Below, in pieces: positions 1-64,000 of a stretch of 64,000 nt of DNA (its first letter is position 1; the number at the start of each line of letters is the position of its first letter). The stretch covers positions 12,152,001-12,216,000 of the forward strand of contig CM106586.1 in the NCBI GenBank assembly GCA_048013815.1, in the 5' to 3' direction. The DNA is from Setoptus koraiensis. Its lineage: Eukaryota; Animalia; Arthropoda. The notes beneath the pieces were generated by a model. It searched no databases. It saw only the letters and a list, made by a program, of their open reading frames with translations, and had not been told where the DNA came from. Both the position numbers and the translations under genes were made by a program.

Positions 1-567
1 GTAAGAGGCTGAGGGATTTCCTTTAGTCTCTTTGAGTGAGGCTTCTATCGCTTTGATAATGTCTTCCTCTTCCTGATCACTTGTAACAACATTTGGATCT
101 TTTGGAATAATTGGTTTCATTGGATCATGATAAGTAAAGTCGACGCCCTCACTTTTCAATCTGTTATAGTATGAAGGAATGAGGGCCAGTTGTGGATCGG
201 ATTTGAATTCGTTCTCCGTCCATTTCTTCAATAGAATTTTGAATTTTTCAACAACTTTTGGATGGCCTTTAGCTAGTAGTTTTCTAGATTCCGTTTCGAA
301 TTCTCTCGATGCTACTTCCAAGTGAAATTTCTTACCACAGTTACTGACACATGCGTCCAATAATATCAAGGATTGTAAGGCAACATTGGAGTGATTGTGC
401 AAAATTCTTTTCATGATTGATCTGAAGCAATCAACACATCGTAATTGTGAACTATTGATGTAATCACAACATTCTAAGACAGATTGCCAATCCTCAGTTG
501 TATTGCTTTCATTAGTTGCCTTCTCAACAAGTTTATCGAAGGGTGATGAGGAGCTGAATATTGGCAT
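1..567 (-). CDS. STAM: Signal transducing adapter molecule (ESCRT-0 STAM), 5' part; runs off the window edge
   Basis: Manual translation from ATG 567: MPIFSSSSPFDKLVEKATNESNTTEDWQSVLECCDYINSS...LLDACVSNCGKKFHLEVASREF...FKSDPQLALIP...DPNVVTSDQEEEDIIKAIEASLKE. VHS domain followed by a UIM, typical of STAM. Absent from the ORF track because the stop lies outside the window. Confidence 0.93.
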   Translation of the reverse strand, partial: MPIFSSSSPFDKLVEKATNESNTTEDWQSVLECCDYINSSQLRCVDCFRSIMKRILHNHSNVALQSLILLDACVSNCGKKFHLEVASREFETESRKLLAKGHPKVVEKFKILLKKWTENEFKSDPQLALIPSYYNRLKSEGVDFTYHDPMKPIIPKDPNVVTSDQEEEDIIKAIEASLKETKGNPSASY

Positions 568-1169
568 TTTATAGATTAGGCGTCAACAGAGGTTCCAACA
601 ATAAAATAGCTAACTAAGTCGATCGAATGACGAATTGATTTGATATTGGTAGTAATGTGAGAAATTTATTATAACTGATGTCAATTCTGAAATATGCCAC
701 TAATAATGAAAACATGCCAACACGTTTGAGAATAATAATGATAATATATTCGATAGGACATCAACGCTGATAGGAGTCAGATTGTTTTGAGCAGTAGATT
801 TTCATGATCAAATAAACAATTGTGTACATTTCATGTGTCATAATAACAATCATGTTCGTCGAAAGCTAAAATAAGCTATGGTGACGAAATAAGCGATCAC
901 CTGATTACTCATTGATTGAGATATTCTTGTGTAAATATACCTGACTAGGAAAAAATTTCGATATCCTCGGCGCGAATTCCAAACAACTACAGGGGAGATT
1001 CATGAATAGTTCATACGTGACTAGCAAGTGGGTATATTCATATTGAATCATAAAGCCTTTTGAATATTCCGCTCAGAACGGTCAGAATTTTTCGAAAATT
1101 TTCATTAGTTGATTTTACAGCGATTGATTTATCAAGCTCTAAACAATCAATATACATATCAGTGTCAAA

Positions 1170-1672
1170 ATGATCAATATTAGTACAAATACCCAGATAG
1201 GCCTGGGTTTGACGGGTTTCGGTCTCACGTTCATATGTCTGGGTATCCTGTTGATGTTTGATAAGGGACTCTTGGCCATAGGAAATGTGAGTAAATTTTC
1301 TTCTCAGCATATCTGATCTTTCGACTTCGTGAATCTTTGAGCGTAATACTAATCAAAACACCTCACATCAAATATTACACAATATTGCCTAAACTCAACA
1401 TCTCTTTTTAGATTTTGTTCATCGTTGGACTAGTTTTTATAATTGGATTCTGGAAGGCATTTAATTTTTTCTTCCAATGGCAAAAATTGAAGGGGTCTAC
1501 AGCCTTCTTCTTAGGAATGCTTATAGTTATTGCCGGACATCCTGTGATAGGAATTCTTATTGAGGCTTGTGGCTTCTATTTACTATTCAGAGCCTTCATT
1601 CCTACTGTCTTTGATTATTTGAAAAGGCTACTACCCTTTTGGGGCTCCATAAAAAATCGATCAATTGTTTAG
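1170..1672 (+). CDS. GOT1: Vesicle transport protein GOT1 (Got1/Sft2 family), 2 exons, 125 aa
   Basis: Exon 1 1170-1286 ([39 protein letters not shown]); GTGAGT...TTTAG intron 1287-1411 (125 nt); exon 2 1412-1672 ([12 protein letters not shown]...). [10 protein letters not shown](I)LF is the GOT1 signature. Confidence 0.93.
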
Positions 1673-1732
1673 CAACATGATGCTCAAACATAGTAATATA
1701 TAAAGATATTATTTTTACAAACGAATAATTGA

Positions 1733-2125
1733 TTACTTTTGAATAGATATTTTATTTTGAGCCATAAACGCCTGTATTTCTTTTCCTTTTTCAGTCATTT
1801 CTTTGAGTGTGTTCTCCATCATCTTCTCTAATGATTCGCGATTTTGATCGAGGGCAGGTATCACATCCTTGACTTTCTTCTCAATCAAGACACCTCCCTG
1901 TGATCTGAAACATTTGCGTTCTCCGTCGACCTGGAGAAGAGCCTCTTTAACTAGCTTGTTTTCGGCGACATCACTCTCCAGCATGGCTAATCTGTTTGCG
2001 GCCTCTCGTTGTTCCTGCCTGAGCTTGTTGAATTTCCTGGCCACTTGTTCTGTGCTGGCTTGTGAAGCGTCAGTGACCATCTTTACCCCACTAGTACCAC
2101 CCGATCCAGATCCTGAACGATCCAT
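1733..2125 (-). CDS. PFDN2: Prefoldin subunit 2, intronless, 130 aa
   Basis: Coiled-coil FNKLRQEQR...E..LV.EAL..VDGERKCFR..GGVLIE..VKDVIPAL matches the prefoldin beta subunit 2 pattern. Confidence 0.92.
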   Translation of the reverse strand: MDRSGSGSGGTSGVKMVTDASQASTEQVARKFNKLRQEQREAANRLAMLESDVAENKLVKEALLQVDGERKCFRSQGGVLIEKKVKDVIPALDQNRESLEKMMENTLKEMTEKGKEIQAFMAQNKISIQK

Positions 2126-2744
2126 TGTTACTATTCACTCTAAACTAGTCTACTCCGAATCCCTATATCATAGATCAATATAATTTCCCGTGTATGACTA
2201 TCCAATGTTGATGTTCCTTAGATAAATATCTAATCTAACGGCTTAACCAGGCTAGTTGTCATATATGATTATTAGAATTTATGGATTAATATTCTGGATT
2301 CCGACGGAGAGACACCGAAAACATGTTAAATAACAGACATCATGTGGTAAGAAATAAATTTTGATCGAGACGGCATGAACGGCAGAAATCCAAGTTGAGC
2401 GAGCGGTGACCGAGAGGCGTGGCAACAAAAAAGCCGCTAGGCGTGTCAACTCGGGACAACCAAATTCACCAAGTTGTGCCCGTTTTTTAATTCGGCGCAA
2501 AACTTTTTGAAAATAAAAAGTGAAAATGAAACTCAACTTTTCCGTTTTCATATATTTGTATTAGTTACTATTATCTATATCGTAATCATTTATTACAATT
2601 GTATTTGTTCAACTTTAAGTGAAGGCAATCAAGTTATTATTATTATTATTTGTTGTGGAAGTGATGATTATGATGAAGGCTTGAATGTTGTTTGCTCAAC
2701 AGAACAATCGTAATCGTTACAGTTAATATAAAATTTTCTAAAAT

Positions 2745-4057
2745 TTACATTATTTGATGATATCGAAGATTTTGATGATGCTGATCACAATTGATTGAAT
2801 TATGCAACGAGCTCGGTAAAGAGCTACTTGAGTAAGAATGAGATTGAACAGGTTTCAATATGTTAAAATTTTGATGTATAACTTTGAGGCCAAACAAAGA
2901 CATGCAAATAGCTAAAATAATGCTCATTATAGGATCGAAGTACCAAAAGGCCCTGTTGAACGACATGAGTCCTTGTGATACAAGAAGAGACACAGCAAAT
3001 ACCACGGATATCAATGTATTAATGACTGTTTGGATATTTAGCATCAAACCACAACAATGGCGCACGGGATGGAAGAAAGCAAAACAATTAGTTGATTGTG
3101 GTCATTATGTAATAGCTGAGATGTTAGTGAGCACATGCCAATTATAATGATAGGCAACTTACCATCGAGTAGCATTGATTCATCTCGTACAGAACGGTAG
3201 ATTATATATTTCACAAGAGATAATGTGCTACAGGTGGCCAGAGCTATCACTGAAAGATACATCAGACCATTATTCTGGAAAGATAATAATAAGATTATGA
3301 ATTTCATCTAAAGATATACTGAATTGACCAGAGCATTGATTACAACCTTGTGAATGTACAACGTTACGAACCAAAAGAAAAACTTACATTTTCACTCTCG
3401 ATTGCTGATACTATATCGGTGATTGCTTTTATGGCAATTGCAATGGATGATATTTCAAACAATACCCCCAAATAAACACATGCTATTTGTTCTCTGGCAT
3501 GCAAATAAAGTCCACTTAAATCACCATGGTACCTCCAAAGGACGATGATACTAGAAACTATATCGAGCGTGGATTCGGCCTATCCCGTACAAGCATAATG
3601 ATTATCGGATGAATCGATTGATTAGTTAGTCGAAGTCGATAGTATGTACTAGTCGAGTTTGCGTTGTCCTCCAATGATTGTTCATTATTACTTACAGCGA
3701 ATGCGGATGTTGAGGGACTATTGTTTATATAAGCAAGATAAAAAGATACTACGGCTAGAGCCAAATTAACTAAAAGTGATATGACGGTTATTATGATTAT
3801 CTTATTTGATAGATTCTTTGATTTACGATTGATGAATTCACTTGCTATCAGTCTTGAATATTTCAATGGCAACGTTACTAGAGTGGGGAAATATATGAAG
3901 AATGAAAAGATTGCTTAACATATTGATACAAAATAAAAAGAAATATTGGGATAATGGTAATCGGTAATTGGGTATAGTTACGTTCAGCAATGCGTTGCCA
4001 GTCGGAGTCGGATTCTTCGACGTATCTGCCGTCGCCAGAGTATGAAGATGGAGCCAT
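2745..4057 (-). CDS. TMEM163: TMEM163-like (cation efflux-type zinc transporter family), 5 exons, about 280 aa
   Basis: Exons 3982-4057, 3696-3877, 3388-3579, 3163-3274 and 2745-3025 join in frame across GT-AG introns of 104, 116, 113 and 137 nt. Motifs STLDIVSSIIVLWRY, AREQIACVYLGVLF and WYFDPIMSIIL match TMEM163. Confidence 0.82.
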
Positions 4058-7000
4058 GTCTGTTTATCATAGATTTGAGGATGGGTGGACACTTTAACCA
4101 ATTAACAATCGACAACAATTATGCAATGCAGATTGATGAGTGTTTTATAATTTTAATTGTTGACTCAATAAATATAATGAACGATTAATTGATTCGGCCT
4201 TGTCCTTGTTGAATGTATCCACGTTATGTTTGTAGAGGTCGCAATTTTTGAACGAGGACCCAGTCAAATATTCTAAATTAATGTTAATAATAATACAAAA
4301 ATGATGAGAAATTCCCCCGGACGTGTCAGAGAGATCTTTTAGTTTACATAGAGTTTATACTAATAACAAATGCTTTTTCTCTCCTCTCGGAATAAATATA
4401 AATACACCAATCAATACCATAAGATAATCAAAAACAAATCAGCGTTGTAAATAAAATAATGTATTAGTAAGAATTCAACATTTATTCCTGTGTTACATAT
4501 AGTGGAATGACAATGATTTACTAGTCTAATGATATTGTCTCAACAACAACAAAAAAAATCCTAGAAGTGACTACGACAACAAAACGTTCATGCATGATGG
4601 CCATCATAAATCTAAATGAATTATGTGATATTTTTTGTCAACTACTACGCCACGCCACGCGAGCAAGGTGGACGGTGGCAATCTCTAGATTTAACCCCGT
4701 TTTTGGTGGATGATTTATACATCAACAACAGCGGCGATCATAATCAATTTGTTTGAGAAGGTGCCATGTCGTGATCACATTCTGATAATTTATGTGAGCA
4801 CTCAATGTAACATTAATTAACCAGACGCAAAGTAAATATATCGAGTCAGTGATGAATATGCCACCCTCTACTAGACTAGATGTATAACCAACAATGGCGT
4901 GTGAATTTCTCTAAATTTTCAAGCATGTGATCGAACAACAACGAATTAATTTGTTGTATAATCTTAATTTAAACTCACAATCTTACGAGCCGAATCACCC
5001 GAGATCTGAGAAATCATTTCGATAAGTAACAATCGTTCATGTGTAGTATCGCACATGTCAGTCATCACAACAAGTGTCCATTTACATGTACAATATACAG
5101 TTGTGTTTCTAATTATCAGTGTCTATCTATTTACATTGTCTATGTTTGTTTTGTTTACATGGACTGACAATAAAGAATCAGTCAGTCATGATGTCAATCA
5201 AACAGCTATTTCACCGTTTACATTTCGAGAATTTGTGTGTATTAGAACGACGTCTGCCATCTATTTGGCGCCCGTAAAGTAGTGCCATTTAGCTTGTCAT
5301 GTACTCGTTGGAATAGGTTAGTTTGTTTGTTTGTTGACAATGTACAATAGGAATATAACTTGATATGATTGCTTGCAATCAGCGATCAAGCTATTAGCTC
5401 ATAATTAGCTTTGGTTTGATTGCCTTCACTTAAAGTTGAACAACTACAATTGATTATCATCAATCATACAGATGGATCAATATTGTGTGCTTGTCGCTCG
5501 CTCTTCATTTGAGGCTCTCAGCTAAAGACAAATTAAATCATGGGATATGAGGGTGGTGATAGATCTCGAAATTGGCAACATCATCAGCCAGAATACGAAA
5601 ACATTTTGACTAACATGTCGATGATGATGTTCACTCGGTGATAACGTGCTCTTCTCTTTCTTTATAAACACGACTATTGTTACAAACAAACAGCAATACA
5701 TATTAGGCCAAGAGAGCAATAGTTACCATTTTTGACGTGGTTGGTTTGCTTGTAAGCCAACTATACTAGTGACTTTGACAAACTATTTAGTCTAGTAGAC
5801 GGCCGATCTCAATCAAAATACAAACCCGTGATGGTCTAATTGTGTGTGTGATGTAATCAAAATGATATTCATCTAATGCAAGTGATGTTGTTGTTATTGT
5901 TTCTGTCAGATTAATCTGTTCAAACAATTAATATTGGTGACGTCATCAAAATCACTATCCGGTTCGTCAAAGATGTCTTACTCGTAGCCATCAACAAAAA
6001 GACAATTAGTATATAAATGAACGCTGTTGTTGCTATTACTACTCAACGATACAAATCAGATCACAAACACCTCTCGTCAACTTTGCAAACTAATGAATAA
6101 TCTTTGGCTGATACTCGGATATTCAGAAGCTTCTATTCTTCTATTTTTTTTTTTAGTCATCACATTAGTTGATACCACTCTGTGGCTTGTACACAAGTGC
6201 AGCAACTCAAACATAATGATAGCTAACATATTGATAACGAGAAGCGCTAACAAGTGATTAGTTTGTCCACTGCTGTTTTATTTGGATACATAATGAGATT
6301 TGGTTGTTATTTGATTAATAACCCTCAATGATACCGATAACAATTTGATTAGACTTACACTGTCTGGGTGTAACAGTTAATCACTTAATTGTTGTGACGT
6401 CTTTGCTATTTCAATGTCGCTGTTTTTGTTTTGAAAAAACTGAGGAAAAAGGAGCATCTATCGACAAGATCGGATAATCTCTCGATTGACCCGTCACGCA
6501 ATCAGTGGTGGTTGATAATGTCACTCTTTTCCATAACGAGCTGAGATTTTATTCAATATCGCTGAGCACTAGATGGCGCCAAGGAGTTTCCACGACAAAA
6601 TCCAAACTGTCCAACTGGATACTAACCCTATCTCGGTCAATTTTGCACGTGCTCGACCCATTTTCGGTTATATCGAACTTGGTTCTATCAATATAAATTA
6701 AAAGTTGGATGGTCCCCAAACTGGGTTCCGTCAATATATTGTCGACAAGTTCGCAATATGGTCTGCGAGCCAAGAAACGATGGACCTCATTTTCAATTTG
6801 CCGAAATGCACACCAATACGCAATTGTTTACTCGGTTGCCAAATTAATCATTTGATTGGACTTGGACGAAATGATTGTACACTTGTTGAGAAGATGTCCG
6901 ACGATATGATAGTGCATTGCATCATCGGGCCAGTTTGATGGAGTCGATAGCAGAGATAGGAAAACAATCTCTCTGTGTCCCTGCTCCCGAAATGATGCGA

Positions 7001-9232
7001 TGCTTGCGTGCGTTTGACTAAATAAAGCGCAGTTAAATCTAACTGGATAAGTAATTGATTATGTTGTCATATGGTTGAGCCAGTTTCATCCGGAACGAAG
7101 TGATCAGATGAGCAAGATCTCTCTCTCTCTCTCTCTCTCTCTCTGTAGCAGCATCCATGGGAGCAGATGATCCGAGACAAATGATGATTTAGTTATGATA
7201 GTGGAAGCATTAAGGAAAACAACTATTTGTTGAATGAATCGAAACGAATCGATGGGACCATTGTTTGTCACGTACACCATTTTGCGATAGGCAATAGTCA
7301 AGAGAGAGCGAGCGAGTCTTGCAAGCAAAATCATAGCTCAAACCCGATGTCAGTCGATAGTCGCTACTAATGCTTGAGGTGGCCCCAGTGGTTTCGGTGG
7401 TGTGCACCAGGGTCTAACTAAACTAGTGGCAGTAGTAACGTTATCGCTTGACCGATTTCGGTGGTCAAGCAACGCCTATGAGCCACCAATGAAGCGAGCC
7501 ATCATTATGATGATGATGATCGTCATTAGCGAAACATTCATGCGGCGTGTGCCATGTATAATAGCAACTTGGCCCCCGATGCAATTGTCGCCTAGCTAGT
7601 TGGTTGTCATATCCATGCCAGGCATGCAAAGTTGTCTGTGAATTTTGTGGCCGATTCACGCTGGCCAGAGAGAGAGAGAGAGAGAGAGAGAGGCGGCCAA
7701 ACGGCGGCAACTATTCCGCGAGCTCGCATTTCCACCGATAATTATGGCAAACTGCGCGCCGACCGATGATAGTATTATTATGATTATTATTATTATTATT
7801 GGTAAGAACGATTATTTGTAACGCTATCTGGCCCGCAGCAATCATCAACGTTTCCGATGTCGCCAATCTTGTCTACGCGAGGAACGTGACTAAATATTCA
7901 ATGCAATGGCTGAACGAGGTTTCCCTCCGCAAACTGCCGACAACCGACTGCCAATAGCGTCGAATGGGTCGAGCGAGATAACGGGGGCCCAACCAAAGAG
8001 GCGACGCTGCATATTGTCAGCCTTCGGTTACATGGTGATGACGGCGAATGCATGAATAAACAATTTCAGCTCGACATGAAATTCTTACACACATATCGAG
8101 CATAAATAAATAAATACCCTGCCAATGATGACCGACATGGCTTCATTAGTCACGTTATGGGTTATCTCTTTTGTTGTTTTTGCTTTTCGCCAACAATTTT
8201 CCTCTCTATTTATTTTCCTCTTGTGTTTTCATTCAATTTAATCCAGATTTCCAACGAAAAATCGCGACCTTCAAATTGCCTTTTGGGCTCAACAACTACC
8301 GATTGATGCGTGCATATCGTTCGTGGGACGGTTTTTTGATTTCAGGTTGATTTCATCATATTCTAGGAGTTTTTTCAACGAGTTGAAATCGATTCGCTGA
8401 AAACTGTTCAGTACTTGTTCGCCGACCACAACGCTGGCGATAAGCACTAATGAAAGACTGATCGACAATAATAAAGTGGGTCACAGGCAGATACGTTACT
8501 ATAATTACCGCATCAAGGCGGATATCTGAGTGAAACTGTCCGACAAGGCCGCCGCTGAGATGGGTGTAATTTTCGGAAAGAATCTATGAGCGAAAATTTC
8601 CCCCAAATAATTCTCAAATTCACAGCGAATTTTTCGGAGTGCTCACGGATCAGAATACAGAGAAAACGAACTCTTCGAGTAGCGCAAACTTGAAAAATTT
8701 TCAGTTGAGTTACTCGAACTAACAAAATAATAACGAGGCAATGGCTTTCCGTTGATCTTTTCACGAATTTTTTCGATTTCTTCGATTTTTTTTTCTCGTA
8801 AAAAACTCACCTTACACATCATGTGCAGGTGGCTCTAGATTTTTCTACGCTTGTCGTCATTTTTCGGGCCGATTTTTCTCATTTTCTCTATTTTGTCAGT
8901 GTTTACATTTTCCGAGGCTCTAATTCCACCCGAAAATAAGATGAGCACGACGTCGGGGGTCGCAATTCACTAATACACCGAAAAGAAACAAAAAAGAAAG
9001 TTCTAGGGGAAAAAATCAAGAGAAATGATTGCTGCACTGAAGCGAATAATGAAAGCATCATTGCCTAGGCGACAGTGATCCGGTGGGAGAGCTGCGCGAA
9101 CACAATCAAGTTGATTACTTGTTTTAGGGAATCATCTTTTATTATCAAGCCTATTATATAGATATAGGGTATATATAAAGAAATAATTCTAATTCTTTTT
9201 GTAGAAGTTCATTGTCGCTTGTTTATCATTTG

Positions 9233-9234
<2 letters not shown>

Positions 9235-9300
<66 letters not shown>
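9235..9300. repeat. (GT)33 microsatellite
   Basis: Pure dinucleotide run. Confidence 0.95.
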
Positions 9301-9301
<1 letters not shown>

Positions 9302-10084
9302 GTGGAGGCTATCAAATGTCGTGACTGCAGTTTGCGTTTATTTTTGGCATTTTCATTGGTCTTGTATTGTTTTTTATGTGTTCATTTTGTGTTGCTGTTT
9401 ATTATCTGAGACGAGCCGGAATAGAGCGAGCAAAACTGGTGACTCGATATAGACGGCTAAGCGAGCGTTAAGTGCAGCAATGACTTAATTGCAACTATGC
9501 AAACTATGTGTGTCCAATTGTTGTTATTCACCGGGTGTCGCTTGCTGGTGGGCCACGACACAGGGGCCTCCATTAACTTAACTTGCGCCACTTGACCAGT
9601 TGATTAGACAAATGAACGAGCACACAATTTGTGTAATGTTTCATTTATTTAACCTAATAGCAAGACAAATTCGCCGGCCAGCTAATATGGCGATGGTTGT
9701 TTGCGTTGATTGTGTGCCTTATCATTGTTTGATTGCTCCACGTTTGCTGGCCCTTGGTCGTACTCGTCAGAGTGTGTGTGTGTATGTCTGTGTGTAAAGC
9801 AGTGGGGCCGGCCTAACGGGGCCCCACTCGAACTCAATCGCTTTGTGGCGCCAATTTGTCTAACAATGGCTCATTAATAGCCGCCGGCGGAGGTCAATAG
9901 CGGCCTCGGTCGTCTGTCATTCAAGTTACTGGCCAGTTGATGGTTGCCGGCTCGAAGTGTAGGTAATTAGTTATTCCTGTTGTGTGTTCGCTACACGAAA
10001 GCCATAAAGCACCCACATACACGGACTGCGAATAGGCTGCGATTTGCCGAGAGCTGTACACCAAACTCCGCTCGCAACAAACTG

Positions 10085-29586
<19,502 letters not shown>

Positions 29587-30606
29587 TTTCGACTTGTCGT
29601 TGCTCGGGTTGACAAGCGCAACAATTCACCTAACAACGCCGATGCCAAACAACAGTGATGTTGTCATTTACGCAACTTAATGATTATTATTCTGTTGTAT
29701 TATTATTCTGACTGTGTCGATGTAGATTTTTTCGGGTTTGTTTGGTTCTGCTTTAGATTGCTTCGTACTGGATTATATCTGCCCATCAATTACTGACACA
29801 ATTAGTTGATTGCTGCTCAATAGATTTTCTTTGCTAGGTATTTTGTTTGCTGGAGATTTTCAATTAGCATTGATTATAGCATTGTGTGATAACTAGTGGA
29901 ATTTGTTGTGAATAACTTAATTGAATTGCTCACCACAATCAACCGCTGGCCGGAATGTGCAGCCCCTCCTGTGGGCCTTCTCATTTTTTGCCTCACTCAC
30001 TAAACGCGAGATTTTCCCTCTCCTTGGGGCTCTTTGGCTCCGGTGTGGGCCAGGGCGCCCCACACACAACTACCTCTAAAACTACCACTACTACTACTGC
30101 TATTTTTGTGAGGGGCTCGCCTGCAATGGCTGCTTGTTTTGTTTCGTTGGCGTGCCCGTGATGATATCGGCCAAACTACTGATCTCTTTCGTTCGAGCTT
30201 CCTATTTGCGTGCCCGCGTGCGTGTGTGTGTGCGCACGATAAACTTGTGATAAACTGGCTATCCCAAAACTTTGCCAAACTCAGGCAGCCAATCGAGGGG
30301 CTGGAGTTAATTTTGATTGGCTTCTAGTGAAACTCATTAAGAGTTTGTGTTGGTGTGTTTTTGGATGCGCTGTTGTTGTTGCTGTTGTTGTCGCTGTTGT
30401 TGTCGCTGTCGCTGTTGTTGTTGTTGTTGTTGATTTTGTGACCGGTGATGATGCGACGGGAAACAGTTGATAGTTGGGCTGGCCACAACGGCCACAATAC
30501 TTGGCTGCTCTGACAGTGTGATGATAACGGTGGTTGTTGATAACGGCACAAAGTTTCATTATTGATTGTTATTCGCTCATCGAATCATACTTGCCGTTGG
30601 GGCCCC

Positions 30607-30646
30607 ACACACACACACGCACACACACACACTCACAAACACACAC

Positions 30647-30696
<50 letters not shown>
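30607..30696. repeat. (CA)n interrupted microsatellite
   Basis: Read directly; starts immediately after GGGGCCCC. Confidence 0.9.
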
Positions 30697-30698
<2 letters not shown>

Positions 30699-33642
30699 AA
30701 ACACGAGAATATTATTCAAAAATCTCGGCGCCGAAACACTGCCGGTGTATATGTGTGTGTGTGTGTGTGTGTCTCGACGTGTAAATCCACGTCTGGATGG
30801 CGTGCACAAGGTTACGTAACATGTCAGAGTTGTTTCCTTTGAAAGTAACTCTCTATCACTGAACACTAAACTTGGCTAGTGACGTGCAACACGAAATGAT
30901 GAACAAGAGACGCCGGCCCAGAGAATTGGCGGCCCATTCAGTGAAAAAAAAAATCATGCAACAACAACAATGCTCATGTGTACGGCTGAAAATTGAGCAC
31001 GCCTGCGTATAAATGCGACGATCGGCGGCGCCGTTACTCGGCTTACACTCGCGCTCAATCTCGCCCCTCGTTGTGGGGCCAATCGCAGTTGGCGGCTGGC
31101 TGCAACTGGCCGGAAAACACACACAATTTCAACATAAATGCACCTAGTGACACAGACAGTGTCAATGGAGCAAACAAACACTACCTGGTTGGCGCGCGGT
31201 GGCTGTTTTTCGCTAGCCGGCTTGACAGCCGTATAATTAGTGCGAGCTGAAATCTGATGATAAGAACATTCGAAAACATTTCGGGCTTTCGTCCGAAAAC
31301 TTTCTGCCGAAATTTCGCGCTCTATCGAGTTGCAACAGCCGGCCATGCAATGCAACACGAGGGCAGGAGCTAGATTTGTTCGGCAAACCAACACAAATCA
31401 CGCTTTTCGGTGGAAAAAGAAAATAAAAGAAAATACTGGCAAAAGGCGTGCTGAAAAAAAAAATGCCGGCCTCAATAATATGAACACATGGCATGACATC
31501 AGAGAAGGGCGAAAAACAGCAACATTTCGATCAATCGCCGGCATTCAGTGCCTGCAGTGTTCAGTGTTTAATTAAATTAATTGCCGGTCAACTTCTAACC
31601 AGGCTTGCGAGCTAGTTTTTTCAAACCAAAAAATTCCTGCTTTTTTACCTTTTTTTAAGAAATTCAAAATTTTTTAAACCGCTAGCTAGCGAGTGATGGA
31701 CTATTTTTTCCGCTGTCGCCAGCAGCTCATTTGACAATTTCAGAGAGTGAATGACAAATGGTCAGCGATGCAGAGGAGATCATCTAGCGCAAGCTTGCCG
31801 AAAACACTGTCACGGTCGAGGGCGGCACAACGAGTGGCGAAACCGGCGACTGGTCGATCAAAAAATAACAAATCGGGCAATTTTGCATGCGAAACAATCA
31901 ATGAAATAGAAATTTTTCCAGCGGCCATGTTTTTTTTATGCGCAACCCAAAATGTGACATGACGGGGCTTTATTTTTTGGCAGGTGAACACTGGAAGCGC
32001 AAAGAAAGGGGCCCCACATTTTTCCTTTGTGCTTGTGCATCCAGCGAAGGGATACAGTGGCTCAGGAGTACAGTGAGTCGGGAGGACAGCGTCAAGATCT
32101 CCATGGATTTCATAGTATGGAATTGTTGTTTGGCTTTTGCCTGTAAGTTTGCGCTTTTTCTTTTCTCTGCCGTGCGGAACCACCGTTTTGTCCATTGTCC
32201 AACATGGCGTCTTGCTACTGGCAGCTAGGTTAGTTTGCTTTGTTGGCTTTCCAGTATTATCAGACAATATCGGTGCAATTCTCTGTTTGCCGCAAATAAT
32301 TTTTTTCCTCAGTGCTGAGCACTCAACAAACACAACATTCGATACTGACCGACCACTCCAAAGTGACACTCCATGCGACCATCGGAACTGTAAGTGCTGA
32401 TTTTAGCCAATTGAATCAATGTTTAGCGCCTGGTCAATCCATAATCTTATGGATTTCTCGCAATGTATGCGATTGTATTGTTTGTTGCTGTTGCTGGCTT
32501 CTAAATGTATACAAACAAACAACGCACTAGTGCAAATCATCAAGTATTGTCACACAACAAATCTAGGTGGAACCACTGCTAACAAACGAGCGAGCAACAT
32601 TAAAACGGATTCGTGACGAAAAGAATAAGAATACGAAGAACATACAACATGCTTGTGTTTGTGTGACTAAACACGCTCCAGTAGATTCAATATTTATCCA
32701 GAACTCAATATCCCTCTCGCCAGTCAAGCACGGCCGGGTCTGAACAAGTCAAAACTCATCGATAGGCAATAACATATAATAATAACAATAATAATAATAA
32801 CGATGACGACATAACGACAATCCCACAACCTGTCAGAAACAGTAACTACTTATTGATAGAGTAAAGCACAAATAGCGTCTCTCTTTACTCCACTTCTTTA
32901 TTCATTCATGTATATATTTATCTATAGATAATAATATTGAGACATTGGATATTAAGGTGCCCTCTCAAGAGACAGCACGTGCTCGGCAAACAACGCCACG
33001 AATATCCAGTTGTCGCGCCGGACACACTCAGCAAGATAAAGCCCGAAAAGCTTTCAAGGCCCCCCAAAAGTTGGCCTGAATCAAGTTGAGTCTGTTAGTT
33101 TTGGCAAACTTCGCGCAGTTATATCGGTTTGTTCATCCGAGGGTTCAATATCCGACTCACAATCAGCTTGCGGAGCTGGCCAATTGGAAGGCGGCCAAAA
33201 ATATTCTTCCATCATTATTTGATTCGTTGATCAGCCCCACCATCTGGCTCCATTTGTCCATATCTGTGTCTCACTAACCATATCGTCAATGGTGAGCGCT
33301 CAAGACAAACAAATAACACCATTTATCATTATGCCTTCCTATCTTTAAATAAATGGTTACCATGCCAATGGCTTGCATGCACACTGGCCGGCCATGTCGG
33401 GTCGACTTGTCGGATTTTTTATGCGATCGCATCGGGCGCGTCGCTGTCAGAAGGCACACTGAGTGCCTCTTGAATAAAGGTTCGCTCAACAATATGTGTC
33501 TTTTATCCATTTCATCAATTCTCTTTTGTGTCACCTCATGTTTAGGTCGCCTTGGATGTAACTGTGCAAGAACTGTGTAAATGACGTAACATTGTTTACA
33601 GCGCAATCTTAACATCAGTGACCATTAACTATTATCCATTAG

Positions 33643-33783
<141 letters not shown>

Positions 33784-36700
33784 TCTTTCTCTCTTACATG
33801 CATCTGCTGTATGCAGCTAAATTTAGCTCAGACAACTGGTGGCGGCCCATAAAATTATTCGAGTATGGATAGCCCTGTTTGCATGTCCGGCACATCAGTC
33901 CATGTGCCGGTGTTGGTGTGTATAGGGGCAGATTTTTTATAAATATTTTAAATAAAACAGAGATTCTCTCTAAAAGATCGCGTCGAAAAGATGATAAGAC
34001 AGAAACTCATCGCCACGCTATATGACATCATCACTATCATTCTTCATTTTCGTATGAATGGCTACTCTAGCTTCTAATAGTTGCAAGTGTCACCGATATT
34101 CAAGTTGATACTAATCATGGCACCGATCGTCATGGGCCCCACTGTATTCGGTCACTTGATGCGCGAGTGGGAATAATGAGGCGTGATTGCAGGGCTTGCT
34201 GGCGACAGTGCCACTACGTTGTCCATCAAAAATACGACAACCTCTTGAGAGAGATCCATTAAGAAACATGCTGTATCTTGGTTTATCTAAGTTTTTTTTT
34301 CATGCTTCAGGCGCCCGCAGAGATAACAATGGCAGCCAGTGAGAACAGGGCGATTCGCTTTTCGGTTTCAGTTACGATTGACTCTTATCGCTATGCTACT
34401 TTCTTGAAAATTGCCTCATGAAAAAGCTGCTCAACGAAAAATCGCTTCTCGAAAATTCAACAAACAGACAGAGCAATGTGGCCATCCCATGGACATTCTC
34501 CATTACCTTTTATTATTATACTTCTGAAAGAAAATAACCAACTGCAGTTCACACACACACACACACCATTCAATTTGCTACTTTGTGTTTAAAATCTTAA
34601 ACTACTGGTATTGCGAAATTCGTATTTGTGATTTTATCACAAATACGTACACGTGAGGTGTTTACTTTGACTATTGCAACTATCACACATTTGTCAGCTC
34701 AGCTTATCAGGACCCACATTTGTACGTCGGCCACCTATTAAGGCGCCTATTTTTGGACGCTGTAAATTGTGATAGCGATCATAAATCAAGAATTAATTTC
34801 ATTTCTAGTCTTTCAACTCCATCGTGCCATTACACTTTCATCGATATTCCAACAATAGAAACATACTAACAAAGCAAAGAGTGAAATCACGAAACAACCA
34901 TATTCACCCTGTGGACGCTAGACACCTTGTTGGCTAGCTTTAATTGCCACTAACCGGCTATCATCTCCTCTCAACTCACTAGACAACATGATAGTGACGC
35001 ACCGAATCAATTATACAATTGAGAAAGCACCCTCACGATGGATCAGTTCGAATAACATCAAAGCAATTGTTTGTCGAAAGCCTGGAAAGGCACAAAAGTG
35101 TGAAAATTCCACAGCCTTTGTCATCTTTGAAACATTTCAACTCTGAGGTAAGTGTTACAATGTGTTTTTATTGGTGGAATAGACCGCAAATAGACGGTGA
35201 AATAATCAATGTTTATCGATCCTCTTGAGAGAGAACTCTGAGCGAGGTGCATTGTGGCATAATTCAATAGTCGATTGAATACGATTTCCGCTCGATTTAA
35301 TAAATAAGTCAGTTCCTAAGCTTCACAAGCCACGCTGCATTGATCCATGAAGGTTCGCAGCAAGGGCACCGAATTCTTTTTTCGTTCAAAGTTAACTGGG
35401 TCGAGGTTGCGGGCCCTGTCATGAGTAATCGAAATGGAAACAATCCAATTTGATCACTCAAATCGCTCGTGACAATTCTGGTTAGTTCAACCTCGTCTGG
35501 TGATGATTCGCTTGTCCAATCTCCAAGAGAACTACTGATACATTGAACAGTAGGCTGGAAAAATAATAGCCGGAAGAGCAAGAGTAAGAAAACAAAACCA
35601 ATTCCTAACTAGCGCCGCTGACATAAAATCTGAAATCGTGTCTGAGAAGATGTGTGGAAATAACGGTGAATCAAGTGAGTGAAAGATGACAACTATACAC
35701 GTAATCATTCTTTTCGCTAGCCTTGCTCAAAAATACAAAAGCTTGCCTCCTCTTTTGAGCAACTGACCTTGATCACCCTATTAACCCCAATGGATATTGT
35801 ATTGCTGTGAGAGGCACTGAAGTGCTTGTTGTGGGCGGTGGTTTCATTAAATTTTGAGTGCCACTTTTGAGAGAAATGAATTTCTAAGAATTTTCACTTA
35901 CTATTGGAAGCTGATCGATTTCATTTTCAATTTCATTGAAAGTAAGCTGGAATCAGAGGCCAGTGAGACAATTTGATTAGAACGAAGATTGCCGGCAACC
36001 ATGGACAAGAGCTCGTTGATAGAGTTATAAAACTGTCTAATTGTACTTTCTGGCCTCACATGGCGGCCTGATGGAGTGGTTTTTCTGAAGAATGCCTATA
36101 GCCTTGAGTCTGTCCAGTCAACGAACTGATTTACTCAAAAGTGACAAAAATAAGTGACTAGTGTTTTTGAGAATTCCCAAGTGAAAGAAATACAACTACA
36201 TGGAAGCTACAAATTGATCAAGTTACTGGTGCAAATATTCTCTGACAATGTTTGCGGACAGTTCATAAAGTAGTACTTCTGTTTTTCTAGCGAGCTGTTC
36301 TTTCATTCAGGCTGGCGCGTTCCATGGGCCGTATCAACTCCACATGATTTGATAGAATTTATTAACCGGATACTCACCCAACCTTTAACTAGCGTTGGTT
36401 TCAAAAAGCGACACGCTGGCGCTTTACATTACTAGACTCTCTGTGGTGGGCAATAGTTAGGTGCAAGTGCATGAAAAACTCTCTTATCAAGTCATAGTTA
36501 TCAAATTTACCATATGCTCTAACAAGTATCCACAAGCTATAGTAAAAAGCAGTTAGAAAGCATTCTTTTGAGCTCCCAAAAATTTTGTTTTTAAAGGAAT
36601 CATCATCGGAGAAGTTATACGGAACTAGCTTGCTTGGTTTATCACAGGATTCACGAAATCTGGTGACTTGTATCCGAAAATCGGCTACACTCTTTTCAGG

Positions 36701-39234
36701 AAAAAAAAATGAATCACATGTCGTATCAATTGAAATCTCAAATGTCTACTAGGCACCTCGACAGTAGGTTATGTTGCATTCGGATAACAACCGATAAAGT
36801 GAAAGCTTTGTTTTCAGCATAATAAAAATCGAAAACAAAGAGAAAAATGGAGTTTCGTTAGTAAAAAAATAGAATTAACCAGAATATTGTCCTGAATATT
36901 GTAACATTGTATGAATCTTTGATTTCACCAGTACATGCTTAAAATACACAAAGATCAGATTAGGCCGAGGAAAGTGAATTTGTTTCCTTTTTGGCCCGAT
37001 CGATACAGTTGATAGCTCTATTTTCTCTCTCTTTTTTTATCAATCCATCTTATTCACATGTAAGTTTGCCACTTGAATACTTTTCGGCTATGTTCTCCAC
37101 AAGACATCATTGTCAATCGTTTACCCTTTTTCAGGTAATCAAACGACTACACCAAACTTTAGTTTTCCAACATTGTGTGTTGCCGTAGTGGCAATTTTGT
37201 GTACTGGGCAAGTAGTTGAAAATGATGATATCGTAGTTCATATCGCAGTCGAACATTCGGATGTAATGATCGAATCTGAGTGACTTTTCGACTTTTCACA
37301 TATCTACTATTACTTACATCGGGTAAGTGATACACGGATAGCCCCAGAGATTGATTCGAACAAGTTGCTCAGTCAGCTATCGGCGAAAAATCACTGTCAA
37401 TATATATTTATCAAAATGTATAACTCAGTTATCACATAATGGTTATTGATGACAGTGCTTGTCGGTCACGGAACTAAACATAGAAATCAGTTGTTTAGCT
37501 TTAGGGTATATGAATGGTTCTTGTTTTGATGACTGCCACTGATTCTAGAGATCACGAAAGAATTGCCATTTCAAGTTTCACCCGGAATAATGTATATGTG
37601 ATATGAGCAACATGTAATGGTGATGTGACAAGTGCAAAAATAATGTAGCCAATCGATATGTTCCTGTTCTTCCGTTGCCATTTAGAATGGAGCAATTATC
37701 TTGCATTTGAACTAGGTAGGAGAATGAGCATCAATCGTAACTTGCCTCCTACATTGAAAGCGCCCCAAACCATTGGCCTAGATTTGTATGGCTAGGTTTA
37801 GATTCTATGACTAAGAGCAGAGTCATGATCGTCTTGGCATGTGCTTGTCTCGTTGGGTTCATCGAATCTAACGGTCATACATCTGTCTAGATGGCTGAGA
37901 AAGAGTGGTCGTCGAAAAGTTCCTAGAGGCGTTTTTATTGTTGATACTTTTTGTTAGGTTCGAAACTTCTTTCTCACTTTTTTTTCTGTTGTTTTGTGGT
38001 GAATTTTCGAAAGCAGTCACCGAAAGCTTGGTTAGAATGTCTGAATTTGTTCTTTCAGTTCGTGCGAGAATAGTAGTATGCGACTATTATGTCTATTTGG
38101 AAGCCTCACGATTCGATGGAGCGACTTGCCCAGTTACCGGTTACAACTTGCCGACCCACCATCATTTAGATGTACGATGATTCGAAGAAACACACGTAAT
38201 GTGTCCAGTATAGCACAAACACCAAAACTAAGACCAAAGAATCAGAGTTCATTCATTGTATGGTGCTCACACTTTGACAAATAACAACAAAAATGCTCGT
38301 CGTTGCGCTCACTTTGTTGTAGGTATAAAATGGATGAAAAATGGATGACGTCTCACAAATGTTTTGTCGCATCATCGGGGTGTTTCTTTGGCTCTATTAG
38401 CTTCATTAGTTACACATGAGAAAGCGTTATATATCTAATGATGGATGTACATTAGAGCGAACAGCAATAAGAGCATCATCTCTCATAAATTAGCGACACT
38501 AACAGCACTCACGCACATTTGGCAAGCCGGCGAAAACAAACAGAGACACACAAAGCGGGACAGAAAGACAAAGAAAAATTGATATGATATGATGATGTTG
38601 GTTATTGTTGTTGTTTTCTATTATCGACAACAATAGTGTGAGACACATTGATTTGATTTTGTTTGATTGTGAGTGTGTGATATAAATGATGATATTATAA
38701 TAATGTGCAATCAACAACAACAACAACAACAACAACATCTCTATGTCTCAAAAATTATCTGCTCGTCAATGTTAGCTGGTGGTATAAGCAATCAGCAATA
38801 TTGTCCTTGCTGTCTTGATGAGACAGATCAAGACTTGTGAGTCTTATAAATAGAGGATAGGTACACTAGTAGACTGATACACTAGAGGCGGAAAATGTGT
38901 GGAGAATGCGATATGAGATATCGGGAGTCGATTTAAAAGTCGACACTCTCTCATCGATTATACACTGGATCTAGTATACTATACTTGACTGTTTTATATC
39001 GTCGGTTTCTATAGATTGAGATTGGTGTATATAAACATGCGTATTCATATCATATGTATCATTATTTTTATCGTTATTATTTACTTATGCTCCAAGAAGT
39101 AGGTATCACATATGGTATTTGTGAGTCACAATACAAGCAGTAGTAACATATTTGTTAGTATAGTAGAGTGTAGTTTGTTAGACTGGCGTAGTGTGGTACG
39201 TTGTGATAATTAATAATCAACAATTGAGATATAG

Positions 39235-39250
39235 GGAGAGAGAGAGAGAG

Positions 39251-39305
<55 letters not shown>

Positions 39306-39315
39306 GCGAGAGGGA

Positions 39316-39358
<43 letters not shown>

Positions 39359-39394
39359 AGAAAGAGAGAAAGAAAGAGAATAGAAGAGAAGAGA
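39235..39394. repeat. (GA)n-rich polypurine tract
   Basis: About 160 nt of GA/GAAA repeats with few interruptions; the overlapping ERERER ORF is an artefact. Confidence 0.92.
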
Positions 39395-39896
39395 ATTGGA
39401 GAGTTGGGTTGTCGGCAATCAGCTGATGGTTTTGAATTAGGCTACAGTGATCTGATAAAGAAGAAAAAGAAGCGTCGTTGTCGTTTATCGAGAGAAAGAA
39501 AAGAAGAGAGCGAGAGTATTAACATGTTCAAACAATAACAACAACAACAACAGCATCACCAACAGCAACGACAACACCAATCACAACAACAACAACCAGA
39601 ACAACATCAACGACAACTATAATATAGTAGTAGAATAAATAAACAAATGGATAATTTACATATATAATAATTTTTATAGAAATCAAAAATTCAATTTCAA
39701 ACAAACAAACAAACAAACACACACACACAAATACAATTGCCGTCGGTTATAAACTCTGAATCAATTCTGATATCATCGCCACTATTACAATCGCCACCAG
39801 CAGCAGCACCACCGAAACGAGCACCTATTATACCCATCACTATACTTGATTAATATCGACTAATTATCCACAGATCGGAACCCCGCGACCAGCGAC

Positions 39897-41323
39897 ATGC
39901 GACTATTCTTATTTATTATTGTCACCTCTTCTTTGATTCCTTATTCAAGCACATTTAACAATATCAATATCACTACGGCTGATCAGCAACAACATCATAA
40001 CAACCACAATCGTCCTACTCACAATTTGTTGCTATTATCGGCTAAACAACAGCAGGCTAACAGCAGCGACAGCAACCATAATACCAATAATAATAATAAT
40101 AATGATGATGATACATCAAGCTCTAATTACACAACGTCACAAACTATTAGCAACAACTCTGGCCCATTGCCGACAACTATTACTACAGCAACAGCAACAA
40201 CAAAAACCAAATTGGCCACCATTACAAACAATTATTTGCCCGGCTCGTTCGACAAACTCAGTTTGTCCGATTGCTTTGCACGATTAGACGAACCTGCCAG
40301 AGATTCATATAGGCGCGGTGGTAAGTATAAAATATACCATTATTACCATTAACATTAATATTAATTTTTGTTGTCCTTATACCTCCTCACACCACCATCA
40401 TTATTATTACTACTATTACCACTACTACTATTGCTATTAACATTATTTTATAACAACTACTCACTCGCCACATTATTGAAATCACGCGACGAAATTGCAA
40501 CAAAACGTCAACAACAAAACCAATTATATATCACTATTGTTATTAATAAATATTATTATTGACAGTCAAGAGTCTTATGAGCGAGGTGGGCCAGTTTTGT
40601 TTGGCGCACAACTGTCTTGGTAAACAATTAGAGCAAATAGTCTATTGTGTATCATTTGATATATTTGAGCATTATTGTCGCGCGTTACTATTGCAAACAA
40701 CAACAAACAATAAGCACAGAAACAAGTACTATGATAATAAATTGCGAAAAACAACTTTCACTAACATAACAGCAACAACAAATAATAATAATAATCCTCA
40801 AGATGTTGCCTCTATTGACACTCAAGCCAGCACCAGAAACCACGACGGAGGACAACGAACAAGACAAAGTGGCGGAGAAATTCTTCGAACCCAACAACAA
40901 CAACAACAGCAACAACTCAACAGCAGACAGACAAGAAGCCGACTCCACGAACGACCAAAGTCCGCCACTGTCACCAATAAAATGCCTACTAACAAGCTCA
41001 TAGATAGTCGACCGCCAACACCTAATCGATCTGTCCAACAACAACAACAGCAGCAGCAGCAGCCAACAGAAACAACAGTAACAACACGCCAAGAAGAAGA
41101 TAAAGAAGACGGCAACCCTAATAAGCATATCTTGTGGCGTCAACTTCTACTACTTCCGCCATCCGAATCAGATAATAGTTACAATTATCTTGTAGAGCAG
41201 CAACAAAACCAACTGGTGCACATCATAGAGTCTAGTATTGAAAATCTGTTAGCTAGGAGTTTACTTTTGATGGCGCGCCAGGAAGACGACCAAGAGGGCG
41301 CGTACTCGGACGAGCTCTGTTAA
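39897..41323 (+). CDS. Hypothetical secreted protein, 2 exons, about 393 aa, with a small Cys-containing core
   Basis: Exon 39897-40320 starts with a signal-peptide-like MRLFLFIIVTSSLIPYSST. Donor G|GTAAGT at 40321, acceptor GACAG| at 40565 (245-nt intron, phase 1) joins in frame to 40566-41323. No family recognised with certainty. Confidence 0.6.
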
Positions 41324-44300
41324 TTTTGTGAATGAGAGAGCCCCATTTATGTCTGATAGTTGTGTTTATATCGGGTGATATTATTGAAAAGTATACCGAA
41401 ACATAAACAACAACACTACTACTAATACTACTACTATTACTACCACCACTACAAAAACAACTACAACAACAACAACAACAACAACCACCACAACAACAAC
41501 AACAACAACAACAACAACCACAACAACTACTCAAAAGAACGTCACACAAAAGCCAGCTAGATGCGCCCAATCACATAGTATCACAATTGTTACCAAATAG
41601 GGGCCCCTCACACCTAACCTGTTTGCCATAACACACACTCTCACAAACACAAACACTCACACACACTCACTCTCTAAAATTTCTTTAGCGCTTCAATTGA
41701 TCAATAGACTTTAATAAAAACGAGTAATCTAATATGCTAATCTTGTGGGATGGTCACACGTTCCACGCCTAACAATCAGTAATCGTCCGCATGTTGTCTC
41801 TTTGTTTGTTTTGTTGTTGGCGTCATTTGACCCTGTCGGGAAAGGTCTTGTCGCAATGGAGCAACTTTTCCGACACTATTCGTATTTTGTAGCTTTTTAT
41901 CATTGAGAACGAAAGCCTTATTTTTCTTTGTTTCTGCCAATATGGCGCCTACTCTAACAAATGATACTGTTTGTCGAGATGACAAAACACATAGTGATCG
42001 CGCATCAAATTGGCGCTGGCGAACCGTTCAAGAGGCCAGACAAACAACAAATTCATAACAAAACTCTTTTTATCTCACACTACATTAACATCAACTGCAA
42101 CCAACGACAACAACAACAGCAACAATAACGGCCACAAAGCGAACACAATAGGCGAAAGTCACGCAAGCGCTGATTTAGAAATGCGGGCTATACTTTGACG
42201 ATTTCCCATTTGCACCATTTGAGTCTGTTCTGATTTTTGGGCCAGCAAGCTTGTTTTTTACTTTTTGTTGTCGCTGCTGATGGTGTTAGTGCTGCTTCTG
42301 TGTTGCTGTGTTTCGATTTGAAACTCACTGTCAAACTTAGTATGTGATGGTGTAATGATGATGGAATAAAACCGAATGGCAAAAATGAGAAAGAGATTAT
42401 TTAAAAAGATAATGCAATAGTAATATAAACTCGCATGCAATGGGACAAGCAAAAATCGAGAAGAAGAAGAAGAGGAGGGGCCCACACACAAAGTCGCCAT
42501 TGTGCTGCGACAACAACAAAATTTTCACAAACTCATGTAGCTCATGCATGCAATAGTTGTTGTTTGTTGCGGTGGAGGTACCTAGGTCACCTAGTTGCAC
42601 TCGCAGAAATTTGGCCTAGCCAGCGAAAAAGAAGCTAGAAAGACCACCAGTATATTAGTAGCGATGTGTGGACAATGTTCCGGTTGCTTCCTTCTCTTTT
42701 TCTAGCCACTATGTCTCGTGTAACCCCATGTTCGCTTGCTTGAGAAGTGTTCGTTTCGACTCGAAGTGAATGTGTCTGCAGTTGCTGCAAGCATCAATTC
42801 CAACTCCCCACAATGCCTGCCTGCCTGCCTACCCAACGAGATTCTATATCATTATCACCTCAACGACTTGGTTCTCTCAGGTGACCTCAGATGATTTAGG
42901 TAGCTTCTGACAGCAGCTGTCCAAGTGAATCGCTCTGTTCCGCACTGTTATGCTGCGATCTAATCCGTTCCGTTATGTTCTGTTTCATTCCGATTCATTC
43001 CATTCCATTTCATATTTTTCATTTCATTTCGGCCCGTATCCATCGACCATCTAAACTAGTCACTCCCTTTCTCCCTTTCTATACTTTCCCCGTTTTGCCC
43101 AGTCTAAATCTCCAACCATCTCCAACTCTGCTCACAGCAACTTTCTGATGCATCAACCTTATGCTCCTGTGACACTCCAAACTGTTCTTTGCTCCCTTCC
43201 TTTCCTCTGTTCTGGAGTATTAATAATAAATTGAGCGACGACAATAGTAGCGATGTAGCACTTGCCGTGAGCTCTTGCTGGCCAACAATCACTTTCGAGG
43301 AGGCACCATCACTAAAAAGCGAAAGTAACATTCGTGCACTATTATATTTCCATCATATCATAGATGCTTATTTCTTTTTTTTCCCTCAGCATCGATAGAT
43401 CAAACTGGAAGAATTTTCGAAAGCAGAAGTAATGGTTCATTTCATTTGTCTAGACAAACAGAACACAATTCAGTGAGGATCAATTTCACAAGATCAATTT
43501 CAAGAACCGGAGAAAGCCTCGGATGGCGATAGCATGATTTGAGTTATTACTGACTGCACAGATTTTTATACATTTAGAACTCTGAGTATGAACTTGATCA
43601 GTCCCGTTCTAGAGTCCGATTCCATGAATATCCAATTTTAGAATCATTATTAATTACCAGATGCTACCGGCGGAAGGGGCGGGGTTGCGAGAAGTGATGG
43701 CTCACTCACAGATGATATTTGGAAATGTTTAGAAAAACAAAAGCCTGCAAAGGTGCGTCTCCCATAGGTAAAGACGAAAACTTAACTGTATCTATAAGTG
43801 AATGGTTGCTTGTAAGTTACAACTTTCAATTTGCACCTCGGTAGTGCTAATTTTCTCTGGGTTCCATCGCGCCTTTCGTAATCTTGTTGAGAGGCTCGAA
43901 GGTATTGAATAATATATTGGTTTTGAGATTCATGATTTCGAATAATATTACTTACGCTTTGCAGCGGCCAACGAACATTGGATTTTTCGATAATGTTCTT
44001 GAGAAAGTGACGATACCATACACAGTCCTTTTGTATTCAGTTGCAAGTGCGCTAGTTTGCCATCTCTTTTTAGGTCTCGACTCGCCGAATGGTCCGTGCC
44101 GTACAGATCCATTATCCGAAATCGATCATCTCTGCACTGCCTCTTTATCTGTCGACGTTAGCCCAAACTACATAAATCAATTTAATAGGAATGCGCTCAC
44201 TATTACATAATGTATAAATATTTAGATTTGTGCGAAAATTTGTTTTTTTTCTGTGAATGCTCAATTCGGGTTTGAAAAGTTGCTTTGTTTGCTTTATTTG

Positions 44301-45858
44301 CCTCTCATTTCCTTATATGCAATGATTGCTCAGAGGGCAAAGTCAGACATTTCATCCCGATGCAGTACGTCTCAAGGGGAGTTGTAACCTGACTGACAGC
44401 CCTCCGAAAGTAAAACTGGCTGACATTGAATCCCTGCATAAAATTGGTTTGAATATGTGCGAGCGTTAACATTATCACTTCCTTGGCTGACGTTTTTCCG
44501 TCATAGACAATGCGCCCCAGTGTCCCCTTTTCATGGCAGTTGATCTAAATGCTAGATCAAATGCTTGACAGCCGTTGCCTTGACACAAGACAAGTGTTCT
44601 CCATCTATTAGAACTTGGCCTAATTCAATCTTGCTGTCTGTTTATTGGATCTCATTCGCTGTCCCTCTTCTATTTTGCACGTTATTTTAAGTTGCTAGGC
44701 TAACCCTGGTAGGTTCTCGTTAATGGTGCTATTCGCAAAAGACCAGCTAATCAGATGATGATTCCCCCTAAACCTACGCGAATCACTAGTGCATTATATC
44801 CGTCGCGTCACTGTCTGACTGATATGACTTTTGACAAAACAATGCCAAAAAGCTTCATCTGGCCCCCCAACCAAGGATTCTGAGTCCAGTGACAAACATC
44901 AGTGCAGACGACAAGTTTCAGGGTCAGACGAGCGATGTTCCTTGAAAGGCAAGGCATCTTGGTTCCTTGAAACAGTTGTCGGCTGCAGATAAATGCTGAA
45001 ATTATTGTCAGTTTCCGCAATTGCGCAACGGAAATTAGCGATAAAATAAAATGAAAAATATGAATCCTACTCACTCCTGAGCAACGCTGGAGTCGGACAA
45101 CCAGCGTAAATCTATCGGCAAGTTTTCTTATTCCCATTTTTACAGCATGGCACTCGTGGTCGAAAGCAGTATAGCCACTCCAGAATGGATTGTTTTCCTG
45201 AACTCGAAATCTTGCGCTCGATCATTCTACCGGTATTGCGCAGAAATATCTATATATAGATCAATTCTCACTTCCGTTCTTGAACAAATGAGGGCCAAGG
45301 CAAGACGACGACAACAACAACAAGTCAATGCCTCACCGTATGCCGGATCGCGGAAGACCGCGCTAGAAATTCTTTATAGGTTTTCCTCAATTGGATGCCT
45401 TGATTTTGCTTCCGCGGCTCCTCGCGATCTCCGCGATAGAGAGACCGCGGAAGCAGAATTGAGGCCTCTAATTGAGTGAATGTATCATAAGTTAATTGAA
45501 CTAAAGTCATTCTATTGGTTTTGAGTGATTTGAGGTGTCGTTTCTGCTTCCGCGGGGTTTCGCGGTGTCCTGCGCCCAAGAACCGCTGAGGCCGCGAAAC
45601 AGCCCAATCCGCGGCACGTAAACCGCCACCATACCTCGACACGCAGCAATGTTCCCGCAGGCAAAGGAGCTATGTGGCTAAGGTATGAGATAAGAGCAAG
45701 AGTGTTAATCAATATATGATATAAAGACTGGTTCCGATGTCAAATAATGAGTCCAGGATATAGCAAAAAAACTCGTATCGCAACATTATCTGATATAGCC
45801 AGGCATATGATGCACTCGATACAGCCATTGACTTTACGGCTCTAACATTGCATATGAG

Positions 45859-45931
45859 GGGCACGTGGCCTAACGGATAAGGCGTCTGACTTCGAATCAG
45901 AAGATTGCAGGTTCGAATCCTGCCGTGCTCG
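45859..45931 (+). tRNA. trnR-UCG: tRNA-Arg (anticodon TCG)
   Basis: 73-nt cloverleaf: acceptor stem GGGCACG/CGTGCTC, D-loop TGGCCTAACGGATAAGG, anticodon arm TCTGA-CTTCGAA-TCAGA, T-loop GGTTCGAATCC. Confidence 0.97.
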
Positions 45932-45939
45932 TACGCCAC

Positions 45940-45944
45940 TTTTT
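45940..45944 (+). terminator. RNA polymerase III terminator (T5)
   Basis: TTTTT 8 nt downstream of the tRNA end. Confidence 0.75.
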
Positions 45945-46218
45945 GCCTTTAAAATTTTGAGCCCCGCATGAAACAATGAGAAGATTTTTAATAATTTATA
46001 AAACAGAGTGGCTTTTTATTAACAGTATAAACAGATGAATTTATAGATTAATTCCATTAGCGTGTGATAGCAGATCTTCAGATCACTCACATCTCACAGA
46101 GATAGTCAGGTTTTTAAATTTTAGGATGGACACAGTGAGGAGTCCTTTCATAAATAGATAGCATTCCTTTCCTATTTCGAGGATTTAATAATATGCTGAC
46201 AATAATCACAATTTCGAT

Positions 46219-49200
46219 TTAGTCGCTCTTCTCCAATTTGTACACCTGACCAATATTTTTGCCTATTAATTTATCAAGCAATTTTCTGACAGCCATCTTC
46301 CTGTTCTTCTCAGATAACTTGAGGTTATCTTCATCGAAGCGTTTGAAAGTTTCACTGCTTATAGTGGTTATTTTCTCTAGATGTAAATGGAAATTGGCTA
46401 TCTTCTTGCTGAGATTTTCATACAAAATGTAGAATAGTTGTAATAGACCTGATAAATTTTGTTCATGCTCGCCAAACATTCCTAGGCTAGTTATGATATT
46501 ACCAAAGAGTAAGGCAGCTTCATCCATTGTCTTTATCAAATTGTCAGAGAGAATGTGCTTCAGTAGTTGCGTATTTACCACAATAGATTTTGTGTTCAAT
46601 GCAGAGTCAGACCAATTCAAGGTTGAGGCCATAACGATTATCACGAAATCAGGTCTCGCAGAGAGTAGATTCAATCCAAGAAGACTTATCTTCAAAGCAT
46701 CTTGCTGCTGTTGGTTGTTCCGCTGACCAGTCGTATCTCGGGAGCCTTCCGTCATCATGACAGAGTCATCGACAAGATCTCCACGGCTATTGGACGGACT
46801 CAATACATTAGTAGTTTCGGTATTTTTTTCTGAGGGGGAATTTTCCTCAAGAAGGATCATGTACATTAGATCGATGAAATCTCTGCTTAGGTTGCGAAGC
46901 AGTTGGTCTTGAACCATTTCATCAGCCAATACCTGACTCTTATCTGTCTTGCTATCCTCGACGGATGCACCTCCGTTTATCATGGAGTCAGCGGATACTT
47001 TCTTCCATTGCTCGTTCAACCTGTTGAACATAAAAGGAAGAAAGGTGCTCAATAAAGGCAATAGAGGCTGTTGGATCAGATTCTGATCACTACTACAACT
47101 AGTGACTAAAGGCATAACAAAATGTTTGGTCAACTTCCGGAGTTTGAGAGGTGGTAAGATCTCAGCACAGGCCAAAGCAGATTGCCATTGGACATTTATA
47201 TAGGTGAAGACCTCCGGTGAGGCCTTGCTTATTATTAGGCCAACAGTTGTCACCAAAGTCTCATAAAAATGCCAACTAAATAGTTCCAAGTATTGCTTCG
47301 TTGTTCTTCCTGAAAATTCACCGCCGATTTGATTGGACCTAGATGGGCTGATGTTGCTTGATAGATCTTGAATGGTAATGTGCACAGATGGCTTAGGGGA
47401 TACGAGAACGGTATCTAATATCTGTTGCTTATACGCATTGTTGATATTAGCAAATAGTACCGGCCTGTATTCCTCGCAGCACTTCGCCTGCATTTCAGGT
47501 AACCAAATAGTATTCATGGTAAATATGATATTTAACATTGGCTCTACAAATGCAAGTAGACCTGGTAAAAGCTCTTCTTTCGATTTAACTCGTTTGGTTA
47601 TGCCACTGATGAGTGTTATAACATAGTTCAACTTGACCCTATTAAGCCAGCTAATTCTCAAATGTTGAGGGGTAGGTATTGCCTGTGAGATCGCACCATC
47701 GTGAAGGTTGTTGACAATTCCTGTCTGGCTATTGATATCTTCAGGACGATCAAGTCCAACGAATTCTATAAATTGATCACAGTTAAGTTTATAGTCTTTA
47801 AACCACTTGATAGACTCGAATAACTCTAAAATAAACTTGGAACGCTCTTTAGGGTCAGATTCTTCGTTGCATAGTAACAACAATCCCTCGTATAATTGAC
47901 ACTTTTCCAATGAGAAAGGAATATCGTTGAAGGTAGCTGACAATGTATCTATATTAGATTTCAGGAATCCTGACATATTTAGAAGAACGGTTGAGTGATT
48001 CTGGCACACTCGCACAAATGCTGCCGCGGCATGCCTTGCCAGAGATCTATAGCCTTTAATGGTAGCTTCGTCCATTGATCTAGCGCTGATAATAGTATTC
48101 GCCTTATCAGGTCTATGAAAAGCCAACAAAAGGAGCTTGTTGAATATCTCTTGAGTTAGATCTAAGTTGGTTTGGTGCCAATGGGGTAGAAATATCATTA
48201 AGGCTGACAGACAGGATATTTGACTTGATAATAGGTCTGGGATACTACTCGCTTCTCCATTCGATCCATGTGAGACATCTGTTGCACGCGCTAATGTTTG
48301 TCCGATAAAGATGATCAATCTTCTCGTTAGTTGAGTTCCGTCTGGGGCGAATACTTCTGGTTTAGTGATCCTAGAACAAACAGCAGCTGCCAAAGAGGCC
48401 AGTGCTTCCCATTCACTGAGATTGGAATTTTGTTGCTGTAAACATTTTGCCAATGAAGTGCTAACTAACTCATAACAAATACGTTCATTTTGAACAGTTA
48501 AAGCTCTACAAAGATCAACAACATCTACTCGATATTTACTTTGGAAGTGATCGAAATCTTGTTGGCAATCGAAGTCAAAGCCATATACCTTGCTATCGTA
48601 ACTGACTCGGACCAACTTGTTAGCGCAATTGAGCAGTAGAGAAACAATTAGATCATCAGTGATATTGTAATTTGATTTTTTGGTATTGTTTGTCAGCACT
48701 CGAAGCCAGAAGTGTATCCCTTCTATACTAAATGTTATGGATGGAAGACTTGAAACTATTTTCATGGTGGCATAAAGTTCTTCTAGATTCCTTGCTTTAT
48801 TGGCTGGCACTGTTTGAATATATTTTATCAGAGTTGACAATACTCGGCATATCTTCTTTTGAAGTTCCAATGTCGTCTGGCTATAGTCGGTTAATGTGAA
48901 TGCATAGTTTAAAGTAGTTATCAAACATCTTAAATTATCATCGAATTCAAACAAACTTTGTACTGCATCTTTGCTGTCTACCTTGACATGTTTCCGATCA
49001 AGGCATACAATTAAACTGTCACAAGCAAGACTCTTGAGCGCTATAGTATCATTTGAGGCGTTTTGTTGTGGTTGATCAATGGATGTTGATAGTATTTGGC
49101 ACAAGAACCTCATAAGTTCGTGGTTAATAGGAGACCAGCTAATGAAACCAGTAAGGCATTGCATTGCAGTTGATATAAGATCATATTCGTGACTGTTAAT

Positions 49201-49824
49201 ACAATCACCAATATAGAGATAGACGTCATTAATGGCGGCTACCAATCCATTTGTTATCTCTCTACGTCTTGAAGTAACAGGAGGTTCATTGAAGACTCCA
49301 ATATCTTCAGCTAAACGCCACAAAATAAATAGAACACTCTTGCTTCGTTTGATGGATAATAATTTAACCAAAAGATCTGGCCAATCGTGTGGCCATTCTC
49401 GTTTGATCACTTCACAGAAGCACTTGCTGAGACCATCAAATATTGGACGTGGTGTTGTTTGATTATCAAAACGATAATCGTTAATATTATTATGTTCTAG
49501 ACTATTGACAGAACCATTATGATTTGTAGAATTGGAAATCAATAATGATTCCAAAAAGGTCTTTAATGCATCACGAGTAGATTTATCAATGTCGCGCCAA
49601 TGAAGTTTAACTCCTGATTCAATTAACTGTAAACCGAAATGGAGTATGGGAGTGTTAAATTGTTTTCCATTTATAATAAGATAGGATCCTGTTTCGAAAA
49701 TAAGTTTAAAATCTTTAGATGACTTGATTTGTTCCACAATAATGTTAGCCTGACGAAATTGTTCCGGAGACGATTGACCACTGAATATAACATTTATTGC
49801 ATCAACAATGGTTCCGGTATTCAT
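46219..49824 (-). CDS. XPO5: Exportin-5 (importin-beta family), intronless, 1201 aa
   Basis: N-terminal HFGLQLIE..VKLHW, EVIKREWPHDWPDLL, LWRLAEDI..F and C-terminal RKLLDKLIGKNIGQVYK follow the Xpo1/exportin-5 pattern; length fits. Confidence 0.85.
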   Translation of the reverse strand: MNTGTIVDAINVIFSGQSSPEQFRQANIIVEQIKSSKDFKLIFETGSYLIINGKQFNTPILHFGLQLIESGVKLHWRDIDKSTRDALKTFLESLLISNSTNHNGSVNSLEHNNINDYRFDNQTTPRPIFDGLSKCFCEVIKREWPHDWPDLLVKLLSIKRSKSVLFILWRLAEDIGVFNEPPVTSRRREITNGLVAAINDVYLYIGDCINSHEYDLISTAMQCLTGFISWSPINHELMRFLCQILSTSIDQPQQNASNDTIALKSLACDSLIVCLDRKHVKVDSKDAVQSLFEFDDNLRCLITTLNYAFTLTDYSQTTLELQKKICRVLSTLIKYIQTVPANKARNLEELYATMKIVSSLPSITFSIEGIHFWLRVLTNNTKKSNYNITDDLIVSLLLNCANKLVRVSYDSKVYGFDFDCQQDFDHFQSKYRVDVVDLCRALTVQNERICYELVSTSLAKCLQQQNSNLSEWEALASLAAAVCSRITKPEVFAPDGTQLTRRLIIFIGQTLARATDVSHGSNGEASSIPDLLSSQISCLSALMIFLPHWHQTNLDLTQEIFNKLLLLAFHRPDKANTIISARSMDEATIKGYRSLARHAAAAFVRVCQNHSTVLLNMSGFLKSNIDTLSATFNDIPFSLEKCQLYEGLLLLCNEESDPKERSKFILELFESIKWFKDYKLNCDQFIEFVGLDRPEDINSQTGIVNNLHDGAISQAIPTPQHLRISWLNRVKLNYVITLISGITKRVKSKEELLPGLLAFVEPMLNIIFTMNTIWLPEMQAKCCEEYRPVLFANINNAYKQQILDTVLVSPKPSVHITIQDLSSNISPSRSNQIGGEFSGRTTKQYLELFSWHFYETLVTTVGLIISKASPEVFTYINVQWQSALACAEILPPLKLRKLTKHFVMPLVTSCSSDQNLIQQPLLPLLSTFLPFMFNRLNEQWKKVSADSMINGGASVEDSKTDKSQVLADEMVQDQLLRNLSRDFIDLMYMILLEENSPSEKNTETTNVLSPSNSRGDLVDDSVMMTEGSRDTTGQRNNQQQQDALKISLLGLNLLSARPDFVIIVMASTLNWSDSALNTKSIVVNTQLLKHILSDNLIKTMDEAALLFGNIITSLGMFGEHEQNLSGLLQLFYILYENLSKKIANFHLHLEKITTISSETFKRFDEDNLKLSEKNRKMAVRKLLDKLIGKNIGQVYKLEKSD

Positions 49825-51423
49825 TTTTCTTGAGTAATTGTAATATTGGTAATAATGTAAATAATGCCTCGAGGAATAATAATAAGTCTATCATCAAATA
49901 TTATTTGAACAGTTGAAAAATAATATAGAAAAAGACATACATTTAGTCAAATAATTATAATAGTAAAGTAGTAATAATAATAGTATGATAATTAATTATA
50001 AAGACACTGGTTAATAATAAATGTATTTATTTATGACAATGTGTTAATGTTATTGTTGATTCAACAACCGGCAACACAACACACACCATCGAACCGCAAC
50101 TGTTTCACAAACACACGCATTTGCTTCAGAACAGCATCTCATGCTGTCGCTAACACAACATATCGGCGTTCAGCCCCCCCCCCCCAACACACACACACAT
50201 TCGCTAGTCTCTCGCCGTTTTCTCCTGCGATCGCCCAGTTTGTGCACAAAAATGCACAGCGTGTGCGGCTATTCCTGTGTGCGTGAAAGAATGACCGTAG
50301 TTTTCAATGGGGCATCATCATTTCTGTGCCGTTCAGCCCAAATGAGTCGTTCAGTGCTGTGTGAGGCTCTTCCAATGTGGCTACACCGGGTTTGTAAAAA
50401 AATCCAACAGGGTGGCGCTGCCGAGCTTTCTGCAGGCGGTCTATTATATGGAGTGTATAGTTGTTATCTGCAGGACGACGCTCGAACACAGTAACATGCG
50501 TTGCGTCAGCACGCGTCGAGAGGCTCTTACAAGTCATCTGCTTTGGAGCATCCAGAAGCATAGAAATATCCATCACAACAGTCTATATGGCTCGGCTATG
50601 CATATGTCGAGTGACGCCAGCGCCTCAGGCGGATATTTCTTGCAGACTGGTCTTGTTGGAAAAACCTCGCAGCACGCAGCACACACTCTCACACCGTGTT
50701 AGTTGAGAGCCCCGGAAAAGCAAATCCGAGTTGTTTATGGGGTGGGCGTGACCAATGCGGTGTGCACGGTCAGCAATCAGTGCGCTTGCGCAAATGCTTC
50801 AAAGCGACCTCTGGCGACTCAAGGGTGTTTCAACTGGCCCTGCATACTTGAAACACCCTTTAGACATTCGCGGTGCGCGTTGTTCCACTGCACTACACTA
50901 TAGCAAGCCAAGCATAGTGTAGGGTGTCCGTATCAAGTGAACAATTCGGCACTGATTATGCTACGCTGCCTTTGGCAGTGCAAGTTTTAAATGAATAGTG
51001 CATGCTATAGAGGCACAATTCATAAACGACTGACAAGCCCCTTAATCATGCTGCACTAATCGAGCGCACACTGCTCACTACACTCTGTACGCCGCATCGG
51101 TGGCACAATCGATACAACTTCACGCTCTGTGCTCGTGTGCAGCACAGCACACTAATGTGCCAGCATACTTGATTCAAGACAGCCTTTAGTTTCCGCTGTG
51201 GCGTGTCTGTCTGTCTGTCTGACTGTCTCTTTCTCTCGTGTGTGGCTGTGTCCTACTGAATCTAGTTTAATAGGTACATTACATTAACAACTATATATTA
51301 CTAGAGCACTTCTTAACCTTCTCTATCATAGACATTTTACCTCAAGTTGCATCCTCATCTCCATCATAGTATCCATATATATATAAAATAGTAGTATATT
51401 TAAAATAATTTTAGCCAGCAATC

Positions 51424-52332
51424 ATGGACATGACTAGCTTCGCCAAGGACTTTGCCGCTGGTGGTGTTGCTGCGGCCATCTCAAAGACAGCTGTGGCCCC
51501 CATTGAGAGAGTCAAATTATTATTGCAGGTACAACACAGCAGCAAACAAATTGCCGTTGACCAACGTTACAAGGGCATGGTTGATTGTTTTGTTCGTATC
51601 CCAAAGGAACAAGGATTTCTCAGCTTCTGGCGTGGTAACTTGGCCAATGTCATCAGATATTTCCCAACTCAAGCACTTAACTTTGCCTTCAAGGACAAAT
51701 ACAAACAAGTATTCTTAGGTGGCGTTGACAAGAAGACACAATTCTGGAGATATTTCGCAGGTAATTTAGCCAGTGGTGGTGCCGCTGGTGCTACATCTTT
51801 ATGCTTTGTCTATCCACTTGACTTTGCTCGTACACGTTTAGCGGCCGACATTGGTAAGAAAGGAGCAGAGCGAGAATTCAGTGGATTAGGAAATTGTTTA
51901 ACTAAAATATTCAAAAGCGATGGTCTTATGGGTCTCTACAGAGGTTTTAGTGTGTCAGTACAAGGTATTATTATCTACCGTGCTGCTTACTTTGGTTTCT
52001 TCGATACAGCCAAAGGAATGTTACCAGACCCGAAAAACACACCACTTGTTATTTCATGGCTAATTGCGCAAACTGTTACGACAGTATCCGGTATCATATC
52101 ATATCCTTTCGACACTGTAAGACGTCGTATGATGATGCAATCTGGTCGTGCTGCTAATGAACGCATGTACAAGAATACGCTAGACTGTTGGGTTAAGATA
52201 GGCAAAACAGAGGGATCTGGAGCCTTCTTCAGAGGAGCATTCAGTAACGTTCTACGTGGTACTGGTGGAGCCTTTGTCTTGGTACTATATGATGAACTTA
52301 AGGAGCTCATGTTTGGAGTAGTGGCAATATAA
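51424..52332 (+). CDS. ANT: Mitochondrial ADP/ATP translocase (SLC25A4/sesB family), intronless CDS, 302 aa
   Basis: [42 protein letters not shown] and the RRRMMM signature. Confidence 0.99.
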
Positions 52333-52465
52333 GAGACTTGCCGCGACAAGAAGGTCAATCAAGGTTATACAATTAAGTTCACCTTTACTATTTAAATAGT
52401 ACCTTAGTTAGATATCATTATGCTAGTGAACATAGAGACTCGAGAAGAACGGATTTTTTGATAGT

Positions 52466-52471
52466 AATAAA
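52466..52471 (+). promoter_or_regulatory. Candidate polyadenylation signal of ANT
   Basis: AATAAA about 134 nt after the stop; position only. Confidence 0.4.
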
Positions 52472-53347
52472 TCGACTTCGAAGTTCTCAACAACAATGAG
52501 TTTTCGTTCACAATATTTTTTCTATACAGCTGCCGAGACAACGCTCTTTGACCTCTAATGTCATTTTCGTTCAACTGCCAATGTAATCCGTGATGCCTCT
52601 AGCAGATAATTTTTCTGAATGACAGTAGAGCTAGTTCCACTTGAGCACAGATAGTACTTGAGCGCAGATTCCACAGGACATACAGGGCCATCTAGACGGC
52701 ACACAATATGCAGCTGACGACCTAATCTCAATCGGCACAACTAGAATTTTCTAGCTCTGTTTGCCTGTGTGCAGCGCAAAATGAGTTGTGTCAGTGAGAC
52801 CTGGCGTAGAACACTGTGCCTATGTGATTTGGGACCATGTGTGAATAACGTAACTGCTCGGTATTTGAAATCAAAAGGTTCTCCGAGGCATCGATAAATA
52901 TGATCATGTCAATATTTGACGATCCTAACGGATCAAAACTGATCAATACACTCCCAAAGCACATACAAAGATTTACGTAACCTGTCCATGTTAAAGACCG
53001 AGGCAAACAAATGTAGACTATCCTTCAAATAAAGAGAAAAACTGTCAACAGACCAAAGCAACGTATAACACATGATGACAAGATGACTATCACATGATTT
53101 TGCCATATTAGATTTGAATTTCGTCTCACATCATCACTAAAGAAATAGTTACATAAAATTAGAGGCCAGAACAACAATTGATGGAAGGCAGGAATTGTTT
53201 CAGTGTTGCCAAATTTACCATAGACCAGCGATCGATATTAGAAATAATAATAAATTTATGATCCCGACATTGGGATGTTTATTGGTTACTTATAGTCATA
53301 AGACAACGATAAATTGAATCTTCATTCCAATAGTTGACATCAAAAGA

Positions 53348-54418
53348 ATGACTCTTACAAATAGTAACTGGATAATATTGAGACATGTTTGCAAGCAAAA
53401 ATGTTGGACAAAATCAATGAAAAACTATTTAACTATTCCAGGTAGTAACTGTGACACAAATCTTAAGACGAGAGTTTATCAGAATATATTGTTTGGTAAA
53501 AGTGGCGCAATAGAAAGAAATAATCACCCACACACTAAAATTGTGTCCAAGATGCATTATAATATTGTTAGATACATTAGCCTATGTCAGAGGGATGGAC
53601 AAAATACAAAAAACAGTGATCGAGAGTCTAGCAACGATTGCAATCTTTACGACCAGGCCATCACTACGAACAATTTAGCTGAGACAATAAAACGATTAAA
53701 CCACTTAAACTTGTTTGATCTAATGGACAATCAAAATATCCATTCAAATAAACAATCTAGTGACAGAACTTCAACAAACAAAACAGGAATCAAGAGCGAC
53801 TCAAAAATTGCATCGGTGCTGATTCCATTTTGCAGAAATAATCATAACGAAGTGTCAATCCTGTTCACCCTCAGAGCTTCCCGTCTGAACAAACATGGGG
53901 GAGAGATCAGCTTTCCCGGAGGTCAGCAGGATCCCGAAGACAATGGTGATTGCTTGATTACAGCAAGAAGAGAAACTAGAGAGGAATTGAACATCAATGA
54001 TGAAGATCTGGTGATAATAGGTCAACTTAATCCGGTTCCGTCTCGTTATGGAACTGTCATCGTGCCAGTACTTGGACAGCTCAATATAGATCTTTCAAAA
54101 TCAAGTGACACAACCAACAAAAATGTTCTCCCCCTTGTAGAGTATAATCCACACCTTGACTATTCAGATTGTTTCAATGCAAATAGTGATGAGGTAGATA
54201 AAGTATATGTAGTGCCATTGCGCCTATTATATGAATCCAGAAATTGGCATTCGACACGATGGAAAAACTTCGGCATACCAACACCATTATTTTGGTTACG
54301 ATACCCTATCAACAAATCACATGAATTGCCTCGAATATGGGGAGTAACAGGTGCAATCTTATATATCTGTCTCAGTGGACTTATTCCTTCCAAGTTCAGC
54401 AGTATGAATATCTATTAG
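53348..54418 (+). CDS. NUDT8: Nudix hydrolase of the CoA pyrophosphatase family (NUDT8-like), 356 aa
   Basis: SVLIP...ILFTLRASRLNKHGGEISFPGG..DPED....TARRETREEL (NuCoA motif plus Nudix box) and C-terminal RIWGVTGAIL. Confidence 0.85.
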   Translation: MTLTNSNWIILRHVCKQKCWTKSMKNYLTIPGSNCDTNLKTRVYQNILFGKSGAIERNNHPHTKIVSKMHYNIVRYISLCQRDGQNTKNSDRESSNDCNLYDQAITTNNLAETIKRLNHLNLFDLMDNQNIHSNKQSSDRTSTNKTGIKSDSKIASVLIPFCRNNHNEVSILFTLRASRLNKHGGEISFPGGQQDPEDNGDCLITARRETREELNINDEDLVIIGQLNPVPSRYGTVIVPVLGQLNIDLSKSSDTTNKNVLPLVEYNPHLDYSDCFNANSDEVDKVYVVPLRLLYESRNWHSTRWKNFGIPTPLFWLRYPINKSHELPRIWGVTGAILYICLSGLIPSKFSSMNIY

Positions 54419-55232
54419 GTAAACAAAAAGCATTTAGGAAAATTAATATTTTGTTAATACAAAGATTGTGTGGTAATGTTTATCAATAGAATAGACAAAG
54501 TAATTACGTCAAATTGGAATGTCTGCATGAAAAAGTGAATAAAATCTCCAGACAAACAGAAATAGCTGTGGTAGTATCAACTGTGTGATTAGTTTCGTCA
54601 AATTTGATACATTATCCCTGATATAACAATACAAACTTATTCCCTATTGTCATGAGTATTCTAGCTTCGATTCAAGCTGACTAGACTGCTGCCAGAAAGT
54701 TGTTCGATAAATTTATATTTTCCTAGAATATACATAAGACAGGTAAACAAATTAGCGCCTTTGTGATTGTGAATATCGCCAGCATATCGCCATAAAGACT
54801 TGAGAGGGAAAGAGAAAGAATGATTTCATATTGAAATAATTGATGCTTATCTAGATTCACCTAACAGGTACGTTGGTACCACATAAAATTTATCTATTTC
54901 TTCACTATTTGCATTGAAACAATCGGAATAGTCTAGGTGTGAATTATACACTATATTGAGTTGTCCAAGCACTGGTACAATGAAAGTTTCATAACCACAA
55001 TGGCTTGAGTATGGGTCTAGTCAAAGAACCCGTAAGCTTAGATTTGCCACTACCCTTAGAACTGGAACTGATTGTGTTACCAATGATGTTGGCCGATCCA
55101 TCGCCAAACAGAAGAGATCCTCAGAATGGTGTCGTTTTATGTACAGACTCCGACCAGAAATCCTCTGGTATTACAACAAATAAACATAAATGACTTTTAT
55201 TTAGGAGCTTGATTTCCCCGATATCACTTTTG

Positions 55233-55577
55233 TTACAGGTTCTCCCAGTTGTCAACTCTTGTAGGAGTAATAGCTCCAGCTACGGCTTCGGTCGACATTT
55301 TGTTTCTATCTTCGTGTCAGGCTATCGCATGGAAATGTTACATGAGTAAAGATAATGTGTCAAGATTGGCTGGAGATAAACTCGCTGGTGATGATTAAAA
55401 ATGCCTCTCGATCGAATGTTCCTTCACATTCAACAGCGGAAACAACATCTTGGTGAGCAGTTGACCATAAAGACTCATGAGGAGTCTCTTTACTAGACCG
55501 AATAGAACGTGAACATCTACTTTGGATTGATCAGGGATTCCAGTTTTCGATTCTAACATCTGTTGTAGTTTTTCAAT
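55233..55577 (-). pseudogene. RhoGAP domain pseudogene fragment with three in-frame stops
   Basis: One frame reads IEKLQQMLES...DVHVLFGLVKRLLMSLYGQLLT...HF*SSPASLSPANLDTLSLLM*HFHAIA*HEDRNKMSTEAVAGAITPT. This matches RhoGAP consensus blocks DVH.V..LLK...R.L...LL and LP..N..TL..L..HL..V......NKM....LA....P. Confidence 0.72.
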
Positions 55578-57601
55578 TTAATTCATTGTTCATTCGAGTC
55601 GCATCTGGCTGACAACATCGTGTATATTCTATCTAATATTGGTTGTCTTCCGTCGAGAAGACCTGGGTTTAGAATGAGATTCGCCATCCGGACAGCAATT
55701 ATCTTCGGTTTCCGGCAGTGCTTCGAAAAGGCCAAGAAGGCCAGAGGATATCTTCTGGAGTCGCCCTGCCACATGAATGTTTCGATTCTGGATCGAACTC
55801 CGGATCATCTTTCAAAACCGGTTCGGATAACTGGTTTGACATATTTCTTATCATTCAATTCTTGTAAAGTACAAACGGTGTATAAACTGGTCAAATCAGA
55901 CCACTTAATGTCATACATACAACAAATTACGATATTGATCTAAGTGCACTTTCTTCAAGTATCAAGTCAAATTAAACATATCTGATGAGGCCTGCTCAGT
56001 GCTCGACGGCCTGTTTCGCGCTTCGCAGATCGAGACCGCCACACAACTTGCTTTACGTTCTCTTTCCCTGTGTGCATTTTGCACGTAGAGTGAATGGGGC
56101 CCAATTGGGAACTTTTTTCGCTGATCATCTCATCTGACTAGCCTTTCACACAACTGCACAGGAAGCACTGCTTACGTTGCTAGTTATTGCATCAACAAAA
56201 CATCAGAACTATAAACAACAATACAAGTATCGGGCAAAAATTTATGAGCGCACAGGCTCAAGAAATCAAACATGAAATGAGGAGAGGCCAAATGATGATA
56301 TTCTCTGCACACTGGTACCTACATTTCTTAATACAGCAAGCAATACGGAACATTCCTAAAATCATCAATTCCCTCTATGATGGTTGATCATTCAAAGCAG
56401 CAAAACGTCACAATTTCACTCCAGTGCTCACTAATATTCGGCAATAGTTATGCTATGACAAGCAACTATAACTGACATTTATTACAACCATCATTCGAAC
56501 ACTAAGAATATACCCCAAATAATCTGATGCAATAATGAAGGTAAGTGAAGTTGATTCTGGCGACAAAAAACAAACAAACAAACATGCTTTTACATTCACA
56601 CACGCACACACATGTGACGTGACCTCAATTGTCAGTCTCACCAATGTATGATATTGGATTGAGACAACCAAATATCAAAACAAATTGATTGCGAATGTCT
56701 ACTATTTAGCAAAGCGAGTTATGATAGTTAAGAATCCATGATACCTCGTGCTCACAGTGAGTTTTATCGTGATAGATTGCTGTGAGGCACTAGCTGTTTG
56801 CACTTTCCATGTGGCAAACAAAGCAGTAACAACTGAACGGGTAATCTGTTTAACAAGAGTATGCAAATGAATTAGATTTTCCCTAAAAACTCAATACTCA
56901 CAACAAAAGCCACCATTGTCCAACGTCAGCACTGAGATGATCGGCTTGAATTTTACTCTTATGAGCGATGAAATCCTTATCTTCCTGTGCAAAGTCTGAA
57001 TTCAGTGTTGCCGTGCTCGTATCTAGCTTAGAGTATCTTGCGAGTTTTGAAGACAAATATTCGTTTGAGTGTGAAGTGGAACCAACACATTTGAGCTCCT
57101 TGTTTCCATTAGCAAATACTTTCATAGTATTAATAATGGCATATTGGTTGCCGGTTAGAGCTTCTTCTTTTGGGTGCTCATACCATTTCCTATCATTCAA
57201 TTCTTGTAATCTACTACCGCGTATAAAACTGGTCAAACCAACAGTCAAATAGATAGCATCTGAAATAGCCCGAAATTGGTGCTTACACATTGAATATCTG
57301 CTGATTCAGTCAGACCCGCGACAATGATTCGGTTGATGAGCAACGAGTGTATCCAGATTTTTGAAAGTGGCCCAACAAAGTTCCGAATATGAATGGTTAG
57401 CGTTTATACCCAACACTCGCTTACTGTAACAGCCATTCGATGATGATTATCCGTGTAGCGAAAAGCCTGAAACAATTCTTCATTGTTCCTCATACTATCA
57501 GCTACAGTTTTGTACCGTTTTATCGCGGTAACCGCAGTAGAATGAGTTGCCAGTAAATATTTTTCATTCCACGCCCCGTTAGATAAACTCGTTCCACGCT
57601 G

Positions 57602-58588
57602 ATGTCTTCGTTGACCCCAGGACTAATGCGTGACTATATTCATTCGTTTCAAAATTCTCATTTGTGTATCAATTCACAACAAAACAGCAGTAGTAGCCAG
57701 GCCAGTAGATTGTCCCACGAAGAGGAGATGAATTTTCTGAAAAAGAAATTAACCGGATTGACATCTTCAAGCAACAACAGCAAAAAGCGCACGAATGAGG
57801 AGCCAGAAGATCCCTACGACGATTATATTGTTGAGGCACCGCCGCATCCATCTGAATTGTTAGCTGTTGGTTTAGATCCAAACACAATCGATACAAGCGA
57901 TCCAGAGAAATTAAAGGAGATCTATAGAGAGGCCAAAGCTAAGGGCTTAGATAAAAAGGTCAATAGTGTCTTATTAGCTAAACAAAAACAATTGCTCGAT
58001 ATAGAAGAGAAGAAAAAAGACAAAGAAGAGTGGAAGTTTTTTGAATCGTTGACAGCTCGTGTTGAGGCCACAGTGAAACAATCTCAGCAAGCGCTAGAAC
58101 AAATTAAAACAACTAGCGCCGTTGATAGTATCAACGAGCCCGAATTTGAGCTGCGTCTAACAGCCGAAGACGTTTTCAAGGGATCGGCTCCAGTGGTGCC
58201 ATCACAATCAGAAAGCGCCAACGATCAGGGCTGGGTGGCCTTCGAGGAGGACACAATTGAGCAACAGACCACGATAAAAGACGATCAAAACACATCAACA
58301 ACAATTGACACCGGCGAGCCAGCACAGCAAGAGCTCGATAACAACTACAATATTGTTGAAGAATTGCTAGAAGATTTCGGCCTAGACCTGAGACCTAACA
58401 CCCCCCGGTTGAATAATAATATTAATAATAACGACAACAACCAGCCGCAGCGGCAACAGCAATCGACAGTTAGTGGCTCAAAACAACTCGACGACCAGCA
58501 GCAACAAATAGCTGGCAGTGGCGAGCCCAACAAAATTGAAATAGATCCATTCGACACTTCTTACGTGACACAATTTATTAAGAGTTGA
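57602..58588 (+). CDS. stnA: Stoned A-like protein, first cistron; 328 aa, or 286 aa if the start is ATG 57728
   Basis: Lys-rich MNFLKKK start region, KEEWKFFESLTARVEATVKQSQ..LEQIK block typical of Stoned A, WVAF and DPFDTS AP-2-binding motifs; lies directly upstream of stoned B. Confidence 0.8.
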   Translation: MSSLTPGLMRDYIHSFQNSHLCINSQQNSSSSQASRLSHEEEMNFLKKKLTGLTSSSNNSKKRTNEEPEDPYDDYIVEAPPHPSELLAVGLDPNTIDTSDPEKLKEIYREAKAKGLDKKVNSVLLAKQKQLLDIEEKKKDKEEWKFFESLTARVEATVKQSQQALEQIKTTSAVDSINEPEFELRLTAEDVFKGSAPVVPSQSESANDQGWVAFEEDTIEQQTTIKDDQNTSTTIDTGEPAQQELDNNYNIVEELLEDFGLDLRPNTPRLNNNINNNDNNQPQRQQQSTVSGSKQLDDQQQQIAGSGEPNKIEIDPFDTSYVTQFIKS

Positions 58589-58605
58589 TCGCCGGCACAA
58601 CAACT

Positions 58606-61600
58606 ATGAATCCGGCCGACAAAAGCAATCCATTTCTGGTTGGCTGGGAACAGACCGACGACGCCATCTTAGACACCAACAATATTATTGATGAGTTAGA
58701 GGAAGTAGACGCAAAGGTGATTGGCGAGGCAGCTTCAGCTTTCGATCCATTCGAGACCATAATCGATGACGACTCTTCTCTGTCGTCGTCGCCCGGCCTC
58801 CAGCATAATGCCGCTCCTAATGCACAAAATAATGAAATAAAAATGTCGGACGATCTCGCCGCTATGGCCATGACCAACATTGGCAGCAACAACAACATGA
58901 ACAGTATCAACGACACAAACAACAGTGACAACATTGGCTCAATTTATCATAATGTTGACGACGACAGTGGCCAACTCGATCAGATGCAATTGGCCTGCAC
59001 ACAATCCGATGATGACGGTCATTACCAAGAGCAGCTAAATGTCGATGACAGAGACGAGAGCCTGCGCAAGTCGCTAAGAATAGACCTAGATCAGAACTAC
59101 AATGGTCAACATGATGTTGGCGAGGATATTCGGCCGCTGGCCTCAGTGACAAACGCATCAGATGAGGTGGAAAAATATTCTGCCACCGATTATCACGACG
59201 AACATCAGTGCATTGATGAGGACGAAAACGGGGAGCTAGCTCGCAGCAATTTACCCAACAGTTTCTTTGATCCATTCGAGACAGTGATAGACAAAGACGC
59301 GCTTAACACACCGATGAATGCGAAATATTTCGAGGACGAGCTAACAGTTGAGTCGGCCATTGAGACTAGCAACGATAACTCGGTGACAAATTTTGACGAT
59401 TTTCAGCGACAAGACAACGAGCAAACGAACGACGTTGTGTTGGAGCAATCAAGACAAGACAGAGGGTCAGAAGCGGCCGTCGGGCCCGTATCTAAGGTTG
59501 AGTTGGCAGAAGAAACAAGCATAGAGCAACATCCACAACAAGCACAACCGCAACAACAAGCAACCAACAGCACAACAGTGCCAGAGATTAAAGAAAGAAT
59601 TGAGGTCCCAATGAAGCAGACTGTTGTTGCGCCTAGCACGCCGGCGAAGAATCGCACACCGCGCCACAGGAGAAAGGCCTCATTTCAGGAGGATTCGTCT
59701 GATGAGGACGACGAAGACGACAGAATACAGATAGTAATTCGTGCCAAAGACACTGGCGATATCACTCGCTCTCACGGGGCCTCGTTTGTTCCTTTATTGC
59801 CTCCGCCGCCTTCGAAGAGCTCAATGAAACAGGCCAGAGAACGTGGCCAAGTAGAAGATATGCCCAGTCCAATTATAACTCATTGTAGGAAGTCGGCGGC
59901 AGCATCGGCGGCCGCTGCATCGTCCGGTGTCAATCATACGGGCGGCGAGCTGGCCGATAGCAATAACACAGGTAGATCGGACAAAACAGAGCCAGCCAAG
60001 CTGGATAGGCGGATGAGCGAGCACGAGGATTTTGACGGGGATGGGGCGCGCCTTCACAACGACCACAACAATGACAACGAGGAACAATACGATGACAATG
60101 ATAATGATGAGGCCGACAATAACAAGCACGGCGACGATGGAGCCTTTGTTATTGGGGGCGCCGGCGAGGGAACAGACACGCCGTTGTACGACGATGACAC
60201 ATCGTATGTTTTAGAGGATTTTCCGCCCAAATTCACCGAGGCCGGCTGGAATATGATGTTGCGTTATCCGCCTAAAAAGAAGTTAACTAGCAATAGATTT
60301 TGGAAGAGAATATTTGTTAAAATAGCGCGTAGTAGTAGTAGTGGCGCACAATCACAAGATAATAGTGTTGTGTTGCAAATATATGAGAATGCCCAAGAGA
60401 AGCCCGTGCAAGAGATTAGATTACAGCCCACATACACTATTTCAGAAATAAGCACACAACAATACGATCAATTTGGTAAAATATTCACACTTAAAATACA
60501 ATATATATTTTATAGGGAGCGGGTAGGTGTTAGACCGGGCCAATTGGCACGTCTCGTCCATTCGGGCCACATAGGCGCCAGCACAACAAGCGGCGGCCAC
60601 GGAGTGGGGCCCACCAGCATTGGCGACCTGAAACGGTACGGGGCCCCGCTGGAGCATGTGCCTCAGGTGTCGCAAATAATCAAGCTGGGCTGTCAGAGTT
60701 ACAGTGACATAAAACAGTTGAAATGTTGCCTGGAGGACGAATTGTTTAAGATGCCCATAGCCAGGGACAAGGCAATGTCCGTGTATAAAACGGAGGAGAT
60801 TCAAATGGCCGTCAGAGACGAAATATACATTGAGTGCAATCAGGTGGGCACCATAACAAAACAATTGGCCCGTGTTAGACTGTTTTTCTTGTCGTTCATG
60901 AATGGAATGCCCGTGGTTGAGGTGGGCATAAACGACATTTATCGTCAGGGCAAAGAGATTGTGGGCAGACTGGACATATTGCCCGTGGTGACGGAAGAAT
61001 GGATTAGGATAGAGGCAAGCGAATTGCATTGCACGGTGGACCAGGAGGAATTTAAGAAGCCCGATTCGAGAATGATCAAATTGAGCCCGCCAGACGGTGT
61101 CTTTTTCGAGCTGATGCGATTCCGTGTTCGGCCGCCCAGAAATCGCGAATTGCCCCTACAGGTGAGCGCCAGTATGTGTGTGACCCGCACTAAGGTCACA
61201 ATTAATTGTGACGTAATTGTGCCAGGTTGCACAAGTAGAAAACACGGCCAGATACCGTGCGAGGACATTGCCATTAGAATTTATGTGCCCGAATGTTGGA
61301 TTTATTTCTTTAGGACAGAGAAACACTTTAGGTATGGCTCGGTGAAATCAACTAATAAACGGGCCGGTAAGGTCAAGGGCATTGAGAGATTTTTGGGTGG
61401 AGGCGACACGGGCGAATCTAACAGTCTCATTGAGGTTACGTCGGGCCAGGCGAAATACGAGCACCATTACAATGCTATTGTGTGGCGAGCCGCCAGGTGG
61501 CCCAAGGAAAATCAGTCGGCCTATGTACAAAATTCATTAAAAATCAAGATGCCATTAACCATTTACGACAAGATGCCTGACACGTTCAACGAATACATTT

Positions 61601-61956
61601 ATGTTGAATACTCAATGCCGGCAACAACGGTGTCGCACACAACATTACGATCCATTTCGGTGAATCCTTGCGACGACGAACCGCCAGAGAAATATGTCAA
61701 ATATTCTGCCAATTATGAATATAAGGTCAAAATGAGACTGTCTATTAATCTCAACAGCAACAAATCTGATAACGCCCTGGTTGAGGAAAAATCGCCAATT
61801 ATAATTATGAAGCAACCCGATGCTCCACAGGACCTAATCAGGCAAGAGGATAGCGACGACGATGATGATAGTGATTTTAGCGAAGAGAAAGAAAACGACA
61901 ACAGTGCTGCTCATCGCCAACAAGGCCAGGCAAGGGATAACGATTACGCAACATAA
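58606..61956 (+). CDS. stnB: Stoned B / stonin, second cistron, 1116 aa, intronless
   Basis: First ATG at 58606 (the ORF track start at 58585 is TTG). N-terminal NPF, stonin homology domain (GWNMMLRYPPKKKLTSNRFWKRIFVKI) and mu-homology domain (RLFFLSFMNGMP, PPDGVFFELMRFRVR, EKYVKYSANYEYKV). Confidence 0.93.
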   Translation: MNPADKSNPFLVGWEQTDDAILDTNNIIDELEEVDAKVIGEAASAFDPFETIIDDDSSLSSSPGLQHNAAPNAQNNEIKMSDDLAAMAMTNIGSNNNMNSINDTNNSDNIGSIYHNVDDDSGQLDQMQLACTQSDDDGHYQEQLNVDDRDESLRKSLRIDLDQNYNGQHDVGEDIRPLASVTNASDEVEKYSATDYHDEHQCIDEDENGELARSNLPNSFFDPFETVIDKDALNTPMNAKYFEDELTVESAIETSNDNSVTNFDDFQRQDNEQTNDVVLEQSRQDRGSEAAVGPVSKVELAEETSIEQHPQQAQPQQQATNSTTVPEIKERIEVPMKQTVVAPSTPAKNRTPRHRRKASFQEDSSDEDDEDDRIQIVIRAKDTGDITRSHGASFVPLLPPPPSKSSMKQARERGQVEDMPSPIITHCRKSAAASAAAASSGVNHTGGELADSNNTGRSDKTEPAKLDRRMSEHEDFDGDGARLHNDHNNDNEEQYDDNDNDEADNNKHGDDGAFVIGGAGEGTDTPLYDDDTSYVLEDFPPKFTEAGWNMMLRYPPKKKLTSNRFWKRIFVKIARSSSSGAQSQDNSVVLQIYENAQEKPVQEIRLQPTYTISEISTQQYDQFGKIFTLKIQYIFYRERVGVRPGQLARLVHSGHIGASTTSGGHGVGPTSIGDLKRYGAPLEHVPQVSQIIKLGCQSYSDIKQLKCCLEDELFKMPIARDKAMSVYKTEEIQMAVRDEIYIECNQVGTITKQLARVRLFFLSFMNGMPVVEVGINDIYRQGKEIVGRLDILPVVTEEWIRIEASELHCTVDQEEFKKPDSRMIKLSPPDGVFFELMRFRVRPPRNRELPLQVSASMCVTRTKVTINCDVIVPGCTSRKHGQIPCEDIAIRIYVPECWIYFFRTEKHFRYGSVKSTNKRAGKVKGIERFLGGGDTGESNSLIEVTSGQAKYEHHYNAIVWRAARWPKENQSAYVQNSLKIKMPLTIYDKMPDTFNEYIYVEYSMPATTVSHTTLRSISVNPCDDEPPEKYVKYSANYEYKVKMRLSINLNSNKSDNALVEEKSPIIIMKQPDAPQDLIRQEDSDDDDDSDFSEEKENDNSAAHRQQGQARDNDYAT

Positions 61957-62866
61957 CAACAGTATTTCTTTAGTTTCATACACACAAACAATTTTAATTT
62001 TTAATTTATAGCATCACTCCTAATCTGACATTCGACATTTCTGGCGTCATTATGTTGTGTCGCCAGCGACTCAATTAGCTTAGCTCAATGTGGCCCACCT
62101 CGCAAACGCCCAGCTACAATCGGATCATACTGCCCCTCGTGTATCAAGGCTTTATACCTAGCAGCTCCTCATATCCAATAGATAGAATCCGAGTGGATTA
62201 GATTAAATCAGTCGTATCACCGGAGCAATTGTTGTTCATGTTCATCGTTGTCTCATTAAGCAAAAACATTGCTGATTATTAGTAGAAATATGAGAGGCAG
62301 AGAAAGAGAGAGAGAAATTATAAGAACAATTATTTTACACTTATATAGCCATGATATACAATGTCACTGTTCAGAAAATTCTGCACAAACAACTGTAACA
62401 TTGCCATAGATCACACAACTCATTGTAAACAACAAAATACCTATATAGCTGGATGGCAGCAATCGACAACCCAATGACAACATAGACCAGATATTGATTT
62501 TATTTATTTGAACCACGTTTTGAGATTGCAAACGAATGCAACGTTGTACAATTATTATTAATAAATGTTATGTTTTAGTACGACCAAAACTGCTTTGTGT
62601 CCCATCATATCCTTTGCATTCATGGGTCAGTCATCGGTGCTCGAGGTTACGCTACGCACCCAAGCCCACAATAAATGACAAATACAGTGGCAGTCGATTG
62701 AGGAAGTCTTCAAATCAATCATGCAGTTTTAATGATCTATATAGCTACGACAAAAGAATACCCGACTGTGGTGCGGATAAAGACAATGGCTATACGATAA
62801 ATAGATTGAATATTATCGTGTGTAAAGATGATGTAATGAATTGATTGCCTCAGAAATTAATGTTTA

Positions 62867-63935
62867 TCAGATATTAATTATAGGTAAACCGTCAATCAAA
62901 TTGTCCTTCCTACGGCCCTGTTGCTGTTGTTTAGTGAGATCTCTCATTGGGGCGCTGTTAATATTGTTTTCTTGCTCTGCGATTTTGCGTACTTTTGTCA
63001 TCACACCATACTCTAGTGCGTAACAAGCAAAACCATTTATAAGTAATAGTGTAAATATAAACAATGTCAGAACTCTCAGATTGAAATTTGATATGTCCTC
63101 TCTGTCGATTAGAATGGCGCGACAACCTAACGCATAATCGGGACGCTCACAGTAGAATATGGAATCGGTTTTTGATGATCTATGAAGATATTTTTGTTTG
63201 GGATAATTACAGCAAGACGGTGGATACAATCCATAGAAGGTATTATATGATTGCCAATCCTTGGGCTCCATTATGCCGCAGCATTTGAGCACTTGTTGTA
63301 CCCAATCTATAGGCTGAGTGTAGTGATAATTGGTGTCTCCTGGAAACAATCCGTTTATATCCAGGTTGTTGCTATCGTACGAGTATCTGTTGAGTAATGT
63401 GCGCCACGTATTTACGTCCACTTGATGATTCAATTCGAGCTTGAATGGATTAAACCACAAGCAGATTAGCACAAGAAGAAACGTTGTCGATAATACTAAG
63501 CTCAGGATGGTGTATACTCTTAGCCACTTAAATCTCAGTCTGATATCAACCACCAAGAGGCCCAACAAAGCCAGTACTGAGAGCAATATTAGAGCCACAT
63601 TGAATAGTATTATGGCCATCTTGAAGCTGTGAGTATAAAGTATGACTCCATTGTAGTCTCTGATGAGGTCAGCTGAATTGCTGGCGGCTTTCAGTATGTT
63701 AGTGGAACATATCAACTGATTTGTAACGGTTTAGTGATGAAATAAAATGAAGTTACACAATAAGCGATTTTGAGCATAACTTTTTAACGTGGTTGATTGA
63801 GGCTACAAGTTGTATACTAACCAATGTCAATGAGTTTATTATAACAAGATAAATGAAAAACAAGTTGGTCATACCAAAATATTTGAGAATTTTTGTCGAG
63901 TTGCGCTCTCGACACCCATTATCGGACAGCTCCAT
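62867..63935 (-). CDS. Tetraspanin family protein, 2 exons, about 320 aa
   Basis: Exon 63822-63935 (TM1); intron 63716-63821 (GTTAGT...ATCAG, 106 nt); exon 62867-63715 with TM2-4 and a large extracellular loop carrying DWVQQVLKCCG, PPSCC and GC motifs. Confidence 0.85.
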
Positions 63936-64000
63936 AGTGCAAACAATTATGCTGTCGTCGTTATCAGCGGTAATAATAATCCTATGATTATTACTCTGAG

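Follow-up and report, generated by a model that had tools for sequence, protein, structure and literature searches.

An ATG-free stretch ahead of stoned B in an eriophyoid-type mite, compared with split and fused stoned genes of other arthropods

Translation of two proteins from one eukaryotic mRNA has been described for the Drosophila genes stoned and Snapin, where the second open reading frame (ORF2) is reached by context-dependent leaky scanning and where this requires a first open reading frame (ORF1) that has no in-frame AUGs (Wall et al. 2005, in the passages of PMC2978622, PMC3372440 and PMC11892635 that treat it). The effects of ORF1 AUG changes on ORF2 output are, according to the passages of PMC2978622 and PMC11892635 that cite Wall et al. 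2005, shown for Drosophila alone. StnA proteins, the products of the first stoned cistron, have been stated to occur only in insects (PMC3393740). A similar organization is known from green-algal bicistronic mRNAs (PNAS 2025, PMC11892635), in which the AUG trinucleotide is depleted in all frames of ORF1 and of the inter-ORF region and not in ORF2, and in which reinsertion of AUGs lowers ORF2 output, a result that was read as cap-dependent leaky scanning. The locus described here has the same all-frame depletion of upstream AUGs, although both the genes and the kingdom are unrelated to the algal ones. A viral likeness is also said to exist: for ORFs I–III of rice tungro bacilliform virus, Futterer and colleagues reportedly described in 1997 a long AUG-poor stretch and leaky scanning, with nearly 1 kb almost free of AUGs in all frames ahead of a start to which ribosomes scan; this RNA is said to differ in being viral and pregenomic, in having a shunt and in using a non-AUG codon as its first start.

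The window, by which we mean the whole stretch of 64,000 nucleotides of the Setoptus koraiensis genome that was analyzed, contains orthologues of the two cistrons of Drosophila melanogaster stoned (Andrews et al. 1996; Wall, Phillips and Kelly 2005, J Biol Chem 280:27670), in the same order and on the same strand. The two coding regions, stnA and stnB, are both intron-less and no gene lies between them. The features of the locus are as follows.

57602 to 57628, plus strand: pair of ATGs ahead of stnA, at 57602 and 57626, sharing its frame and each preceded by C at -3
57728 to 58588, plus strand: stnA coding sequence for 286 aa, closed by TGA (UGA at 58586), no internal Met
57795 to 57863, plus strand: sole internal ATG of stnA, out of frame, context cgaATGa, opening a 22-codon ORF
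57798 to 58605, plus strand: ATG-free stretch of 808 nt, comprising the rest of stnA and the spacer
58589 to 58605, plus strand: intercistronic spacer, 17 nt
58606 to 61956, plus strand: stnB (stoned B / stonin) coding sequence, 1116 aa, mu-homology domain, A at -3

The original prediction of a stoned A / stoned B tandem at this position is borne out by database comparisons of both products. StnB matches the Pfam family Adap_comp_sub (adaptor medium-subunit, mu-homology, C-terminal) at 2e-39 and is 55–59% identical over 511 aa to mite and insect proteins that carry the name stoned-B, the nearest being those of the acariform mites Oppia (59%) and Halotydeus (57%), followed by insects (55–56%); its closest relatives, at 64–75% identity, are found on contigs from public runs and metagenomes. 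StnA has an MNFLKKKL N-terminus, an EEWKFF..LTARVE core and a DPFDTSYV C-terminal motif, and nearly all of its 53 homologues start MNF/YLKKKLK and end DPFDTSY/FV; the sole named member of this close family is from the eriophyoid mite Aceria tosichella. With mites as the best named matches of StnB and a mite in the StnA family, a fly as the source of the sequence is ruled out. A profile of 26 mite StnA proteins matches the Ranatra 'Protein stoned-A' (E=4e-11) together with many insect proteins of 625–1161 aa, and StnA of D. mauritiana is matched at E ~2e-4, both pairwise and by profile, on the EEWKFF..LT..V core, with DPFDTS repeats in common as well. A Pfam search with StnA returned a single sub-threshold chance match (GapR), and a search of a protein-language atlas returned no meaningful match (best score 0.66). 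The stnA start is placed at 57728 and not at 57602 because the N-termini of the homologues (about 45) begin there; the 42-residue extension that would result from starting at 57602 is present in no homologue, and the ATGs at 57602 and 57626 either belong to the 5′ leader or precede the transcription start. As to neighboring genes, an Ada3-domain gene is located just upstream of stnA and on the opposite strand in L001, L002, L003 and L005, and a 282-aa ORF on the minus strand of the window (62867–63715), with a CCG motif and several hydrophobic segments, looks like a tetraspanin unrelated to stoned.

The mite locus shares with Drosophila stoned the mu-homology domain of StnB, the EEWKFF core, DPFDTS motifs and basic N-terminus of StnA, an ORF1 that is without in-frame AUGs and has few out-of-frame ones, these in very short ORFs, and an ORF2 with normal AUG density. 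There are also several differences. The host is an acariform (eriophyoid-type) mite and not an insect; mite StnA is 286 aa long with a single DPFDTS motif, whereas that of the fly has 850 aa and several; the spacer is 17 nt as against about 54 nt; and the coding region of mite stnA, unlike that of the fly, has no intron. Furthermore, the depletion in this mite is nearly absolute, with one ATG in 0.88 kb.

A computational scan of the plus strand finds ATGs at 57602, 57626, 57728 and 57795, with the next at 58606. The claim that no plus-strand ATG occurs between 57798 and 58605 thus holds, as do the frames originally assigned to the flanking ATGs (57602, 57626 and 57728 in frame, 57795 out of frame with its 22-codon ORF). 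A first-order Markov model of 57798–58605 predicts 11.8 ATGs where none is seen (P ~7e-6), and all of the other 63 trinucleotides do occur in this stretch. The gap of 811 nt before 58606 is the longest in the 64-kb window, which has a mean of 18.2 ATGs per kb. Low complexity was considered as a cause of the ATG desert and is ruled out, because the 3-mer entropy of the stretch is normal (5.71, compared with 5.77 in stnB). The ORF opened by the ATG at 57795 has its stop ending at 57863, 743 nt upstream of the stnB ATG. The second-longest ATG gap of the window (698 nt, 13375–14073) is A-poor with TTG repeats and apparently lies antisense to a minus-strand coding region of low complexity, a compositional effect and no signal.

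The avoidance of AUG in stnA exceeds chance, and it does so at two levels. The first is that of the protein: StnA has no internal Met over 285–286 residues (P=0.0016–0.01 if Met is taken to be as frequent as in stnB or in background ORFs). The second is synonymous. When the protein is held fixed, synonymous codons are permuted and out-of-frame ATGs are counted, stnA has a single one against 5.5 expected from 57728 onward (P=0.003), or against 7.0 when counted from 57602 (P=0.0002), and stnB is not depleted (43 against 48.5 expected). The His, Asn, Asp and Tyr codons of stnA end in T or C in a ratio of 1:9 before G and of 24:18 elsewhere (Fisher P=0.012), and the single NAT|G pair is the one that forms the ATG at 57795. 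Five other long ORFs of the window have a NAT|G to NAC|G ratio of 89:90, from which stnA differs (P=0.02). Codon-shuffled controls and a comparison with other coding sequences had been proposed as checks on the original prediction, and both speak for it: the shuffle gives the shortfall of one against 5.5, and no NAC-G bias is present in the five other ORFs. Its details also stand on recount, in that the nine NAC|G pairs are all exact, both Trp codons are preceded by GAG or GGC, and stoned B uses NAT before G freely, with 40 NAT|G and 55 NAC|G pairs. The density of ATGs in stnB is normal (20.6 per kb), and its product has 26 Met. Because Met exclusion and synonymous avoidance occur together, chance is a very unlikely explanation.

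The stnA ATG lies in gagATGa and the stnB ATG in actATGa, which places G at -3 in the former and A in the latter; in the orthologues both starts have a purine at -3, and that of stnA is A in four of them. The contexts had been proposed to favor stnB, with C at -3 in three of the four upstream ATGs, and this is correct for the A at -3 of stnB but not for the conserved stnA start at 57728, which has G. Judged by these sequences, a weak Kozak context of the stnA start is not evident, which differs from the algal ORF1s, mostly short and with a documented weaker Kozak context (PMC11892635). Four related loci have upstream ATGs 17–44 nt ahead of the stnA start. It is speculation on our part that a very short leader could be the reason for a leaky stnA AUG.

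The same stnA–stnB tandem is present in five orthologous loci from related mites, for which spacers and numbers of out-of-frame ATGs in stnA, with those expected from synonymous shuffling, are as follows.

L001: spacer 16 nt; 7 out-of-frame ATGs, 10.5 expected (P 0.055)
L004: spacer 18 nt; 1 out-of-frame ATG, 6.3 expected (P 0.001)
L005: spacer 60 nt; 4 out-of-frame ATGs, 9.6 expected (P 0.002)
L006: spacer 15 nt; 7 out-of-frame ATGs, 7.6 expected (not significant)
L012: spacer 8 nt; 3 out-of-frame ATGs, 3.9 expected (not significant)

Pooled without the window, these five loci have 22 out-of-frame ATGs against 37.9 expected (P=0.004), and the combined P over six loci, including the window, is ~4e-6. 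Internal Met is absent from about 38 of 47 close StnA homologues. Neither the sequence nor the length (8–60 nt) of the spacer is conserved among the related mites, and the frame offset between stnA and stnB is 0, 1 or 2 depending on the species. The residual out-of-frame ATGs open ORFs of 1–24 codons only, and these end at least 345 nt upstream of stnB in the four related loci checked; in L012 they are of 4–18 codons and the last ATG is 315 nt upstream of stnB. At least the last 315 nt ahead of stnB are free of ATGs in every mite locus, with the residual ones clustered in the 5′ part of stnA. The window is thus the extreme of a graded, clade-specific pattern and no qualitative novelty.

Each locus of the mite clade retains at least one out-of-frame ATG 60–140 nt past the stnA start, in an acidic region rich in Y, D and E (window 57795; L001 6131–6140; L004 761; L005 6062–6080; L006 6092–6101; L012 mRNA 107–116). 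Each of these early ATGs opens an ORF of 4–24 codons, which may be tolerated or may be a small regulatory overlapping ORF. One Logan contig of the same clade has a 1298-aa ORF (protein P0071) in which the first ~180 StnA residues are fused in frame to StnB-like sequence, with no DPFDTS tail and with internal Met from residue 182 onward; a secondary re-fusion, a deletion or faulty assembly may account for it.

Insect stoned genes have a similar paucity of AUGs. The D. mauritiana gene, with one intron, encodes an 850-aa StnA, and its stnA mRNA has 5 internal ATGs in 2.6 kb against 13.2 expected (P ~0.001), all of them out of frame and opening ORFs of 9–18 codons. On a second insect contig, in which a 1161-aa StnA, a 115-nt spacer and StnB are contiguous, the 3.6 kb of stnA hold 2 internal ATGs where 20.4 are expected, and the ATG-free tail is 2.5 kb. 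Neither insect stnA has an in-frame AUG, and almost all of the representative insect StnA proteins (625–1161 aa) have a single Met. The insect spacers are of 54–115 nt. All-frame paucity of AUGs is accordingly not a novel principle of the mite locus, since the insects have it too (5 ATGs in 2.6 kb and 2 in 3.6 kb), and stoned ORF1 is described as 'deficient in internal AUG codons' in the part of the literature that summarizes it.

Outside these two-cistron genes, the profile built from mite StnA picks out the N-termini of long stonins annotated in Dermacentor ticks (1392 aa) and of Tachypleus (1572 aa), as well as proteins of Rhipicephalus and of the sea spider Nymphon. The Halotydeus genome has one uninterrupted ORF of 1428 codons that holds both the StnA and the StnB module, and the modules are likewise joined in frame in Oppia and in a metagenomic mite (L010). 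In the fused chelicerate proteins the StnA leader is of about 260–350 residues and has no Met, and in the ticks, the horseshoe crab, Oppia and two further lineages the first internal Met is that of an M-S-NPF sequence aligned with the StnB start. None of the four fused forms tested has a significant shortage of out-of-frame ATGs (Halotydeus 3 against 4.0 expected, Oppia 11 against 13.4, L010 12 against 13.3, and a tick-like contig 1 against 2.6), yet on the tick-like contig the density of ATGs rises from 1.3 per kb ahead of M-S-NPF to 15.3 per kb beyond it. On a tick-like Logan contig (L011) a 470-aa ORF without a Pfam match (237–1649) precedes the fused stonin ORF on the same strand, with 30 nt between the two, and the 453 nt upstream of the stonin ATG contain no ATG; this ORF could be a further upstream cistron or a mere neighboring gene on genomic DNA. 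A 284-aa protein of Dermatophagoides farinae (P0188, XP_075587898.1), annotated separately as an 'uncharacterized protein', is the first part of the StnA module running on into an unrelated Cys-rich tail, and looks like an exon read into an intron.

Comparison of these genes separates two constraints. As judged from the sequences compared, the absence of in-frame AUGs is a conserved rule that extends over about 40 related mites, insects, and the fused forms of ticks, horseshoe crab and other mites. Out-of-frame AUGs are unevenly depleted: strongly at this locus, in two insects and in two to three of the five mite relatives, and not at all elsewhere. The proposal that AUGs are purged in every frame consequently describes this locus, with one out-of-frame ATG where 5.5 are expected, but does not extend to L006, L012, Oppia and L010, where out-of-frame AUGs are at expectation. 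Because out-of-frame AUGs vary and the survivors open ORFs of no more than 24 codons, we read the hard constraint as the absence of in-frame AUGs together with the absence of long out-of-frame ORFs. The same pair of features is stated in the title of Wall et al. 2005.

Drosophila experiments suggest how such a cistron could be bypassed, and stnB is probably reached by leaky scanning past an AUG-cleared stnA on one capped mRNA. Both cistrons would be carried by that mRNA, and some 40S subunits would initiate at the stnA AUG (57728); the remainder would scan about 0.88 kb in which they would meet no in-frame AUG and a single weak out-of-frame one (57795), whose 22-codon ORF would end early enough for re-initiation, before starting at the stnB AUG (58606, A at -3). 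Ribosomes that initiated at an in-frame AUG would be bound to a long ORF ending at or beyond the stnB start, whereas an out-of-frame AUG with an early stop would let scanning resume. Selection would then keep this path clear by keeping Met out of StnA and by preferring NAC over NAT before codons that start with G. The background on which the original prediction had relied, that a lack of in-frame AUGs in cistron 1 permits translation of cistron 2 of Drosophila stoned, is confirmed in the relevant passages of PMC2978622, PMC3372440 and PMC11892635. From the Drosophila experiments we infer for the mite a single transcript, leaky scanning and any tuning of the StnA:StnB ratio. The scanning explanation fits all of the comparative tests run, including the variable frame offset, the unconserved spacer and the Met-free leaders of the fused proteins. 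There are three points against it: position -3 of the stnA start is a purine, G in this mite and A in four orthologues; in L006, L012, Oppia and L010, where out-of-frame ATGs are undepleted, 40S subunits would encounter 7–12 AUGs while scanning; and 57602 and 57626, if included in the mRNA, are two extra in-frame upstream starts. The sequencing runs in which the locus is found look like DNA assemblies, and in one low-coverage run coverage is confined to isolated pieces within the two ORFs, with neither joints nor ends.

Other ways of expressing stnB have to be weighed against leaky scanning. A fusion of StnA and StnB by readthrough or frameshifting was considered and is ruled out, as the frame offset differs among species; because the offset varies and the spacer is not conserved, a fixed stop-start element is not indicated either. 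The very short spacers of the mite clade (8, 15, 16, 17 and 18 nt, and one of 60 nt) would nonetheless suit ribosomes that terminate stnA at its UGA (58586) and restart 17 nt further on at stnB, in the manner of calicivirus-type stop-start coupling, with the ATG desert being incidental. Such termination-reinitiation is very improbable here. After an ORF of 286 codons it would normally need a dedicated element, but the spacer and its flanks are unconserved, and an Rfam scan of 57000–59000 gave no match; moreover it does not predict the exclusion of AUGs from stnA, either in frame or out of frame, the fused relatives retain a Met-free leader where there is no stop codon at all, and insect spacers of 54–115 nt and offsets of 0, 1 or 2 show no fixed geometry of stop and start.

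We consider it very improbable that stnB has its own promoter or an IRES, with the ATG-free stretch, or its 3′ part, being the leader of a separate stnB mRNA that overlaps stnA. The clustering of residual ATGs in 5′ stnA, leaving at least 315 nt ATG-free before stnB in all mite loci, is what such a leader would look like, but the depletion begins 70 nt past the stnA AUG and at no internal point, and the exclusion of Met spans all of StnA in more than 60 lineages, including insect proteins of 1161 aa. For Drosophila, Andrews and colleagues in 1996 and Wall and colleagues in 2005 reportedly detected a single dicistronic transcript, and an IRES is said to be unsupported. One insect contig has stnA, spacer and stnB contiguous, and the mechanism reported for Drosophila is leaky scanning on a dicistronic mRNA, in the passage of PMC2978622 that deals with it. 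It might finally be supposed that there is no translational function at all, that a disordered, acidic StnA happens to be free of Met and that the absence of ATGs reflects chance or codon-pair bias. StnA is indeed hydrophilic with few hydrophobic residues, the out-of-frame counts at a single locus are small (1 against 5.5), and two of the five related loci are undepleted. Against this, the N-terminal half of StnB is equally disordered yet rich in Met, with 21 ATGs per kb in the first 1.5 kb of stnB; background ORFs have no NAC|G bias (89:90); the combined P over the six loci is low (~4e-6); and some 2500 leader residues from independent chelicerate lineages are free of Met where about 40 would be expected from the downstream Met frequency. 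We regard an absence of function as very improbable, and leaky scanning as the preferred explanation.

These comparisons bear on the origin of the two-cistron gene. Contrary to the statement in PMC3393740, StnA is by sequence comparison present outside insects and across Chelicerata, where it forms a Met-free N-terminal module of stonin; both points appear to be new in the literature searched. Eriophyoid-type mites have apparently split the gene into two cistrons independently of insects, which likewise appears new in the literature searched, and the mite split looks independent of the insect one because other chelicerates carry the fused ORF. A more tentative proposal, and one that we think possible without favoring it, is that the Met-free StnA leader predates the dicistronic gene and that insects and eriophyoid mites each later gained a stop codon independently. 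If that is true, stonin mRNAs of chelicerates such as ticks, horseshoe crab and oribatid and trombidiform mites may already yield both a long StnA-StnB protein and a short StnB by leaky scanning, and the window would represent a second, convergent origin of the operon-like stoned gene.

The ATG desert of the mite is a confirmation and not a discovery, because the principle is established for Drosophila stoned. Its value lies in the comparative picture, to which the mite clade, with its very short spacers, contributes natural replicates by the dozen. The absolute exclusion of in-frame AUGs, set against the variable depletion of out-of-frame ones, offers a natural readout of which AUGs block downstream initiation, and the occurrence of one gene in both fused and split forms makes it a tractable case for the origin of a eukaryotic dicistronic gene.
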